A DNA stretch of 64,000 nucleotides. Source: Bacilli bacterium. Lineage in GTDB: Bacteria > Bacillota_I > Bacilli_A > RF39 > UBA660. Positions 1 through 64,000 of the stretch are shown here, one piece after another; within the stretch, counting starts at the first letter, position 1, and each line of letters opens with the position of its first letter. The stretch lies in contig JBGVNW010000068.1 of the NCBI GenBank assembly GCA_045125935.1, positions 133,746 to 197,745 of the forward strand, in the 5' to 3' direction. A program made the translations under genes and the position numbers. The notes under the pieces are model-generated. The model was not told the DNA's origin and did no database searches. It saw nothing but the letters and a program-made list of their open reading frames with translations.

Positions 1-198
1 ATATACTCGTGAGCAGAGGGATTTGCAGGAAGACAGATGGGTAATGATGGCGAATGGATATAGTGAAGCGGGTATTGAAGAAGTTTATATGAATGAAGAA
101 TTGAATACAGAATTTTAAATTTGGACCTGATCGGGTATAATTTGATAGAATTTCTATTTAATTATACCTTATCGGGTATAAAATAATAAGAGATAAAA

Positions 199-1146
199 AT
201 GGCGAATAAGAACGACAATTTACACAAGGCGAAGAAAAACAAGAGTGATGAATTTTACACTTTGCTATCTGATATTGAGAAAGAGATTGAGTATTACAAG
301 GAATACTTTAGTGGTAAGGTAGTGTATTGTAATTGTGATGATTTTCGGGAGTCTAATTTTTTCTATTATTTTTGTAATAAGTTTGAAGAATTAGGATTAA
401 AGAAGTTGATAGCAACTGGATATATAGAAAATTCTACTGGTATTATATCTATATATGATGGTGAAAAAATTGATGTTGGGGAACTTGATGGTGATGGTGA
501 TTTTCGCAGTGAAGAATGTGTTGAAATTCTCAAGGAGTGTGATGTTGTAGTGACTAATCCGCCGTTTAGTTTATTTAGGGATTATGTAAGTTTGGTTATG
601 GAATATGGAAAGCAATTTCTGATTATAGGTAATATTAATGCTATTACATACAAGGAGATATTTCCATATATTAGGAAGAATGAGTTATGGTTAGGGTGTT
701 CATCGTTTAATAGTGGTATGTATTTTAGGGTTCCTGATGATTACGAGTATGCAGACACATATAAATTTGACAGGGAGCGAGATGGACAGAAAGTTATGAT
801 GGTATCTTCTATATGTTGGTATACTAATATTTCCCATAATCGCAGGGGTGTTCAACTTGTGCTAACGAGAGAATATAATGATAGTGATTATAACAGATAT
901 AGCAACTATGATGCGATAGAAGTTTCGAAGGTAGAGAATATACCTATGGATTATTACGGAGAGATGGGCGTTCCAATTACGTTTTTGAATAAGTATTGTC
1001 CAGATCAATTTGAGATTATAGGTCATGAGCATGATATAGATGGTTATGGAAAAGATATTGGTCAATTTGAAGTGAATGGGAAGAGAGTATATAAGCGGAT
1101 ATTGATTAGGAGATTAAAGAATGATGTGATTTTGCATAAAGATTAA
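199..1146 (+). CDS. N6-adenine DNA methyltransferase, EcoRI-methylase-like. No cognate restriction enzyme is visible, so it looks like an orphan.
   Basis: The N-terminal KSDEFYT motif and the following YCNCDD block match my recollection of M.EcoRI-type adenine methylases. The catalytic motif IV NPPF sits in VVVTNPPFSLF. There is no adjacent nuclease-sized partner gene. Confidence 0.7.
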   Translation: MANKNDNLHKAKKNKSDEFYTLLSDIEKEIEYYKEYFSGKVVYCNCDDFRESNFFYYFCNKFEELGLKKLIATGYIENSTGIISIYDGEKIDVGELDGDGDFRSEECVEILKECDVVVTNPPFSLFRDYVSLVMEYGKQFLIIGNINAITYKEIFPYIRKNELWLGCSSFNSGMYFRVPDDYEYADTYKFDRERDGQKVMMVSSICWYTNISHNRRGVQLVLTREYNDSDYNRYSNYDAIEVSKVENIPMDYYGEMGVPITFLNKYCPDQFEIIGHEHDIDGYGKDIGQFEVNGKRVYKRILIRRLKNDVILHKD

Positions 1147-1158
1147 TTATATAGAGAT

Positions 1159-1386
1159 ATGATAGATCCAAAGACGATTAATGCGATTCCTGTAAATAAA
1201 TATACAGATAAGCAGGTAGAAAATTGTAGATTAAAAGTTGAATTTATAAAGAATAGACTTATTGTAGATGATATGGATGATGAATATCAATTTATGATAA
1301 GTGGTATTCTGGATGATTATGTAAGTAAGTTGTATCAAATGGAGCATGCTTTTGAATGGATTCCACTGTGTGAAAAAATATATTAA
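1159..1386 (+). CDS. hypothetical small protein
   Basis: ORF of 75 aa, tightly spaced in the same-strand operon after the MTase; no recognisable motif. Confidence 0.4.
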   Translation: MIDPKTINAIPVNKYTDKQVENCRLKVEFIKNRLIVDDMDDEYQFMISGILDDYVSKLYQMEHAFEWIPLCEKIY

Positions 1387-1390
1387 ATTA

Positions 1391-1423
1391 TTTGGGTTTT
1401 TTCGGAAATTTCTATTATATTTG
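1391..1423 (+). promoter_or_regulatory. Bacteroidota-type promoter candidate (-33 TTTG / -7 TAnnTTTG)
   Basis: TTTG at 1391-1394 and TAtaTTTG at 1416-1423, spaced 21 nt apart, upstream of the gene starting at 1476. The same ttatatttgtaataa string recurs at 7151-7170. Confidence 0.4.
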
Positions 1424-1475
1424 TAATAATAAGAAATAAAGATGTTATAACATAATAAATTATAGAATATGAAAT

Positions 1476-2285
1476 ATGGAATATATTAAGAAGTTTGATA
1501 AATTTATTGATGAGGGTATTGACTTTGATAAAAAGACTATGACGGTTTGGTTTACACCGACAGAAGAAAGATATGTAGACACTTCACTGGAAAATAATCC
1601 CACAATAGATAGAGAAATAATGACGGATGTTGAAGTTTGGTCAATATTTAAGCGTGCAAAGGATGGTAAAAAAGATGACGGAAATCCACTAATTTATGCA
1701 TTGAAAGGTGAAAAAGGATGGGAGTTTCGTGATGATTCTGATCGTGATGCAATTGAAAAACAATTTGAATTGATTGCAGAGAAGTTTGCACAAATGCATC
1801 CTATCGGTGTTACAATTCTTATTCCAAGTGGAAATGCATTAAATAGACATATAGCAGAAGTTATAATGTCAAAATCAAAAGATTCACATTTGATAGAGGG
1901 TGCTATCTCAAAACTGACCGTTGAAGAAGTTGATGAGATAGTATTGAAAAAAGATTCCAAGTTTAGGTCGTATTATGGTGACGATTTTGATGAAGCATAT
2001 GAAAGACTTGAGACATACTTTGATGATATGGACAGCGAACGGGGTGGTATGTTTTCACGGCATTTCATAAAAGATCGTGAAATGAGAAATGTATTGACAG
2101 ATACATTCAAAGTGTCTGCTTCAAGGTATGCAAGAAAGTCAAAATATATAACAGATAAAGATATTCTTATTATTGATGATACGATTGGCAATGGACAGAC
2201 CATAAAAAGTGCTTGTCAAGTTATAATGGAGTCATACTCACCGAAGAGCATTACAGTCTTGACATTATTGTCAAAATTACATTAA
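1476..2285 (+). CDS. two-domain protein: N-terminal unknown domain plus C-terminal phosphoribosyltransferase (PRTase type I)-like domain
   Basis: The C-terminal ILIIDDTIGNGQTIKSACQVI matches the PRPP-binding signature of type I PRTases (hydrophobic run, then DD, then a T/S-G-x-T-type loop). The N-terminal 170 aa are unrecognised. Confidence 0.5.
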   Translation: MEYIKKFDKFIDEGIDFDKKTMTVWFTPTEERYVDTSLENNPTIDREIMTDVEVWSIFKRAKDGKKDDGNPLIYALKGEKGWEFRDDSDRDAIEKQFELIAEKFAQMHPIGVTILIPSGNALNRHIAEVIMSKSKDSHLIEGAISKLTVEEVDEIVLKKDSKFRSYYGDDFDEAYERLETYFDDMDSERGGMFSRHFIKDREMRNVLTDTFKVSASRYARKSKYITDKDILIIDDTIGNGQTIKSACQVIMESYSPKSITVLTLLSKLH

Positions 2286-2295
2286 TATAATTTAT

Positions 2296-2874
2296 ATGGG
2301 ATTAAAGAAAAATTTAAAGAAGGCGAGTAGTCTGACAGCAAAGAAGGGATTATGCACAGAATTGAGTGTAAAGGATATTCAGGCGTTGATAGCGGATTAT
2401 TTTGGTATCAGGAATAATATTATAGTTCCTAATGTAAGTTGGGGATTATTAGATTATGAGGCTGACTTGTTGATAATGAACAAGACTGGTTATATGACAG
2501 AGATTGAGATCAAGAGGAGTTGGGCTGATTTCTTGGTGGATTTCAAGAAGGATGATTGTGCTCACAAATCGGAGATTGTCTATCAGTTTTGGTATTGTGT
2601 TCCTGATGCTATATATAAGGATTGTATAGAGAAGTTGAAGGAAGTTTATCCTGATAGCATTGATAGACCTAATGTGATTTCTTATTCTGACAGCGGGTTG
2701 TTGAATTTTCATGGTAAGACTGCGAGTTATTGTAGGGGCAAGCACAGGAAGTTGTTTTTGGAGGAACAATTAAAATTGGCGAGGTTAGGTACTTTGAGGT
2801 ATTGGAGTTCGGAGTTTAAGAGATTGAGGACTGACAGCGAGGATAAAGATGTTGAATTAAATATAGAAGGGTAG
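2296..2874 (+). CDS. hypothetical protein, possible PD-(D/E)xK fold nuclease
   Basis: LLDYEADLLIM followed about 13 aa later by EIEIKRS fits a D...ExK core. This is a weak, motif-level call. Confidence 0.3.
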   Translation: MGLKKNLKKASSLTAKKGLCTELSVKDIQALIADYFGIRNNIIVPNVSWGLLDYEADLLIMNKTGYMTEIEIKRSWADFLVDFKKDDCAHKSEIVYQFWYCVPDAIYKDCIEKLKEVYPDSIDRPNVISYSDSGLLNFHGKTASYCRGKHRKLFLEEQLKLARLGTLRYWSSEFKRLRTDSEDKDVELNIEG

Positions 2875-2879
2875 AAGAT

Positions 2880-3443
2880 ATGAGTGGTGGACATTTTGAT
2901 TATAATCAGTATCAGATAGAGGATATTGCTGAACACTTAGAGAGGGATATTGATGATATTGAATATGCGAGGAATAAGATTGGGAAGGTAAAGAAGAAAG
3001 AACTATATGGGTATTTAATAAGTGATGAAGGTCGAAAGGAATATGCATTTTGGTTAATAAATATGCTTAATCGATATACCAATCGAGAGGATTTATTAAA
3101 GGCACTTCGAGAGCAAATTGAATTACATGAAAGGGACGGTAAGATATTTGTTAAAGAGGATGGTATAACTTATGAGGTTGTCATTTACGATGGTGAGACT
3201 GAAGAATGGGCAGATGACCAATGGCATTTTGAGATAGAGGATCCAGAGGTGCTTGAAGAGTTCAAGAAGGGGTTGAGGATATTGAAAATGGCGGCGATTT
3301 ATGCTCAAAGAATAGATTGGTTGATGTCGGGTGATGATGGTGAAGAATCTTTCAAGAGGAGGTTGAAAGAAGAACTTGATGAACTTGACAGCAAACCTCT
3401 GATAGATTATGAGAGGTGGGAAAGATGTAGAGAAGAAAAATAA
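2880..3443 (+). CDS. hypothetical acidic protein
   Basis: ORF of 187 aa, very rich in D/E; the start overlaps the previous stop region (operon). Confidence 0.45.
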   Translation: MSGGHFDYNQYQIEDIAEHLERDIDDIEYARNKIGKVKKKELYGYLISDEGRKEYAFWLINMLNRYTNREDLLKALREQIELHERDGKIFVKEDGITYEVVIYDGETEEWADDQWHFEIEDPEVLEEFKKGLRILKMAAIYAQRIDWLMSGDDGEESFKRRLKEELDELDSKPLIDYERWERCREEK

Positions 3444-3470
3444 ATAAAAATTGAAATAAATTGAATAAAT

Positions 3471-3692
3471 ATGTGGTGGATTTTTGGATTAATTAATGTA
3501 GTTATTGTATTTGTGTTTGCTTGGATTTGGTTTAGGGTTATCAAAGATGAGCATACGATAACGAAAAATGATAAAATTGCTTTAGGTGTCTTGTGTGTTT
3601 TGATGTTTTTATTGGGGATTGTGGGCACTGTATTGATTGGTAGTTTATTTATATACTTTATCATAGATTTTATTAGATTTGTTAGAAGATAG
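3471..3692 (+). CDS. small membrane protein (2 predicted TM helices)
   Basis: Hydrophobic stretches IFGLINVVIVFVFAWIWF and VLCVLMFLLGIVGTVLIGSLFIYFII. Confidence 0.4.
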   Translation: MWWIFGLINVVIVFVFAWIWFRVIKDEHTITKNDKIALGVLCVLMFLLGIVGTVLIGSLFIYFIIDFIRFVRR

Positions 3693-3942
3693 GATAATTA
3701 TGGATATGTTATTATATTTTGCTTTCGGAGCGTTGAACATAGGATTGTTATATATAATATCCAATTGGTATAAACGAGAGTCTGGTATTGATTTGCTTCC
3801 TGGTAGAGAGAATAAAAACAGAGGAGATACTATTACAAATATAATTTGTTATTTTATTTCAGGTCCTTTTGGTACAGTGGTACTTGTTTTACTTGGTTTG
3901 TTTTTGTTAAATCTATGGATAAAATATTATAGAAAAAAGTAA
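3679..3942 (+). CDS. small membrane protein
   Basis: Hydrophobic segments LLYFAFGALNIGLLYII and GPFGTVVLVLLGLFLLNLWI; overlaps the previous ORF's end. Confidence 0.4.
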   Translation: MLEDRIIMDMLLYFAFGALNIGLLYIISNWYKRESGIDLLPGRENKNRGDTITNIICYFISGPFGTVVLVLLGLFLLNLWIKYYRKK

Positions 3943-4075
3943 GAAAATATTTGGTTATGCCAAATATTTTTTTTATATTTGTAATGTGAAACTTAAAAAC
4001 AAAAAAATATGATATAAGATGTTACTAAATCTTATCAAAAAACTTATGCAATTTTTCATAATTTTTTAAAATAAA

Positions 4076-4088
4076 TTTACATAAATAC
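4076..4088 (+). promoter_or_regulatory. recurring upstream motif TTTACATAAATAC
   Basis: The same core (C/T)ATAAATA(C/T) lies upstream of at least 10 genes on their coding strand (see findings). Confidence 0.3.
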
Positions 4089-4093
4089 TATAG

Positions 4094-4702
4094 ATGAAAG
4101 CAAAAGAAGTATTAAATATTCTTAACATAGGACATAGAACATTAGGAACTTATGTTAAAAAAGGATTACTTAATCCTATAAAAATTAACACCAACCATTA
4201 TGAATATGATCCAGAAGAAGTGTTCGCAATTTTGGGTAAGAAAAAAGAACGATATAATATTACATACTCTCGTGTTTCATTACCTAAACAAAAAAATGAT
4301 TTGAAAAGACAAACAAAAAGATTGTATGATTTTGCTGCTTCAAATGGTTATCTAATAAAAGAGCAGATAGAAGATGTTAAAAGTGGTATGTCTTTTGAAG
4401 ATAGAAAGGGATTTATTAAATTACTTAAAAAAGTAACTAATTATGAAGTTAAAAATGTAATCATTGAGTATAAAGATAGACTTGTTAGATTTGGATTTGA
4501 ATTAGTAAAAATATTGTTTGAAAAATATGGAACTAATATTATTATAATTTCAGATGATGAAACTAATAAAACCTACGAGCAGGAACTAACAGACGATTTA
4601 TTGTCAATTATACATTATTATTCTATGAAATCATACTCTCATAGACGAAATTTAAACAATGCAGCAAGGGCACTAAAAACAGATGATAACACTGAAAATT
4701 AA
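4094..4702 (+). CDS. tnpA: IS607-family TnpA (serine recombinase with N-terminal MerR-like HTH)
   Basis: The N-terminus EVLNILNIGHRTLGTYVKKGLLNP is HTH-like. The catalytic serine context YSRVSLPKQKNDLKRQ matches the resolvase YxRVSxxxQ...DLxRQ motif. Size is about 200 aa. Confidence 0.8.
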   Translation: MKAKEVLNILNIGHRTLGTYVKKGLLNPIKINTNHYEYDPEEVFAILGKKKERYNITYSRVSLPKQKNDLKRQTKRLYDFAASNGYLIKEQIEDVKSGMSFEDRKGFIKLLKKVTNYEVKNVIIEYKDRLVRFGFELVKILFEKYGTNIIIISDDETNKTYEQELTDDLLSIIHYYSMKSYSHRRNLNNAARALKTDDNTEN

Positions 4703-6068
4703 ATATACTACCACAGAAGATGGTTTGAATTTAATTAAAGAGTATAGAAAACAATACTCTTCGGTGCTTCATTTTGCTTACAATAGGCGATATGAAGGTG
4801 TTAGTGAAAAGAATATAGAACATCAAATAAGTTCATTGAATAATATTCCACTTGTTAAGTCATATCTTAAACGCTGTGCTGTTAAAAATGCTACACAATT
4901 AATTAAAGATGGTAATAATAAACAACTGATATTTGGTGGCAAGAAGAATTTTATTGCTCGTTGCAAAGGTAAAATATCTAAAGATGAATTTTTAAATAAG
5001 AGATTAAGTAAATTATTCATTATTGGCGAAGCAAACCAACATGGTAATAGAATTGTGGTTATAAATGATGATTTAGAATCTTTTACTTTTAAACCAACGA
5101 TAAGAGATAAAATTGTTTTATCTATTGCTGGTAGATATAAAAGATATAAGTCAATATTAAATAAATTATATCACTTACAAAAAGATAAGCAAATATCTAT
5201 AACATACGAGTTAGACAATGAATATATTTATTTAACTTACGATGAAACATTATTAAACCAATTTGTTGATTATAAACCTATTAAAAACAGGATATTTGCT
5301 ATTGACTTAAATCCAAATTATATTGGATGGTCTGTGGTTGATTGGAAGAGTAGTAGTAAGTTCGAAGTTGTTAAAAGTGGAGTTATTAGTATAAAGGATA
5401 TAAATGATATTGATTTTGGTTTAAAAGGTAAATCAAGCGAATCAAAAGAAAGAAAATATATTAATAATAAACGAATATTCGAAACATACGAAATAAGTAA
5501 GTTACTTGTTAATACTGCTAAATATTATAGATGTGAAGTGTTTGGTTTAGAAGAACTTAATATAAAAAGTAAAGACACTACCAGAGGAAAACATTATAAT
5601 AAGTTAGTTAATAATGTTTGGAATAGAAATAAACTTGTTAATAACATTAAGAAAAAATGTAATATTTATTCTATTAGAGTAATGTTAGCAAAACCAAATT
5701 ATAGTTCGTTTGTTGGTAACTTTTTATTTAGAGATTTAAACCTACCAGATATGGTTTTAGCATCAATAGAAATAGGTAGAAGATGTTATGAGTTTAAAGC
5801 ACAATATATAGATAAAACAAAAGATAAAAGAAAAAATATAATTTTACCTGATGTTAATGATTTTCATGATAGATATGTTAAGTCGTTGGAAGAATTTAAT
5901 ATACCAGTAGAAATCAAAGACTTGGATAAAATATATTATTTCTTAAAAAACGCTAAAAGCAGATATAGGGTTTCTTTAGATGATTTAAGTCATTTGGAGT
6001 TTTCAAGATGTTTTTCAAACAAAAGTAAAGTTAAGAAAATTTTAATAACATTACATAAAAATATATAA
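4683..6068 (+). CDS. tnpB: TnpB-like (OrfB) RuvC-fold protein lacking the zinc-finger insert
   Basis: RuvC-I FAIDLNPN, RuvC-II EVFGLEELNIKSK and RuvC-III-like PDMVLASIEIG are present. The CxxC...CxxC zinc ribbon expected between RuvC-II and RuvC-III is absent (only a 12-aa linker). There is an extra C-terminal extension of about 110 aa. Confidence 0.65.
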   Translation: MITLKIKYTTTEDGLNLIKEYRKQYSSVLHFAYNRRYEGVSEKNIEHQISSLNNIPLVKSYLKRCAVKNATQLIKDGNNKQLIFGGKKNFIARCKGKISKDEFLNKRLSKLFIIGEANQHGNRIVVINDDLESFTFKPTIRDKIVLSIAGRYKRYKSILNKLYHLQKDKQISITYELDNEYIYLTYDETLLNQFVDYKPIKNRIFAIDLNPNYIGWSVVDWKSSSKFEVVKSGVISIKDINDIDFGLKGKSSESKERKYINNKRIFETYEISKLLVNTAKYYRCEVFGLEELNIKSKDTTRGKHYNKLVNNVWNRNKLVNNIKKKCNIYSIRVMLAKPNYSSFVGNFLFRDLNLPDMVLASIEIGRRCYEFKAQYIDKTKDKRKNIILPDVNDFHDRYVKSLEEFNIPVEIKDLDKIYYFLKNAKSRYRVSLDDLSHLEFSRCFSNKSKVKKILITLHKNI

Positions 6069-6072
6069 AAAC

Positions 6073-6708
6073 ATGAGTCTGAAGGTAGATAATTTTGATT
6101 TGATTAAAAAGCATATTCATTCATCTGACAGCAATGAGTTTTATATGCTTCAGGTTATGCGAAGAACGAAAGATCAAGTTGGATATGACGGAAAGCGTAA
6201 GCAGAGTGTTATTAAGTCTTATTTTATTTCTTCTCCAGAATATTTGGACAGCAAGCGAGATGAGATTGTAGGATTGTGTGAGATGTTTAATGCTCGTGCG
6301 TATATCAATTTGAATAAGAAGTCATATAAGCAGGTATCTTTGAAAGCACTTGAGATACTTGCTGGGAAGATTGCACATGAGGATTACAATATTAAGTCAT
6401 TATTTGAGTCTGCTGCTGGTCAGACGGGTGCTTGTGATGGTAATAAATCGTGGATTGTAGATATCGACACAAAGGATATGGATGTAGTAGAAAAATGGAA
6501 GTCAATTATTAACGATGCTGCCCCAGTGGGTGATAAGATTATTGATATTTTTCCTACACTACACGGGTATCATCTTATTTCAAAACCATTTAATAAACAA
6601 GTATTGTGTTTTGGTTCACAACTTGAACAAATAGATGTTCATAATAATAATCCAACAATCTTATATGTAAATTTAAAAGATAGCGAAAATGACAATGAAA
6701 GCGAATAA
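6073..6708 (+). CDS. hypothetical protein with weak archaeo-eukaryotic primase (AEP)-like motifs
   Basis: SWIVDIDTKDMD (hhhDhD-like), then about 33 aa later PTLHGYHLIS (sGxHL-like), then QIDVHNN. Its 3' end overlaps the smpB start by 20 nt. Confidence 0.35.
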   Translation: MSLKVDNFDLIKKHIHSSDSNEFYMLQVMRRTKDQVGYDGKRKQSVIKSYFISSPEYLDSKRDEIVGLCEMFNARAYINLNKKSYKQVSLKALEILAGKIAHEDYNIKSLFESAAGQTGACDGNKSWIVDIDTKDMDVVEKWKSIINDAAPVGDKIIDIFPTLHGYHLISKPFNKQVLCFGSQLEQIDVHNNNPTILYVNLKDSENDNESE

Positions 6709-7144
6709 TATAACTATCAAAAATAGAAAAGCAAGTTATGAGTATAATTTTTTAGATACTTATATTGCTGGTATTCAATTAGTTGGAGTAGAGATTAAAT
6801 CTATCAGGAATGGTAGGGTTAATCTATCGGAGTCATATTGTGTTTTTCAGCATGGGGAACTTTTTTTAATAAACACGCATATTTCACCATATGAGAATGC
6901 TGGATATGTGAAGGTTGATCCTTTGCGAGAACGAAAACTATTGTTAAATAAAAACGAATTGAGAAAGTTGAGCGATGGTGTGTCCAGAAAGGGATTAACT
7001 ATTGTTCCTACCAAGATGTTTATTAATGATAGGGGTTTATGTAAGGTTGAGATTTGTTTATGTCAAGGTAAGAAGAATTACGACAAGCGAGAATCTTTAA
7101 AAGAAAAAGATTTAAAAAGACGAATTAATAATTTGGATTATTAG
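6689..7144 (+). CDS. smpB: SmpB (SsrA/tmRNA-binding protein) homolog
   Basis: Full-length collinear match to the bacterial SmpB signature: NRKASYEY (NRKARHEY), GIQLVGVEIKSIRNGRVNLSESY, DPLRERKLLLNKNEL, GLTIVPTKMFINDRGLCKVEICLCQGKKNYDKR, and a basic C-terminal tail. Confidence 0.85.
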   Translation: MTMKANNITIKNRKASYEYNFLDTYIAGIQLVGVEIKSIRNGRVNLSESYCVFQHGELFLINTHISPYENAGYVKVDPLRERKLLLNKNELRKLSDGVSRKGLTIVPTKMFINDRGLCKVEICLCQGKKNYDKRESLKEKDLKRRINNLDY

Positions 7145-7163
7145 AATTTTTTTGTTATATTTG
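7132..7163 (+). promoter_or_regulatory. Bacteroidota-type promoter candidate
   Basis: TTTG at 7132-7135 and TAtaTTTG at 7156-7163 (20-nt spacer), upstream of the 7192 start. Confidence 0.45.
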
Positions 7164-7191
7164 TAATAACGATTAAAATAAGAAAAAAACT

Positions 7192-17066: not shown

Positions 17067-19286
17067 TTATTTATAAGAAATTGTCAATGTATCTGCATCC
17101 CAGTTTGTTTTACAGTGATATACATGATACTTGATAGCTGTGAAACCGTTTGCACCTTCAATATTTACTTCAGAGTGATTTGCAGTAAAGTTACCTGTGA
17201 TTGCAGAACCAAACTGAGCTTTAGAAGTAACTTCTTTAATTTCCTTTTGAGTTGCGATTACAACATCATACTCACCTGCAGGAACATCGAGAGTAGTTTT
17301 AGGACTTGCACCCAATGTCTTAACCAAACCAGATTCTGAATCTTCACCTGCATCACGGATAGAAGCACTTGTAAATTCTTCAAGTGGAGATGCCATAGCA
17401 CCCATCCAATAAGCACGAGCACCTGTTACAGTCTTGCTAGCAGTGCTTGTAAGTTTCTTTGATTCGGGAGCAGTATCTCCAATAATAGATGCACTAACTG
17501 TTTCTACAGGAACTTTTGTATTAGTAGAACCATATACAGTAACATCGTCAAATGCACCAGCATATGCATTTACACCAGATTGATCTACTTTAAATGTATT
17601 TGTTCCAACAATTGATACAGTATATTCAGTTGTACCATTTACATTAGCCACTTCTGTTCCGTTCCAATAAGTTTTAATAGAAGGAGTACCATCATAAGAA
17701 GGATCTACCGCATTAGCAGTTTGAGTTTTATTTCCAGAAACATAATCCCCAAATACAAGGTTGCCTTCAGAATCAGTTCCAGTTGATAGGAAGTAACCTG
17801 GATCACAAGTAAATAGACAAGTACGAGAATTGTTAGATACGGTATTAGTTGTGTTAGCAGTTGCTGTCAACTTAGTACCAACCTCAACAGTTCCAGATTG
17901 TGTAATAGATACAGATGGTGCAGAAAGTGAAGGATTCCAAGTAATGCTACCTTTTGTCACAGTACCATTAGTAACCTTAAGGAAGAGTGAAGTTAAAATT
18001 TCTTCCATAGTCTTACCAGCAGGAATCACCTTCTTGTCTCCGTCTTTCCAAGGCCAATTATCATTTGCATCATCTGCAAGAGGACCACCATTAACTTCAA
18101 TGCTTGTAGATAACTTAGTTTTAGAAGCATCTACTTCTTTAACAGAGAATGTTTTAGTTTCTGAGTTCAATTCAATTGAAGAACCGTCACCTTGATAGAT
18201 ATCAACATATTTTGTGAAATCTACTACAACATTTTCTTTACCAGCATCGGTATTGAAAGTGAATACAAGATTATTAGTTTTTACACCTTCAACTTCCTCA
18301 AATTCAACTTTATCAAGTATTCCATCAACGATGAAAGGAGAAGCATCAAAACCAGCACCAATTACATTACCGTCTTTATCAACGATATTGATATATTTAG
18401 TTTCTTCATTATATACTACATTAGCAGCCTGTGAAATACCTTCCAATGAACCGATACGATCTGACAAACCGTTAATCAATTCTGTATTAGCACCAGCAAC
18501 TTCGTTAGCGTGTGCGATAGCAGCAGATTGAGCAGCTTCTGCAGAACCAGCAGCATCAAATTTAGAATTACCTTCTTCGTCTGCTATCAAAGAATCAGCA
18601 TATGCTTTTGCGGTTGCTTCAGCGGCAGCCTGTGCATCGGCAGCAGAACCAGCAGCATCATAGTTTGTAGCAAGGCTATCAGCGTAGTCTTTAGCGGCTT
18701 CTTGTGCAGCGTTAGCAGCGTCAGCAGCAGTTTTCTTTACAGAACCTTCAACATCTACTTCACCATTAAGTTTTTCGATTGCAGTGACATTAGCATTAAC
18801 TTTATCAACTACAGCAACGAGACCGTTTTCACCACCAAGATTTTTTAAATCTTCAATTGTTCCTTCGAGTGTTGTAACTCTACCTTCAACACCAGCAATA
18901 TCACCAGCATTTTTAGATACCGAAGCGTCAATTGCTTTCAATTTGTTGGCGATTTCAACAAGTGTCATAAGATTAACACCTTCACCCAAAGATTCTAAAT
19001 TACCAATTGCACCATTGATAGCATCTTCAAGTTCAGCATCCTTTTCGTCAAGAGCACCTTGCTTTTCAACAATCTCTGCGATTGAAGCATAAATCTCATT
19101 AATTGCAGTTGCTATGTTTTTTTCATCTGAACCCTCGAAGTCAAGACTTCCGATTTTTGCATCCAAACCAGCGATGGCATCTGCCAACGATTGATTACCA
19201 GACGCAATTAAGCCTTTAATAAGTTCATCATACTTTCTTAAACCTTCAAGGTCTAAATACTGTTTAGTATTAATTAATTCGCTCAT
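17067..19286 (-). CDS. tail fibre protein
   Basis: The N-terminal KQYLDLEGLRKYDELIKGLIAS anchor motif, then an Ala-rich coiled-coil shaft and a large C-terminal beta-rich domain. Confidence 0.6.
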   Translation of the reverse strand: MSELINTKQYLDLEGLRKYDELIKGLIASGNQSLADAIAGLDAKIGSLDFEGSDEKNIATAINEIYASIAEIVEKQGALDEKDAELEDAINGAIGNLESLGEGVNLMTLVEIANKLKAIDASVSKNAGDIAGVEGRVTTLEGTIEDLKNLGGENGLVAVVDKVNANVTAIEKLNGEVDVEGSVKKTAADAANAAQEAAKDYADSLATNYDAAGSAADAQAAAEATAKAYADSLIADEEGNSKFDAAGSAEAAQSAAIAHANEVAGANTELINGLSDRIGSLEGISQAANVVYNEETKYINIVDKDGNVIGAGFDASPFIVDGILDKVEFEEVEGVKTNNLVFTFNTDAGKENVVVDFTKYVDIYQGDGSSIELNSETKTFSVKEVDASKTKLSTSIEVNGGPLADDANDNWPWKDGDKKVIPAGKTMEEILTSLFLKVTNGTVTKGSITWNPSLSAPSVSITQSGTVEVGTKLTATANTTNTVSNNSRTCLFTCDPGYFLSTGTDSEGNLVFGDYVSGNKTQTANAVDPSYDGTPSIKTYWNGTEVANVNGTTEYTVSIVGTNTFKVDQSGVNAYAGAFDDVTVYGSTNTKVPVETVSASIIGDTAPESKKLTSTASKTVTGARAYWMGAMASPLEEFTSASIRDAGEDSESGLVKTLGASPKTTLDVPAGEYDVVIATQKEIKEVTSKAQFGSAITGNFTANHSEVNIEGANGFTAIKYHVYHCKTNWDADTLTISYK

Positions 19287-19312
19287 GTTTTATTTTTTTT
19301 TATATATTATAT

Positions 19313-20455
19313 TTATGAAAATAAGCCATCTATGATAGAATGATCAATAGATTCTGGCTCAACCTTTGTTTGTTCAAGTTTATTAATTGCATTATTCATA
19401 TTTACAATAACTTGTTGTAAAGGAGCAGGTTTTATATCATCAGAATCGCTTGAAGAATCACTCTCACCATCAAGATCAATCATGATAGAATTTGCGAGAT
19501 TATCAATTTTATCATCTATCATAGTAAGATCATCTTCTGTTAAAACTCTTACATCTATATCTTTAAGGTATGCATATACTTCTGGCGAATATTCGATTCT
19601 ATATATATCAATAAGTTCATAGTCGCTATCAACAAATTGTCTTGATACATCACCATAAGAAATTGTCCAACCATCATTAAATTTGATATCAACACCAAAG
19701 CATACAGATGTTTCTTTTGCTATAGTGCCAGATATTTTAGAAAGACCAAGACTATTATCTGGGTCATTGATAGTCATCCAATTAACACCATTAGTATATA
19801 ATTCAATATATGATTCGCCACCTTTTGATAACTTCACAGATTCATAGTCAAAATTAGGATCTGAATCAAAAGAATTAACGCCTTTACTTGTATAAAAATA
19901 ATCTGCTTTAATATAATTTTCTACATTTACATAATCTTCAATTATTACATCTTGATTTTCTGCAATCATAAATCCTGAACCACCTTCTGGTGTGGTTTTT
20001 ATACCAACCTTATCCAATGATTTAGATGAAGAAACAGATATTTTTTTCCAATTATTGATATCCTTTGAATTAGATATACCTTTTGTTAAAAGAATATATA
20101 AAGATTCTTCAGATGTAACATATGCCATCATGCCCTGATATGGGAACATAATTGTTGTTCCATCTGTAAGATTTGATTCGGATTCAACAATGCGAACTGA
20201 ATAATCAATATTCACTTTCTTCCAACCATCTTCAACATTTGTTAATGATTGTGTTGCTCTTGCTGGTTTAGCATAGCATACATACAGCGATGAGTCTTCC
20301 AATACATATACAACCATACCAACATATGTTGTCTTTAATAATGTTGCTGGTTTAAGATCTTCAATAAATTCAACAACCATTCTAACATCTAACGGTTGTG
20401 CAGAACCTACATTAATTGGTTTAGCATTAATGCTACTACTATATACTCTTGCCAT
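19313..20455 (-). CDS. hypothetical structural protein
   Basis: ORF of 380 aa inside the fibre gene block. Confidence 0.45.
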   Translation of the reverse strand: MARVYSSSINAKPINVGSAQPLDVRMVVEFIEDLKPATLLKTTYVGMVVYVLEDSSLYVCYAKPARATQSLTNVEDGWKKVNIDYSVRIVESESNLTDGTTIMFPYQGMMAYVTSEESLYILLTKGISNSKDINNWKKISVSSSKSLDKVGIKTTPEGGSGFMIAENQDVIIEDYVNVENYIKADYFYTSKGVNSFDSDPNFDYESVKLSKGGESYIELYTNGVNWMTINDPDNSLGLSKISGTIAKETSVCFGVDIKFNDGWTISYGDVSRQFVDSDYELIDIYRIEYSPEVYAYLKDIDVRVLTEDDLTMIDDKIDNLANSIMIDLDGESDSSSDSDDIKPAPLQQVIVNMNNAINKLEQTKVEPESIDHSIIDGLFS

Positions 20456-20456
20456 A

Positions 20457-21032
20457 TTATAATTTCTTTATTGTTATTCTATATTTTAATGGTGCATATT
20501 GCACATCAGCACTACCATAATCATTATTATCACTAACTTGTCTAACATATGAATTATACTCAACACCATTTCTAATTATAGTAGAATATCTTGGATTTAC
20601 TTTAAACGGTTGTTGTACATAAGTACTTGTAAATGCTTCATCAAAATATTCAAAATTAGTTATATTATATTTAGTAGGAACATCCACAGTTAAAATAATA
20701 TCACAATACCCACCTTCATATCCTGGTATTTCTTCAGGACAAGTTAATTCAATAATGAATTCTCCATTATCATCTAATACTATTTCATATGGAACAAAAT
20801 ATATAATCTCATTTGTTTCAGTTCCATTTGTAAGATATCCATTACTGTATATATAATCAGCAGATGGTGTAGGTGTTGATGGAGTATCGCCAGATTCAAA
20901 TTGTAACTCATCAATTTTTCCAGCATAATCCTCAAACTTGACATTGGTCATGACAACTCCTTTATTTTCAAGTGCGGTTTTAATTGCTGTCTTGCAATCA
21001 TTTATTGCATTTAAATTATCTATCAAAGTCAT
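20457..21032 (-). CDS. hypothetical protein
   Basis: ORF of 191 aa abutting the neighbouring genes (1-4 nt gaps). Confidence 0.45.
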   Translation of the reverse strand: MTLIDNLNAINDCKTAIKTALENKGVVMTNVKFEDYAGKIDELQFESGDTPSTPTPSADYIYSNGYLTNGTETNEIIYFVPYEIVLDDNGEFIIELTCPEEIPGYEGGYCDIILTVDVPTKYNITNFEYFDEAFTSTYVQQPFKVNPRYSTIIRNGVEYNSYVRQVSDNNDYGSADVQYAPLKYRITIKKL

Positions 21033-21036
21033 AATA

Positions 21037-22260
21037 TTATGCTAAAATTGTATTTGTTATGTTTAGTGCTTCACCAAGAACAGAATTAATAGCATCAAAT
21101 TTACCATCAATTTCTTCTTTTGAATAATAGTTTTCCATTGAAGGAATATCCTCTGTTTTAGCATATCCTTCAAGTGAAGGAATATCTCCAATCTTAGCAA
21201 ATTCTTCAAAGTTAGGAAGATTTTCTTCTTTTACATATCCTTCTAATGAAGGAATTTCAATTTTAGAGATTTGTTCACCAACATATTCCTTTGTTGCATA
21301 AGCATCCAAATCAACACCTTCTGAACCAGAACCAGAACCAATTTTAGCATATGTTGCGTCTGCTTCTGATTTAGTCAAATAATTTTTGTCATTTTCCAAT
21401 TCAGAAACTTTAGTCGGAACATCAGGAATTTCTATTTTAGCAATTTCTTCACGAACAAATGATTCTTTTGCCAAACCTTCAATTGAAGGAATTTCTGCTT
21501 TTAACGCATAATCATTCAACTTGATTGCATCAACCTTATCCGACAATGCTTGAACATCAGAAGCATTTGCTTTGTTTTCAACTACTTGTGAAAGTTCATT
21601 AACAACATCAGCATCAGCCTTCAATGCAACATCGCTAACCAAATCTTCAACAACAGACTTATCTGCCTTTTCATCAAGTTCTGATTTGCTTGCTTTTGTT
21701 TCAACTGCTTGTGTTAAATCATCTACAATAGTTTGATTTGCTTTTGTAGAAATTTCTTGTTCCAAAGCATCAACAACAGTTTTGTCTGCTTTCAATTCAA
21801 CAGCCTGTGTTACAGCCTCAACTTCGGTCTTATCAGCCTTGTTATCAATGCTTTCAGCAGCAGAAGTAGCATTATCTGCTGCTACCTTTGCAGCATCAGC
21901 TGCCTCTTTTGCTTCTGTTGCTGTTTTCTTTGCGTCTGCCACAGCAGCATTTGCTTCACTGATAAGTTTTTCAACTTCCGCCAAAGCAGCATTTACATCA
22001 GCATCTCCTTTGAGATTTAGTTTTTGCAACTCACCACCCCAACAGAAAAACCACTCATCAGTGTCAGAAGTATGAAAAAATCTACCATCAACCTTATCTT
22101 TTGATTTAAGTTCCTTTATAATTTTAGAAGTACATTTACCAACTTCCATCGCTTCAACATCGATTAATCTATTGGTAAAAACTCTATACTCATAAGTAAT
22201 ATCGTTTTTCATCATTCTTTTTGTTTTTATATATTTTCTTATATATTTATGTAAAAACAA
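21037..22260 (-). CDS. fibre-like protein with Ala-rich coiled-coil shaft and IPSLEGY repeat module
   Basis: The C-terminal repeats IEIPSLEGYVKEENLPNFEEFAKIGDIPSLEGYAKTEDIPSMENY are shared with the protein at 37855-40611. The annotated first 15 codons translate an AT-rich promoter-like motif, so the real start is probably the MMKND Met at about 22215. Confidence 0.5.
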   Translation of the reverse strand: MFLHKYIRKYIKTKRMMKNDITYEYRVFTNRLIDVEAMEVGKCTSKIIKELKSKDKVDGRFFHTSDTDEWFFCWGGELQKLNLKGDADVNAALAEVEKLISEANAAVADAKKTATEAKEAADAAKVAADNATSAAESIDNKADKTEVEAVTQAVELKADKTVVDALEQEISTKANQTIVDDLTQAVETKASKSELDEKADKSVVEDLVSDVALKADADVVNELSQVVENKANASDVQALSDKVDAIKLNDYALKAEIPSIEGLAKESFVREEIAKIEIPDVPTKVSELENDKNYLTKSEADATYAKIGSGSGSEGVDLDAYATKEYVGEQISKIEIPSLEGYVKEENLPNFEEFAKIGDIPSLEGYAKTEDIPSMENYYSKEEIDGKFDAINSVLGEALNITNTILA

Positions 22261-22331
22261 ATATACATAAAAAAAATATACACACTATTTTCTTGTAATA
22301 ATATGTATATTTTTTTATTTTAAAATCTAAT

Positions 22332-22820
22332 TTATCTTATCGCTAAAGTTATTAATAATCCTAACCAACAACATATTTCACCATAATAAACAACATTTTT
22401 ATAATCAATACAAGTTAAGATTATAAATAATCCTATTCCAATACCTAAAGTCCACCAAAAACCATTTAATCCTAACCATAATAACATACATATACAAGTT
22501 ATTATAGATGATGTATAATGTACTGGTTTGTCAAGTCCTTCTTTAAACATTGGTGTAACTCCTGTAAATGCTAATCCAATCATTGATAAAAACTTTAAAA
22601 AATCCCAATCATCTCCACCAAACCATATCGGTAATATACACCCCGCAGTTATTAAACATAATAAAGTAAATAACCACTTTTTAGTATTTAACATATAAGC
22701 AGTTTCAGAAAGAGAATTAGGTATACCATATTTATATATAATATACCCATTATAGATTAAGAATAATAAAATATTTATGATTAAAATTGTTAACATATTA
22801 CTTATATTTAATTTATTCAA
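22332..22820 (-). CDS. integral membrane protein (about 5 TM helices)
   Basis: Hydrophobic throughout (LTILIINILLFLIYNGYIIY, FTLLCLITAGCILPIWFGG, and others). Confidence 0.5.
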   Translation of the reverse strand: MNKLNISNMLTILIINILLFLIYNGYIIYKYGIPNSLSETAYMLNTKKWLFTLLCLITAGCILPIWFGGDDWDFLKFLSMIGLAFTGVTPMFKEGLDKPVHYTSSIITCICMLLWLGLNGFWWTLGIGIGLFIILTCIDYKNVVYYGEICCWLGLLITLAIR

Positions 22821-22836
22821 TCAAAATATATTTAAA

Positions 22837-24354
22837 TTATTGATTTTTGGGAATTAATACATAACCACGGTCGTCTCCTGAATTTCCACTACTATCTTTT
22901 ATATATATAATTTGAATTCTATGAGATCCACTTGGTATATTAGTAAATTCTACTAATGTGTAATCATTAATAGTAGTTCCTGATTTTTGGTTGCCTCTTG
23001 TATGTGCTTTTACTAATGTAGTATCGCTATATGACGAACTATATGTTAATGTTTTATCTAATTGAGATACCATCACATAATCCCAACTAGATTCGGCATA
23101 ACTTCTTATATATAATTTAAAATTAGTACAACCATCTATATCAATATACATTGAGTCTCCACTATTATTCACTCCTTTATTAGCGTAACTTTGATATACA
23201 CCTTCGTATAATGAAGAATCTGGATTAGATATTGTACTTGATAATTGCCATTGAGAGTTAAGATTTACAGTATAAGAAGCATCAACCCACGGTCCTTGAA
23301 TAATAGTTGTTGTAGCAGTTACTCCCATATATGTATAAGAAACTGTTTTAGTTACTGAATTAGTAGTAGATGTATTTTGACCAACTTCTACTGTATCTTC
23401 ACCAGTTATTGTTTTAGTTATAGTGTTACCATCACCATCTAAACCTTTAACAGACGCTGTATAATATACTGTTGTTGAATTTGCTTTACCTGATATATCA
23501 TCTGCTTCAATTGAAAGTGATAAACATTCTTGTGGAGTAAATACATCAGGGTCATATAACACCACTGTCCAACCTGAGGGTACAGCATTTATGGAAGTTA
23601 TACTCCATGTGGTGTTCTTATTTTTCACAAATGTACCTAATGAGGCAACCATATATACCCAACTATCTGTATATGAATTTGATGGTTTCGTAGTAAACAT
23701 TGCTTTAATATAATTTAATTGCCTACAATAATTGAACATACTAACATAACACCTATCTACTAATGTTATAGCAGGTAACTCTGGTGCTGTGGTTAAGGAT
23801 GTACAATTTTTGAACATATATTCATAACAATTACTTGCTAATGTAGTAGCAGGTAATTCAGGTGCAGTTGTTAATGAAGTGCAGCCTTGGAACATATAAC
23901 CATAACAATAATATTCTAATGTAGTGGCAGGTAAGAAATTAGATGATACATTTTTAATAGTGCTACAATTATAAAATAATTTATAAAAAGCATAATTCTT
24001 ACCACTTAAACTTAAATTAGTTTTTGCATTATCTCCAAATAATAGAGACATACAATTACCAGTCAAATCACATGATTTTGATATTGTAAATGTACCCACA
24101 CCATTACTTGAAAATGGCGTTAAATTACCTCTAAAAGATAATGTTTGTCCTGTATTAATAGCAGGAGATGCAGTACCAGCTGTTAAAGTAGTCCAATTGC
24201 TGTTACCATCAATACAATATTCGACGTTTCTAGATAATTGTGCAGTTAACCCATCTTCAAGAGCAACGATTGTTAAGTAATTATCTATGTCAAACCCTCC
24301 CCCTTGACCAGCTGCTGTTGCTAATAAAGCACATCTTCTTATTTTATCATTCAT
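22837..24354 (-). CDS. repeat-containing tail/surface protein (DUF285-like 25-aa repeats)
   Basis: Repeats YCYGYMFQGCTSLTTAPELPATTLASNCYEYMFKNCTSLTTAPELPAITLVDRCYVSMF are encoded by three near-identical 75-nt DNA repeats at about 23758-23940. Confidence 0.5.
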   Translation of the reverse strand: MNDKIRRCALLATAAGQGGGFDIDNYLTIVALEDGLTAQLSRNVEYCIDGNSNWTTLTAGTASPAINTGQTLSFRGNLTPFSSNGVGTFTISKSCDLTGNCMSLLFGDNAKTNLSLSGKNYAFYKLFYNCSTIKNVSSNFLPATTLEYYCYGYMFQGCTSLTTAPELPATTLASNCYEYMFKNCTSLTTAPELPAITLVDRCYVSMFNYCRQLNYIKAMFTTKPSNSYTDSWVYMVASLGTFVKNKNTTWSITSINAVPSGWTVVLYDPDVFTPQECLSLSIEADDISGKANSTTVYYTASVKGLDGDGNTITKTITGEDTVEVGQNTSTTNSVTKTVSYTYMGVTATTTIIQGPWVDASYTVNLNSQWQLSSTISNPDSSLYEGVYQSYANKGVNNSGDSMYIDIDGCTNFKLYIRSYAESSWDYVMVSQLDKTLTYSSSYSDTTLVKAHTRGNQKSGTTINDYTLVEFTNIPSGSHRIQIIYIKDSSGNSGDDRGYVLIPKNQ

Positions 24355-24387
24355 ATTTTTAATATAATCTATTTATTTATAAATTAA

Positions 24388-24412
24388 GGATAGGAGAGCA
24401 AATCTCCTATCC
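24388..24412. other. conserved hairpin ggataggaga-gcaaa-tctcctatcc
   Basis: A perfect 10-bp stem; nearly the same sequence recurs as a terminator at 54569-54600. Confidence 0.45.
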
Positions 24413-24415
24413 ATA

Positions 24416-24937
24416 TTAGAACCTCAATTTTTCAGGATATCCATTTCTAAAGTCATAATTTTCAACTTCTTCAATAGTTTCCAATTTATCTACATTAGCA
24501 TAATGTAATTGAGTGTTATCATAACAAGCAGATGCATATACTTCAAGAGCATATAACATTTGTACTGCTGTGTTTAATTGAAGTGGGATTGACACTTCAC
24601 CATACCAAAGAACTGTATCCTGTTTCTTAACTGCTATTTCGGCATTAAAGCGAAGCATAAGACCTGTTCTAGTAGACTTATCCAACCACATTGGAACATC
24701 ATTTACATAAAATTCATTAACTTCTGAAGAACTATCATAATGCTCTATTTCTCTCTTTTTGTCTCTTTTTGCTCTTGCTAATAATTCTTCTTTTGTCGGT
24801 TCTGGAACTACATATAATTCCCAACCATCTTCTAAAAGCATTTCTGCGGTTGGATTGAAAGTAGTCATACCATCTTTATTTATTATGATATGTTTTCTAT
24901 TTTTGATTTTTCCTTCTTTAATAAATAATTCAGACAT
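24416..24937 (-). CDS. hypothetical protein
   Basis: ORF of 173 aa. Confidence 0.45.
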   Translation of the reverse strand: MSELFIKEGKIKNRKHIIINKDGMTTFNPTAEMLLEDGWELYVVPEPTKEELLARAKRDKKREIEHYDSSSEVNEFYVNDVPMWLDKSTRTGLMLRFNAEIAVKKQDTVLWYGEVSIPLQLNTAVQMLYALEVYASACYDNTQLHYANVDKLETIEEVENYDFRNGYPEKLRF

Positions 24938-24958
24938 AATATATTATTTTATTTTTTT

Positions 24959-26566
24959 TTACGAAACAGTTTTAAATGATGCACAAACAGCGCAATAATT
25001 GACAATGCTAACATGATATGTAGTGTTCGCTTCCCATGTTGGAATAGCACCATTAGCCCATTTAATATCAGATGGAAGAGATAATGTTGGAGCACTACTA
25101 CCAGACTTGAATTCAAAAGAATAAGACTTATTTGGTAGCAATACAGTGTTTACAGCTAATACAGTTATGCCAGGATTTACAAACACTGTGTGTACACCAG
25201 GAGTTAATATTGTCAAAACATTATGACTTATAGTTGATCCAGTATCTATATGCAATTCTGGAGAACTATCTGCGAAATAATTATTAGTCATTCTTAAATA
25301 AAACACTCTATTAACATACTCAACAATAAATTCATAATAACCAGAACTAAAAACTATACCAAAATCATAATCTTTATATTCAATGTTTCCTGATGTAAAT
25401 CTTCCTCCACTTACATTATTATTGATAGATATTTTTGCACCTTCTATTTTAGTGCCCTTATGATTTATAGTACAAGTCAAATTTCCCAAATAACTATTAC
25501 CATTAGAGAAATGGATCCAAACTCTACTACCTTTTGTTAAATTCACCCCCGATAAATCTATTATTTTTTCTGATGAATTAGCTGCAGAATCACAAGTTCC
25601 TAATAAACTAGCACCTCCATCAGTTACACCAGGAATATTACTAGAAATATTACCAACGGTTAATGTATCAGTTGATGGATTATACATAAACGTGGAACTA
25701 AACCTTGCAGCATCAGCACTAGATGTAGATTTATTAGCAGTTGATGAGTATAATACAGGATAAGTTGTATCTGTAGGAGCAGAATCGATTGTTTGTGCAA
25801 CTTTTGTATCCGTATCTCTTATGTTACCCAATACCTGCCATGCAGTTCCGTCATAAATAAATTCCACAACTGATCCAGCAGACCATTGTTGAGAGCTTGG
25901 GAAGATGTCATTTAAATATTTGATTTGAGCAGTCACATCCGCAACACTTAATTGTAATGATGTAGTGGCCGCGGAATTAGCATTTGTGAATTTAACAGCT
26001 ACTATCGATCCTGTTGATACTGTAAAATTACTATCTGCTAATGCAACTTCCTTTGTGCCAATATCAGGCGCAGTATCGCAAGTACCATAAGCATATGTTG
26101 ATGAACCACCAATTTCCGATAAGTCTATCAAACTCATAGCGATTGTAGAAACAGTGCCTGCGCTTGTGTTAAACGATATACGATGTTCTATATAATAATT
26201 ACCAAGTATACCCGATAAGAATATCTGTGACCCACCTGATTGTGTACGAATATTGATATTAGGAATAAACCAACCCTTACCGAAATTGATTCTTGCCCCA
26301 CACTTAATCGCAATCAACTTGTTAGCATTGTAAGCATCAATAATTGCTTGTACTTCAGCATCTGTATATATAGGCTCATCTGCAAGCATATCACCAGAAA
26401 TTTCGATTAATTCTACTTCATCAGGAATAGTAATATCCCCAGAACCGAATAAACTCTGACCATTAATTGTTTTTATTGACGATTCTCCATTCCAGTATTT
26501 AGCATCAATATCGTATGTTTCACCACCTTTTGATATTCCTTTTAATACTTTAATCTCTTCTGTCAT
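24959..26566 (-). CDS. fibre/receptor-binding-like structural protein
   Basis: The N-terminal SIKTINGQSLFGSGDITIP motif is shared with the protein at 42389-42766; the rest is beta-rich and T/S/N-rich. Confidence 0.5.
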   Translation of the reverse strand: MTEEIKVLKGISKGGETYDIDAKYWNGESSIKTINGQSLFGSGDITIPDEVELIEISGDMLADEPIYTDAEVQAIIDAYNANKLIAIKCGARINFGKGWFIPNINIRTQSGGSQIFLSGILGNYYIEHRISFNTSAGTVSTIAMSLIDLSEIGGSSTYAYGTCDTAPDIGTKEVALADSNFTVSTGSIVAVKFTNANSAATTSLQLSVADVTAQIKYLNDIFPSSQQWSAGSVVEFIYDGTAWQVLGNIRDTDTKVAQTIDSAPTDTTYPVLYSSTANKSTSSADAARFSSTFMYNPSTDTLTVGNISSNIPGVTDGGASLLGTCDSAANSSEKIIDLSGVNLTKGSRVWIHFSNGNSYLGNLTCTINHKGTKIEGAKISINNNVSGGRFTSGNIEYKDYDFGIVFSSGYYEFIVEYVNRVFYLRMTNNYFADSSPELHIDTGSTISHNVLTILTPGVHTVFVNPGITVLAVNTVLLPNKSYSFEFKSGSSAPTLSLPSDIKWANGAIPTWEANTTYHVSIVNYCAVCASFKTVS

Positions 26567-26666
26567 ATTTAATATTATTAATTATATATTTTATATATTT
26601 ATGTATTTTTTGTGTTATTATTATATAATAAATATAACAAAATAAGTTTTTTGTTATATTTTAATC

Positions 26667-26873
26667 ATGAGAGTTATAAGATTTTTAAAAGCAATAGTCA
26701 AATACATTTTATATGGACAGCAAACACCAATAGACACTTATATTAGTAGGTTATCTATTTGCAAATCGTGTAGCAATTTTAACAATGAGAAATGGACATG
26801 TAAAAAGTGTGGTTGTTATTTAGACAAGAAAGCAAAAATGAATACAGAGAGTTGTCCAGATGATAAGTGGTAG
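26667..26873 (+). CDS. small Cys-rich (zinc-ribbon-like) protein
   Basis: CKSCSNF...CKKCGCYLD...ESCPDD in 68 aa. Confidence 0.4.
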   Translation: MRVIRFLKAIVKYILYGQQTPIDTYISRLSICKSCSNFNNEKWTCKKCGCYLDKKAKMNTESCPDDKW

Positions 26874-26884
26874 TCGTCTGGACA

Positions 26885-26897
26885 TTTACATAAATAC
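26885..26897 (+). promoter_or_regulatory. TTTACATAAATAC motif upstream of 26919 gene
   Basis: Exact repeat of the motif at 4076-4088. Confidence 0.3.
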
Positions 26898-26918
26898 ATA
26901 TATATATCTTTTAGTAAA

Positions 26919-29030
26919 ATGAATAATATTTTGACATTTGAAGATTATAAAAAGATGAATATCAGACAGGTAGAAAGTGTGATATATCGTCAATTTATAG
27001 AAGAAAATATTAAAGAAGAAGTAAATGAAGGTCTTATTAGAAAGGCGATTAATAAAGCAGCAAGTAAGTTTATTCAATCTGCGTTAGAGGATGAAATTAA
27101 GAAAGGAAAGGAACTTGAAAAGAGTATTAAGGAAGCGTTAGATGGATTGGATAAAGGATTTGATGAGATTAAACAAAAAATAAATGCTAACAATAAAGAT
27201 ATAGATCCTAATTCTAAATTGGCTGCTATTGAAAAGGTAAAAGAAGCGATTAAAGCGGTTCAATCGCAAGCGTTTGATACTTTGACAATGATTGGTAGTG
27301 AAGGTGAAATAGACTTTGCTGGATTTTTAGGTTCTGGATCTGTAATTGCTGCGGCACATTTTGGTATATTATTTTCTCCTATTAGTAGTATTTTTATAAC
27401 GAGAAAGGCATATAAATATTTTCTTGGAATTATAAAGCAAACCATTAGAAGAAATCTTTTGATTATTCAGTTGAATTTTGACCAGTTTGAGAATCTTATA
27501 TTGCAGAAATCTTTTGAAGCAGAAGATGATGGTGAAATGTTTACTAAAATAGATACTTTAAATGATGTCATTAATAAAATACAACTACAATTGTGTGATA
27601 AAGATACTAGTTTATTAGGTGTCAACAAAAGTAAAAAATTGAAGGCTTTTCTTGATAATTTGAATGCTACACAAAAAGCAGTGATTAAACAAAATGATAT
27701 AATGCGAAAAAATAACCCATTCTCTTCACTTTGGGTAGATCAACATAATAACACATATACAAGAACTCTTGAACAAATTAAGCAGTATATTAATGATGAT
27801 AGTCAGAAAGAATTGGATGCATTAAAAAATAGTATTACAAAAATGGCAGGTAATGATGTTGATTTGATTCCTTATGGTGAACTCATGATATCTGCTGCGG
27901 AAGAATATGCAGTTCATACAAATCATGGTATTAATAATAACTTCATTAAAATGTCTAGTGTGTTTAATTTGGAAAACCAGAAAAAACTTATTGATTTGAT
28001 TCAAGAGACACAAAAAGAAAATGAAAATGAAATAAAAAAGAGGGAAAAGGAAATAGACGATGAAAAACTAAAAAAAGATTTAGAAGAAAAAGCAAAAAAA
28101 GGTAAGGATTTATACGAAGATAAACTAAAAGGTAAAAAATATACATTTGATGAATTTGAAAAAGAGTTTGATAACGAAGGTGTAGAATACTTAAAGGCAT
28201 TTTTTCAAACAGATGAAGGTAAGGATGAATACAAAGAATTGACCGAAAAAGAACCTTTATATAAATATCTTTTAGATGATACGATAGCATTAAATGCTTT
28301 ATTTGATAGCTTGTCTGAATTAAATGTTGTTGAAATAAATTCAATAAAAGATTTTTCAGATCTTTTTGTTGAAAAGAAACAGGCATTATATTATCTAATG
28401 TCTGGACGTTCTATAAGAGATGCTGTTAGAAAAAAAGGTTCTGATGATTATTTTGGTTTTAACATTAAAGATGATGATCTTAATGCGACTGATAAAAAAT
28501 ATTTAGATGATAATTTTGTTGAAAGTAATAAAGGAGTAGTCAAAATATTTACAGATTTTATAAGTCCAAAAACCAAACAACATAACGAAAAGAAAAGATA
28601 TTTCTTAAAATTTAACGGTTCTGGTGATAATATTTTTAAGATATTAAAAGAGTTTGAAACAAATATATTTAAAAATGATGAAAATAATGGATATAATGAC
28701 AATATATCTATCAAAAACAAAGAAATAATATTGAAAATTATTCAAAAAAATCTAAATATTGGTAAAAGCATATCGACTCAACTTTCTGAGTATTTAGTTA
28801 TGTTAGAAGCACATATGTTATTAAAAAAACAAGACCCTTGGTTTGTTGTTAAAGATAATCAAACATTATTTGATAATGATTGTTTTAATATAGGTGCTGA
28901 TAAAATAGAAAATGTAAATGCTTTTATAGAAATAAATCCAGATGAATATAGTAATATTAAAAAATTCTTTTTTACATTTAACGAATTAAAAGATAATGAT
29001 TATAATATGAGAGAACCCGATAATAAATAA
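26919..29030 (+). CDS. large coiled-coil protein with hydrophobic segment (possible tape-measure-like or internal virion protein)
   Basis: 703 aa; long K/E-rich heptad regions plus the hydrophobic stretch AGFLGSGSVIAAAHFGILFSPISSIFI. Confidence 0.45.
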   Translation: MNNILTFEDYKKMNIRQVESVIYRQFIEENIKEEVNEGLIRKAINKAASKFIQSALEDEIKKGKELEKSIKEALDGLDKGFDEIKQKINANNKDIDPNSKLAAIEKVKEAIKAVQSQAFDTLTMIGSEGEIDFAGFLGSGSVIAAAHFGILFSPISSIFITRKAYKYFLGIIKQTIRRNLLIIQLNFDQFENLILQKSFEAEDDGEMFTKIDTLNDVINKIQLQLCDKDTSLLGVNKSKKLKAFLDNLNATQKAVIKQNDIMRKNNPFSSLWVDQHNNTYTRTLEQIKQYINDDSQKELDALKNSITKMAGNDVDLIPYGELMISAAEEYAVHTNHGINNNFIKMSSVFNLENQKKLIDLIQETQKENENEIKKREKEIDDEKLKKDLEEKAKKGKDLYEDKLKGKKYTFDEFEKEFDNEGVEYLKAFFQTDEGKDEYKELTEKEPLYKYLLDDTIALNALFDSLSELNVVEINSIKDFSDLFVEKKQALYYLMSGRSIRDAVRKKGSDDYFGFNIKDDDLNATDKKYLDDNFVESNKGVVKIFTDFISPKTKQHNEKKRYFLKFNGSGDNIFKILKEFETNIFKNDENNGYNDNISIKNKEIILKIIQKNLNIGKSISTQLSEYLVMLEAHMLLKKQDPWFVVKDNQTLFDNDCFNIGADKIENVNAFIEINPDEYSNIKKFFFTFNELKDNDYNMREPDNK

Positions 29031-29035
29031 AAATA

Positions 29036-29065
29036 AAGGACTGAATTTAATTCAGTCCTTTTTTC
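29036..29065. terminator. bidirectional terminator
   Basis: ggactgaa(29038-29045)/ttcagtcc(29051-29058) hairpin followed by tttttt. Confidence 0.65.
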
Positions 29066-29742
29066 ATTATAATAATTGCTTGACAGCCAAATAACTTATT
29101 TACCGCTTGAAACCCACACACTTCCCAACCGTTTTTACCATATTCATTTAATTTAGATTTAATGTCATCAACATAAGAGATATTATCTATTGTCAAAACA
29201 TCATATTCATAAGATTTAGGAAAAATTTCATTATGATTAATTTCAAGAGAAACTTCTTTCACATCTGCTGTCTTACCTGTTAGTGGAACACTTTTTGATT
29301 TAGTTTTTGATTTTGATGTTTTTGGTTTCTTTTTTTCTTCTGGAACGCATTCGGGTTTATAACTCTCATCAAATGTTTTATATTCATCAACAAGAAAAGT
29401 TTCACAATTAGACACATCATCTTTTTTATTTTCGTTATATATAGGAATATCTAAAAAATGATTATGTATATTGTTTGATTTTTTAATGGATATAACATTT
29501 GAACACATCACCTCCCCAAAATCTCCAGTTTCTTCATATAAAACTTTAAAAACCTGTGGATTTCCATATCTTCTTTCATCATCATATTCAAAATGACGAA
29601 AATTTTTATCTGTTTTATCAAGTCCAATTTTAAGCATAAATATTATAAAACTTATATAAACAAATATAACAAAATATGGCAAAAAATAATATACCGTGGA
29701 TTTTTTTAATGCTTTTGGGTGGAAATAATAGAGTATCTTCAA
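29047..29742 (-). CDS. hypothetical protein; start probably the internal Met at about 29637
   Basis: The first 35 codons overlap the opposite-strand ORF 29676-29939, and MLKIGLDK at about 29637 would remove that overlap. Confidence 0.45.
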   Translation of the reverse strand: MKILYYFHPKALKKSTVYYFLPYFVIFVYISFIIFMLKIGLDKTDKNFRHFEYDDERRYGNPQVFKVLYEETGDFGEVMCSNVISIKKSNNIHNHFLDIPIYNENKKDDVSNCETFLVDEYKTFDESYKPECVPEEKKKPKTSKSKTKSKSVPLTGKTADVKEVSLEINHNEIFPKSYEYDVLTIDNISYVDDIKSKLNEYGKNGWEVCGFQAVNKLFGCQAIIIMKKGLN

Positions 29743-29939
29743 AAAGAGTATTGGGTTCTTTCGTGATTGCAGTTATAACTATAATGGTAGTTGTCTGTGT
29801 ATTTATTAAAGAAGATGCAACCTGGTTAAGTTCTGCTATTGATACGCTAATTATAACTGGTGGTGCTTTATTAGGATTGGGTATTGCAGACAATGCTTTC
29901 GATAAAAAACAAGAAAAAAATAAAGATAAGAAAAAATAA
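29676..29939 (+). CDS. small membrane protein
   Basis: 87 aa with two hydrophobic helices, followed by a terminator. Confidence 0.35.
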   Translation: MAKNNIPWIFLMLLGGNNRVSSKRVLGSFVIAVITIMVVVCVFIKEDATWLSSAIDTLIITGGALLGLGIADNAFDKKQEKNKDKKK

Positions 29940-29964
29940 GATCCCCAAAACAAGTAGAAAAAAT

Positions 29965-30000
29965 AAAAGAGAGGAATTTAAGTTCCTCTCTTTCTTTTTA
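29965..30000. terminator. bidirectional terminator (agagaggaa/ttcctctct family)
   Basis: aagagaggaatttaagttcctctctt followed by a T-run; near-identical to 56153-56178. Confidence 0.7.
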
Positions 30001-30729
30001 TTAATTTTTTAGAAAATATTCAACCAAATCTGCTAATGTGTAAATCTTTCTTTTATTTAGATATTTCGCAAGTTCATATGGTGACATATCATAAATGTCT
30101 TTAAGTGAAAGTTTATCATTATTATTTTTATTATCACACTTACATTCACAAGGTTCACACTTACACTCGCATTTTGCTTCTGGAATATCAACAGGCGTGT
30201 CAAGCAAATTCTTTATATTTGTATAATACTCTTTGTTCAAATAATAATTATTATTTGCGTCATCAAGTGTCTTAATTTGACTACTGATGAGTTTCATCTT
30301 CTCATCAAGTTTTTTATAATCAGACTTCAATTCATTAATATGTAATAGATTATCTTCAATCTTATTTATAAAATCAGAAATTCTTTTACAAACATTGCGT
30401 TTGATATCATGCTTATTTGTTGCACATTTAAGTTTATTCTCCAAATCAATATTGAGTTTAACATCTTTCTCATTTGTGATGTTTTTAATATATTGATTTT
30501 CAGAAACATAATTCTTATCACATCTAATGGCATATTTAACATCAGCAGGTCTATTATCAATCTCTTTTGAACTATCGACAGCATTAGATTCGTCGGGTAC
30601 AGATGTGAATTTATACGATACATACATATCATCTGTATTTTCTAATTCCAAAAGTGCTTTATTAAACTCTTTATCGTCGGTATAAATTTTACCGTTAATA
30701 TTTCCTTCAAATTTTCTCATGTTAATCAT
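30001..30729 (-). CDS. hypothetical coiled-coil protein with Cys-rich CKCEPCECKCD segment
   Basis: ORF of 242 aa; the start overlaps the upstream gene's end (ATGATTAACATGA coupling). Confidence 0.45.
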   Translation of the reverse strand: MINMRKFEGNINGKIYTDDKEFNKALLELENTDDMYVSYKFTSVPDESNAVDSSKEIDNRPADVKYAIRCDKNYVSENQYIKNITNEKDVKLNIDLENKLKCATNKHDIKRNVCKRISDFINKIEDNLLHINELKSDYKKLDEKMKLISSQIKTLDDANNNYYLNKEYYTNIKNLLDTPVDIPEAKCECKCEPCECKCDNKNNNDKLSLKDIYDMSPYELAKYLNKRKIYTLADLVEYFLKN

Positions 30730-30994
30730 CCTTTTTATTAATTTTCTTTGTGGTTTTTCTTCTTACTTTCTTAACAGGTTTCTCTTCTTGCACATCGCTA
30801 TCCGTCGATGTTGTGTTTTTGGTTAAATTGGCAATAATGCTGTCTTGATTTTTAATTGTATCAAGCAATTCTAAAATATCTTTTGCTTGTGCTTCAATAG
30901 TTTCGTTAGCATCTTCCAATTCAATTTCAAGTGCTTCTAAATCTGATTTGAGTCTTTCAATCTCTTTGCTCTTAATAATTTTATATCCAAACAT
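30722..30994 (-). CDS. hypothetical small coiled-coil protein
   Basis: ORF of 90 aa translationally coupled to the 30001-30729 ORF. Confidence 0.4.
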   Translation of the reverse strand: MFGYKIIKSKEIERLKSDLEALEIELEDANETIEAQAKDILELLDTIKNQDSIIANLTKNTTSTDSDVQEEKPVKKVRRKTTKKINKKDD

Positions 30995-31115
30995 ATTAGT
31001 AAATTTTTATATAACAAATATAACAAAAAAAAATATATTTTTTTAATTTTTGCTTGTTCAAGTATTATGTATATGAATTGCAATTCAAAACATATACAAC
31101 AAAAAAATTACAACT

Positions 31116-31730
31116 ATGGCTGAAATTATTGAAAACAAAATGGATCATCACGAAGTACCTTCTATGGCAAAAGCAAACGCAGGATTAACATTGGGTATCA
31201 TTGGTACAGCACTCGGTGCACTTAATGGATTGGGAAACTGCAATGGTGGTGGATTGCTTTCTGGATTATTTGGTAACAATTGTTCAGGTTCTTGCAGCAA
31301 AAACGCAGGTATCACAAATGAAGAACTTTACATTGAAAGAAGTCAAGCCGCTGAATATCTTGCAACTACAAAACAGTATTATGAAGGCATGATGCAAACT
31401 AACAAAAACCTCACAGATGCATTCTTTGAAAGCTACAAACGAGATGTAGATAATTCATTTATGCTCTACAAATCTCAAAGAGATGCTGATGATGTTCTTG
31501 CAAGAAGAATTGATGAAGTGGATAAGAAAGTGGATATTATGGCTGCTATCCGTCCTTATCAGGATGCTCTCATCAACTGTAAGATTGATAATGTTGCTTC
31601 TAACGCAAACTTCAATCTTGAAAGAAGAACTTGCAAGATGATAACAGGTCAATTAGTACTCCCATCAACTCCTACAGTTACAGGTTATGGTAGTTACTAT
31701 CCTTGCCAACCAACAACTCCTACCACTTAA
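31116..31730 (+). CDS. hypothetical protein with Gly-rich N-terminal segment
   Basis: GLTLGIIGTALGALNGLGNCNGGGLLSGLFGNNCSGSCS. Confidence 0.45.
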   Translation: MAEIIENKMDHHEVPSMAKANAGLTLGIIGTALGALNGLGNCNGGGLLSGLFGNNCSGSCSKNAGITNEELYIERSQAAEYLATTKQYYEGMMQTNKNLTDAFFESYKRDVDNSFMLYKSQRDADDVLARRIDEVDKKVDIMAAIRPYQDALINCKIDNVASNANFNLERRTCKMITGQLVLPSTPTVTGYGSYYPCQPTTPTT

Positions 31731-31765
31731 TTTAAACAAAGTCTATACACATCAAATGTTAAGTT

Positions 31766-32218
31766 ATGAATAATTTTTTCTTAAATCAAACGGATCCTCT
31801 ATTACATAATGGGATGTATGAAAATATACCAAATCCGATATTATATCAACAGATTCAACAAAATCAATATAAAGACAACATAGGTGAATTAGATGATGCA
31901 TTGAAATCATTAAGTCCTTCAATGGTAGAAAGATTATCACAAGACCAAAAATTTTCAGCATTGAACGCAGAATTTCAAAATATCGTCCAACAGGAATTGC
32001 TATCTGTTGTCAGAAATAAATTGAATGTTAATCCTAAAATTCAAAATAATATCAAAGAGCAATTGAGTATAATTGAAGAAACCAAACGAAATATAGAACA
32101 GGAGAAAGAAGCGTCTATAAATGAGATGAACGATTATATGAATAATTATGCACACTTAACATTTGATGAGTATAGACGCATGAAAAACGGAGAACCTTTA
32201 GATAAAAAGAAACGATAA
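31766..32218 (+). CDS. hypothetical protein
   Basis: ORF of 150 aa. Confidence 0.45.
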   Translation: MNNFFLNQTDPLLHNGMYENIPNPILYQQIQQNQYKDNIGELDDALKSLSPSMVERLSQDQKFSALNAEFQNIVQQELLSVVRNKLNVNPKIQNNIKEQLSIIEETKRNIEQEKEASINEMNDYMNNYAHLTFDEYRRMKNGEPLDKKKR

Positions 32219-32224
32219 TAAAAA

Positions 32225-32575
32225 ATGAGAAAAGAAGAATTAAAATACAGTATTACACAATATGTCAACCAATTGATTAATGATGTTTTACCCGAATCTG
32301 GGATTCTCGGTAAATTAAGTAATGTAACAGCAAAATATTGGGTAGAACAAAATCAATGGAGGTTAGATGATATTCTATCGGTTTTTACCGACAAAGACGA
32401 TTGTATAGATACAAAAAAACTGGCAGCAATGTACGAAAATGTATTGTTCGAGAACGGCGAACTGCGATTGTCTTTGAAAGAAATTGCTCCTGATAGCATA
32501 AAAGCAATGCTGCCAGATAAAACAATGGTATTTAAACGAGATGATTTATACAGACTTCTTGGGGTAATAAGATAA
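32225..32575 (+). CDS. hypothetical protein whose C-terminal 49 aa are duplicated (diverged) downstream of the TnpB gene
   Basis: The C-terminal MYENVLFENGELRLSLKEIAPDSIKAMLPDKTMVFKRDDLYRLLGVIR is re-encoded at 33997-34155 as a diverged copy. Confidence 0.5.
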   Translation: MRKEELKYSITQYVNQLINDVLPESGILGKLSNVTAKYWVEQNQWRLDDILSVFTDKDDCIDTKKLAAMYENVLFENGELRLSLKEIAPDSIKAMLPDKTMVFKRDDLYRLLGVIR

Positions 32576-32595
32576 TGTTAATAAAAAGCAAAGCA

Positions 32596-32625
32596 TCACT
32601 AATGGTGATGCTTTTTTATCTTATC
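32596..32625 (+). terminator. rho-independent terminator
   Basis: aagcatcac-taatg-gtgatgctt hairpin followed by tttttat. Confidence 0.6.
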
Positions 32626-32688
32626 CAAATATATTTTAACAAGTTTAATTTATCTAATAATTACAATATTTTTTCATAAATACTGTGT

Positions 32689-33819
32689 ATGTTAAAGGCA
32701 ATAAAAATAAGATTATATCCAAATGCTACCCAAGTAACACAAATAGATAAGTTGCTTGGATGTTATCGTGTTGTATATAATCAATGTCTTGCTCGAAAAA
32801 TAAAGTCATATGAGGAGAACAAAGTAACAGAAAATCAAACTACATTAAGTTATTTCATCCATCATGAATTATTAAAAGATGATAATTTTAGTTGGTTAAA
32901 AGAACAAAACACAAAAGTTCTTAAACAATCAATTATTGATTTGCTCGATGCTTATAAAATGTTCTTTAGAGGATTAAATAAATTTCCAAAATTCAAATCC
33001 AAAAAAGATAATAAACAATCATGTCGATTTGAAAAAGGTGCCATTTCTAAAAGAAATATTTATACAAATTATAAATTATCTCTTGCTAATATAAAAAATA
33101 TTAAATTTAAATGTAGTAAAAAATACGCAGAATACTTACAAAAGAATAAATTAAATATTAAAAGTGCCACTTTGAAAAAGTTACCTTGTGGTGAGTATTA
33201 TTTATCCATTTTAGTTGATGGTGATTTAACACATAAAGTTAAAAAATCATATCATACAGTAGGTATAGATTTGGGTATTAAATATTTTGTTATTACAAGT
33301 GACGGAGAAGTATTTGAAAATCTACATTTTAAGAAAAATAAATCAAAGAAATTAGTTAGATTACAAAAACAACTTTCTCGTAAGCAAAATGGTTCAAACA
33401 ATAGAAACAAAGCAAGAATTAAACTTGCAAAGACATATAAGCAAATAACAGATAAAAAACAATATTACTTACATCAAATATCTAACTATTTGATAGACGA
33501 AAACCAAGTTATCTGTATGGAGGATTTGAATGTAAGTGGTATGCTACGAAACCATTGTTTATCAGAAAGCATCCAAGAAATGAACTTCGGTGAATTTAGA
33601 CGAATGCTTGAATATAAAGCAAATTGGTATGGTAGAAAAATAGTATTTATAGATAGATTTTATCCATCAAGCAAAACATGTAATCATTGCGGTTATATAA
33701 ATAAAAAACTTAAATTATCTGATAGACAATGGGTTTGTCCTGATTGTGGTGAGATAATAGAAAGAGATTATAATGCCGCATTAAATATTAGAGACGAAGG
33801 AATAAGGTTAATTACTTAA
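32689..33819 (+). CDS. tnpB: TnpB (OrfB, RuvC-like RNA-guided nuclease family), apparently intact
   Basis: RuvC-I VGIDLGIKYF, RuvC-II ICMEDLNVSGM, zinc ribbon CNHCG...CPDCG, RuvC-III RDYNAALNI. Confidence 0.85.
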   Translation: MLKAIKIRLYPNATQVTQIDKLLGCYRVVYNQCLARKIKSYEENKVTENQTTLSYFIHHELLKDDNFSWLKEQNTKVLKQSIIDLLDAYKMFFRGLNKFPKFKSKKDNKQSCRFEKGAISKRNIYTNYKLSLANIKNIKFKCSKKYAEYLQKNKLNIKSATLKKLPCGEYYLSILVDGDLTHKVKKSYHTVGIDLGIKYFVITSDGEVFENLHFKKNKSKKLVRLQKQLSRKQNGSNNRNKARIKLAKTYKQITDKKQYYLHQISNYLIDENQVICMEDLNVSGMLRNHCLSESIQEMNFGEFRRMLEYKANWYGRKIVFIDRFYPSSKTCNHCGYINKKLKLSDRQWVCPDCGEIIERDYNAALNIRDEGIRLIT

Positions 33820-33829
33820 ATTAAAAATA

Positions 33830-33966
33830 TAATAGGTAGCAGTCCTACCGAATCTACGCTTGTGGACTATCCAACTATGGATGAACTTGAAATATACTAA
33901 AAAGTAGTGGTAGAGTGAAGCAAGAAGTTGATAATGAACAAAATGAAAATTTGTTCAAGATTCAAT
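33830..33966 (+). ncRNA. candidate omega-RNA (reRNA) scaffold downstream of tnpB
   Basis: Locally GC-richer, structured stretch (ggtagcagtcctacc hairpin, cgcttgtggactatccaactatgg) immediately 3' of the tnpB stop, where IS605-family omega-RNAs lie. This is an inference. Confidence 0.3.
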
Positions 33967-34155
33967 AGACTGTATCGATACAGAAAAACTTCATAAATGT
34001 ACAAAAATGTATTGTTCGAGAACGGCGAACTGCGCTTGTCTTTGAAAGAAATTGCTCCTGATAGCATTAAATCAATGTTGCCAGATAAAACAATGATATT
34101 TAAACGAGATGACTTACATAGACTTCTTGGCGTAAATAGACTTAAAACTTATTAA
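33967..34155 (+). repeat. diverged direct repeat of 32399-32575, containing a 52-aa ORF (33997-34155)
   Basis: About 90% nucleotide identity over about 175 nt. Differences are mostly synonymous or conservative in the shared reading frame. Confidence 0.7.
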
Positions 34156-34159
34156 ATGA

Positions 34160-34200
34160 AAAAAGGGTCGCTTCTAAACGACCCTTCTCTTTTATTTTAT
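34160..34200. terminator. bidirectional terminator
   Basis: aagggtcg-cttctaaa-cgaccctt hairpin followed by a T-rich run. Confidence 0.6.
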
Positions 34201-34920
34201 TTTTTGAAATAATCCAAATATGTCTAATATATTTTTGCTTGTAATCTCCTTCATTCGTTTATTAGCAACCACATCATAATTCTTTGCAAATATTACCTGC
34301 TTTCTCGCAGACATACTTGTTTCGGTAAGAGATAAACTGTAATATTTCAACAATTCTTTAACATCATACTTTGAACATGGTTTATTTAAAAAACCATTTA
34401 ACCATAAAATATAAACATATGTTCTGTCATCATTGTATGTTTTTATAATATCATCATTTACATATCTATCCCAATTTTTCAACATCTGCTTTGTATATAA
34501 TGAAATTGCACTCGCAACATTCATATTACGAAAAATTCCTATAGAACATTTATTACTTGTTATTGAATATTTTCTATCGAAAGTATTAAAATCTTTTATT
34601 CTACTTTCTATCAAATCATTTGGAAATATTATATCATCGTCGGCGGTAATTATTATATCATCATCGCCAAGATATTGTAAAATAGGAAAGACTTTTTTCA
34701 TTGTCTTTGTATTTTCGCCATCCACCCAGTTTATAATAAGTCTTTCATCAGATTCAAAATATGTAACCAAATCTTTCGGAAGGTCAATATTTACAAATTC
34801 AGATTTGCTCAAATTAAGATATACTCTATCTGGTTGAACGGTATTATCCATTATACTTTCAATAACTTTTTTAACATATCCAATCCTCTTAATCCACGAT
34901 GTTATAGATACAACTATCAT
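34192..34920 (-). CDS. putative glycosyltransferase (GT-A-like, DDD motif)
   Basis: Paralogous to the N-terminal 240 aa of the next gene; IIITADDDIIFP is a DxD-type motif. Family assignment is uncertain. Confidence 0.35.
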   Translation of the reverse strand: MIVVSITSWIKRIGYVKKVIESIMDNTVQPDRVYLNLSKSEFVNIDLPKDLVTYFESDERLIINWVDGENTKTMKKVFPILQYLGDDDIIITADDDIIFPNDLIESRIKDFNTFDRKYSITSNKCSIGIFRNMNVASAISLYTKQMLKNWDRYVNDDIIKTYNDDRTYVYILWLNGFLNKPCSKYDVKELLKYYSLSLTETSMSARKQVIFAKNYDVVANKRMKEITSKNILDIFGLFQKIK

Positions 34921-34956
34921 TGTTTGTAAATTTTTTATATTAGTTTATCAAAAAAA

Positions 34957-36621
34957 TTATTTTCTTATTTTTTTCCAAATATATGTTCCATCAGGTTTAT
35001 ATTCTTTAACAATAGTTCCATTTCTAATACCTTCTCGCAATTTTTGAATCATTGATGTTTTGTTTAAATTATCTTTGGGATTAATATTATCAGACATTTT
35101 ATTACCAAAATATATGCGATCTAAAATATCAAAGTGATTGAATTTTATTAGAGGAATATCAATAGTGCTCCATTTTGCATTTAATATACCATCTTCTAAA
35201 TCTCTTTTTGTTTTTACCTCTTTTTTATATATACATTTCTCTGGATTTTCTTCAGAACATCTCCAAGGAACAAATACTTCATCATCTTGTTGATATATAT
35301 TAAAATATGCCAAATCCATATTGAAAGGATGTTCTATGTGGCTAAAATTATTAACCATATTCAAAAAATTATTTTTATTAAATACAAACGGAACATGTGA
35401 ACAATAATTTTTTTTACAACTTTTACCAAAATGTTTTATACAATCAATAGCATTCAACACACCATCTCCCCACACATTTCCTCTTTTATATTTAAAAACA
35501 TCTTTCTTAACATACTTACTATGCTTACAGTCCTCATATGTAAATGGGTTTAAAGCATATGTATCATCCCAATGTATAATTGCCTCTTCACAATCTATGT
35601 TTTCAAAAGCATATTTTACTCTATTTGTATTATCGGCAAATCTTCCAACACTTGTATTTTTAGCAATTTCCAATCGTGGCAAAACCATTATATCAATATT
35701 TTCACAATCCAATTCTATAGGTTTATCACTAATGATATGTATAATATGCTTCTCTGTAAAAAATTTATTAATACCTGTTATACAATATTTAAGTTCTCTA
35801 TTATCGTTTTGTGGATCATCAGAAAATTCCGCAATATATGGTATAAAAATATGATGTAAATTATTTCTATTATAGAAATTAAATGAATTTTTATAATCTG
35901 TTCCAGTCACTTCATTTATTCTATTAATATGGAGATTCATTAAATCTTCTCTTCTTACATATCTATTTAATTTTCCACTAGGTTCAACTTCATTATAAAC
36001 ACACTTTTTAGCAATTTCAACAGTATCATAATATTTACATTCTTGTGGTATATATCCATTCAACCATTCTAACATTGCATAACAAGTGTCATCATTATTA
36101 CTTCGCAAAAGCATTTCATCAATATATTCTTCCCAATGATTCATCATTTTTTTAGTAAAAAGACAACCTGCACCCAAATTACCTAACATCTTATTCCTCT
36201 TATATATGTAAGATTTATTCTTATTGTTTATGCCAGATATCGGTTGATAATGTGTTTTATACTCTTCAACTCTCTTCTCTACATAATCTAACGGATACAT
36301 TATATCATCATCCACAGGAATAATAATATCGTAATCATTAAGATATTTAAGAACTGGGAATACTTTTTTCATAGTTTTTGTATTCTTACCTTCAACCCAG
36401 TTAAGTATAAGTTTCTCATTTGTATTAAAGTATTTAACCAAATCTTTTGGTATATCCAATTCTCTATTTGGAAATTCTTCTACACTTAAACTTAAATAAA
36501 AACGATCTGGTTGAAGTGTTCCTCGCATAATATTTTCAACAACAGGTTTGACATTATTAATCCTCTTAATCCAAGATGTCATACAAACAATTATTTTAGA
36601 ATCCATTTTATGTACTTTCAT
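34957..36621 (-). CDS. putative glycosyltransferase paralog with about 300-aa C-terminal extension
   Basis: SWIKRINNVKPVVENIM...DIIIPVDDDIMYP aligns with the 242-aa neighbour (34192-34920). Confidence 0.35.
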   Translation of the reverse strand: MKVHKMDSKIIVCMTSWIKRINNVKPVVENIMRGTLQPDRFYLSLSVEEFPNRELDIPKDLVKYFNTNEKLILNWVEGKNTKTMKKVFPVLKYLNDYDIIIPVDDDIMYPLDYVEKRVEEYKTHYQPISGINNKNKSYIYKRNKMLGNLGAGCLFTKKMMNHWEEYIDEMLLRSNNDDTCYAMLEWLNGYIPQECKYYDTVEIAKKCVYNEVEPSGKLNRYVRREDLMNLHINRINEVTGTDYKNSFNFYNRNNLHHIFIPYIAEFSDDPQNDNRELKYCITGINKFFTEKHIIHIISDKPIELDCENIDIMVLPRLEIAKNTSVGRFADNTNRVKYAFENIDCEEAIIHWDDTYALNPFTYEDCKHSKYVKKDVFKYKRGNVWGDGVLNAIDCIKHFGKSCKKNYCSHVPFVFNKNNFLNMVNNFSHIEHPFNMDLAYFNIYQQDDEVFVPWRCSEENPEKCIYKKEVKTKRDLEDGILNAKWSTIDIPLIKFNHFDILDRIYFGNKMSDNINPKDNLNKTSMIQKLREGIRNGTIVKEYKPDGTYIWKKIRK

Positions 36622-36767
36622 GTATTTAAATATAAAAATAACAAATAAATTATTTTATAATATTATAATATATATTTATGCGGTTTTTTGAATAAATGTT
36701 ATATAAAAAATATCTGTTAATTTTACAAAGTTAAGTATTTTTAAAAACTTTCCTAACAATGCCAAAT

Positions 36768-36812
36768 TATAAAAAAACTCGCTTAAAGTATTGACTTTAA
36801 ACGAGTTAATAT
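36768..36812 (-). terminator. rho-independent terminator for the 36851-37855 gene
   Basis: On the - strand, aactcgtttaaag-tcaata-ctttaagcgagtt (13-bp stem, 1 mismatch) followed by ttttttt. Confidence 0.55.
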
Positions 36813-36850
36813 TTTTTAATAATTATCACTAACTTTATACTGTGTTAATA

Positions 36851-37855
36851 TTATGAAATCGTGAAACCTTTCGCAGTGATTTGGGTAATCTCTGCTTCCG
36901 TAAGTAGATCCTTTGTGGTGGAACTTAACTTGATTGTAGCACTTGGCAATCCATTGCTTGCTCGGTCGTATGAATATGTGATAAGGCTATCAATTAGTGA
37001 TTGTCTGTTTTCGTTGCTTCCTGTTCCCCATATTACAGCATCATTGAGGTCGATTGTAGTCGCTGATGATTTGCCTATATTTTTGATGAGTACAAAAACT
37101 AATGCATCACAAGAAGAGAATATGTAGTCCGTATATTCTACACTGCTCATATCTATCGATGCAATGTGTGTCAATGATGTGCAATTTTGGAACATAAAAC
37201 CCATATTTTCTGCTTTGCTTGTATCAAGTTGTGGAATAGATGTTAAAGCAAAACAATCTTTAAACATTGCTTCCATATTTACCACATTGCTTGTATCAAG
37301 TTGTGGGATGCTTTGCAATGCAAAGCAAGAATCAAACATTGAATTCATGTATTCCACATTGCTTGTATCAAGTTGTGGGATGGTTGTTAATGCCGTACAA
37401 TAACTGAACATCTCATCCATGTATTCCACATTGCTTGTGTCAAGTTGTGGGATAGATACCAATGATGAACAACCAGAGAACATACCATTCATACTTATCA
37501 CATTGCTTGTGTCAATTAATGGCATATATTTGACCCAAAAGTTGTTTGAATAGTAATAATCAGCAGATTCATTGTTCGCATCCCACGCATCAAACAATGC
37601 TTGAGAATACTCCAAGTCATCGTAGAATTGATTCTCTACACTCTTGATTTCTTCGTTAGTGTATCCTATCTCGGTAAGTCGTGCGAAACTATTGGTGCTT
37701 ACATTGCCACCACCACCACTAATCCCACTTATAGCACTTGCCCAAGTAGTTATATCTCCTTCAATAGTACAACCTTTATCTATAATTGCTTGCTTAATAG
37801 CATCGGTACTATTTTTTAATATTTGTAAATTTTCACTAATTGTTGCCATAATCAT
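36851..37855 (-). CDS. DUF285-like (26-residue surface repeat) tail/adhesin protein
   Basis: Five NVxxMxxMFxxCxxLxSIPQLDTSNVEYM repeats, encoded by near-identical 75-nt DNA repeats at about 37200-37530. Confidence 0.55.
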   Translation of the reverse strand: MIMATISENLQILKNSTDAIKQAIIDKGCTIEGDITTWASAISGISGGGGNVSTNSFARLTEIGYTNEEIKSVENQFYDDLEYSQALFDAWDANNESADYYYSNNFWVKYMPLIDTSNVISMNGMFSGCSSLVSIPQLDTSNVEYMDEMFSYCTALTTIPQLDTSNVEYMNSMFDSCFALQSIPQLDTSNVVNMEAMFKDCFALTSIPQLDTSKAENMGFMFQNCTSLTHIASIDMSSVEYTDYIFSSCDALVFVLIKNIGKSSATTIDLNDAVIWGTGSNENRQSLIDSLITYSYDRASNGLPSATIKLSSTTKDLLTEAEITQITAKGFTIS

Positions 37856-40611
37856 TAACCATTAAATTTGTAAATATATTTACTATCACTTTCTGGAGTT
37901 ATTACAACATTGGTAAACTCATATGCTGCAGTAAGTGTTTCATCTATCTTGGTATTGCCTTTACTAATATGACAAATTAATGTTTGATCCCCTTTTGATG
38001 GGTGATAGTAATCCGCTGTAATTGTAATATCACTCTCTACTGGGTATAGACTATAAAAATAATTCCATTCTGCTGCTCTTGTTGGTAAACCATATGAAAT
38101 TGGATTTTCTTCCTGTTGAGTATTTGCACCGCCGCTAATAATACTTTCAAGAACACTATTAATATCTCCAACTAATCCATCAACATATGTTTTATCAACT
38201 TTCTCACTCAACTTATGTTCACCCGCCACAAAATCTTTTGCATAAACTGCTTCAGAAGCGACTTTCATACCAATATTACCACTTTCGTCGGCGATATTGA
38301 GTTCGCCTGTTTCATCCTCTGATACTGGCACATTATTTATGGAAGAATAGTCAATAGTCTTCAAGTCATATTCTGTAGCATAGTTTCTATTGTTTACCCA
38401 TTCTTTTGATGCATAACCATCTAATGAAGGTATATCTTCTGTTTTAGCATAACCATCTAAACTTGGAATATCACTTGTTTTAGCATATCCATCAAGGGAG
38501 GGTATATCTTCTGTTTTAGCAAATTCATCAAAATTAGGAAGGTCTTCTGACTTAACCAAACCGTCTAACGAAGGGATATCTTCTGTCTTAACATATCCAT
38601 CAAGACTTGGAATATCAGAAGCATTTGCTTTTTCAGATAGTTTATGTTCACCTGCTATTACATCAGTTACTCTCAAACCTTCTTCATTGATTTGGAAACC
38701 CACATTGCCCGATTCATCAACGAAGTTTATCATTCCGCTATCATCAATATGAATAGGAGAATCTTGAATATCGTTAAAAGATATTTCCAATAAATCTTCT
38801 TGATGAGCATATCCTTGTGATTCCACCCAATTTCTTGATGCCAAATGAGAAATGTTCTGATGTTCTGTTAAGAAACCTTTATCGTTTAATTCGGTTTCAG
38901 TTACATATTCTTCAGGAATTTCTAAAACAGGTACATCATTAATTGTGATGAAACCACTGTCATTTGTTAATTCAGATGTTTTAGTTGGAACAGTAACTTC
39001 AGGAACTTCATCAATAGTAATGAATTTTGAATCATTCTCTAATTCAGATACCTTTGTAGGAACTGTTGGTAATTCTGCTTTAGTTGCAAGATGTGATATA
39101 TCTTGATGTTCTGTTAAATAACCCTTATCATTTTCCAATTCAGATACCTTTGTTGGAACAGTAACTTCAGGAACATCATTAATTGTAATGAAACCACTAT
39201 CATTTGTCAAATCAGATGTCTTTGTAGGCAATTCAGATTTTTCTGCTAAATGAGAAATATCTTGATGTTCTTTAAGGAATCCCTGTTCATTTACCCATTG
39301 TTCAGTAGCGAATCCGTCAAGACTAACTTGACCACCCGTTACTGCTTCGGTAATCTTCTTATCAACAGTTGATTTATTATAATAGTTATCCTCAACAAAT
39401 GATTTATCTGCTTTACTTGAAAGTATATGTTCAGGTGTTACCACATCCTTTGCAATAATACCTTCTTCGGTAACTTTTAATCCAATATAACCTGTTTCAT
39501 CAACAAATGTAATTGAACCCGCTTCACCATCTACAATAGGATTATCCTTAATTGTATAGAAGTTGATATTGTCGGTATATTCTTGAGCATCTGTTAATAC
39601 CTTTGCATCTGCTGCTTTATATGCTACATCAAGATTAGTTATATCTGTCGCATTCTTCTGAATTGCGGTGTTCATTGCAGATGCATCTTCTGGATGTGAT
39701 TTAATCCATGCAGACATTTCAGCAAGTGTATCATACGCATCAGTTGCTGTTTCAGAAACTAATGTTTCAGTTAATACTTCAACAGCAATATCTCTAACTG
39801 ATTTATCAGCATCTGTATCTATAAGTGTATTTACCTTTCCTTGTAATTCGGTAACAACAGACATATCAACCAAATCAGACACTTCATCTTTGGTTGCATA
39901 GTTTTCTAATGTAGTATTTACATAAGATTCAGTTGCATAACCATCTAATGAAGGTATATCTGATTTATCCGCTTTTTGAGAAAGTGTATGACCATCAGCA
40001 ATAACATCCTTTACATAAAGTCCATCTTCTTCTAATTGCAAACCAATATAACCATTTTCATCAACGAATAATAGTTTACCATCACCGTTATTTACTATTG
40101 GGTTATCTTTGATATTATAGAAGTCAATGTTAGATACTTCTTCTTTTGTTGCCAAATGTGAAATGTCTTGATGCTCTGTTAAATAGTTTTTATCTTCTAC
40201 CCATTCTTCAGTAGCATATCCTGTTAAATCAACTTTACCTTCTGTTGCTGCTTTGGTAATTTCAGCAGTTACCCAAGATTCTTTAGCATAACCATTCAAT
40301 GCCGATGAATCAATCTTATCAGTGAGTTTATGATTACCTGCAATAAAATCAACTGAATGAATACCATCTGCATCTATTTTAGCAATGATATTACCTGCTT
40401 CATCAACTATATTTAACTCTCCACTTCCATCTTGTAGAAATGGATTATCCTTCAAACTATCAAATGTGATATTATCTACTCTTTGTGAGAGTTCATTTGT
40501 CACATTAGGAGATATTGGAACATACCCAAGTGCTTTGAATATGTTCTCAGTATTTAATTCTCCTGATATTTGAAGTAGTTTATCTTGTAATTGTATATAA
40601 AATGTTGCCAT
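37855..40611 (-). CDS. large tail fibre protein with modular repeats
   Basis: 918 aa with repeated blocks (FLTEHQDISHLATK x4, TVPTKVSELENDxGF, IPSLDGYAKTEDIPSLDGY 12-aa repeats). The start overlaps the stop of the downstream gene by 1 nt. Confidence 0.6.
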   Translation of the reverse strand: MATFYIQLQDKLLQISGELNTENIFKALGYVPISPNVTNELSQRVDNITFDSLKDNPFLQDGSGELNIVDEAGNIIAKIDADGIHSVDFIAGNHKLTDKIDSSALNGYAKESWVTAEITKAATEGKVDLTGYATEEWVEDKNYLTEHQDISHLATKEEVSNIDFYNIKDNPIVNNGDGKLLFVDENGYIGLQLEEDGLYVKDVIADGHTLSQKADKSDIPSLDGYATESYVNTTLENYATKDEVSDLVDMSVVTELQGKVNTLIDTDADKSVRDIAVEVLTETLVSETATDAYDTLAEMSAWIKSHPEDASAMNTAIQKNATDITNLDVAYKAADAKVLTDAQEYTDNINFYTIKDNPIVDGEAGSITFVDETGYIGLKVTEEGIIAKDVVTPEHILSSKADKSFVEDNYYNKSTVDKKITEAVTGGQVSLDGFATEQWVNEQGFLKEHQDISHLAEKSELPTKTSDLTNDSGFITINDVPEVTVPTKVSELENDKGYLTEHQDISHLATKAELPTVPTKVSELENDSKFITIDEVPEVTVPTKTSELTNDSGFITINDVPVLEIPEEYVTETELNDKGFLTEHQNISHLASRNWVESQGYAHQEDLLEISFNDIQDSPIHIDDSGMINFVDESGNVGFQINEEGLRVTDVIAGEHKLSEKANASDIPSLDGYVKTEDIPSLDGLVKSEDLPNFDEFAKTEDIPSLDGYAKTSDIPSLDGYAKTEDIPSLDGYASKEWVNNRNYATEYDLKTIDYSSINNVPVSEDETGELNIADESGNIGMKVASEAVYAKDFVAGEHKLSEKVDKTYVDGLVGDINSVLESIISGGANTQQEENPISYGLPTRAAEWNYFYSLYPVESDITITADYYHPSKGDQTLICHISKGNTKIDETLTAAYEFTNVVITPESDSKYIYKFNG

Positions 40612-40625
40612 ATATTAAATTGGTA

Positions 40626-41573
40626 TTATCTTATGTCACCGCTACAAATGTGTGTGACTCTATTTTGGGGATAATCAAATGGTATATTTTTAGAATTAGC
40701 AAATTCACCAAGTTTAATCAAAGCATTTTTTATTGCTGTATGAGATTGGGTTTCGTGTGTAAATACAACAAAACAATTCCAAGTATTCATAAACATCTTA
40801 TTTGAATATCTTCTTTCTAATTCTGCTGTTATATCACCTGTATTACTTGGTGTGTGATATGGTGTTCCAGCAACCACAAGACTAAATCCAGCACCATTAA
40901 ACCAATCCAGTCTCAAATCTGTACGATAAAATACTAATCCATTTGTGTAATCTGAAATATGGTCATTTTCCATACCATTTTTTTCATACAAAAAAGTAAC
41001 ATTTTCTTCTGAAAAATGATATGAGGTTCTTGCATCATCTGCACTCAAAAATCCTAATGCACCAAGTTTAGCATCACGCATACCTGTAATAGCATTTTTA
41101 CTACCATAAAATTGATGTAATCTTGGCATTCTATCTATTGCCTCAAGTGAACCTGTTAGTTTGAAAATAATATCTACCATCGATTCCCAATCTGCAAGTC
41201 CTTGTTCATATGATGAATTTTGGTAATTACCACCATTAAAAGAATGCAAACCCCATTTTAACCAATTTGCAGTTTCGCCACCTAATTCTTTCTGATATTT
41301 AGTAGACACACTTGATGGTTTAGTTTGTAAATATAGAGAAAAAACAAAACCATATTTTTCGTGCATTTCTTTAAGCATCGCAAGAAAAGAATTATCCCAA
41401 GCACTATTCAAAGAACCTGATGCCAATGCATTTATTGTTGATGTTACATCATCAAACGACATATGAATACATTGAGAGTTTAATTTATTAGAATTAATCA
41501 AAATTTTATCCTCTATATTATTCAAATGTTCTGCATTTAATACCTGTCCGTCTGTAAAAATTTGTTTATTCAT
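40626..41573 (-). CDS. polysaccharide deacetylase (CE4/NodB)-like enzyme with fibre-like N-terminus
   Basis: The motifs come in CE4 order: HMSFDD (TFDDG-like), WGLHSF, RMPRLHQFYG, DLRLDW (DxxDW-like), VVFTHE (LxH-like). Confidence 0.45.
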   Translation of the reverse strand: MNKQIFTDGQVLNAEHLNNIEDKILINSNKLNSQCIHMSFDDVTSTINALASGSLNSAWDNSFLAMLKEMHEKYGFVFSLYLQTKPSSVSTKYQKELGGETANWLKWGLHSFNGGNYQNSSYEQGLADWESMVDIIFKLTGSLEAIDRMPRLHQFYGSKNAITGMRDAKLGALGFLSADDARTSYHFSEENVTFLYEKNGMENDHISDYTNGLVFYRTDLRLDWFNGAGFSLVVAGTPYHTPSNTGDITAELERRYSNKMFMNTWNCFVVFTHETQSHTAIKNALIKLGEFANSKNIPFDYPQNRVTHICSGDIR

Positions 41574-41590
41574 AATTTATAGTTTTGTTT

Positions 41591-42364
41591 TTATGAGATT
41601 ATGAAATTATTTTTAATTGTTTCAATTTCATCTGCTGTAAAGTCAGTAGTACCACCATCATTCTTAAATGCAATAAATAAGTATTTAACTTCTGAAGGTA
41701 TTACTTTAGATGCAGTTTCCCACTTCTTCATTGTAAACACTTGGTCACTTTGGTTTGCTTTTGTATCAGTATTATTTGCAAATGCTATTGTTGAATAGTA
41801 TACAGCTTTACCTTCAAATGGTTGATTTAATGTTATTGTTTCCCCTCCATTAACCTTTAACACATATCCAACACTTACTGCACGACCCTTAACATCTTTT
41901 GGTTTGAAAGGAGAATCACCATTAAATGCTTTGCCTATAATAAATTGCATATCTGCAATGTTATCAACAACTACTGCATCACCATTTACAAATGTAAGAG
42001 TAGTGCCTGCGCCTGGTGTTTCAGGTTCCTCTGGTTTTACTGGTGTATCTGGTTCATCCTCACCTATATTCTCATTAATAGTAGCAACAACAATTCTCAC
42101 ATTACCTGTAACCTCTGCAATAGAAATTGTCATAACATTATCTACCACAGTTGGTGTAATAACCTCACCACCCATAGTTACAGAATATGTACCAAATGTA
42201 TATCCCTCATCAAGAGTAATTGTCCAATTTACACTCGAATTCTTATCAACAAAATTCGGAATGTCAAATGTAGCACCACTACCAATGCTTTTAGAAATTA
42301 TGTAGGTACTTAATGTACCAATGTTTGCAGAACTGAAGTCTGCCCCTTTAATTGTTATTATCAT
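41591..42364 (-). CDS. hypothetical beta-rich protein
   Basis: ORF of 257 aa with a Pro/Glu-rich linker EDEPDTPVKPEEPETPG. Confidence 0.45.
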   Translation of the reverse strand: MIITIKGADFSSANIGTLSTYIISKSIGSGATFDIPNFVDKNSSVNWTITLDEGYTFGTYSVTMGGEVITPTVVDNVMTISIAEVTGNVRIVVATINENIGEDEPDTPVKPEEPETPGAGTTLTFVNGDAVVVDNIADMQFIIGKAFNGDSPFKPKDVKGRAVSVGYVLKVNGGETITLNQPFEGKAVYYSTIAFANNTDTKANQSDQVFTMKKWETASKVIPSEVKYLFIAFKNDGGTTDFTADEIETIKNNFIIS

Positions 42365-42388
42365 ATTTTTATTATAATTTTTATTTTA

Positions 42389-42766
42389 TTATTTTTGTCC
42401 TAATAACATTTGACCTAAAATAGCAGTTCCAAGCAATGCGGAAATAGTCGCTCCACCTTCTTCTGTTTCACTACCATCCAAAATAATAACAAGAGCACCC
42501 ATAGCAATCTTACCTTCAGCATATGCAGTATCATACTCATCTTGTGTACCTACAAATACTCTACTTTGAAGAACATCATCTACATATGGCTTTTCAGCAA
42601 GATTAGAAATATCACCATCACCAAGAATAGATTGTCCATTTATCGTCTTAATATTGCTTCCACTAATTAAAGAATCTTGCTTCCCATCAACAACTTGTGA
42701 TAATTTATCATGATAATGCTGTATATTGTCAAATGTTACTAACTTTTTTTCAGTTAATACACTCAT
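42389..42766 (-). CDS. short fibre-like protein
   Basis: IKTINGQSILGDGDIS is shared with the protein at 24959-26566; the N-terminus has a degenerate YHDKL anchor-like motif. Confidence 0.4.
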   Translation of the reverse strand: MSVLTEKKLVTFDNIQHYHDKLSQVVDGKQDSLISGSNIKTINGQSILGDGDISNLAEKPYVDDVLQSRVFVGTQDEYDTAYAEGKIAMGALVIILDGSETEEGGATISALLGTAILGQMLLGQK

Positions 42767-42835
42767 ATTTTTATGAAATTTTAATCGTATTTTTTAATGG
42801 TGCCACATAATTATGCAGTACCATAACATTATTCA

Positions 42836-43036
42836 TTATGCAAACAAGCCATCAATGTCATCGTTTGTAGCATACTCCAAGTCGTCTGCCTGAAGTGCAG
42901 TAGCACCAGCTGTGGCACCTGAACGAATTGTCTCCAAGTCAGAAATAACATCCTGCTTTGTAGTCAATACATTATTTTTAAGATTCTCATGATATCTATT
43001 TAAACCTGTGATATCAACAATTAATTTGTTCTCCAT
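42836..43036 (-). CDS. mini fibre-anchor paralog (66 aa)
   Basis: The N-terminal DITGLNRYHENLK motif and the C-terminal GATALQADDLEYATNDDIDGLFA are paralogous to 43080-43328. Confidence 0.4.
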   Translation of the reverse strand: MENKLIVDITGLNRYHENLKNNVLTTKQDVISDLETIRSGATAGATALQADDLEYATNDDIDGLFA

Positions 43037-43079
43037 ATTTTTTTATTTTTTATTATATTTGTATAATCGATAATTTGTT

Positions 43080-43328
43080 TTATTTAAAAATACCATCTAT
43101 ATCCCCATCAGTTACAAAACCTAAATCTTCTTCTTGAAGTGCTGTAGCACCCTTATTTGCATTAGATCTTATAGTATCCAAATCAGAAATCCTTTCCTTT
43201 ATCTCATTCACTTTATCATCTATATTATCCGATAAAGCATCACGAACAGATGATATGTACTTTTTAACAAGTTCATCATATTTCTTTAACCCATCATAGT
43301 CTAAATATCTCGATTTGTCCATTATCAT
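43080..43328 (-). CDS. mini fibre-anchor paralog (82 aa)
   Basis: N-terminal YLDYDGLKKYDELVKKYIS anchor motif; C-terminal GATALQEEDLGFVTDGDIDGIFK. Confidence 0.45.
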   Translation of the reverse strand: MIMDKSRYLDYDGLKKYDELVKKYISSVRDALSDNIDDKVNEIKERISDLDTIRSNANKGATALQEEDLGFVTDGDIDGIFK

Positions 43329-43429
43329 ATTTACTATTTTATATAAATGTTTTACTTAAATATTTATGTTTAAATAGGACAATCTGAATTTTTATATTTT
43401 TAAAATTTTTAAAAATAAATTTACATAAA

Positions 43430-43442
43430 TATAATACAAATT
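43430..43442 (+). promoter_or_regulatory. TTTACATAAATAT motif upstream of 43503 gene
   Basis: Part of a 25-nt near-repeat (ttttaaaaataaatttacataaata) also present at 4068-4092. Confidence 0.3.
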
Positions 43443-43502
43443 TCCTAAACATATTATTCGTGGTCTAAACATCCACACATATACAATAAAAAATAATATA
43501 AC

Positions 43503-44036
43503 ATGGAAATTAGCAATAATTCGGGTATCGCGTTTCGGAATGAAAGAGGTATCAATTTTATGAATTACATCGAAGAAAATTACGAATCAATTAAGAGAAA
43601 ACTTAAGAGAGTCCATAATGGATATAAAGAAGTTTTGTTCGATGAAGATGTGTTTCAAGATACTATTTTAAAGGTCAATGAATCACTGAAAGAAAAACAA
43701 TTTAGCAAAGAAGTTCATGAGAAGTATTTTTGTGAATCTTTTAAACGAAACTTATTGCGAGAAAAATTGTATCATTTCAATTCCATGACCGATAAAGTGT
43801 ATGACTTTGAAAATGTAGAAGAGTCTGAAGAAAAATTTATTGAGTCTGAAATTGATTTTAAGTTAGTTGTAGAAACATTGAAAAGAGAGTTTGGTGATGA
43901 TCTGACAGAAATTTATATAGATTGGTTAAAAGGATATAAGATAAAAGAGTTAATTGAAAAATATGAAGTTAAATCCTGTTATTATCACATCAAAAAAATG
44001 AATGAGTTTATTAAAGATTTTTTGAAAAACAATTAA
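43503..44036 (+). CDS. hypothetical protein
   Basis: ORF of 177 aa. Confidence 0.45.
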   Translation: MEISNNSGIAFRNERGINFMNYIEENYESIKRKLKRVHNGYKEVLFDEDVFQDTILKVNESLKEKQFSKEVHEKYFCESFKRNLLREKLYHFNSMTDKVYDFENVEESEEKFIESEIDFKLVVETLKREFGDDLTEIYIDWLKGYKIKELIEKYEVKSCYYHIKKMNEFIKDFLKNN

Positions 44037-44109
44037 ATAAATTATGGAGAAATAATAATTATTATTTCTCCTTTTCTTTTATCATAAATATTATAAATAA
44101 CTATTTAAT

Positions 44110-44835
44110 ATGTCAATAGAAAAACACGATATTGTTATACCTTTAGGTGTTAAAAGTTTCGAAAATGAAAATTTTGAAATAAAAGTTGCTGTTGCAAGCA
44201 TAAGAAAATATTGTAAGTTTGTTAATAGAATAATCATCGTTTCTCAAATCAAACCAATAAAAGAATTAGGAGATGATATTGTGTGGGTATATCAAGACGA
44301 TATATATTCACATGATAAAGATGCTAATATAATTGAAAAGGTAAGAGCGGCGATTGAAAAAATACCAGACTTGACAGATGACTTCATAATGTGGAGTGAT
44401 GATCAATTTATCACAAAAGATACTTATTGGGAAGATACTACACCAAGATATATGAAAATATACGACAAATCCACTAAACATTGGTTTGATGAAATGGCAA
44501 AAAAACGATTGTGGTATAGACGATTGATAAAATGCTTTGAAAGATTCCCAAATAACGGTTTCGGGTGTAAATTCTTTAACCCACATATACCAAGTCCTTT
44601 AAATAAATATAAATTTATTGATATGTGTAAAGAGTATCCATATCAAACAGAGAATGGAATAACAATCTATGATTTATATTATAATTTTATTTGTGAAGAA
44701 GGCGTTCCAAATTTTGATGAATATCATGTAGAAAAAGGAGAATTGGACTGGAAAGATTGTAGATGGGTTGGATATTTTAATTCAAGTATGAGAGTATTAC
44801 CGTTTAGAAATAAATTAAAAAAAATGTTTTTATAA
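44110..44835 (+). CDS. hypothetical protein (possible sugar/polysaccharide-modifying enzyme)
   Basis: ORF of 241 aa; HDIVIPLGVK...IMWSDDQFI is weakly reminiscent of polysaccharide-biosynthesis accessory enzymes. Low confidence. Confidence 0.35.
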   Translation: MSIEKHDIVIPLGVKSFENENFEIKVAVASIRKYCKFVNRIIIVSQIKPIKELGDDIVWVYQDDIYSHDKDANIIEKVRAAIEKIPDLTDDFIMWSDDQFITKDTYWEDTTPRYMKIYDKSTKHWFDEMAKKRLWYRRLIKCFERFPNNGFGCKFFNPHIPSPLNKYKFIDMCKEYPYQTENGITIYDLYYNFICEEGVPNFDEYHVEKGELDWKDCRWVGYFNSSMRVLPFRNKLKKMFL

Positions 44836-44994
44836 AAAATAAAGAGTGGAATTTATATTCTTAATTTTATTAATTCTATTAAAATTTATATAATATATAT
44901 AACAAAATAAATATAAATATCTATTATAAAATAGAAATAAGTATTAAAAATATTTTCCATAAATACTGTATAAAAGATATTAAAATATTAAACT

Positions 44995-46203
44995 TTGAAA
45001 CTTGTTGAGCAACATATAATTAAAAAGAACAATATTTACTATAAAGAATTGGATAAATTATGTTTTTTATCCAAAAATCTTTATAATATTGCATTATATG
45101 AGATTAGACAACAATATTTTAAAGATAAAACATTTTTAAATTATTATTCTGTAAATAGATTGTTACATGATAGGCATGATGAAAATTATTTTGCTTTACC
45201 ATCAAACACTTCACAAGAAACACTTAAATTAGTAAGTAACAATTATAAATCATTTTTCAAATCATTATCTTCTAAAAAAGTTGATAAAGTAAAAATACCT
45301 GGTTATTTAGATAAAGAATCTGGAAGACAAGTTGTTGTTTATAATAAAATGACATTAAGTAAAAATTATTTAGATAAAGGTATTATTAAACTTCCTAAAT
45401 CGAACATAGAGTTTAAATCCAATAAATGTAATAAAATTTGTCAGGTTAGAATTATTCCAAGTAACAACCATATTGTTTTAGAAGTTATCTATGAAGAAAA
45501 TGAAGCGATATTAAAAAATGATAATGGTAAATATTTATCTATTGATTTAGGTATCAATAATTTAGCAACATGTACATCTAATGCTATAAATAGTTTTATT
45601 ATTAATGGTAGACCTGTAAAATCTATAAATCAATACTACAATAAAACCAAAGCATATTTACAATCTAAACTAAAAAATAAATACACAAGTAATAAAATTT
45701 ATAAATTAACTTTTAAAAGAAATAATAAAATAAAAGATTATTTTCATAAAACTTCTTCCTATATAGTGAATCAAGCAGTTTCTAATGACCTAAATACCAT
45801 TGTCATTGGTAAAAATGTAGGCTGGAAACAAGACATTAATATAGGAAAGAAAAATAATCAAACATTTACTCAAATACCATTTGACCTATTAATTAAGTTA
45901 ATATCATACAAAGCGAAGTTAAAAGGAATAAATGTAATACTACAAGAAGAAAGTTATACCAGCAAGGTATCATTTTTTGATAACGATTATATTCCTACTT
46001 ATGGTGTAGATGATGATAAACTTAATACTTCGGGGAAAAGAATTAAACGAGGACTATACAAAACAAAAACATCAGCATTGATAAATGCTGATGTTAATGG
46101 TAGTCTTAATATTCTAAGAAAATATCTAAAAGTATCTTCCGATCAAATAATTAATGTAGGAAGTAGAGGGTTTGTGACTAACCCATTGGTAGTTAATATC
46201 TAA
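44995..46203 (+). CDS. degenerate TnpB-like protein (zinc-finger cysteines lost, RuvC-II Glu replaced)
   Basis: RuvC-I LSIDLGINNLAT and RuvC-III INADVNGSLNI are retained. The RuvC-II position reads VIGKNVGWKQ (no E). The ESYTSK...ALINADVN segment keeps the zinc-ribbon spacing but has no Cys. Confidence 0.65.
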   Translation: MKLVEQHIIKKNNIYYKELDKLCFLSKNLYNIALYEIRQQYFKDKTFLNYYSVNRLLHDRHDENYFALPSNTSQETLKLVSNNYKSFFKSLSSKKVDKVKIPGYLDKESGRQVVVYNKMTLSKNYLDKGIIKLPKSNIEFKSNKCNKICQVRIIPSNNHIVLEVIYEENEAILKNDNGKYLSIDLGINNLATCTSNAINSFIINGRPVKSINQYYNKTKAYLQSKLKNKYTSNKIYKLTFKRNNKIKDYFHKTSSYIVNQAVSNDLNTIVIGKNVGWKQDINIGKKNNQTFTQIPFDLLIKLISYKAKLKGINVILQEESYTSKVSFFDNDYIPTYGVDDDKLNTSGKRIKRGLYKTKTSALINADVNGSLNILRKYLKVSSDQIINVGSRGFVTNPLVVNI

Positions 46204-46268
46204 CTCACCAAAAATAAATAATATTAAAATATTTTAATGAATTTTAATAATATTAATATTATTTGATG

Positions 46269-47153
46269 TCATAATGACATTATCATATCTACCAAATTAG
46301 GCTGAGGACTGCAATCAAACTTATCTTTTCTGATATTAGTATGTGTAAGTAGTCCTTTAACTTTTCCTTTATATGCATCAACATGATAATCAAACGCCTT
46401 GATAGCACCTTCTTCTTTTATCCATTTATACAATCCTTCGTGTAAATCTATATTGTCTCGTTCTGCAATATACAATAACAAATCTCGCACTGCTCTTATT
46501 TGTTCATCAGAATACTTGTGCCAAGATAAATAACCTCTAAATTTAGAACTTAATGAAACAGTTTGATCCAAACTCACTTTTGCACCTGTATATGTCTTAC
46601 CTTTATCTACATATCCAAAATTACAAATCTCAATACCAACAGAATGTGTATTCATATATGAAGAACCAGATGAACCTATATGGTATCCTTGACAGCCTTC
46701 TGGGAATGCTCGCACAATTTGTCCGTCATACTTTGTATTACCTGTTGTGCAATTCTGTCCACCAACGACAAATTCGGTAGCGACTTTGCCGAGAGAATCT
46801 TTCGCCCACCAATCAACAACTGCTCTTGGATTTGGAGCACCAGCGGTATGATGTAGAATGATATAATCATTTTTATAATTGCCTTTAAGATATTCTCCTT
46901 TTGGCAAATGATATTCATCTATATCAAGAACTAAAGGGTTTGGTTGGATTATTGTTAAATCTGTATCAAAATTAATATTTAAAGCGTTTAATGTATTTTT
47001 ACCAACAATGCCATCAGGATATAAACCATGCTTTTTTTGAAATTCTTTGACTGCATTTTCTGTTTGAGCACCAAATATACCATCTGCTTCTATACCCAAT
47101 GCATGTTGAATTTGTTTAACCTCGTTACCACGAGAACCTTTTTTCAATATCAT
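46269..47153 (-). CDS. endolysin: peptidoglycan-binding domain + N-acetylmuramoyl-L-alanine amidase (Amidase_2/PGRP)
   Basis: The N-terminal GSRGNEVKQIQHALGIEADGIFGAQTENAVKEFQKKHGLYPDGIVGKNT is a PG_binding_1 signature. IILHHTAGAPN and HSVGIEICNFG are Amidase_2 signatures. Confidence 0.85.
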   Translation of the reverse strand: MILKKGSRGNEVKQIQHALGIEADGIFGAQTENAVKEFQKKHGLYPDGIVGKNTLNALNINFDTDLTIIQPNPLVLDIDEYHLPKGEYLKGNYKNDYIILHHTAGAPNPRAVVDWWAKDSLGKVATEFVVGGQNCTTGNTKYDGQIVRAFPEGCQGYHIGSSGSSYMNTHSVGIEICNFGYVDKGKTYTGAKVSLDQTVSLSSKFRGYLSWHKYSDEQIRAVRDLLLYIAERDNIDLHEGLYKWIKEEGAIKAFDYHVDAYKGKVKGLLTHTNIRKDKFDCSPQPNLVDMIMSL

Positions 47154-47197
47154 TGTAATATAAATGTTTTATATAGATATATTTATGTTTTGTAATA

Positions 47198-47210
47198 TTT
47201 TACATAAATA
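47198..47210 (+). promoter_or_regulatory. TTTACATAAATAA motif upstream of 47259 gene
   Basis: Same motif family as 4076-4088, 26885-26897 and 43430-43442. Confidence 0.3.
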
Positions 47211-47258
47211 ATATATACCAATAAATGGTAAGTTTAATTAAAAATAAATGAATATTTT

Positions 47259-50200
47259 ATGGCGAACGCAAGAATTAGTAATTCATTAAGTTATTTTTTA
47301 GAGCAAGCACTTATATTAGAAAAAAATAGTCTTGAGACTGTTTCAAAAGTGAGCGATGCGGTTACTTCACAAAAAGATACTGTTACTATAAGTTTAACAG
47401 ATCCTAATAATCCATCAGAGACGATAACATATTCTATTCCTTCATTTGGATATTTAAAATCTGAAATCGAAAGATTGGACAGATCTATCAAATCAATGTC
47501 TAATATAGATTCAAATACAGGTAGTAGAATTAGGTTGTCTGATGGAACATATAGAAAAATTATTGCGAGCAAGATTGCTTCGGAAGCACCAACAATTACA
47601 CACACAAACAATGTAACAAATTTCAATTTCAAATCAAATTGGTTATTTGAAGACATGATGGATCCATATTTATATGCAAATGTGGATTTAACTGGTTGTG
47701 TCCCTAATGAAACAGAAAGAGTGATAGTTCAAAGATATATTCTTAATTGTGTAAATACAAAACAATTAAATTATTTTGATAATATTAAAACTAATTCTAC
47801 AAATATTGATTACAAAAGTTTTTTAAAAGGATTATTGAATAATAGTATCACATATATTCTTGATGAAAATTATTATGATCTACCACCTATTAGAAGAAGA
47901 TATAGTGGGGAATTTGAAATAAGCAGAATTCTTGATAACACATTATCTTCTGATGGTAAAAATATCCTTGGTAGAATAGTGTTGAAAAGTCTTCTTTATA
48001 CAGATAACAATAGTGGTATTGAAAATACAGTTACACTTCAAAAGAATAATATTCTTGAAATTAAAGAAACACCTGTAACTACAAGATATATAGTTACAAA
48101 TGTTGATGCTGCCACAAATGAAGTTAAACTAAAGAGATTAGAAGGATATACACCTATTACAAATACAACCATATTTAAAATTAGTTCTAATCAAGTAAAG
48201 AAAATAAACATAGAAATACCTGTTAGTTTTGATAGACGAGAAGTAATTTTCGTCAAAGCAATCGACCCAGATTCTAACATACCTTCAAACAAATGGTCTC
48301 CTGGTATTGCATTTTATACCAATGATCTAAAATACACAAGTCCACAAGGTGTTACAAGCAGATTAGATACATTTTATCAAAAAAATGTTGTAGATTTTGG
48401 TAATATAATACTTTCATACTCAAAAGATTATTATCCAAGTATTATTGAAGGTATTAAACCAGACGCTCCTGTTTTACATTATGATGCGGAGAATGATAGT
48501 GCAAGTGATTTTAAAATTGTTCAAATTAACAAGCAATTATCAGAAGGAACCGAAACAAACACATTTAAAAAACTTATTGCAGATAAAGAAAATGCTTTGA
48601 GTCAAATAAATAATAATAATAAACTGATTGAGGAACAAAAAGAACTTATTCAAACAACCAAGTTTACAACAACAACTGAAAAAATAAATGCACAAAATAA
48701 ACTTGCTGAATATGTTAAGAACCAAGGGACATATACTTCATTATATAATAGTATTGTAAATCAAATTAAGTCTCAATATGCAGCAACTTATAGTGAGAAA
48801 CCTAAATATAGAGTTAGAGGATTTTGGAGTATACCTTCTCCAAAAATAAGTCAATCATCAGGTCCTCAACAAATCATTCAATTCAAAATAAGATATAGAT
48901 ATTTGAGTGAAAGTGGTGTTGCTAATAAAGAAGAAGAATTTACTTATCTTGATGGAACAACTAATGCAACAGGTAGATTCTCTAATTGGAATGAAATACT
49001 TACTCCATTACGTCGTAGAATAAAGGGAAAAGATGGAATATATAGTTGGGAAAAGATGAACACTGCCGATCCTGAACAAATCAATATCAATCAACTTGAC
49101 CTACCTATCCAAAATGGAGAGCAAATTGAAATTCAGATTAAATCTATAAGTGAAGCAGGATTTCCATCAAACCCAATGGAATCAGATTGGAGTGAACCTA
49201 TAATTATCGCTTTTAGAGATTTCCCTGAACTACAAGGAGATGATATATCTGAAATCATTGCACAAAATAGAGTGGATGCTTCTGTTGCTAATATTATGGA
49301 TAGTTTTACTGGAAATACAAATGCACACATGTCGTCAAGTTTTTATACCAATGACAAATATTTTGCACATAATGCAGAAAGCATTACTTCTGGATTCTTA
49401 AGTCCAGAACAAACTCCTATTACCCTATATGATAAACTCTACGATTTACAAAATCAAATTAGTGCTATTAATGAGCAGATTGAAAAATCTACAGCTTCTG
49501 TAGATGTAAAACTTATTGACGGAGAGGACAATAGTAAGATATATACTTTAACAGAAGGCGGAACTACTTATATAAATGCGGGTAATTATTTAGAAGATAA
49601 AAATAAAATAGATACAAACGAAAAGAATGGTGTTATTATAACAAAAACATATTATATAAGCATATCATCAGATTTACAAAGCGGATTAGAAATTTTAAGC
49701 AAAATACCTGGTGATAGATTATCAATGTGTCCAAATAGCATATCGGAAGTTAATAATCTTATTTCAAAAGAAAAAAGCGACATTATAAAAAGAAATGATT
49801 ATAAGAATTACGATAACATTCTTACTCCCAATTCTATAACAAGTGATTACTATAGGACAAAAGGTAGATATGACCTTGTGCCTATCAATTTAACCGCTTC
49901 TGATGTCATTGATTATCAAATATGTTCGCCTAATATGTACCAATCTGCACAATGTAAGGGTCAGTTTATATATTCGAGATTCAGAAATGTATCAGATACA
50001 TTTGATATGTATGCTAATACAGACACAAATGGATTATCAAATTTTGATATAAATGCAGAATTTTTAAATGGCGAGAATATATACAAATTTAAACAAAATA
50101 AACAAGACAATAATTTCTGGATAGAGAGATTTAATTTTTATAGACCAAATGCAGATAAAAGTGGTAAATATGGATATACAGGAACAGATATTACAGAAAT

Positions 50201-51464
50201 ATCATCCAAAGAAATAAAAGAACACTTATTTAAGTATATTGTAGAGTTATATGATAATTTAACTGGTTCCGCACTATCATCCATTTTGTATTATACTGAA
50301 GAAGATGAAATAATTTACATGTGGAAATATATCGAATCTATAAAAGATAATGGTGAAACTTATCAATCATATGCAGCAAGAAATATTATAACAAATAAAA
50401 TTCCAGAAAATCCAATAGATGAAAGTGTTGAAATTAAGGGATTGTATTATACAGATTCTAATGGCGATTTTAATATATATGCAGATGGTCGAAAAAAGAA
50501 TTATACCAAGATAATAAACTACGATTACACTACTAAAACCCTCAAATGGAAATGGGTGGATACACATACAAATACTGGAAACACAAAAGAAGGAACTGAT
50601 ATTTTTAAGTTAGATGATAATTTCCGATATATAGTAGAAAAAATAGATGCAAACGGTCAAAAAATGAGTATACAACATGACGGTGCAATAAAAATATCAA
50701 ACTCGTTTGATGTCATTAAACAAATTGAAGTTGTTCTTAATAGACTACCAAAAACATTTAATAAATCAAAAACTGCTTTGAAAACTTTATATAGTGATTC
50801 AAAAGTGCTTATGCGATTAAACAATTTAACAAACGCAGAAATAACAAAAGGAAATACATTGATTAAAAATAATGTTTTAAAACAAAGTTTAGTAAAAGCA
50901 AACAAAATAGCCGCAAGATCTTCATTTGATGTAAAAACTGTAAAGACAGCAACCTTAAATCAAATAGAACCAAAAATACAAACAGCATATGGTTTTTCAG
51001 ATCTTGGTAAAATAAAAAACCTTAATGTTGATGGATATCTTTCTATGGATGATGGTAGTTATGTAACTACTCACAAAATTGGATATGATGAAATTGATAG
51101 ATATAGAACTGGTTCAATATCTTGTGATTCATATTTATTTTTAAGTCCAACAAACCACAGTGAAATACAGGTCAATGGTGATACAAATAAATCAAATATA
51201 TTTATAAAATCAAATGAACAGTTAATGGTTCCTATAACATATCAATATAGAATGGAAGACTATAATGGTAACATATTTGGTAATTCTGGATATAAATCAA
51301 CAGATCCAATTGTTAAAAATACAAAATTTGCAAATATTATTGGTATAGATATCTGGATGAACACTTTAAGTGATACACCTAAACAATATGATATAGTTGT
51401 ATATAGCACTTATAACAAGGATAACTCAAGAACAACTGGAACAATTACTAAAAAACTTCAATAA
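47259..51464 (+). CDS. very large (1401 aa) hypothetical structural protein
   Basis: Uninterrupted long ORF, beta-rich, no recognisable enzymatic motifs; followed by a terminator. Confidence 0.55.
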   Translation: MANARISNSLSYFLEQALILEKNSLETVSKVSDAVTSQKDTVTISLTDPNNPSETITYSIPSFGYLKSEIERLDRSIKSMSNIDSNTGSRIRLSDGTYRKIIASKIASEAPTITHTNNVTNFNFKSNWLFEDMMDPYLYANVDLTGCVPNETERVIVQRYILNCVNTKQLNYFDNIKTNSTNIDYKSFLKGLLNNSITYILDENYYDLPPIRRRYSGEFEISRILDNTLSSDGKNILGRIVLKSLLYTDNNSGIENTVTLQKNNILEIKETPVTTRYIVTNVDAATNEVKLKRLEGYTPITNTTIFKISSNQVKKINIEIPVSFDRREVIFVKAIDPDSNIPSNKWSPGIAFYTNDLKYTSPQGVTSRLDTFYQKNVVDFGNIILSYSKDYYPSIIEGIKPDAPVLHYDAENDSASDFKIVQINKQLSEGTETNTFKKLIADKENALSQINNNNKLIEEQKELIQTTKFTTTTEKINAQNKLAEYVKNQGTYTSLYNSIVNQIKSQYAATYSEKPKYRVRGFWSIPSPKISQSSGPQQIIQFKIRYRYLSESGVANKEEEFTYLDGTTNATGRFSNWNEILTPLRRRIKGKDGIYSWEKMNTADPEQININQLDLPIQNGEQIEIQIKSISEAGFPSNPMESDWSEPIIIAFRDFPELQGDDISEIIAQNRVDASVANIMDSFTGNTNAHMSSSFYTNDKYFAHNAESITSGFLSPEQTPITLYDKLYDLQNQISAINEQIEKSTASVDVKLIDGEDNSKIYTLTEGGTTYINAGNYLEDKNKIDTNEKNGVIITKTYYISISSDLQSGLEILSKIPGDRLSMCPNSISEVNNLISKEKSDIIKRNDYKNYDNILTPNSITSDYYRTKGRYDLVPINLTASDVIDYQICSPNMYQSAQCKGQFIYSRFRNVSDTFDMYANTDTNGLSNFDINAEFLNGENIYKFKQNKQDNNFWIERFNFYRPNADKSGKYGYTGTDITEISSKEIKEHLFKYIVELYDNLTGSALSSILYYTEEDEIIYMWKYIESIKDNGETYQSYAARNIITNKIPENPIDESVEIKGLYYTDSNGDFNIYADGRKKNYTKIINYDYTTKTLKWKWVDTHTNTGNTKEGTDIFKLDDNFRYIVEKIDANGQKMSIQHDGAIKISNSFDVIKQIEVVLNRLPKTFNKSKTALKTLYSDSKVLMRLNNLTNAEITKGNTLIKNNVLKQSLVKANKIAARSSFDVKTVKTATLNQIEPKIQTAYGFSDLGKIKNLNVDGYLSMDDGSYVTTHKIGYDEIDRYRTGSISCDSYLFLSPTNHSEIQVNGDTNKSNIFIKSNEQLMVPITYQYRMEDYNGNIFGNSGYKSTDPIVKNTKFANIIGIDIWMNTLSDTPKQYDIVVYSTYNKDNSRTTGTITKKLQ

Positions 51465-51495
51465 AAAAGAGAGAACTTATGTTCTCTCTTTTTAT
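51464..51495. terminator. bidirectional terminator (agagagaac/gttctctct family)
   Basis: aaaaaagagagaac-tta-tgttctctctttttatt; close relative of the 14324-14359 terminator. Confidence 0.7.
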
Positions 51496-52124
51496 TATAT
51501 ACTCTTCAATATACCATAAGCATCAACCAAATCATCAATAGGTTTAGGTTGTTTAAAATCAACACCATTTGATTTACAATATTTCCAAAATTCACTTTTT
51601 GTCAATTCATCATCCTTTAACCTATTATCTATGAATGCTTGTATCATATCTTCTTTTTTTGCATTTCCTTTACCAAACAACATTTTTTTACCTTCTGTTG
51701 GTGAAATAATATTTAAACAATCCGAACCAAAATTTTCTATCAATTTCATTCTTAAAAAAGAATTATACATTGCAAGATCTAATGTTGATGATGAAATGCT
51801 ACCATATGAAAATCCTTCAAGACCTATAATAACATCATCATCTATGATTGCTTTCAACTTATCAATTATAAGATTTGAAATCATTAAAGCATCTGCCATT
51901 TTTGTTTTCTGCTCATATCTATAATTGCTGTCATCAATCTTTCTTGTATATGGAATAATATCTATAATTTCACATAAATCATTATGATATCTATAACTTT
52001 TTGACTTTGAATGTTTCCAGTCTTTACCACCATCGCTGAAAAAACTTATGAAATTATACTCTCCATTTTTATATACACATATCGCTGGACTCGTAAGCGA
52101 AAAATCTATTCCAATTTTTATCAT
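51495..52124 (-). CDS. RuvC-family Holliday junction resolvase-like nuclease
   Basis: MIKIGIDFSLTSPAICV (GIDxG-like), VIIGLEGFSYG (catalytic E), and C-terminal IDDLVDAYGIL (DAxDA-like) are in RuvC order. Confidence 0.55.
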   Translation of the reverse strand: MIKIGIDFSLTSPAICVYKNGEYNFISFFSDGGKDWKHSKSKSYRYHNDLCEIIDIIPYTRKIDDSNYRYEQKTKMADALMISNLIIDKLKAIIDDDVIIGLEGFSYGSISSSTLDLAMYNSFLRMKLIENFGSDCLNIISPTEGKKMLFGKGNAKKEDMIQAFIDNRLKDDELTKSEFWKYCKSNGVDFKQPKPIDDLVDAYGILKSI

Positions 52125-52696
52125 TGCTTCAAACTCTTTTTAATAAATTGTGATTGTGCATCCATTATAGTCCCATTAAGAAAATAATTCTCATCACAAA
52201 ACTTACCAATTACTCTATAAACTTTTGAAAAAGGTAATGAATAAATAGCAGTTACATTTTCTACTTTATATCTCTTAATAGCATTCTTTATAAAGAATGA
52301 CTCTGCAGATTTACATATAATTTTATAATTAAAATTTTTTATAACAGTCTGTTTATCTGCGTGTTCAACACCAGGATAGCGATTGATATTATCCCATATC
52401 TGATCTTTATACCATTTGAAATATGTTTCAATAAACTTCAATCTAACCTTTAATGGCATAACACACAAATCAATACACAGATAAGAATTAGGATCTTTTT
52501 CAGATAGTCCCAAACTTATAATCACAGGTCTGCCGTTATATATCTTATCTGATTTTGGTTGATAGTTCAATATATAAAAACGACCTGGATAAAGAATAAC
52601 CGTATCACATTTTTTAGCATCTGTCTTTATATCAAATTTATCACCACTTTTCACAAAATAATCAAACCATTGTAAAATATCGTAATTTTCTGCCAT
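52121..52696 (-). CDS. hypothetical protein
   Basis: ORF of 191 aa overlapping the downstream gene by 4 nt. Confidence 0.45.
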   Translation of the reverse strand: MAENYDILQWFDYFVKSGDKFDIKTDAKKCDTVILYPGRFYILNYQPKSDKIYNGRPVIISLGLSEKDPNSYLCIDLCVMPLKVRLKFIETYFKWYKDQIWDNINRYPGVEHADKQTVIKNFNYKIICKSAESFFIKNAIKRYKVENVTAIYSLPFSKVYRVIGKFCDENYFLNGTIMDAQSQFIKKSLKQ

Positions 52697-52734
52697 TTGT
52701 TTGTTATCTTTTATTTACGAATTATATTATATTT

Positions 52735-54570
52735 ATGGCACAAAAAACACTAAAAGATATAGTTAAAGAAGATAATAAATTGAGAAAATTTAATCTCATT
52801 AAACATAATAAGTATGATAAAAATACATGGGAGTTCTATATCACAGACGAAAGATCTCCATATAGTGGTTGTGTAGAATATCTATCCGAACATCGCTATC
52901 AGATGACTACAATGAGACACAATAATCATTTCTTCTTAATATATAAAATATATATGGAAGATGGAAAAGAACCAGAATATTTAGTTGATATCAGAAAAGC
53001 AAATCATAGAAACTCTGTTGAAAAGTTCGTAAATTCAATAGCAGAGTATAGTGTATATTCAAATGATATATCTATTGTAAAAAATGCACCATCATTCAAA
53101 ATATCACAGCGAGAAATGAAATATCTGAAAATAGATAACTTTCTTGATCTGTGTCATAAATTTGGTAATTTTTCTGCTATTGGAACTGGATTAACAAGAG
53201 ATATTCGCAATCTTATTGTGCTTGATATTGATGTTGATTGTGATACGGATAGCAATAAAGCAGAAGTTAATAGAATATTATTAGAGTTTGCAAAATGCAA
53301 TGCGTTACCTGATTTTATTATAAAAAATCATGCGTCACATCATATACAGATGCAATGGCTTGTAAAAGATGTTCAATATAAAAAAATGAATAACAATGTC
53401 ATTAAAAAACTTATTAAGACATTAAATGAAGATGAAAATAAACGAAAAGAAATTAATATTTTCGGAACAAATTTTACAGAACTAACACAATGGGGTATTG
53501 ATTATCGAAAATTTTCTAACGCACTTACATTCATAAGTAAGAAATATAAATTCGGAGATAAAAATTATAAATATTGGAAAGCAAAAAACTACGAATCGGC
53601 AAGACTTGGTTTATACGACCTTGAACTGATGATGCCATATTACAGGGATGGTGAAATAAAATATCTATCCAAAGAAGAGATGGATTCACTGTTGGAAACA
53701 AAAGAAGCAAGACAGGAATATTATAACGAGGCACCTACCATTATAGAACTCTATCAAAAAACAAAACATCTTATAAGTGAGCACATCAAAAAGATTGATG
53801 ACAAAAAAATTAAAAGAATTAAGGATGAAGATGTTGAGATGGAAGAAAACGTCATCAAGAGAAATAAGATGGTGGTATCTAAAGAAGATATTGAAAATGG
53901 AGATTTTGGCAAATCAAGAAATACATTTGTTCTGAATTGTACTCGAACAATGACATGGCGGATAGCAAGAAAATATAAATTTAGGAATTCTAATGATATT
54001 ATATCATTAAATGAAAAAGAACATAATAAATTCAAAAATGAAATTTTATCGGCAGTAAAAGAACTGTTTGGTAAAATGGATGAAAAATATAATGGTATAT
54101 GGCCAGAAACAACAAATCACGGCAAATATACAAAAGAAGAATTTGAAAATACATTTAATAATTCATTTACATATGCTATAAGCATGATTAATGACTTTTA
54201 TTATACAGATGAACAAAGAGAGCAGAGTATTGAAAGTCGCAGATTATCAAAAAATGTAAATATTTGTGTGTTATATCGAGTGATGAGTAAAAATAATAAA
54301 CTGAAAAGAAAAGAATTATGGGATAAAACAAATCAGGCATTAAGCAACGGAAACCATAAGAAAATATCATTTGGTAGTTTTAAGAGATATTTGAGTGAAT
54401 TAAAAAATATGAGCGGTGATGAAATAAAGGAATTGCAAAATGATATAGAATATATCCAATCGGAACGAAATAAAGAATTATTAGATGCATTGGAAAGTTC
54501 GGAAGAGAATAGCAAAAAAGTAAAATTATGTAAAAAAAGATTAAATCAAGTCAATATAAAATTAAAATAG
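52735..54570 (+). CDS. putative primase/replication initiator (AEP-like motifs)
   Basis: NLIVLDIDVDCD (hhhDhD) followed about 35 aa later by HASHHIQMQW (sxH motif II-like), with a long helical C-terminal region. Confidence 0.4.
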   Translation: MAQKTLKDIVKEDNKLRKFNLIKHNKYDKNTWEFYITDERSPYSGCVEYLSEHRYQMTTMRHNNHFFLIYKIYMEDGKEPEYLVDIRKANHRNSVEKFVNSIAEYSVYSNDISIVKNAPSFKISQREMKYLKIDNFLDLCHKFGNFSAIGTGLTRDIRNLIVLDIDVDCDTDSNKAEVNRILLEFAKCNALPDFIIKNHASHHIQMQWLVKDVQYKKMNNNVIKKLIKTLNEDENKRKEINIFGTNFTELTQWGIDYRKFSNALTFISKKYKFGDKNYKYWKAKNYESARLGLYDLELMMPYYRDGEIKYLSKEEMDSLLETKEARQEYYNEAPTIIELYQKTKHLISEHIKKIDDKKIKRIKDEDVEMEENVIKRNKMVVSKEDIENGDFGKSRNTFVLNCTRTMTWRIARKYKFRNSNDIISLNEKEHNKFKNEILSAVKELFGKMDEKYNGIWPETTNHGKYTKEEFENTFNNSFTYAISMINDFYYTDEQREQSIESRRLSKNVNICVLYRVMSKNNKLKRKELWDKTNQALSNGNHKKISFGSFKRYLSELKNMSGDEIKELQNDIEYIQSERNKELLDALESSEENSKKVKLCKKRLNQVNIKLK

Positions 54571-54600
54571 GAGAGCAATCTCCTATTTTTTTTATACCAT
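54569..54600 (+). terminator. rho-independent terminator (taggagagcaa-tctccta family)
   Basis: aataggagagcaatctcctatttttttt. Confidence 0.7.
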
Positions 54601-54657
54601 AAATATCTATATATCAATTTTTTTGTTATATTTATTATATATTAAATTTTAAAATAA

Positions 54658-56151
54658 ATGCTATTACATATTGATGACACAAAAAAATATCTTGTAATTG
54701 ATCGTTGCACACAAGTAGAATACGATCAATTAATTCTTTCGTATCAGAAATATGCAAAAAAATATAAATTTCATCCGAAATATAAAAGTGGTCTTTGGGA
54801 CGGTAAAATAAATTTTATAAAAGGTCAATATATTCCTGCAACAACATACAAATATCTTTTTGATTTGTGTAGCGAATATAATTTCGACTGTGAAATAAAT
54901 GGTTTAGAATCCATCATAGACGAAGATATTAATTTTGAAGATTTCAAAACTTGGGTTGATGATTTTTTCAAAGATACTAAATGGAAACCAAGATACTATC
55001 AAATAGACTCCGCTTATAACATAATCAAATATAGACGATGTATGGGGAATAGTTGTACAAGTTCTGGTAAGACTTTATTATCGTTTATGATATTTGCATA
55101 TTTGCTTACACATAAAAAAGTTAATAAAATATTAGTTGTTGTTCCAACAGTTGGTCTTGTATTACAAACATCTGGTGATTATGAAGAATATAATTCGGAT
55201 AAACTTCCTATCAATATACAACAAGTATATTCAGGATGTAAATATAGAGAAAATACAAATATAGTTGTCGGAACATATCAAACACTTACAAAAGAACCAA
55301 AAGAATTTTTTGATCAATTTGATTGTGTATTTGTAGACGAAGTTCATAAAGGTTCTTGCACATCTATCCAAAAAATTTTAGATAATTGTAACTATGAATA
55401 TAAATTTGGATTGAGTGGAACAATTCCAAATATGAAAACTGCAGAAGGTCTTACACTTTGTAGTAGTCTTGGACCGATAGTTTTCAATATAACCGCATCA
55501 CAATTACAAGATGAAGGTTATATATCTAATTGTAAAATAACGCAAGTTAGACTCAATTATACAAGTGATGAACAAAAAGAAAGTTTCAAAAACGCCAAAA
55601 AACAATTATCTAAAGTTGGTAAAGGTGCTGACATGTATCGCATTGAAACAAAATTTATTAACGAATCACAAAAAAGATTCAATGTTATAACTAAACTAAT
55701 TTCTAAAACCGATAAAAATACAATGGTTTTATTTAAAGAGATTGACTATGGAAAGCAATTGTTCAAATGGTTAAAAGAAAACACCAATAAAATGGTTTAT
55801 TACATTGATGGACAGATAAGCACCGAAGTCCGAGAAGAAATTAGAAAACGAATGGAATTAAAAAATGATGTTATTTTAGTTGCAAGTTTCGGAACATCAA
55901 GCACAGGTATTTCTATCAATAATATTTTTAACATATTCTTTGTAAGTAGTTATAAATCAACATCTACCATTCTCCAAAGTATCGGTCGTGGATTGAGAAA
56001 AAGTGATGCTATTGGAAAAGACTTTGTGAATATATATGACATATCTGATGATTTATATACTGGGTGCTATGAAATGAGTCACGCAAGAGAAAGAATTAAA
56101 ATATATGAAAGTCAATGTTTTCCTTATGATGTTAAAAAACTTAAAATATAA
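54658..56151 (+). CDS. superfamily 2 DNA helicase (DEVH box)
   Basis: Walker A CTSSGKTLL, Walker B VFVDEVHKG, motif III LSGTIPN, motif VI QSIGRGLRK. Confidence 0.8.
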   Translation: MLLHIDDTKKYLVIDRCTQVEYDQLILSYQKYAKKYKFHPKYKSGLWDGKINFIKGQYIPATTYKYLFDLCSEYNFDCEINGLESIIDEDINFEDFKTWVDDFFKDTKWKPRYYQIDSAYNIIKYRRCMGNSCTSSGKTLLSFMIFAYLLTHKKVNKILVVVPTVGLVLQTSGDYEEYNSDKLPINIQQVYSGCKYRENTNIVVGTYQTLTKEPKEFFDQFDCVFVDEVHKGSCTSIQKILDNCNYEYKFGLSGTIPNMKTAEGLTLCSSLGPIVFNITASQLQDEGYISNCKITQVRLNYTSDEQKESFKNAKKQLSKVGKGADMYRIETKFINESQKRFNVITKLISKTDKNTMVLFKEIDYGKQLFKWLKENTNKMVYYIDGQISTEVREEIRKRMELKNDVILVASFGTSSTGISINNIFNIFFVSSYKSTSTILQSIGRGLRKSDAIGKDFVNIYDISDDLYTGCYEMSHARERIKIYESQCFPYDVKKLKI

Positions 56152-56187
56152 GAAAGAGAGGAACTTAAATTCCTCTCTTTCTTTTTA
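56150..56187. terminator. bidirectional terminator (agagaggaa/ttcctctct family)
   Basis: agaaagagaggaa-cttaaa-ttcctctctttct followed by ttttt, between convergent genes. Confidence 0.7.
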
Positions 56188-59100
56188 TTGCGGTTTAAAT
56201 GTATATTTATTTTTACCTGTATTGATATTTATTCTTTCATTAATATATTCTTTATAATTCACTATAGATTGTTCGTCATTATCATTAATCATAAAATCAT
56301 AATATACAACACTATACTGATCTACTGGAATAAATACAAAGTTATCATCTAACGGCGAACCATTATATTTAGGCAATATAATATTTTTACCTAAACCATA
56401 ATATCCAATAACAAATGAACTACTGTTGTTTTTATGATTTGCCGTTGTTAAATCATTCACAGCAAAACTATCATCAAACACACGACCATTTAAGAATATT
56501 GTCAATATACCAGATACAAAATTATCTAAATAAACTTCCCTGTTTTTAATAGCAATTGGACAACCATAATCTTCAATCATATTATATGCATTCTTTCTAC
56601 CACACAGATTTAAATCAACATAAAATCTATCAATAAAATCATTCCAACCGTTTATTGTTGATATACCAACATCTATTGTCCATGTATTTACTTTTTCAAT
56701 TGATGACTCTATTATATCAGTATAATATCCTCTTTGATGTCCAATTATATATTTATTACTAAAATCAATATCTTGGTTATTTTCAATGAACACATGTTTA
56801 GCATCACGAACATTTTCCCACTTTACACTCTTATCAGTAGTAAAATAGTATTGATTATGATATTCCAAACTCAAATTTGCAATATTAAAATCTCTATTTG
56901 TTTTATATCCATTAATATTAACACCATTTGGTTTTATTGGCATGTTCCAATGTTTTGGTAAATTATACCTAAAATTAAATATATTCATCAAACTTTTACT
57001 TGATGTGAAATTAGCAGGAACATACACAAACTGTCCAAGATTTTTATCACCACTAACAGGTTTTCTCTTCTTTAACATACCATCATCATCTCTAAATACA
57101 ACACAATATGTTTCATTATCACTATCGCTGTCAGATTCTATTTCAACAATATTAGTTATATTATTCAAAATTGAATTATCCAATCCACCTTCACTATCAT
57201 AATAATACTCAAGATTTGGCATTATATTGACATTCTTGAAAATATTTGGAATAGGTTGATTATTAATCTTCTTTGTTAAATTTCTTGGTATAACACCGAT
57301 AATATTTGAATTTGCAAATATGCTATCTATTGTTGCGGTGCTATTACATCCATATAAGAAATCTGGTGGTAAGCAACAATAAGTTTTTTGAATTGTATTG
57401 TTATTAGATTTATTTTCAGGATCAAAAGGCATATTATCTTTAGTATTACCATAATATGTAAAATCTTGTAATAAATCATGATTGTTTAATGTATAATCGC
57501 CTATTTCATTATCTGATATGAAATCCGTATAATTATCTAAACAATCGTCAAACACATCATTATCAAGAATATACTTTTCATAAGAATTAAATATGATATT
57601 ATACTTATAATACACAAATCCATTTTCGTCATGTTTATTTTCTTCACCATCTCCTGTTGAAATATAATTTCTATAACCGATGATATTTACATTTGATTCA
57701 CTATTATGATCAAACCAGTTTTTACAATTTACAAATTTTGTATTATAAAAACATTCTTTCAAATTACTTATATCAGATTTATATGTATATTCATATAATT
57801 TAGCAACATCTGATTGATTTTCTGATAATAAAATATCAGATTCTTTGTAATTTTTACTTCGCTTACAGAAATAATCATATGTAAGAGGTGTTGATAAATA
57901 TGTGTTTGCAAATGTTCTTTGTGCTATAGTAAAGTTAGGTAATTTTTCAAAGAAAGATCTTCCTAAATTTAAAACACCACCTGTATATATACCTTTATCT
58001 CCTCCATAAGAATTAGCAAATGGTTTGTAGTCACTTGTACAATTTTCAAATAAGAAACTTATATTTATAATATTATCTAAAGTTTTTTCTGTTTCAAACT
58101 TAATTTCTTCATTATTATATTCTGTAATTGTACAATAACTAAAAATATTTGTTAATCGTTTGAAATCTTTATTTTTTTCATTCGTTGCTATCTCTACTAT
58201 CTTTTCAAGAACTTTTTTGAAATTATTATAAGTAATTGTTTTATTTACTCTAAAACCATTTGATAAATTATTACTTGTTTGTCCTTCAAATAGACTTGTA
58301 ACACCTTCTGTTACATTCTCATCCCAATTAAAGAAATTATATAAATCTATTACTTGAGTGCTATTATTAATATAATCATCATTAAAACTATTACTTATTG
58401 ATGTTATATTTTTACAAGGTCGCAACAATCCTTCAATATTATAATTACTCAATTTACCATTAAGAAAATTAGATATAGTCTTAACATTTGGAAATAAATT
58501 AAACATACCTCTAAAATCAATAATACAATCATCACCAAAATTTAATGAATTGATAGAAGTAATATTATTATATGCCAATATAATATCATCAGTTTTTGTA
58601 TGGTAGAAAAATTTACATATATCAAACGCTCCATTCAATTCTCCTGCGGTTTTATATTGATTTGAAATTCCATCATATTCATATATAATAAATTTAATAC
58701 CTGAATAAGTTTCTAATCTATATGATATATTTTCCAAAGCATCGCTTGAAATATCTACCCCAGAAGACATATTTGATTTTATAAACGAATTCCATGATAA
58801 TCCATTTTCGGGATTATTTTTAGTAGCAGGTAAACTTAATAATTGTTTAGATATAAATGTTACACCCGTATTCTCATACATTCCAGAAATATCAGTTAAA
58901 GAAGTGTATCCATCTAATTTAGGACTATATTTGCGATTTTTATAATCAGAAGCAGCGTCAACTTTAGTATATATTATATCTTTTCTTCCTTTAAAACATC
59001 CAGATAATGATGTAATTTTTTCCTTAACGCTAACAGGAACACATGTTTCAATAAACCTAATAGCGGTTTTCATATTAAATTTAGCATCATCTGCTGAATT

Positions 59101-62100
59101 GGTTGATGAACCAGACATATAAAATGTATTTTCCAAAGATGTACAATTTTCAGAAACAGTGATATTTGTATATGCTATGTAATTTCCATTACCTATCATT
59201 TCTAAACCCTTATTCCAATCACTTCTTACCATATTGTAATTAGGACAATTGTTGAAAGCACCATCAGAACATAATATTAATTTAAAACCTTTAGGATATA
59301 TTGGGAACATTACATTTTCATAATCACCCACACCTTCAATATAATCATCTGCGGGAGTTTTATCATCTTCATCTCTGAAAGCAGGTAAAATACCTGTATC
59401 AATCCATTTCAAATTGATATTATTATTCATACCATCAGTTTCAATATCATGATCTGGTAATTTAATATGAACTAACTTATCACAATTTTTAAGGGTAACT
59501 CTTTTTAAATTAGGATAATTTGTAAAGTCAAATACACCCGATGTACCTTCAGTACCTAATGATATTTTATCTAACTTCGATTCAACTTCATCTTTTCCAA
59601 TTTTCATCAAATCGATATATATTTCTTCAAGAGCACCATCTATTGAAAGATTTTCAAGGTTATTACAACTTTCTATACGAACTTTTCTAAATCCGACAAG
59701 ACTCAAATTTTTCAATCTTGTGTCACCAGATATTGAAAATTCAGACAAATCACCTGTATTAAAATCAGAATCAAAAAGAGAATCAGAATCTTCACCATCC
59801 CATTTAGAATTATTTTTAATACGAATATCTTCTATATTAGTATTATTACAAATAAACTTTCCAGTAACACCAGTTATATCAAGAAGATTTAATGTTGTTT
59901 TATGTTTTTCATCAACACCACTTATAATAAAGTTTTCACCAGTTAAATAATCACTACCAGAAACCACAATACCATTATTAAGTGAATTAACACCAGATAT
60001 ATTAACATATTGTAAGTTAGGGAAATTTTGGAAATTTCCATAAAATCCACTTTTGGCAATATTGATTTTCATTAATGATATACATCTATCACTAATCAAT
60101 AACTCACCACCCATGTTTTCAATATCCAATTTTATTTCTCTAACAGATTTAGCATCTATAGTAAATCCACCAGTATAATTGCTAACTTTAGATCCACCAT
60201 ATGTTATCTTTTCAATATTATCAGATATAATACTTTTATATTGGGTAAACATACTTTCTATTTTATTCACAGAATTAAACATTCCAGAACCATAAAATCT
60301 GGCAGCAATTGATTCGCCAATATTTTCAAAAAATATTAAATTAGGTTTATCAACACCACCTGGTAACAAATACATTTTTGCATCATCTGTACCTGTTCTA
60401 AAAATAAATGGAGTATGTTTTGGTGCATATATTTCAACTTCACCACTAAAATTAGATAGTGCAGTATTGTGTTGATTGCTATCAAATGCTGAATGCAAAA
60501 TAGTAATATCATTATTATCCGATAACTTATCTTTATATTCATTACCCGGACCTGGAACCAATAAATTTCTATCATTATATACAGGAACTTGTAATCCATT
60601 AACATTCATCATAACATCTATAAAACGAAGTCTCTTTGTTAGCCAATTTTTAACTTTTATTCTACGACTACCATTAAATGCAGCAGCATTCGCAAGATAT
60701 TGTTCTATTGGTTTATCATTGCTATCAAATGTTTGTCCATTATATAAATACTTAACTCTATAATTTAAAGACGCTAAATATTCAAATGTAGATGTTATAC
60801 CAGATTTAAAATAATTATTAATAAAATAATCAGCACTTCTCAATGCACCTTCAGAATTTCGCAATGCCGCCCAAAAGTTTTGAGGATAATGGAATAAATT
60901 AGATTCATATTTTTCTTCTGAATCTGGCAAAGATTCAAAAATTGGTTTCGCATATTTAATTACGGCAAATAAATAACTAGAAGTAAAGTCAAATCCTTTA
61001 CCACCTTCTGAACTATCCCAATAATCATTTTCTTTTACAATCTCACCAACTTTATTTTTTTCATCCATTTTAGAATACCAATAATCAGTAGCGGCGAGAT
61101 ATGAAATCTTTTCTTCACCATCATTCGCTTCTTCAAGAGCACAGTCCATATCATAGAATGCACAATGGAAATTATAACCATCTTCCTTACTTCTGAAATT
61201 TTTTAGATTCATGTTCTTTAAAACAGAATCCACCATACCAAATGCCATACATATTGTATAATATTCAGATGCTGAAGTAAAATTCAATATTGGTTTATTT
61301 GCATTACCATCTTCAAGAGTGTATGTAGTAATTAATTTTTTCAAATCAATATCACTCACATTATCAAAATCTTCTTCTGTTTCATACCATTCGATATTAG
61401 AACCAAACTCGTCAGATATATTATTATACTTCTTTTGCCATTTTGGGTGTGGAATTTTTTTCTCATTATATCTGTTTATACATCCATATCCATATACAGT
61501 ATCTCCATTATCGTCAATTGTAAACTCTCTAGAAGGAACAAAATCATTAACTCTACCAACTCGTTCGAAGCAGAACTTACCTGCTTTTGCAACACCTTTA
61601 ACTAAATTTTGTAATGCTGTCTGTGCACCATCAATATCTGTCGCTGTAATTTTGCTGTCATCACCAAACATACAAGCATTATTACCTTTCGTTTTCTTAA
61701 ATAACAAAGTTTCATCAAATTGATGAAAATCAAATTCTGGATAATTATCTTGGATTTCACCGACAGCAATATTTGGACTCAATACACCTTCTCCGACAGC
61801 AAATGTAAATACCTTATCTTTAAAATATTTAGAAGAATTTTCGTCTTGAATATTATAAAACACTCTCATAAAATCACTTCTATTTTCTTGTACATCTACA
61901 ATACCACCAGTATAACCAAGATTATAATAAGAATTTCTACCAAGGTTAAAATTATATATACCAAAATAATATGTCTTTGTAATATCAGTTATACCATCAA
62001 TATCCTTACCTTTACACATGAAGTATAACAATACAGGTATGCCCTCCAATGTGTTTTTTACAAATTTTTTAGCATCTGCAGTAGCATCTGGGATATTTGT

Positions 62101-64000
62101 ATCTATTTTTGTACAAACATCATTAACAAACTTACCGATAGATGTGTTATTAGCATGAGCACTATCTGCGATATCTGCTTTTATAGTCCATTCAATATCT
62201 GGTAAAAATGTTTTATTATCTTCAATATCAAATTTAGGACTAAACAATATTTTGTCTTTTCCACTTTGACTTTCACTTTTAATTCTCAATGAGTAATTTT
62301 TAATTCTATTTCTCATTGTAGATGTTCCCTGAAGATCAATTTCCCATGAACCTGTAATATTCTGATTATTTGTGTTATCTTTAAGACCACTTGGAATATT
62401 AACCAAATGTTCGCTCATATTACCTATAGCACCTGCTGGTATCCAATATAAATCTATCTTTCTACTACCGAATGTTGTATCTCCATTTGGTCTACCTGCC
62501 CACATCAATTCCATAAATTCTGATAGCGATTTTTGAGAACCATTTTCACAATCATAACTAAATACAACTGTAGGCAATTCACTTCTATTTGCAATATCCA
62601 TTATAATTGATGAATCGACAACAACATTCGTTCCGTCAAACAAAATACGATTCATATTTTCTTTGATGAATATCTCACCTTCTGTCAAACGATTTTCGTT
62701 AGAACCAGAATTTACATATTTCTCTTTATACGATAACCAATATTGATATGCATATGCATCTGGATTGAATTTGGTTGTAACACCATTGTATGTATATGAT
62801 GGTGAAAAATATTGAATATTAATTAAATTATAACATATATTAATATTATTTAACACCAATTTATTAACAACGGATGATACAGAATATGTAGATCTATCTA
62901 CAGATTCTATTAATCCATCAATATACAAACTATCCTCAAATACAGGAACGCCATCTGGACTATCAGATAAATTTCTAATTATCTGAACTAAATGATATTG
63001 ACTATTATCATTTTTATTTAAAATTTCTGTAGGTATAGCAATCTTATTAATTTCGCTATCTACATTTGTAAATAATCTCGTTGTTCTCAACGGATACTTC
63101 GCATCTGTTGTAGATGATGTTGTATATATATCTACAATTTTAGCATTTTCAGAATTAATATCACTAACTTGAATACCAAAAGTTATTACAGTGCAAATAT
63201 TATCTGTAATACCACCCCAGTTAGATTGAACTAATTCGATATGTTTCGACGAAGTTGTTAAACTTAAAACTCCATCACCAGATGATAATGCTGGAAATGA
63301 TTTATATGTATCGCTACCTTGATTAGATCTAAAGTAACTATCCATAACAACATTATATCTATTGCTATCAAACCAATCACATTCAGACTTAAAAGACTTT
63401 ACAAATACATATTTATAAAATTCTTTATCAATATTAGACGCATCACCTTTAGTTCCTTTTGTTGTAATTTTAATTTGTTTTATACCTCCTGTTGGAAATG
63501 TTACTGAAACACCCTTAACAGATTCTATTTGTTCTGTTAATTGATCGCTTTCAGATATATTCAACCTATTCCAGTCTATAATATCACCATTATCATTAAT
63601 AACAGCATCATATGTATTGAATACAACATTATATGAACTTGGTATAGAAGACATAACACCTTCAAATACCTTACAATACATCATTAAAGATGAACCTTGA
63701 CTTATATGCTTATATGGGATACCATCTTTACCATTTTTTATATCAGATTTTAGTAACTCAATATCATCATATAAAACATCGCCAGCAGTTCTTACATTAA
63801 TATACAAGTCAGATGGAACAATACTAAATAAGAAACTTCTTATTCTAATAACTTCTCTACCAGTAATTTTATAAGAAAGTGTTGCTTTTAATGTATATGT
63901 TCCCATATATTTGTTTTGGAGAATCGGTTCATTATTAATAAATATTTCACAATTCTCACCTTCAATTGGTATATCCTTATTTTCGCTACCTTCGTAAATT
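56185..64000 (-). CDS. giant protein (>2600 aa), 5'-partial at window edge; virion/tail-associated function suspected
   Basis: The ORF track gives 2573 aa from a Met at 63906. The same frame stays open through 63907-64000 (IYEGSENKDIPIEGENCEIFINNEPILQNKY precedes MGTY), so the gene continues beyond the window. Confidence 0.6.
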   Translation of the reverse strand, partial: IYEGSENKDIPIEGENCEIFINNEPILQNKYMGTYTLKATLSYKITGREVIRIRSFLFSIVPSDLYINVRTAGDVLYDDIELLKSDIKNGKDGIPYKHISQGSSLMMYCKVFEGVMSSIPSSYNVVFNTYDAVINDNGDIIDWNRLNISESDQLTEQIESVKGVSVTFPTGGIKQIKITTKGTKGDASNIDKEFYKYVFVKSFKSECDWFDSNRYNVVMDSYFRSNQGSDTYKSFPALSSGDGVLSLTTSSKHIELVQSNWGGITDNICTVITFGIQVSDINSENAKIVDIYTTSSTTDAKYPLRTTRLFTNVDSEINKIAIPTEILNKNDNSQYHLVQIIRNLSDSPDGVPVFEDSLYIDGLIESVDRSTYSVSSVVNKLVLNNINICYNLINIQYFSPSYTYNGVTTKFNPDAYAYQYWLSYKEKYVNSGSNENRLTEGEIFIKENMNRILFDGTNVVVDSSIIMDIANRSELPTVVFSYDCENGSQKSLSEFMELMWAGRPNGDTTFGSRKIDLYWIPAGAIGNMSEHLVNIPSGLKDNTNNQNITGSWEIDLQGTSTMRNRIKNYSLRIKSESQSGKDKILFSPKFDIEDNKTFLPDIEWTIKADIADSAHANNTSIGKFVNDVCTKIDTNIPDATADAKKFVKNTLEGIPVLLYFMCKGKDIDGITDITKTYYFGIYNFNLGRNSYYNLGYTGGIVDVQENRSDFMRVFYNIQDENSSKYFKDKVFTFAVGEGVLSPNIAVGEIQDNYPEFDFHQFDETLLFKKTKGNNACMFGDDSKITATDIDGAQTALQNLVKGVAKAGKFCFERVGRVNDFVPSREFTIDDNGDTVYGYGCINRYNEKKIPHPKWQKKYNNISDEFGSNIEWYETEEDFDNVSDIDLKKLITTYTLEDGNANKPILNFTSASEYYTICMAFGMVDSVLKNMNLKNFRSKEDGYNFHCAFYDMDCALEEANDGEEKISYLAATDYWYSKMDEKNKVGEIVKENDYWDSSEGGKGFDFTSSYLFAVIKYAKPIFESLPDSEEKYESNLFHYPQNFWAALRNSEGALRSADYFINNYFKSGITSTFEYLASLNYRVKYLYNGQTFDSNDKPIEQYLANAAAFNGSRRIKVKNWLTKRLRFIDVMMNVNGLQVPVYNDRNLLVPGPGNEYKDKLSDNNDITILHSAFDSNQHNTALSNFSGEVEIYAPKHTPFIFRTGTDDAKMYLLPGGVDKPNLIFFENIGESIAARFYGSGMFNSVNKIESMFTQYKSIISDNIEKITYGGSKVSNYTGGFTIDAKSVREIKLDIENMGGELLISDRCISLMKINIAKSGFYGNFQNFPNLQYVNISGVNSLNNGIVVSGSDYLTGENFIISGVDEKHKTTLNLLDITGVTGKFICNNTNIEDIRIKNNSKWDGEDSDSLFDSDFNTGDLSEFSISGDTRLKNLSLVGFRKVRIESCNNLENLSIDGALEEIYIDLMKIGKDEVESKLDKISLGTEGTSGVFDFTNYPNLKRVTLKNCDKLVHIKLPDHDIETDGMNNNINLKWIDTGILPAFRDEDDKTPADDYIEGVGDYENVMFPIYPKGFKLILCSDGAFNNCPNYNMVRSDWNKGLEMIGNGNYIAYTNITVSENCTSLENTFYMSGSSTNSADDAKFNMKTAIRFIETCVPVSVKEKITSLSGCFKGRKDIIYTKVDAASDYKNRKYSPKLDGYTSLTDISGMYENTGVTFISKQLLSLPATKNNPENGLSWNSFIKSNMSSGVDISSDALENISYRLETYSGIKFIIYEYDGISNQYKTAGELNGAFDICKFFYHTKTDDIILAYNNITSINSLNFGDDCIIDFRGMFNLFPNVKTISNFLNGKLSNYNIEGLLRPCKNITSISNSFNDDYINNSTQVIDLYNFFNWDENVTEGVTSLFEGQTSNNLSNGFRVNKTITYNNFKKVLEKIVEIATNEKNKDFKRLTNIFSYCTITEYNNEEIKFETEKTLDNIINISFLFENCTSDYKPFANSYGGDKGIYTGGVLNLGRSFFEKLPNFTIAQRTFANTYLSTPLTYDYFCKRSKNYKESDILLSENQSDVAKLYEYTYKSDISNLKECFYNTKFVNCKNWFDHNSESNVNIIGYRNYISTGDGEENKHDENGFVYYKYNIIFNSYEKYILDNDVFDDCLDNYTDFISDNEIGDYTLNNHDLLQDFTYYGNTKDNMPFDPENKSNNNTIQKTYCCLPPDFLYGCNSTATIDSIFANSNIIGVIPRNLTKKINNQPIPNIFKNVNIMPNLEYYYDSEGGLDNSILNNITNIVEIESDSDSDNETYCVVFRDDDGMLKKRKPVSGDKNLGQFVYVPANFTSSKSLMNIFNFRYNLPKHWNMPIKPNGVNINGYKTNRDFNIANLSLEYHNQYYFTTDKSVKWENVRDAKHVFIENNQDIDFSNKYIIGHQRGYYTDIIESSIEKVNTWTIDVGISTINGWNDFIDRFYVDLNLCGRKNAYNMIEDYGCPIAIKNREVYLDNFVSGILTIFLNGRVFDDSFAVNDLTTANHKNNSSSFVIGYYGLGKNIILPKYNGSPLDDNFVFIPVDQYSVVYYDFMINDNDEQSIVNYKEYINERININTGKNKYTFKPQ

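Follow-up and report, generated by a model that had tools for sequence, protein, structure and literature searches.

A predicted type-I phosphoribosyltransferase that travels as a lone gene in megaphages, plasmids and conjugative elements

The gene at positions 1476-2285 of the window (the whole stretch of 64,000 nucleotides analysed here) encodes a 269-aa protein whose family is carried as a single gene, without a conserved partner, by megaphages, plasmids and conjugative elements. The best reading of this protein, which we hold tentatively and at slightly less than even likelihood, is that of a self-contained accessory enzyme of mobile elements, namely a very divergent type-I phosphoribosyltransferase (PRTase) that would bind PRPP or a nucleotide; accessory enzymes of this kind were already noted computationally in 2017. 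In this phage, the gene lies next to an orphan DNA methyltransferase in what appears to be a variable slot for accessory genes, with four unrelated backbone genes downstream that would be transcribed after it. The genes, signals and protein segments considered here are listed below (L numbers denote compared loci).

199-1146, plus strand: orphan EcoRI-type N6-adenine DNA methyltransferase (PF13651, E 7e-118)
1159-1386, plus strand: orf75, a 75-aa ORF (in L025-L027, a 77% identical ORF precedes the PRTase)
1391-1423, plus strand: promoter-like motif of Bacteroidetes type, TTTG-N21-TATATTTG (consensus match only; putative function)
1476-2285, plus strand: PRTase gene, 269 aa, the feature of interest (PF00156 match, homologues, AF2 model)
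1476-1733, plus strand: beta-rich N-terminal extension of the PRTase model, residues 1-86, family-specific, with hairpins 14-27 and 43-60 and a helix 71-77
1824-1844, plus strand: PSGNALN, residues 117-123, loop after the first core strand, at a putative PPi-loop position assigned by topology from strand 112-115 and the ensuing helix 122-133
1896-2159, plus strand: mostly helical insert, residues 141-228 (~85 residues; AF2 model and 105-member alignment)
2160-2201, plus strand: core strand and PRPP loop ILIIDDTIGNGQT, residues 229-242 (profile and alignment)
2296-2874, plus strand: orf192, an MmcB-like PD-(D/E)xK candidate of 192 aa (phrog_2776 at 1e-18)
2880-3443, plus strand: orf187, an acidic 187-aa protein (pI 4.66; 49 D+E in 187 residues)
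3471-3692, plus strand: 73-aa protein with two hydrophobic segments (homologues in L025, L032-34)
3679-3942, plus strand: 87-aa protein with two hydrophobic segments (homologues in L025, L032-34)
3941-3973, plus strand: AT-rich 15-bp hairpin closing the gene run, a possible terminator (dG -12.8 kcal/mol, z -4.1)

The PRPP loop that the first-pass annotation had placed near the C-terminus is indeed present. In a Pfam profile search, the window protein matches PF00156 over residues 211-268 with 31.3 bits against a curated cut-off of 26.3, and 81 of 105 diverse family members match the same profile. The segment ILIIDDTIGNGQT has the make-up of a type-I PRTase loop, i.e. a hydrophobic strand, two acidic residues and then [ST]-x-G-x-[ST]. 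Its PRPP-binding residues, whose conservation had been proposed as a check, are retained among the 105 members (D234 in 100, D235 in 103, G240 in 97, and T/S242 in 100), with the family pattern D234, D235, [T/S]236, I237, [S/T]238, x, G240, x, [T/S]242, so that the intact loop reads DD[TS]I[ST]xGx[TS] across the family. The loop at the putative PPi position (PS.N..N) is also well conserved (P117 96/105, S118 98/105, and N123 94/105), as are the basic residues R60, K77, K146, and R204. The motif and the basic residues are kept in 96-103 of the 105 members, whose identity to the window protein is just 26-48%.

At the sequence level, only some 45-55 residues around the PRPP loop resemble those of characterised PRTases: profile alignment with HPRT chains covers only this loop and the following strand, and hhalign is likewise restricted. 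In the profile search, the window protein falls far under the curated thresholds of HPRT, PyrR, Prs, XPRT, UPRT, and ComF. Considering that the polypeptide ends ~30 residues past the PRPP loop, the C-terminal hood of purine PRTases is absent, both from the sequence and from the model.

A model based on 23 close homologues was mediocre (pLDDT 72) and its Foldseek comparison with PDB and BFVD was uninformative; a usable model came only from the 105-sequence alignment (AF2, pLDDT 92.3, pTM 0.87). The best PDB fold matches of this model are APRT, HGPRT, purine PRTases, and ComF, with probabilities of 0.99-1.0 and TM-scores of only 0.3-0.47 (Foldseek), and the window protein is thus predicted to have a type-I PRTase fold. 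The top PDB matches by sequence, designed alphaRep proteins, are spurious and reflect chance PLIKALKDEDGW repeats against DGNPLIYALKGEKGW. In the pLDDT 92.3 model, the PRTase-type core begins near residue 87, so that only ~85 N-terminal residues are extra, and the N-terminal part is not the independent 170-aa domain that had been thought to be fused to the PRTase. Few parts of the family are as well conserved as these ~85 residues (n=105), with G14, P42, S56, F58, R60, D68, P71, A75, and K77 near-invariant. The extension is therefore a putative hood or acceptor site, and its conservation appears to fit a built-in hood or a part that binds substrate better than it fits a sensor. The helical insert replaces the flexible loop of other PRTases and carries near-invariant K146 and R204 and an F193-x-x-H/K196 motif.

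The family is large and mobile. We found 837 full-length homologues of the window PRTase (60-91% identical), and the family forms 646 clusters at 50% identity, mostly of 240-310 aa. Among deposited phages, matches occur only in nine Prevotella Lak megaphage records, with 3-4 copies per genome; megablast of window positions 1-8000 against deposited phages gave no match. IMG/VR jumbo contigs of 250-450 kb carry the PRTase, some of them in two copies, and further carriers include gut jumbo phages, Bacteroidales elements, proteobacterial plasmids, and T4SS-bearing elements. The proteobacterial plasmid copies stand alone and are annotated 'phosphoribosyltransferase'; the pESA2 plasmid protein aligns with the PRTase profile over 238 columns with an hhalign probability of 99.3%. 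The PRTase lies directly 3' of VirB8-VirB9-VirB10 in seven to eight loci of Alphaproteobacteria (about six genera), and it is also found on 5-kb mobilisable plasmids and beside plasmid replication genes. Across more than 100 loci, no neighbour family around the PRTase is recurrent across lineages. A DUF2779 nuclease was considered as a partner and rejected; it lies near the PRTase in only two lineages and at differing positions.

Several other observations concern individual copies. The L106 copy sits in an apparently ordinary Bacteroidales chromosome region, and other such copies exist, which counts against the accessory-enzyme reading. Tandem PRTase paralogues are present at three independent loci, orphan methyltransferases of two different families adjoin the PRTase (in the window and in L107), and a SprT-like protein follows it on a Serratia plasmid. 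Fusions comprise a C-terminal BspA-type LRR in two clusters, a 577-aa protein whose N-terminal ~300 residues belong to a megaphage family with a GS...DIDIA motif resembling nucleotidyltransferase, and a 615-aa protein with a KYDG motif at its N-terminus. None of the fused domains recurs beside the PRTase elsewhere, and PDB sequence searches gave them no identity.

The first-pass annotation had grouped the PRTase with the four genes downstream of it into one operon, with a possible nuclease among them, and had suggested that a sensor-like N-domain, the PRTase, and membrane partners could make up a superinfection-exclusion or anti-defence module. The five genes lie on a single strand with gaps of 10, 5, and 27 nt and then an overlap, in an order shared with the closest relative (L025). 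One promoter-like motif sits in the 89 nt that separate orf75 from the PRTase gene; its pattern has 12 matches in the window against 4.7 expected, a number reached in 0 of 100 shuffles, and similar TTATATTTG sites are found at 3950-3981 and 7132-7163. One hairpin closes the run, and none of 200 shuffles was as stable (a consensus terminator scan, which demands at least three GC pairs, missed it). The tight spacing, together with the promoter-like motif and the hairpin, makes co-transcription of 1476-3942 plausible. The other parts of the description hold as well, i.e. the highly acidic protein, the two tiny membrane proteins, and the possible PD-(D/E)xK protein, which is still a candidate: E55, D57, E69, E71, and K73 of orf192, and with them the E..D...ExK catalytic motif, are invariant among its homologues, 21 of 25 of which match PF06319 (MmcB-like) sub-threshold (best E 1.5e-4; the window protein itself 14.9 bits vs a cut-off of 22), and orf192 matches phrog_5429 'DNA repair protein' at 1.5e-4. 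For orf187 there is no Pfam match. In viral contig searches, orf192 had no match and orf187 matched two fragments only. No RNA genes were detected in the window (Rfam, ARAGORN).

However, it is very unlikely, in view of their distribution, that the five genes at 1476-3942 work together as a cassette in which the PRTase is joined by a PD-(D/E)xK nuclease, the acidic protein, and the two membrane proteins. In the close relatives L032-L034 (353-kb contig), the four downstream genes, 42-83% identical, keep the order orf192-orf187-TM-TM-...-SmpB and there is no PRTase, while the PRTase occurs without the downstream block in >40 other contexts (phages, plasmids, and conjugative elements). The four genes adjoin the PRTase only in the closest relatives, i.e. 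L025 and the short contigs L026/L027, which reach the start of the orf192 homologue, and even in L025 a 2.5-kb insertion separates orf192 from orf187. Homologues of orf192 lack the PRTase in L032-L037, and some turn up in unrelated contexts; copies of orf187 (62-64% identical) follow orf192 in L025 and L032-34. In L038-L041, DNA similarity to the window (82-88%) ends within ~30 nt upstream and ~10 nt downstream of the PRTase ORF. The slot itself holds an 82-aa ORF in L033, orf75 and the PRTase in L025, and the methyltransferase, orf75, and the PRTase in the window. The methyltransferase, missing in the syntenic relatives L025 and L033, shares this variable slot with the PRTase as a neighbour and not a partner. 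The orf75 gene accompanies the PRTase in none but the closest relatives and was rejected as a partner or antitoxin because it is absent from L028, L029, L038-L041, and L107-108. The genes at 2296-3942 are phage backbone, unrelated to the PRTase and not its partners, and what looked like a system of five genes is an accessory gene that has come to lie beside backbone genes by chance. What had been noticed in the sequence is largely correct, with the exception of the N-terminal domain, and of the interpretation the non-salvage part is supported and the cassette is not.

As to function, we consider it possible but unlikely that this is an ordinary auxiliary metabolic gene, in which case its product would be a divergent PRTase of purine salvage (acting on 6-oxopurines or adenine) and would provide more nucleotides for replicating a large, AT-rich phage genome. 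HPRT chains match best by sequence and profile (3ohp, E 7e-7), with PKSI..TLLDK of HPRT opposite the C-terminal PKSI..TLLSK, and hhalign to E. coli Hpt reaches 94.9%; the fold is of type I in both, and likeness is best around the PRPP loop and the next strand (P-K-S-I...T-L-L-x-K). However, the match to TIGR01203 (HGPRTase) reaches 30.8 bits where 150 are required, and it covers residues 222-268 only. In 6-oxopurine PRTases, a catalytic Asp lies three residues after the DD/ED pair and a C-terminal hood follows the LLxK strand, whereas family members have S, T or G at position 238, three after the DD pair, and the window protein stops at residue 269, right after LLSKLH. Unlike HPRT/HGPRT, then, the window family has no C-terminal hood and no third acidic loop residue but an ~85-residue helical insert and a beta-rich N-terminal extension. 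Genomic context is divided: the L028 copy (83% identical) directly follows an adenylosuccinate-synthetase-like gene near dUTPase and DnaB, an adjacency found once, other copies lie near family-B DNA polymerase, a topoisomerase subunit, SSB, and MetK, and tandem paralogues could differ in base specificity, but salvage offers no obvious benefit on 5-kb mobilisable plasmids, beside plasmid replication genes or at the ends of T4SS operons. The earlier view that this is not a conventional salvage PRTase is consistent with the sub-threshold family scores, the missing hood, the lack of a conserved metabolic operon, and the mobile setting.

It is quite improbable that the protein is a single-gene abortive-infection or superinfection-exclusion effector similar to ShosT or that of retron type III-A, acting by triggered PRPP depletion or purine perturbation with the N-terminal part as sensor. 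In the ShosT, retron type III-A, and PsyrT effectors, PRPP binding is essential and PRPP or purine pools are perturbed. Like the window protein, these are non-canonical PRTases on mobile elements or defence islands, and its PRPP motif DDTIGNGQ resembles TDTIGSGNQ of the retron-Eco11 effector (PMC12746101). PADLOC gives weak matches to ShosT (5e-5), PRTase_III-A (1e-4), and PsyrT (8e-3), but these amount to 12-21 bits and span the PRPP loop only, and the Foldseek E-value of the window model against ShosT is only 0.06. Some copies have suggestive neighbours, i.e. variable McrBC, PD-(D/E)xK, and DUF2779 genes in Bacteroidales, AbiEii near a Yersinia plasmid copy, and an Abi_C-domain gene ~4 kb off in locus L088. 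However, the characterised PRTase effectors all need partners, namely ShosA, a reverse transcriptase with ncRNA, or a helicase (PMC11961720, PMC12961424, PMC12746101), and they carry a pyrophosphatase, winged helix, or helicase, whereas the window gene is solitary and of other architecture, no partner or antitoxin is conserved in >100 loci, and the window has no Rfam match. The highly conserved N-terminal region is also unlike fast-evolving sensors, and 3-4 copies per lytic megaphage genome as well as tandem duplicates would be odd for a suicide effector.

The accessory-enzyme reading has a precedent in the 'invasive elements' PRTase group described computationally by Iyer, Burroughs, Anand, de Souza, and Aravind in 2017, mainly from Proteobacteria and Verrucomicrobia and with some members that occur as solo proteins in phages and conjugative elements; nucleotide making or sensing at DNA entry was proposed for this group (PMC5512222). 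Pfam PRTase-CE (PF24390) is probably this group. The window family resembles it in having a DD motif plus its own conserved features, and its spread in megaphages, plasmids, and T4SS operons fits the description. However, the window protein scores 15.4 bits against the PF24390 cut-off of 27, only 8 of 105 members match, weakly (best E 5e-6), and the PRPP loop lies mid-profile in PF24390 (~position 130 of 253) but 30 residues from the C-terminus in the window PRTase. Because of the sub-threshold score, the window family is only a candidate member of the 2017 group. ComFC likewise combines a PRT fold, N-terminal strands extending the core, PRPP binding, and a tie to incoming DNA (PMC9005727), and ComFC 7p0h gives the longest Foldseek alignment to the window model (249 columns, TMq 0.38), which may be inflated by a chance likeness between the consensus of its alphaRep helper and the DGNPLIYALKGEKGW motif of the family. 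Unlike ComF/ComFC, the window protein has no 4-Cys zinc finger and no Cys cluster in its N-terminal 100 residues, TIGR00201 scores 15.6 bits against 233.55, and hhalign with ComFC covers 43 columns only.

Other known systems were considered and rejected. Matches to PRTase_2 of the Ter system are weak and confined to the PRPP loop, with TerC close in one locus only. For PRPP synthetase/NARP1 Adps, Prs models give 13-15 bits against cut-offs of 113-327, and the adjacent genes are the methyltransferase, orf75, and the MmcB-like gene, with no Namat; NARP3 contains no PRTase.

If the window protein is indeed such a solitary accessory enzyme, PRPP or a 5-phosphoribosyl nucleotide would be held between the PRPP loop, the helical-insert lid, and the N-terminal hood, and the phosphoribosyl group would be passed to one conserved acceptor, probably a purine-like base. 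The enzyme may act early after the DNA of the element enters the cell, to the benefit of the element, and could supply, re-make, consume or sense a nucleotide while the element becomes established and contends with host immunity. PRT-fold proteins such as PurR, PyrR, and ComFC show that this fold can serve solely to sense ligands or to bind nucleic acids (PMC9005727), and therefore catalysis by the window protein is not guaranteed. Several phage copies are located among replication or nucleotide-metabolism genes, a setting equally compatible with plain salvage. A more specific proposal, which is improbable, is that the family is a single-gene counter-defence or establishment enzyme common to megaphages, plasmids, and conjugative elements, which would either use PRPP to rebuild nucleotides from the base freed by host immune nucleosidases or neutralise an immune metabolite by phosphoribosylation, with the N-terminal hood recognising the acceptor. 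The nucleotide-rebuilding version is drawn by analogy with NAD+ reconstitution pathways.

Proteins of PRTase fold stand on both sides of phage-host conflicts: ShosT, the retron III-A effectors, and PsyrT belong to defence, and ComFC to DNA uptake. The family described here is large, solitary, and compact (~270 aa), has a high-confidence model, and is found in very different invading elements across phyla. Determination of its acceptor and its effect on the host would account for the frequency with which mobile elements bring along a PRTase of their own and might reveal a counter-defence that operates at the level of nucleotides.

The window is AT-rich (GC ~29%), a megablast-type DNA search of deposited phages with positions 1-8000 gave no near match, and its largest ORF encodes 2573 aa (56185-63906, - strand). 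The phosphoribosyltransferase (PRTase) gene lies among the following features.

Features around the PRTase gene (window positions)
199-1146, +: N6-adenine methyltransferase, EcoRI-type (PF13651, E 7e-118)
1159-1386, +: orf75, 75-aa ORF
1476-2285, +: PRTase, 269-aa ORF (PF00156)
2296-2874, +: orf192, 192-aa ORF (weak MmcB-like matches among homologues)
2880-3443, +: orf187, 187-aa ORF (pI 4.66)
3471-3692, +: small ORF, two hydrophobic segments
3679-3942, +: small ORF, two hydrophobic segments
4094-6068, downstream of the small ORFs: IS607-type element, serine recombinase and TnpB-like gene
Between the IS607-type element and SmpB: phrog_14949 protein
6689-7144: SmpB (NCBIfam equivalog, 1e-55)
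After SmpB: 528-aa protein, the pair spanning 6689-8778

The first-pass annotation had described a PRPP loop, a PD-(D/E)xK candidate, an acidic protein and two membrane proteins, which is essentially right in view of the PF00156 match, the invariant E55, D57, E69, E71 and K73 of the orf192 protein (MmcB-like is weakly matched by 21 of 25 homologues), the pI of the 187-aa protein and the paired hydrophobic segments of each small protein. Gaps among the five genes at 1476-3942 are 10, 5 and 27 nt, followed by one overlap; the sole Bacteroidetes-type promoter-like site of this region, TTTG-N21-TATATTTG, is found at 1391-1423, and a 15-bp AT-rich hairpin (dG -12.8 kcal/mol, z -4.1) follows the last gene. 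With such consensus-level signals, co-transcription of the five genes is plausible. The promoter pattern TTTG-N18-22-TAnnTTTG occurs 12 times in the window (further sites include 3950-3981 and 7132-7163) versus 4.7 expected, a count reached in 0 of 100 shuffles, and this enrichment fits a Bacteroidales/Prevotella host, like that of the Lak-phage relatives.

The annotation had also proposed that these genes form one accessory cassette, a reading contradicted by synteny. Three contigs of related jumbo phages (L032-L034, one of 353 kb) follow the window order for orf192 (83% identical), orf187 (62%), the two small membrane-protein genes, orf211, SmpB and the gene for the 528-aa protein; PRTase, orf75 and the methyltransferase are all absent from them. 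DNA alignment reveals a single slot, bounded by a conserved upstream gene on one side and orf192 on the other, with three states.

States of the slot
L033: 82-aa ORF
L025 (closest relative): orf75 and PRTase
Window: methyltransferase, orf75 and PRTase

Judged from these alignments, the slot is a hot spot of variable accessory content. In L025, orf192 and orf187 are parted by a 2.5-kb insertion carrying a second orf192 copy (MmcB-like copies at 8820-9410 and 11114-11667, with ~2.5 kb of small ORFs between), and orf192 homologues also occur in other phage contexts without PRTase. In four loci with PRTase homologues (L038-L041), 82-88% nucleotide similarity to the window starts at most ~30 nt 5' of the PRTase ORF and stops at most ~10 nt past its end. 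When neighbours were compared all-against-all in more than 100 loci, no family accompanied PRTase across lineages; the sole recurrent neighbour, SmpB at ~5 kb in two jumbo-phage groups, likely reflects backbone synteny. It is thus very improbable that the five genes constitute a functional unit.

Several neighbouring elements were also characterized. The methyltransferase is an orphan without adjacent endonuclease; L025 and L033, which are otherwise syntenic, lack it, and it is probably an anti-restriction gene. The IS607-type element comprises a 461-aa TnpB-like ORF without Pfam match and, overlapping it, a MerR-HTH serine recombinase (phrog_6620, 3e-48); L032/L033 have a 265-284-aa gene at this position, and L025 has nothing there and carries a TnpB-like remnant elsewhere. 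Related jumbo phages retain SmpB (55% identical in 250-450-kb IMG/VR contigs) and the 528-aa protein (whose homologue in L025/L032 matches DUF2828/DUF7788) as a pair. Across all 64 kb of the window, ARAGORN and Rfam searches detected neither a tmRNA nor any other RNA family. Two independent lineages have DUF2779 (nuclease-like) genes in the vicinity of PRTase, at differing distances and sides (L001-L004, L044 and L045, about 7240-8810; L039, 2956-5031).

A word-indexed search yielded 837 full-length PRTase homologues (60-91% identity in the best 120), and an exhaustive profile search 646 clusters at 50% identity with E <= 1e-3 (383 with E <= 1e-10), most of 240-310 aa and matching end to end. 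Among deposited phage genomes, matches were found only in nine Prevotella Lak megaphage records (~550 kb), with three to four copies per genome, the best copy being 60% identical; IMG/VR jumbo contigs of 250-450 kb have one or two. In GTDB, PRTase is present in Bacteroidales MAGs, and more distant members (23-34% identity) in Alphaproteobacteria, Acinetobacter, Rahnella, Vibrio and others. In a Bacteroidales element its flanks vary (McrBC, PDDEXK_4, REase-ARP) and are defence-island-like. In Alphaproteobacteria, PRTase comes immediately after VirB6/TrbL, VirB8, VirB9 and VirB10 at seven to eight loci spread over about six genera; the one locus inspected further, from Paracoccus (L088), has a large serine recombinase gene after PRTase. 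An HTH/ImmA-IrrE gene adjoins PRTase in eight other loci. In PLSDB, 38 plasmids carry it, always alone and labelled 'phosphoribosyltransferase' or hypothetical, near Rep genes, CopG/HTH regulators, a SprT-like protein or transposons; mobilisable Acinetobacter plasmids of ~5 kb carry it too, and the pESA2 protein aligns with the family over 238 columns (hhalign, 99.3% probability). Tandem paralogues occur at three independent loci, and PRTase is rare in complete E. coli genomes (1 of 5,426). Rare fusions to N-terminal domains were observed: P0121 (L110, 782-2515) joins PRTase to an N-terminal ~300-aa family, otherwise free-standing on 375-555 kb megaphage contigs, whose GS...DIDIA motif is suggestive of a pol-beta-type nucleotidyltransferase, and P0129 has an N-terminal domain with a KYDG motif. 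A PDB sequence search matched neither N-terminal domain to anything identifying.

The 269-aa protein passes PF00156 (31.3 vs 26.3 bits), with the match confined to residues 211-268. An AlphaFold2 model from an alignment of 105 diverse members (pLDDT 92.3, pTM 0.87) shows the following elements.

Elements of the AlphaFold2 model (residues)
14-27 and 43-60: beta-hairpins
71-77: helix
87-107: long helix
112-115: strand, then loop PSGNALN
122-133: helix
138-146: short strands
To 225: insert, mainly helical, including helix 162-189
229-236: strand with PRPP loop
241-253: helix
258-268: final strand

The leading PDB fold matches are all type-I PRTases (APRT 5zgo, E 7e-4; HGPRT 3gep; 4trb; ComF 7p0h), with probability ~1 and TM-scores of just 0.3-0.47. 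By chance, the conserved motif DGNPLIYALKGEKGW (residues 68-82, nt 1677-1721) resembles the consensus repeat of designed alphaReps; spurious top PDB matches result, and the Foldseek alignment to 7p0h, a ComF structure fused to an alphaRep, may be inflated. Since G14, P42, S56, F58, R60, D68, P71, A75, K77, P117, S118, K146, R204, D234, D235, G240, P256 and S266 are kept in at least 90% of the 105 members, the PRPP loop is intact, the loop at the PPi position is preserved, and phosphates could be contacted by four basic residues. Because the N-terminal 86 residues are conserved as strongly as the catalytic loop, we infer that they form an integral hood rather than a sensor.

Scores from NCBIfam models for HPRT, PyrR, XPRT, UPRT, Prs and ComF were 13-31 bits (cut-offs 113-438). 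PADLOC gave local matches, of 12-21 bits, to ShosT, retron III-A PRTases and PsyrT, and PHROGs contained no good family. Iyer et al. 2017 (PMC5512222) reported that polyvalent proteins of phages and conjugative elements contain PRTase domains, and that 'related solo PRTase domains' occur in both settings. These form a distinct group marked by conserved features of its own, with a role termed 'enigmatic', and it was proposed that a nucleotide is made or sensed at DNA entry. The distribution described there fits that of the present family, and therefore this kind of PRTase had already been noticed computationally. The present clade, which includes a Bacteroidetes/megaphage branch, has a C-terminal PRPP loop and putative N-terminal hood and, like the window protein, falls under the Pfam PRTase-CE threshold. 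No paper that we found mentions a PRTase of this kind in Lak phages or any other megaphage.

The main rival, plain purine salvage, agrees with an HPRT-like C-terminal strand, replication-module neighbourhoods and one adjoining adenylosuccinate-synthetase-like gene. The last (L028, 6891-7964; 357 aa, short) lies directly 5' of an 83%-identical PRTase on a 149-kb phage contig with dUTPase and DnaB nearby; it resembles solved AdSS weakly (E 2e-5) and may represent an enzyme of PurA or PurZ type. However, the hood and catalytic Asp are missing. The C-terminal hood of purine PRTases begins where the window protein ends; profile/HMM alignments with HPRT and ComFC (approximate Hpt/ComFC sequences in hhalign) reach just the PRPP loop and next strand. 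Plasmid and T4SS contexts also argue against salvage, which we consider unlikely. A ShosT-like toxic effector appears more doubtful still, since ShosT, retron III-A and PsyrT effectors require partners, whereas PRTase has none, and the multi-copy state in lytic megaphages does not fit. The most likely reading, held tentatively, is that PRTase would be a self-contained PRPP- or nucleotide-binding enzyme, expressed alone by invading elements. Its target would be a single conserved acceptor, and the element would benefit during establishment or host conflict. Beyond its distribution, hints of such a role are its horizontal mobility as a single gene, paralogue expansion, the hot-spot site beside an orphan methyltransferase, and another locus (L107) with an unrelated orphan methyltransferase directly 5' of PRTase and SSB and MetK nearby. 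This PRTase is an architecturally unusual new variant among mobile-element PRTases and a reasonable experimental target.

Follow-up and report, generated by a model that had tools for sequence, protein, structure and literature searches.

The window, by which we mean the whole 64,000-nucleotide stretch of DNA that was analyzed, is part of a large phage genome into which a genuine, mobile IS607-type transposon has inserted. The insertion point is precisely the start codon of a phage gene, for which the right end of the element provides a replacement. The features of the element are collected in Table 1. We read it as probably an active-looking IS607-family insertion sequence of phages that combines a TnpB-type nuclease without a zinc ribbon, an omega-RNA at the 3′ end, insertion at ATGA, and a rebuilt start codon. 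The new part is the anatomy: the ends of the element, its insertion at ATGA, and the start that it rebuilds.

Table 1. Features of the transposon and its junctions (positions in the window)
Feature	Position	Strand	Remarks
ATGA at the left junction, left over from the downstream phage gene (its former start codon and the next base)	4009..4012	+	predicted TAM / recombination target
Non-coding leader, left end	4013..4093	+	homologous to the ~70-nt tnpB leader of solo copies L035, L036, L037, and L051
tnpA, IS607-family serine recombinase with N-terminal MerR-type HTH	4094..4702	+	202 aa, full length
tnpB-like gene	4683..6068	+	461 aa; RuvC triad D208/E290/D356, zinc ribbon replaced by linker
Candidate omega-RNA scaffold inside tnpB 3′ end	5872..6082	+	synonymous constraint, hairpins; conserved tail runs to the right end
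Hairpin A	5874-5903	+	RNAalifold
Hairpin B	5948-5973	+	RNAalifold
Hairpin C	5974-5999	+	RNAalifold
Near-palindrome GTAAAGTTAAGAAAATTTTAATAACATTAC close to the right end	6025..6054	+	inverted repeat, kept in all close copies
Terminal 16-mer AAAAACATGAGTCTGA	6067..6082	+	with replacement ATG (6073-6075) and added codons AGT CTG
Downstream phage gene, phrog_14949	6073..6708	+	start codon and residues 2-3 (Ser-Leu) from the element
Predicted guide template, first ~20 nt of flank past the right end	6083..6102	+	equals the target in the empty allele

Ends of the Element and Its Insertion Sites

The first-pass annotation had placed an IS607-like element at 3950-6072 and had suggested a search for other copies to define its ends. 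The element or close copies of it were found in nine distinct genomic contexts, which together with two empty-site alleles set the span at 4013-6082 on the forward strand (2070 bp). Both junctions contain TGA, which leaves a margin of up to 3 nt for the position of each end. The right end is the same in independent copies, the sequences of which part directly after ...ATGAGTCTGA, and the terminal 16-mer is identical or one base off in the nine contexts. At the 5′ flank, (T/A)ATGA is found in eight of the nine contexts, with a variant in the other (L050). There are two pairs of occupied and empty alleles, and in the empty-site alleles (L041/L042 and L043) both flanks are joined exactly at ATGA|. 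One of the empty alleles, L041, was sequenced within the same project as the window and reads ...GATTATGA|AGGTAGAT..., and the 31 nt past the right end of the element are identical to those after TATGA in this allele. Occupied and empty alleles differ by the element alone, with TGA common to both, and a target-site duplication is thus absent; no terminal inverted repeat was found between the element ends. Inside the element the G+C content is 0.22-0.26 versus 0.31-0.37 in the flanks. The element ends in ...GTCTGA and stands after ATGA in the same eight contexts, so it departs from the rule that IS607 elements insert at or after GG and themselves end in GG (PMC13565253).

A 14-nt motif taken from the left-end leader is not enriched in the window (14 matches versus 10.8 ± 3.5 expected), scans for promoters and terminators returned nothing above shuffled expectation, and a megablast of the element region against the phage collection returned no match. 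DNA-pattern scans for the right end found one locus in JGI metagenomes and one in IMG/VR, the latter (L049) being a degenerate relative with no gene fusion. As for the near-palindrome by the right end, TnpA might bind there, or it might form the last hairpin of the omega-RNA.

The IS607 layout described at first reading is well supported. TnpA scores 168.9 bits against NCBIfam transpos_IS607 (cutoff 110; aligned over 2-184 of 187), matches Resolvase (1e-18) and MerR_1 (1.4e-5) in Pfam and phrog_6620 transposase among the PHROGs, and has its catalytic Ser62 within YSRVS (YSRVSLPKQ). The tnpB-like gene lies directly 3′ on the same strand with a 20-nt overlap (4683-4702). The two genes are linked in the window, in L052, in Lak phages, and in vB_CjeM_WX1, and tnpA is missing from seven of the nine copies.

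A Start Codon Rebuilt by the Right End

The right end closes AAAAAC-ATG-AGT-CTG-A, with the ATG in frame and 4 nt past the tnpB stop codon. These last 10 nt of the element (ATGAGTCTGA) restore the start of the downstream gene with Ser-Leu added, such that the window protein begins MSLKVDNFD versus MKVDNFD, M-K-V-D being the beginning of homologues from empty sites; all other members of its cluster that were examined (P0287-P0300) begin MK(V/I)DNFD. The operon that had been noted just past the element in fact starts within the right end, at ATG 6073. Since the right end replaces the displaced start in frame, translation of the downstream gene should continue, its product gaining just Ser-Leu; that ribosomes use the rebuilt ATG is deduced here from sequence. 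In the large (jumbo) phage genome that is the host of the element, which is densely coded, the rebuilt start would make the insertion nearly harmless. Across the nine contexts, the right-end ATG opens ORFs of 211, 41, 117, 1331+, 303, 43+, 98, 10, and 237 codons, which is to say an ORF of at least 98 codons in six of nine, whereas among ATGA sites taken at random from the window the proportion is 11% (binomial p = 1.3e-4). As a family-wide trait, start-codon rebuilding is rejected, with the relatives in Lak, CP220, and L015-L021 having other ends. The most unusual feature of the element, one absent from the first-pass annotation, is that it inserts at a start codon and then rebuilds the start.

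This pattern might be unrelated to TnpB or to any guide. TnpA would prefer TGA/ATGA, insertions elsewhere would be lethal and purged, the right-end ATG would let insertions at starts survive, and the element would spread by transposition only. The TGA at both junctions fits the crossover core of a serine recombinase, as such an explanation would have it, and the insertion in L051 is at a non-gene ATGA, where the right-end ATG opens only the 10-codon ORF. First ATGs of long ORFs make up ~3% of the ATGA sites in the window, a figure that also suits this explanation and because of which strong purifying selection is needed under any model; the enrichment at start sites could come from selection alone, without targeting. 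However, the seven copies without tnpA keep an intact, conserved tnpB and right end, the RNA-level constraint discussed below extends to the element tip, and in characterized systems the TAM equals the 5′ target motif of the transposase (PMC13565253). We consider it improbable that TnpA preference and purging are the whole account, and they are partly compatible with, rather than exclusive of, the reading of the element as an insertion sequence with a TnpB-type nuclease.

A TnpB-Type Protein without the Zinc Ribbon

The RuvC-I D, RuvC-II E, and RuvC-III D that had been read from the sequence are borne out as D208, E290, and D356, all of which are invariant in an alignment (A1) of 48 relatives at 31-56% identity. 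So is the 12-residue linker in place of the zinc ribbon: residues 344-355 are Cys-free and stand where the ribbon would, in the arrangement S342-F-VGNFLFRDLNLP-D356. The protein has six Cys (65, 94, 284, 326, 368, 443) and no CxxC motif. The C-terminal extension that had been noted is present as well, at 105 residues after D356 instead of about 110, and this region is conserved and basic (R366, R367, K422, Y428, R429).

A frameshift, a sequencing error, or the decay of an ordinary TnpB into a pseudogene might in principle account for the missing zinc finger, and the first-pass annotation had raised these points against itself; nothing was found that speaks for them. Two or more CxxC motifs are found in none of 119 full-length representatives and none of 120 close homologues, and a Cys-free stretch of 22-26 residues from YSS to the RuvC-III Asp recurs across the representatives. 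Loss of the zinc finger is therefore a family trait and not an error, and, the whole family having a Cys-free linker, there is no call to invoke a frameshift or a sequencing error. None of the nine close copies has a disrupted ORF, matches number 1009 clusters at 50% identity (E ≤ 1e-30 for 289), and the linker is modeled with confidence (pLDDT 93-97 across residues 330-370). A protein that is full length, conserved in more than 1000 such clusters, and modeled at pLDDT 91.4 is no truncated pseudogene. An artefact or decay is accordingly very improbable, being refuted by family-wide conservation, intact ORFs, and CxxC counts.

Standard models recognize little of this protein. A phmmer search of PDB with the single protein, as well as Pfam and PHROGs, gave nothing useful. 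Pfam returned no match of the window protein to OrfB_IS605 (PF01385) or OrfB_Zn_ribbon/Cas12f1-like_TNB (PF07282), and among the 48 family members PF01385 matched none and PF07282 matched two, at sub-threshold scores only. Matches to NCBIfam TIGR01766 and TIGR01765 are faint, and an hhalign comparison of A1 with one canonical TnpB (L039 6371-7525) was weak (E 0.068), with only RuvC-I and RuvC-II aligned. Against PDB, the A1 profile matches Cas12-family chains only; its match to Cas12f covers RuvC-II E...YTSQ and ends at YSS, the start of the Cas12f zinc ribbon, which upholds the RuvC assignments that the annotation had wanted checked by profile alignment.

Structure prediction, also proposed at first reading, gave a TnpB/Cas12-like fold. 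AlphaFold from the single sequence was of no use (pLDDT 31) and alignment A1 was needed, with which the AF2 model reached pLDDT 91.4 and pTM 0.84. In a Foldseek search this model matched Cas12f, Cas12k, TnpB, and Fanzor2 at E 1e-8 to 1e-5 (Cas12f at about 2e-8). Matches to Cas12f, ISDra2 TnpB (8h1j, 8exa), and Fanzor2 extend over 380-470 columns at a global TM of 0.4-0.5, and the ISFba1 TnpB structure 8iaz, viral TnpB/Fanzor, and RuvC resolvases are also among the matches. As modeled, the protein has the overall WED-REC-RuvC architecture. The TnpB-like lineage is large and mostly phage-borne, with homologues on roughly 2500 contigs. A scan of bacterial and archaeal genomes found six loci, all in MAGs, a number obtained with just two peptide patterns and so a poor guide to how common the family is in cells.

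Globally, the model is most like Cas12k structures (TM 0.49-0.51), and Cas12k is not known to have a TNB/Nuc domain, nuclease activity, or an intact catalytic triad. These matches would suit a TnpB-like protein that is now no RNA-guided nuclease but an RNA-guided DNA binder, a regulator of the TldR/Cas12k kind, or an accessory of TnpA recombination, with the 3′ RNA serving in mRNA regulation or processing. The position of the element at gene starts, where a repressor would act, and the failure of any Pfam TnpB model to recognize the protein are in line with such a role. Nuclease-dead derivatives such as TldR lose RuvC carboxylates (PMC13565253), whereas all three are invariant here in 48 divergent members; moreover, the gene is mobile and multicopy rather than fixed at one locus, and its linkage to tnpA recurs. 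Assignment to the TldR or nuclease-dead TnpB class is rejected on the invariant triad and the mobility of the element, and we find a non-nuclease role unlikely. Each TnpB and Cas12f with demonstrated DNA cleavage carries, to our knowledge, the TNB zinc ribbon, and nuclease activity in its absence is here putative. The protein had been called unusual for want of a zinc finger; the absence is real, but earlier work reports zinc-finger loss in some large branches of TnpB (PNAS 2023, PMC10691335), and it is as such not new in kind.

A Candidate Omega-RNA within the Coding Sequence

Synonymous variation drops from 74% of amino-acid-invariant codons over aa 1-374 to 36% over aa 375-461 (Fisher p = 6e-6), so that the constrained stretch comprises the last 87 codons, or ~260 nt. 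A covariance model recovers the region of the three hairpins, with its position unchanged, in relatives that include Lak and CP220. Across 27 sequences, Lak and Campylobacter phages included, 94% of the cells are paired versus 28-43% with slid partners, and compensatory changes occur in 20 of 28 pairs; these counts are inflated, as the model itself produced the alignment, which lies over conserved coding sequence. Folded as a single sequence, 5870-6082 shows no exceptional stability (z = −0.89). An Rfam search of 3500-6600 at E ≤ 10 gave no match, whether to Intron_gpI, to RAGATH-18 (the known IS607 omega-RNA), or to another family, and a group I intron (IStron) and RAGATH-18 are thus rejected. 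The RNA check suggested for the 3′ end of the gene therefore found covarying hairpins and synonymous suppression but neither an Rfam match nor an unusual single-sequence fold. Synonymous suppression and three covarying hairpins together fit an omega-RNA within the coding sequence.

The predicted guide follows the scaffold without a gap on its 3′ side, the arrangement described for TnpB systems (PMC13565253). Because the insertion is right after the start ATGA, the predicted TAM is the start-codon context, (T)ATGA, and the predicted guide is the 5′ coding end of the downstream gene, or its first ~16-20 nt, for which AGGTAGATAATTTTGATTTG would be the target. The guide function of 6083..6102 is likewise a reading from sequence that we take as putative.

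Proposed Mechanism and Its Significance

In the mechanism that we propose, TnpA would move the element as a double-stranded circle into TGA-containing sites, in practice (T)ATGA. The second gene would encode a divergent TnpB-type RuvC nuclease that has lost the C4 zinc ribbon (TNB domain) and kept the D-E-D triad. The last ~210-260 nt of the element, almost all in the tnpB ORF, would form a structured RNA that acts as omega-RNA scaffold, and the guide would be read from the first ~16-20 nt of flanking DNA. Such a guide would correspond to the 5′ coding end of the downstream gene, so that the empty allele should be cut by the TnpB-RNA complex, whether this allele arises by excision or is brought in by a co-infecting phage that has no insertion; the element would then be restored through recombinational repair (homing). 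We infer from these features the RNA guidance of cleavage, the TAM, and homing by the element.

A bolder version is tenable, although we put it forward tentatively and with more doubt than belief. The element may represent a phage-specialized OMEGA lineage, in which the 16-nt tip would be recombination core, scaffold 3′ end, and portable start at once, the TAM would be the start codon, and a zinc-finger-less TnpB, in which a new C-terminal domain whose codons coincide with the omega-RNA region stands in for the TNB, would be self-programmed against the 5′ end of the downstream gene, cutting competing phages without the element. If this is true, the element is both a homing drive and a weapon between phages.

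Should the TnpB prove active, RNA-guided RuvC cleavage would be possible without the TNB zinc ribbon, in a lineage that escapes current Pfam models and numbers more than 1000 clusters at 50% identity, and an extra nuclease scaffold with an A/T-rich ATGA-type TAM would be available. Rebuilding a start codon is a simple, damage-free way into nearly all-coding phage genomes and a third route by which selfish elements avoid harm, beside self-splicing introns/IStrons and inteins. For annotation, it means that "MSL..." gene starts directly 3′ of these elements are chimeric. For phage competition, the element is a concrete case in which TnpB-driven homing from one co-infecting phage to another can be tested.

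Comparison with Known Systems

The closest described element is ISCaje4 of Campylobacter phage CP220 / vB_CjeM_WX1, whose TnpB is of one lineage with the window protein (44% identity across 96% of TnpB). Like the window element, ISCaje4 is phage-borne, has a serine-recombinase tnpA just 5′ of tnpB (with an overlap of 4 nt in ISCaje4), and contains the same candidate three-hairpin RNA region, as found by the covariance model. Unlike the window element, its right end is ~23 nt past the stop codon and no start codon is rebuilt. ISCaje4 is annotated as an IS200/IS605-family element with TnpA and TnpB; its TnpB has been so named since 2010, in a description that files the element under IS608-type and leaves zinc-finger loss unmentioned (PMC2853527). 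Canonical IS607 elements such as ISFba1 resemble the window element in that a serine-recombinase TnpA adjoins TnpB and neither inverted repeats nor target duplications occur; their guide RNA comes from the element 3′ end, as is predicted for the window element. Their TnpB is ~390 aa with a C4 zinc ribbon, their TAMs are G-rich, and they end in GG (PMC13565253, PMC13639567); these systems have a RAGATH-18-derived reRNA and the TAM AGGAG/GAGGG. In contrast, the window element has a 461-aa protein with no zinc ribbon, no RAGATH-18, a target of ATGA/TGA, and a candidate scaffold almost wholly inside the ORF.

The zinc-finger-less branches of Altae-Tran et al. 2023 resemble the window family in the loss of the C4 motif between RuvC-II and RuvC-III and in their viral members. 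In the major clade RIIIr-4, which is enriched in viruses, the zinc finger is lost and the RuvC-III Asp is changed to His (PMC10691335). Membership in RIIIr-4 is rejected for the window family, in which the zinc finger is absent but Asp356 is kept and invariant. Relative to Cas12k and Cas12f, the window element has a transposon context with no CRISPR array and no Tn7 genes, and the catalytic triad of its TnpB-like protein is intact. In IStrons and in homing endonucleases borne by introns or inteins, as proposed for the window element, the cost of insertion is neutralized while a site-specific nuclease drives spread (PMC13565253). IStrons and inteins rescue the interrupted gene by RNA or protein splicing, whereas the window element would do so by translation, from a start codon that it carries along.

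An IS607 Transposase and a Divergent TnpB

Two overlapping plus-strand ORFs match the description in the first-pass annotation, and their G+C content is 0.22-0.26 as opposed to 0.31-0.37 in both flanks. The first encodes a full-length IS607 transposase, as had been proposed: it scores 168.9 bits with the NCBIfam model transpos_IS607 (cutoff 110), and there are further matches to Pfam Resolvase (1e-18), Pfam MerR_1 (1.4e-5), and phrog_6620.

Features of the element and of the genes downstream of it (window positions)
Feature	Positions	Strand	Description
tnpA	4094-4702	+	202-aa ORF
TnpB-like gene	4683-6068	+	461-aa ORF; overlaps tnpA
Hairpin 1	5874-5903	+	RNAalifold prediction
Hairpin 2	5948-5973	+	RNAalifold prediction
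Hairpin 3	5974-5999	+	RNAalifold prediction
Phage smpB	6689-7144		Pfam SmpB, E 1.4e-54; overlaps end of preceding gene
DUF2828/DUF7788 gene	7192-8778		528-aa protein; just downstream of smpB

Profile comparison and structure prediction, both suggested in the first-pass annotation, were carried out on the second ORF. It has no Pfam match to the OrfB_IS605 and zinc-ribbon (TNB) models and only faint NCBIfam matches to TIGR01766 (E 0.003) and TIGR01765 (E 0.07), and PHROG and PDB sequence searches with it returned no match. An exhaustive search placed its homologues in 1009 clusters at 50% identity (E<=1e-3), 289 at E<=1e-30. When the protein was aligned with 47 representatives (31-56% identity), F84, N122, D208, N210, E290, W313, S342, G345, D356, R366, R367, and R429 were invariant across the 48 sequences, and D208, E290, and D356 are the RuvC D-E-D residues already claimed. 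The alignment profile retrieved only Cas12-family chains from the PDB (AsCas12f 8j1j, E 9e-4), and its Cas12f match spans ...EDL...W...YTSQ and ends at YSS, the start of the Cas12f zinc ribbon. The AlphaFold2 model built with the family alignment (pLDDT 91.4, pTM 0.84) aligned by Foldseek over 380-470 columns to Cas12f (E about 2e-8), Cas12k (TM 0.49-0.51), ISDra2 TnpB, ISFba1 TnpB, and mimivirus Fanzor2, and viral TnpB/Fanzor models were matched as well. The second ORF is a TnpB of a divergent lineage.

The zinc ribbon is absent, as had been claimed. The gap from S342 to D356 holds F-VGNFLFRDLNLP, modeled as a short helix and loop; the six Cys of the protein are scattered, and none lies in a CxxC motif. 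Two CxxC motifs were found in 0/119 full-length representatives and 0/120 close homologues, the segment from YSS to RuvC-III is 22-26 residues family-wide, and PF01385 matched 0/48 family members. Zinc-finger loss is therefore an old family trait and does not stem from a frameshift, a sequencing error, or pseudogene decay. The reported C-terminal extension is present as a conserved, basic region (R366, R367, K422, Y428, R429), although it runs 105 residues past D356 and not 110.

Relatives

Among annotated phages, relatives occur in Prevotella Lak megaphages and Campylobacter phages. The Lak copies (52-54% identity) lack CxxC, and the Lak homologues L044-L048 are broken under the standard code by in-frame TAG codons that, read as sense, give proteins of 449-451 aa. 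The Campylobacter phage gene (44% identity) is annotated "ISCaje4 transposase TnpB" (PMC2853527). Close homologues (87-100% identity) are many, and the largest contigs that carry them reach 335-380 kb. A scan of 185,579 species genomes, restricted to two peptide patterns, turned up only six loci, all in MAGs. Two close homologues, P0034 and P0102, carry a precomputed PF27229 match that Pfam scans of them did not return even at E<=10. One 152-kb phage contig (L039) houses both a zinc-finger-less copy and, 1 kb downstream (6371-7528), a canonical TnpB with HTH_OrfB_IS605, OrfB_IS605, and Cas12f1-like_TNB.

In the window, ARAGORN found no tmRNA or tRNA in all 64 kb, and the 528-aa protein encoded downstream of smpB faintly matches the Thoeris inhibitor Tad3 (E 0.028). 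GC skew, strongly positive over the first 10 kb, is negative for ~800 nt at ~10200-11000 (down to -0.31), perhaps because the genes switch orientation there.

Element Ends and the Rebuilt Start Codon

The window copy and eight other close copies, each in a different context, were compared to define the boundaries. Because the copies are identical through ...TAAAAACATGAGTCTGA and diverge directly after it, the right end lies at 6082; the constant left flank (T/A)ATGA, with a variant in the copy L050, sets the left end at 4013. These ends replace the earlier bounds of 3950-6072. Only the window copy and L052 have tnpA, and the other seven are solo tnpB genes with a homologous ~70-nt leader. One solo tnpB contig (L036, 367 kb) bears a second IS607-type tnpA 3.4 kb downstream (8777-9386), which might supply TnpA in trans.

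Empty-site alleles read ...GATTATGA|AGGTAGATAATTTT... (L041 and L042) and ...GGAATAAATGA|ATAACTATAATCAG... (L043), and the downstream protein begins MSLKVDNFD in the window versus MK(V/I)DNFD in homologues. By these comparisons, the element is inserted directly after a start-codon ATGA, and an in-frame replacement start is supplied by its final 10 nt (ATG AGT CTG A), 4 nt past the tnpB stop. The right-end ATG (window 6073) opens ORFs of 211, 41, 117, 1331+, 303, 43+, 98, 10, and 237 codons in the nine contexts; 6/9 reach at least 98 codons, versus 11% of all window ATGA sites (p=1.3e-4). At L039, the predicted "restored" gp15-like protein is present in the database exactly. The two junctions have TGA in common, consistent with a 2-bp crossover by a serine recombinase but different from the IS607 GG rule (PMC13565253). 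A similar right-end tip occurs in L031 (51% identity), and the Lak, CP220, and L015-L021 relatives have no start rebuild; it is a sublineage-specific feature and not a family-wide trait.

Several further observations concern the ends. Relative to the empty allele L041, the left flank (3446-4001) is 69% identical and the right flank (6055-7500) 93.6%; the insertion site thus forms a boundary in a mosaic, perhaps the footprint of co-conversion or recombination. Four Logan contigs (L003-L006), each from another run, share a start point exactly 52 nt before the downstream gene (window ~6021), inside the tnpB 3' end, as if assembly had broken off at a multicopy repeat. Finally, 35 nt of the left-end leader (4053-4087, ...AAATAAATTTACATAAATA...) are found again 39 kb away, between divergent genes (43397-43431, 91% identity), and could be a phage promoter-like motif; their 14-nt core is not enriched within the window.

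A Candidate Guide RNA

An omega-RNA had been suggested at the tnpB 3' end. Across nine copies, synonymous variation at amino-acid-invariant codons is 74% over aa 1-374 versus 36% over aa 375-461 (Fisher p=6e-6), and a covariance model of the three predicted hairpins recovers the same position in distant relatives, Lak and CP220 among them. In an alignment fitted to the model and lying over coding region, pairing holds in 94% of cells across 27 sequences versus 28-43% with slid partners, with compensatory changes in 20/28 pairs and the observed values reached by 0/500 shuffles. These results favor the suggestion, but the single-sequence fold z-score is only -0.89 and an Rfam search of the element region gave no match. 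By analogy with characterized TnpB systems, 6082 would be the last position of the scaffold, the guide would cover 6083 to about 6102, and (T)ATGA in the left flank would serve as the TAM. In the empty allele L041, TATGA directly precedes the 31 nt that follow the right end in the window.

Comparison with Known Systems

The initial observation and its interpretation were sound overall. The rarity ascribed to a zinc-finger-less TnpB needs tempering, since some large TnpB branches, the virus-enriched clade RIIIr-4 among them, are already reported to have lost the C4 zinc finger (PMC10691335); on this count alone, the protein is a new, uncharacterized member of a known phenomenon. It does not belong to RIIIr-4, in which the RuvC-III Asp has become His, whereas this family keeps Asp356. 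Characterized IS607 TnpBs are about 390 aa, with RAGATH-18-type RNAs and G-rich TAMs, in contrast to the 461 aa here. No account of start-codon targeting and rebuilding by an IS607/TnpB element came up in a non-exhaustive literature search. We infer RNA-guided cleavage and homing, and the precise anatomy of the element gives a directly testable model. What sets it apart from known systems is its start-codon target, its portable start codon, a candidate omega-RNA almost wholly within the ORF, and its proliferation in jumbo phages.

What the first reader, a model, noticed from the sequence alone, without database searches (positions are those of the whole stretch)
32399..34155. TnpB element flanked by a diverged direct duplication of the host gene's 3' end (carries its own replacement C-terminus)
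The last about 175 nt of gene 32225-32575 (32399-32575) reappear at 33967-34155 at about 90% identity, bracketing the tnpB-only element (32626-33966). The downstream copy keeps an open frame as a 52-aa ORF, MYKNVLFENGELRLSLKEIAPDSIKSMLPDKTMIFKRDDLHRLLGVNRLKTY. This compares with ...MYENVLFENGELRLSLKEIAPDSIKAMLPDKTMVFKRDDLYRLLGVIR in the intact gene. Most nucleotide differences are synonymous or conservative, so both copies evolved under coding constraint in different lineages. Each copy has its own terminator (32596-32625 and 34160-34200). IS200/IS605 elements do not make target duplications, so this looks like acquisition of a tnpB-containing segment by homologous recombination with a related phage. 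The result is a 'gene-end plus TnpB' cassette. Because the sequence flanking the element's right end is what TnpB omega-RNAs use as guide, the guide here would be homologous to the left-flank target, a configuration compatible with TnpB-mediated homing or retention.
Basis: seen in the sequence. Interest (0 to 1): 0.7.

Follow-up and report, generated by a model that had tools for sequence, protein, structure and literature searches.

The report
TnpB homing cassette carrying replacement gene end
A phage gene has been invaded by an RNA-guided nuclease (TnpB) cassette that brings its own mismatched copy of the gene's last 57 codons and pushes the original end downstream, where it supplies the guide sequence that matches uninvaded relatives. 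This layout was known for protein homing endonucleases in fungal mitochondria but I found no description of it for TnpB.

Summary
Window 32405-32569 recurs at 33974-34137 (12 differences in 141 in-frame nt, dN/dS 0.19), around an intact tnpB (32689-33819).

What related contigs show:
- At least three have the same filled arrangement.
- The right copy is the displaced native end: 98.6% identical to the empty allele in L002, same terminator, now frameshifted.
- The left copy and the 32590 terminator travel with the cassette.

The omegaRNA scaffold has covariation support in 40 relatives and ends at 33973. The guide (33974-33989, ATCGATACAGAAAAAC) matches three empty alleles 16/16, each preceded by GTGT. 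The genome's own left copy has TTGT and two guide mismatches.

Against the closest empty relative, the window has no differences for 473 nt, then 14 in 169 nt, starting at that motif.

Three other TnpB loci in other phages show the same architecture: two protein-gene ends and a tRNA array.

Best reading: an RNA-guided homing or allele-exclusion cassette that keeps its target gene whole by carrying an immune replacement end. Cleavage and the TAM are untested. It is a new variant of known kinds: TnpB homing, and mitochondrial endonuclease elements that carry foreign C-termini.

The parts
32225..32575 (+). Target gene X: 116 aa, function unknown, intact. It is a hybrid of a native 5' part and a cassette-borne 3' end.
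   Evidence: ORF. 82 homologues, mostly 120 aa. Confident AlphaFold model (pLDDT 88.5) with no known fold match; only weak similarity to uncharacterised crAss-like phage proteins. No Pfam or PHROG hit.
32401..32404 (+). TAM-position motif in the left copy: TTGT here, GTGT in 10 of 11 empty N1 alleles and GTGC in L088.
   Evidence: 32401 T>G is the first difference from L001 after 473 identical nt. The same T is present in the filled locus L097.
32405..32420 (+). Guide-homologous site in the left copy: ATAGATACAAAAAAAC, with two mismatches to the guide at positions 3 and 10. Presumed immune.
   Evidence: the only other match in the window within 3 mismatches.
32405..32575 (+). Left copy: the replacement 3' end (57 codons) linked to the cassette. 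Its last codons (GVIR*) derive from an N2-type ..KQY* end.
   Evidence: Alignments; dN/dS; breakpoint.
32590..32614 (+). Cassette-specific intrinsic terminator (11-bp stem). Shared by the filled loci L004 and L097 and absent from all empty sites.
32689..33819 (+). tnpB: 376 aa, ISDra2-like RNA-guided nuclease, with RuvC residues D194/E278/D360 and a zinc finger C331/C334/C350/C353.
   Evidence: Pfam. PDB ISDra2 TnpB at E=3e-63 over the full length. 85% aa identity and dN/dS 0.15 against L004.
33835..33973 (+). Conserved structured core of the omegaRNA scaffold (right end), ending ..CAATAGACTGT.
   Evidence: 40-sequence alignment: 19 pairs, 10 with compensatory changes, 99.3% paired, 0/500 shuffles reach the observed values. 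The 3' end motif is conserved in about 60 loci.
33974..33989 (+). Predicted 16-nt guide, ATCGATACAGAAAAAC.
   Evidence: First 16 nt after the scaffold end. 16/16 match to the empty alleles L001, L087 and L090. The ~16-nt flank-derived guide is established for ISDra2 (PMC8612924).
33974..34155 (+). Right copy: the displaced native 3' end of gene X (pseudogene remnant), damaged at 33990-33996, with a residual 52-aa ORF at 33997-34155.
   Evidence: 98.6% identical to empty allele L002 over 141 nt. It ends ..NRLKTY like the 120-aa alleles. Alignments.
34163..34186 (+). Native terminator of gene X, the one that follows the gene in empty sites.

Best explanation
This is a TnpB-omegaRNA cassette sitting inside a conserved phage gene without inactivating it.

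Shown:
- The cassette consists of a replacement copy of the gene's last 57 codons, its own terminator, tnpB and the omegaRNA scaffold.
- The native 3' end has been pushed downstream, directly against the scaffold.
- The guide read from that junction is therefore the native gene sequence.
- Uninvaded relatives carry exactly that sequence after a GTGT motif.

Inferred:
- During co-infection, TnpB-omegaRNA cuts the uninvaded allele.
- The break is repaired by homologous recombination from the cassette-bearing genome. The gene's 5' part serves as the left arm, and the displaced native end plus downstream DNA as the right arm. This copies the cassette in (homing) or destroys the competitor.
- The resident left copy escapes because it differs at the TAM position and at guide positions 3 and 10.
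- After spread, the displaced end decays.

How the first junction arose is unknown. Recombination between an intragenic and an intergenic insertion, or a break-repair join at the TAM-like KGT motif, would both give it.
For: - Empty sites: 16 contigs with one gene copy plus the native terminator.
- The same filled layout recurs in independent assemblies: L004 (165-kb contig), L097, L117 and L112-L116.
- The right copy is 98.6% identical to empty allele L002. The left-copy terminator is cassette-specific.
- The scaffold end is fixed by about 60 relatives and by covariation.
- The guide matches L001, L087 and L090 16/16, each preceded by GTGT. The window's left copy has TTGT and 2 mismatches. The L004 left copy has 6 mismatches.
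- The immune haplotype (TTGT plus ATAGATACAAAAAAAC) is identical in the window and L097, although their backgrounds are only about 87% alike.
- Window vs L001: 0 differences in 31928-32400, then 14 in 32401-32569. Within gene X that is 0/176 against 14/169, Fisher p=3e-5.
- tnpB is under purifying selection (dN/dS 0.15) with catalytic residues intact.
- Left-end flanks of ten independent relatives end GGGT (nine) or AGGT (one), while their right ends finish ACGGT. The window subfamily's right end finishes ACTGT and its target has GTGT.
- The same architecture, with empty counterparts, occurs at unrelated genes: L037/39/45 against the empty L105, and L019/21/22/81 against about 41 empty alleles. 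It also occurs in a tRNA array, L011/L036.
Against: - No cleavage, RNA or homing data exist. All of this is sequence inference from metagenome assemblies.
- The TAM of this particular TnpB is not established. No left end is recognisable in the window's subfamily.
- In the L021 group the empty alleles carry GGAT rather than GGGT.
- Empty alleles with a perfect guide match persist.
- A lineage that has lost the guide through a 40-nt deletion starting at the scaffold end occurs in at least 6 contigs, so the nuclease activity may not be needed for persistence.
- Most TnpB relatives (about 50 of 61 loci tested) have no flanking duplication.
- Three of 14 left-copy differences lie in the TAM+guide stretch, which is not itself a significant enrichment.
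Confidence: 0.6

Rival explanations
1. Passive recombination scar. The cassette and the foreign gene end were brought in by ordinary homologous or illegitimate recombination between mosaic phages. TnpB is a passenger, or serves only classic transposon maintenance, and does not cut the uninvaded allele. The guide match is a trivial by-product of the junction.
For: The guide-target match follows automatically from the layout. The TAM is unverified. Naive alleles that match the guide perfectly persist. The guide-deleted lineage L112-L116 is widespread. These phage genomes are strongly mosaic.
Against: The junction lies exactly at the scaffold end, next to a KGT motif, in four independent loci. 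The breakpoint sits exactly at the target. The same TAM and seed changes occur in two divergent filled genomes. TnpB and the omegaRNA are under clear constraint.
Confidence: 0.22
2. Composite transposon. The unit [gene 3' end + terminator + tnpB + right end] transposes as one piece, mobilised by a TnpA. Candidates are the IS607-type serine recombinase at 4094-4702 or a host Y1 enzyme. It inserts 3' of the TGT/GGT motif, so both gene-end copies begin at the same position.
For: The left and right copies start at the same homologous nucleotide after TGT. An IS607-type TnpA is encoded in the window. GG(T) is found at both junctions of relatives, as in IS607 (review PMC13565253).
Against: In L037 the true left end and its GGGGT flank lie about 90 nt downstream of the left copy's stop, so the gene end is outside the transposon. 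The window and L004 carry left copies of different allele classes on the same cassette, which needs homologous recombination. The change at 32401 lies outside the putative inserted unit. No left-end-like sequence is present at 32405.
Confidence: 0.1
3. A pre-existing tandem duplication of the gene end into which a TnpB element later inserted, or a right copy that is a functional small gene.
For: A 52-aa ORF remains open. In L004 and L117 a 73-aa ORF runs from the scaffold into the copy.
Against: None of the 16 empty-site contigs has a duplication. The right copy is frameshifted in the window and truncated by 40 nt in L112-L116, and the ORF start differs between loci.
Confidence: 0.03

Closest known systems
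Mobile endonuclease ORFs (mORFs) with a foreign C-terminus in fungal mitochondrial genes: Allomyces macrogynus atp6; Glomus atp6, atp9, cox2 and nad3 (PMC3630166)
   Same: The architecture is the same: gene core, inserted foreign C-terminal part, endonuclease gene, then the displaced native C*-terminal part downstream. The native part resembles uninvaded relatives and the inserted part is diverged.
   Different: In those elements the endonuclease is a LAGLIDADG or GIY-YIG protein that recognises DNA itself. Here it is TnpB, whose specificity is read from the junction with the displaced end. That makes the displaced copy a functional part (the guide template) and makes immunity a matter of a few mismatches. 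The host is a phage, not an organelle.
TnpB/omegaRNA-driven transposon homing in IS200/IS605 (ISDra2: PMC8612924; Geobacillus IS605: PMC10055086)
   Same: An ISDra2-like TnpB, an omegaRNA scaffold in the right end, a guide taken from the right flank, a target made of a left-flank motif plus the right flank, and homology-directed copying after the cut.
   Different: There is no adjacent TnpA and no recognisable left end. The target is the homologous allele of a co-infecting genome rather than the excised donor joint on a sister chromosome; the review PMC13565253 lists this 'non-restorative homing' into co-infecting phages as theoretically possible. The site is inside a gene, which is rescued by a carried gene end.
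IStrons (group I intron + IS605/IS607 TnpB; PMC4227781, PMC10690162)
   Same: A TnpB element that can sit inside genes without destroying them.
   Different: IStrons restore the gene by RNA splicing. Here no ribozyme is detected (no Rfam hit), and the gene is kept whole at the DNA level by a replacement end with its own stop codon and terminator.
Intronless homing and marker exclusion by free-standing endonucleases of T-even phages (SegF, SegB, MobE; reviewed in PMC13565253)
   Same: Spread between co-infecting phages by cleavage of the rival allele and co-conversion of flanking markers. Self is distinguished from non-self by a few substitutions near the endonuclease gene.
   Different: Those are protein-guided and intergenic, without duplication of a gene end.
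Integrative elements that insert into the 3' ends of tRNA or protein genes and carry a replacement end (own knowledge)
   Same: A direct duplication of a gene's 3' end flanks the inserted DNA, and the gene is kept intact. The tRNA-array case L011/L036 resembles this superficially.
   Different: Those use an integrase and an identical core sequence. Here there is no integrase next to the element, the copies are 8-20% diverged, and the right junction is the omegaRNA end.

Membership tests
TnpB (OMEGA) RNA-guided nuclease, ISDra2-like | TnpB protein with HTH/WED-REC, a RuvC D-E-D triad and a zinc-finger TNB domain | tested here: met
   Pfam PF12323, PF01385 and PF07282. Full-length match to ISDra2 TnpB structures 8EXA/8H1J at E=3e-63. 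D194, E278, D360 and CxxC..CxxC are present.
TnpB (OMEGA) RNA-guided nuclease, ISDra2-like | Structured omegaRNA scaffold encoded at the 3' end of tnpB / the right end | tested here: met
   Conserved about 140 nt downstream of the stop codon in 40 relatives. 19 pairs, 10 with compensatory changes, 0/500 shuffles reach the observed values, and slid controls are low. No Rfam family matched.
TnpB (OMEGA) RNA-guided nuclease, ISDra2-like | A guide of about 16 nt taken from the DNA flanking the right end, complementary to the unoccupied site | tested here: met
   At the sequence level only: 33974-33989 matches the empty alleles L001, L087 and L090 16/16. The RNA 3' end itself was not observed.
TnpB (OMEGA) RNA-guided nuclease, ISDra2-like | A TAM 5' of the target, identical to the motif flanking the left end | tested here: inconclusive
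   Left-end flanks of ten relatives end GGGT or AGGT. The window subfamily has no recognisable left end. Its empty target has GTGT. The L021-group empty alleles have GGAT.
IS200/IS605 insertion sequence (autonomous or TnpA-mobilisable) | An adjacent Y1 HUH TnpA and/or subterminal left-end and right-end hairpins bounding the element | tested here: not met
   No tnpA lies between 32576 and 33973. There is no conserved sequence upstream of the tnpB ATG among the 70-75% relatives. The only hairpin upstream is the terminator at 32590-32614.
IS607 family | A serine-recombinase TnpA next to tnpB, element ends in GG, insertion at GG | tested here: inconclusive
   A MerR+Resolvase TnpA exists in the window but 28 kb away, at 4094-4702. 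Relatives end ..ACGGT with GGGT at the left flank. The window element ends ..ACTGT.
IStron | A group I intron ribozyme enclosing the IS, so that the host gene is restored by splicing | tested here: not met
   No Rfam match in the whole window at gathering thresholds. The left gene copy has its own stop codon and terminator.
mORF-type homing element with carried C-terminus (fungal mitochondria) | Gene core + foreign C-terminal part + endonuclease gene + displaced native C-terminal part, with the native part matching uninvaded relatives | tested here: met
   against the description in PMC3630166. The endonuclease class differs (TnpB rather than LAGLIDADG/GIY-YIG), so this is an analogy of architecture, not homology.
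Homing element (functional definition) | Nuclease-dependent copying into the empty allele | not testable with these tools
   Only indirect signs: the breakpoint at the target, and the presence and absence of the cassette among close relatives.

The most novel reading that the evidence does not exclude
Phage TnpB elements have a general, undescribed way of invading essential coding and tRNA genes. The element fuses its omegaRNA end to an internal point of the gene, next to a TAM-like KGT motif, so that the displaced gene end becomes the guide template. It also carries a diverged, guide-mismatched replacement end. This gives an intron-free, RNA-programmed homing and allele-exclusion cassette whose specificity is rewritten simply by forming a new junction. 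The window, L037, L021 and the tRNA-array loci would be four independent instances.
Probability: 0.45. Interest if true: 0.85.

Novelty: new variant of a known kind. Interest (0 to 1): 0.72.

Why it matters
TnpB is the ancestor of Cas12, and its natural role has been shown mainly as transposon retention on sister chromosomes. This locus, with its empty-site partners and parallel cases, points to three things:

- TnpB may also act between co-infecting phage genomes.
- It can occupy the interior of a conserved gene without an intron.
- Guide and immunity are set by a few nucleotides in two copies of the same gene end.

That gives a directly testable natural system for RNA-guided homing or competitor exclusion in phages. 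It also offers a route by which guides could be retargeted without a transposase, and an explanation for short duplicated gene or tRNA ends next to tnpB in viral genomes. For annotation, such downstream mini-ORFs are displaced gene ends, not genes.

Tried and rejected
- Nucleotide search of 31000-35500 and protein search of gene X against INPHARED phages: no match.
- Search of IMG/VR with gene X peptides: nothing.
- Rfam on the whole window: no family, so no group I intron or IStron and no curated omegaRNA model. No tRNA genes in the window.
- Single-sequence fold of the right end: z = -1.4, not informative by itself. The alignment-based test was used instead.
- Search for a conserved left end in the window's TnpB subfamily: none. 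A left end (TATTAAC..) was found only in the subfamily about 53% identical.
- Attempts to find empty sites for an ACTGT-type relative (L005) and for the tRNA-array case: only filled copies were returned.
- The genome-contig scan returned only MAG contigs that look like phage. It gave no bacterial IS copy with TnpA from which to read the TAM.
- Breakpoint test in the L021 group: the nearest empty relative is only about 94% identical, so only a rise in divergence at the target (from about 4% to about 27%) could be seen, not a sharp edge.
- Function of gene X: no Pfam or PHROG hit and no PDB fold match.
- I first considered that the TAM might be TTGAT-like, as in ISDra2. There is no such motif next to the target.
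Full report
**1. The observation**

The region holds a 116-aa ORF (32225-32575), an intact 376-aa tnpB (32689-33819) and a 52-aa ORF (33997-34155).
- The longest direct repeat in 31500-35000 is 32428-32572 vs 33996-34140, at 92% over 145 nt. The alignment extends it to 32402/33971.
- Over the 141 in-frame nt there are 12 differences, at codon positions 5/1/6, with dN/dS 0.19.
- Terminator-like hairpins lie at 32590-32614 and 34163-34186 (7 sites against 0.4 expected).
- TnpB has all three Pfam domains. It matches ISDra2 TnpB structures over its full length (E=3e-63), with D194/E278/D360 and both CxxC pairs present.

**2. Which copy is native**

The database holds 82 homologues of the gene. Most are 120 aa and end ..GVNRIKNY, like the right copy. 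A few are 116-117 aa, like the left copy. Three short proteins are right-copy remnants from other contigs.

*Empty sites.*
- Eight more such alleles came from JGI metagenomes (L084-L091).
- Five contigs carry a second allele class, N2: 117 aa..GIKQY. Four of these (L092-L095) were checked and have the native terminator.
- None of the 15 loci checked has the cassette terminator or a scaffold remnant.

*Filled sites.* These recur in independent assemblies:
- L004, a 165-kb contig with a 117-aa gene, tnpB and a 73-aa remnant;
- L097;
- L117 and L112-L116.

*Assignment of the copies.*
- The window's right copy is 98.6% identical to the empty allele of L002 and keeps the native terminator.
- The hairpin at 32590 and everything up to the scaffold is shared only by filled loci.
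- So the right copy is the displaced native end, and the left copy is linked to the cassette.
- The right copy is decaying: it has a 1-nt deletion and substitutions at 33990-33996, which are not present in L004 or L117.

**3. The right end and the guide**

TnpB relatives in IMG/VR (79 loci, 38-75% identity, often several per contig) share a stretch of about 140 nt after the stop codon. It ends ..AT[AG]TAC[GT]GT, and beyond that point the sequences are unrelated.
- A 40-sequence alignment gives 19 base pairs. Ten have compensatory changes and 99.3% of cells are paired. No shuffle out of 500 reaches the observed values, and the slid controls are low.
- In the window the scaffold ends at 33973 (..CAATAGACTGT).
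- By the ISDra2 precedent, in which about 16 nt of flank form the guide (PMC8612924), the guide is 33974-33989, ATCGATACAGAAAAAC.
- The 40-nt deletion in L112-L116 starts exactly at this boundary, which independently marks it.

**4. Target and immunity**

Among the 11 empty N1-class alleles:

| Alleles | Match to the guide |
|---|---|
| L001, L087, L090 | 16/16, preceded by GAGTGT |
| L088 | 16/16, but preceded by GTGC |
| L002, L003, L084, L086, L089 | one mismatch, at position 3 |
| L085, L091 | two mismatches |

N2 alleles have six mismatches.

The window's own left copy reads GATTGT-ATAGATACAAAAAAAC. That is T instead of G at position -4, plus mismatches at guide positions 3 and 10. It is the only other site in the window within three mismatches of the guide.
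- L097, whose background is only about 87% identical to the window, carries exactly the same haplotype within a 108-nt stretch of zero differences.
- L004's left copy is of the N2 class (96% identical to L092) but is joined to the cassette terminator.

**5. Breakpoint**

Against L001 the window has no difference from 31928 to 32400 (473 nt). It then has 14 substitutions in 32401-32569, the first at the -4 position.
- Within gene X this is 0/176 against 14/169, p=3e-5.
- Against the whole upstream segment it is 13/1204 against 14/169, p=5e-7.

Homing predicts this pattern: recombinants that keep a cleavable site would be cut again. It also fits any import of the gene end together with the cassette. 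It does not fit vertical divergence.

**6. TAM**

The window's subfamily has no recognisable left end. In the subfamily about 53% identical, a left end (TATTAAC[AT]GTT..) is present. Ten independent insertions have left flanks ending GGGT (nine) or AGGT (one).
- For one of them, two empty sites (L099, L101) read AATAA[AT]GGT|TAAATG...
- Their right ends finish ACGGT.
- The window's subfamily finishes ACTGT, and its empty target has GTGT.
- So the target motif looks like G + KGT, the scaffold end like C + KGT, and the window's left copy has T + TGT.

This is suggestive, not proof. In the L021 group the empty alleles have GGAT.

**7. The pattern is not unique to this locus**

Comparing each relative's right flank with its upstream 1.5 kb showed the following.
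- **L037/L039/L045.** The last ~66 codons of a 284-aa gene are repeated directly after the scaffold end at about 80% identity. The guide region differs at one position (position 3), and the motif is GGC in the left copy against GGT in the right. A related contig (L105) has the empty site with GGGT, the native terminator and the same downstream gene. Here the true left end and its GGGGT flank lie about 90 nt after the left copy's stop. The duplication is therefore not part of the transposon proper and was not made by a simple insertion.
- **L019/L021/L022/L081.** The last 15-16 codons are duplicated, and about 41 empty alleles exist in IMG/VR. Divergence rises from about 4% to about 27% at the target.
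- **L011/L036 and L128-L132.** These sit in a phage tRNA array: tRNA-Phe and tRNA-Glu/Lys lie left of tnpB, and a 3' tRNA fragment plus tRNA-Glu lies right of it.
- **L034 and L032.** These show short versions.

About 50 of the 61 loci tested show no duplication.

**8. Selection on the cassette**

- tnpB in the window against L004: 85% aa identity, equal length, dN/dS 0.15, dS 0.66.
- The scaffold is about 88% identical between the two.
- The nuclease and its RNA are maintained, not decaying.

**9. Mechanism**

*Shown:* the architecture, which copy is native, the empty sites, the guide-target identity, the mismatched resident copy, the breakpoint, and recurrence elsewhere.

*Inferred:* TnpB-omegaRNA cuts sensitive alleles of co-infecting relatives. 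Repair from the cassette-bearing genome copies in the replacement end, terminator, tnpB and scaffold. The recipient's own 3' end remains as the new guide template. Failing repair, the competitor is lost.

*Origin (speculative):*
- recombination within the element between a genome with an intragenic insertion and one with an intergenic insertion downstream of an N2-type allele; or
- a break-repair join at KGT microhomology.

Either would give the structure. The N2-like last codons of all left copies fit an origin in an N2 genome.

**10. Comparison with what is known**

- The layout is that of mitochondrial mORF elements that carry a foreign C-terminus and leave the native C*-terminus downstream (PMC3630166), but with an RNA-guided nuclease.
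- It shares its parts with IS605 TnpB homing (PMC8612924; PMC10055086) but lacks TnpA and a left end, and it targets a homologous allele.
- The 2026 review PMC13565253 lists homing into co-infecting phages only as a theoretical possibility.
- It solves the same problem as IStrons, but without a ribozyme.
- Seven full-text searches found no description of TnpB cassettes with replacement gene ends.

**11. Context and limits**

The window is about 29% G+C and comes from an uncharacterised large phage-like genome.
- Related contigs reach 360 kb.
- The nearest TnpB hits are in rumen and gut Bacteroidales MAG contigs.
- The window also encodes an IS607-type TnpA (4094-4702) and a second, distant TnpB (44995-46203).
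- Gene X folds confidently but has no known relative.

All comparisons use metagenome assemblies. The repeat could in principle mislead an assembler, but the same arrangement appears in several independent assemblies.

**Verdict**

This is a new variant of known kinds. Its function as a homing or exclusion cassette is likely (about 0.6) but unproven.

Noticed in passing
window 4094-4702 and 4683-6068: An IS607-type TnpA (MerR HTH + serine-recombinase Resolvase domain, 202 aa), followed by an overlapping 461-aa ORF with no Pfam hit. It is a possible source of transposase in trans for the tnpB-only elements.
   Followed up: partly
window 44995-46203; L004 9182-10222: A second, distant TnpB (402 aa, 22% identical to the first). 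It aligned without the zinc-finger cysteines of the first TnpB. In L004 the corresponding place has a Resolvase gene directly upstream of a 418-aa ORF, which is probably a complete IS607-like element. No flanking duplication was seen in the window.
   Followed up: partly
window 34192-34920 (-) and 34957-36621 (-): The 242-aa gene is a paralogue of the N-terminal part of the neighbouring 554-aa gene (weak Stealth_CR2-like). It is absent from the empty-site contigs L001-L003, and in L004 the region is one 786-aa gene. This is a second structural polymorphism right next to the cassette.
   Followed up: no
window 33990-33996: A cluster of changes in the displaced copy (CTGGCAGCAATG becomes CTTCATAAATG: a 1-nt deletion plus three substitutions) lies 17-23 nt after the scaffold end. 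That is about where TnpB would cut a target. It could be a repair scar or simple decay.
   Followed up: no
L112-L116 (e.g. L112 about 150-200): A lineage of the same cassette, seen in at least 6 contigs from different samples, has a 40-nt deletion that begins exactly at the scaffold/guide boundary. This joins ..GACTGT to TGTTCGAGAACGG. The guide is either lost or retargeted to the most conserved part of the gene.
   Followed up: partly
L011 2690-4412; L036 2724-4422; L128-L132: TnpB sits inside a phage tRNA array. tRNA-Phe and tRNA-Glu (or tRNA-Lys) lie upstream, and a 3' tRNA fragment (GTGACGGTTCGATTCC..) plus another tRNA-Glu lies immediately after the omegaRNA end. The predicted guide covers a tRNA T-arm. 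No empty site was found.
   Followed up: partly
IMG/VR contigs 3300035498_000654 (L007, L008, L010, L015) and 3300045988_152231 (L011, L018, L023, L031): Single viral contigs carry four related tnpB copies each. This family has proliferated within phage genomes.
   Followed up: no
window 31741-31764 and 32154-32177: A 24-nt inverted repeat, 96% complementary, brackets most of the 150-aa gene just upstream of gene X. The same pair is seen in L001-L003.
   Followed up: no
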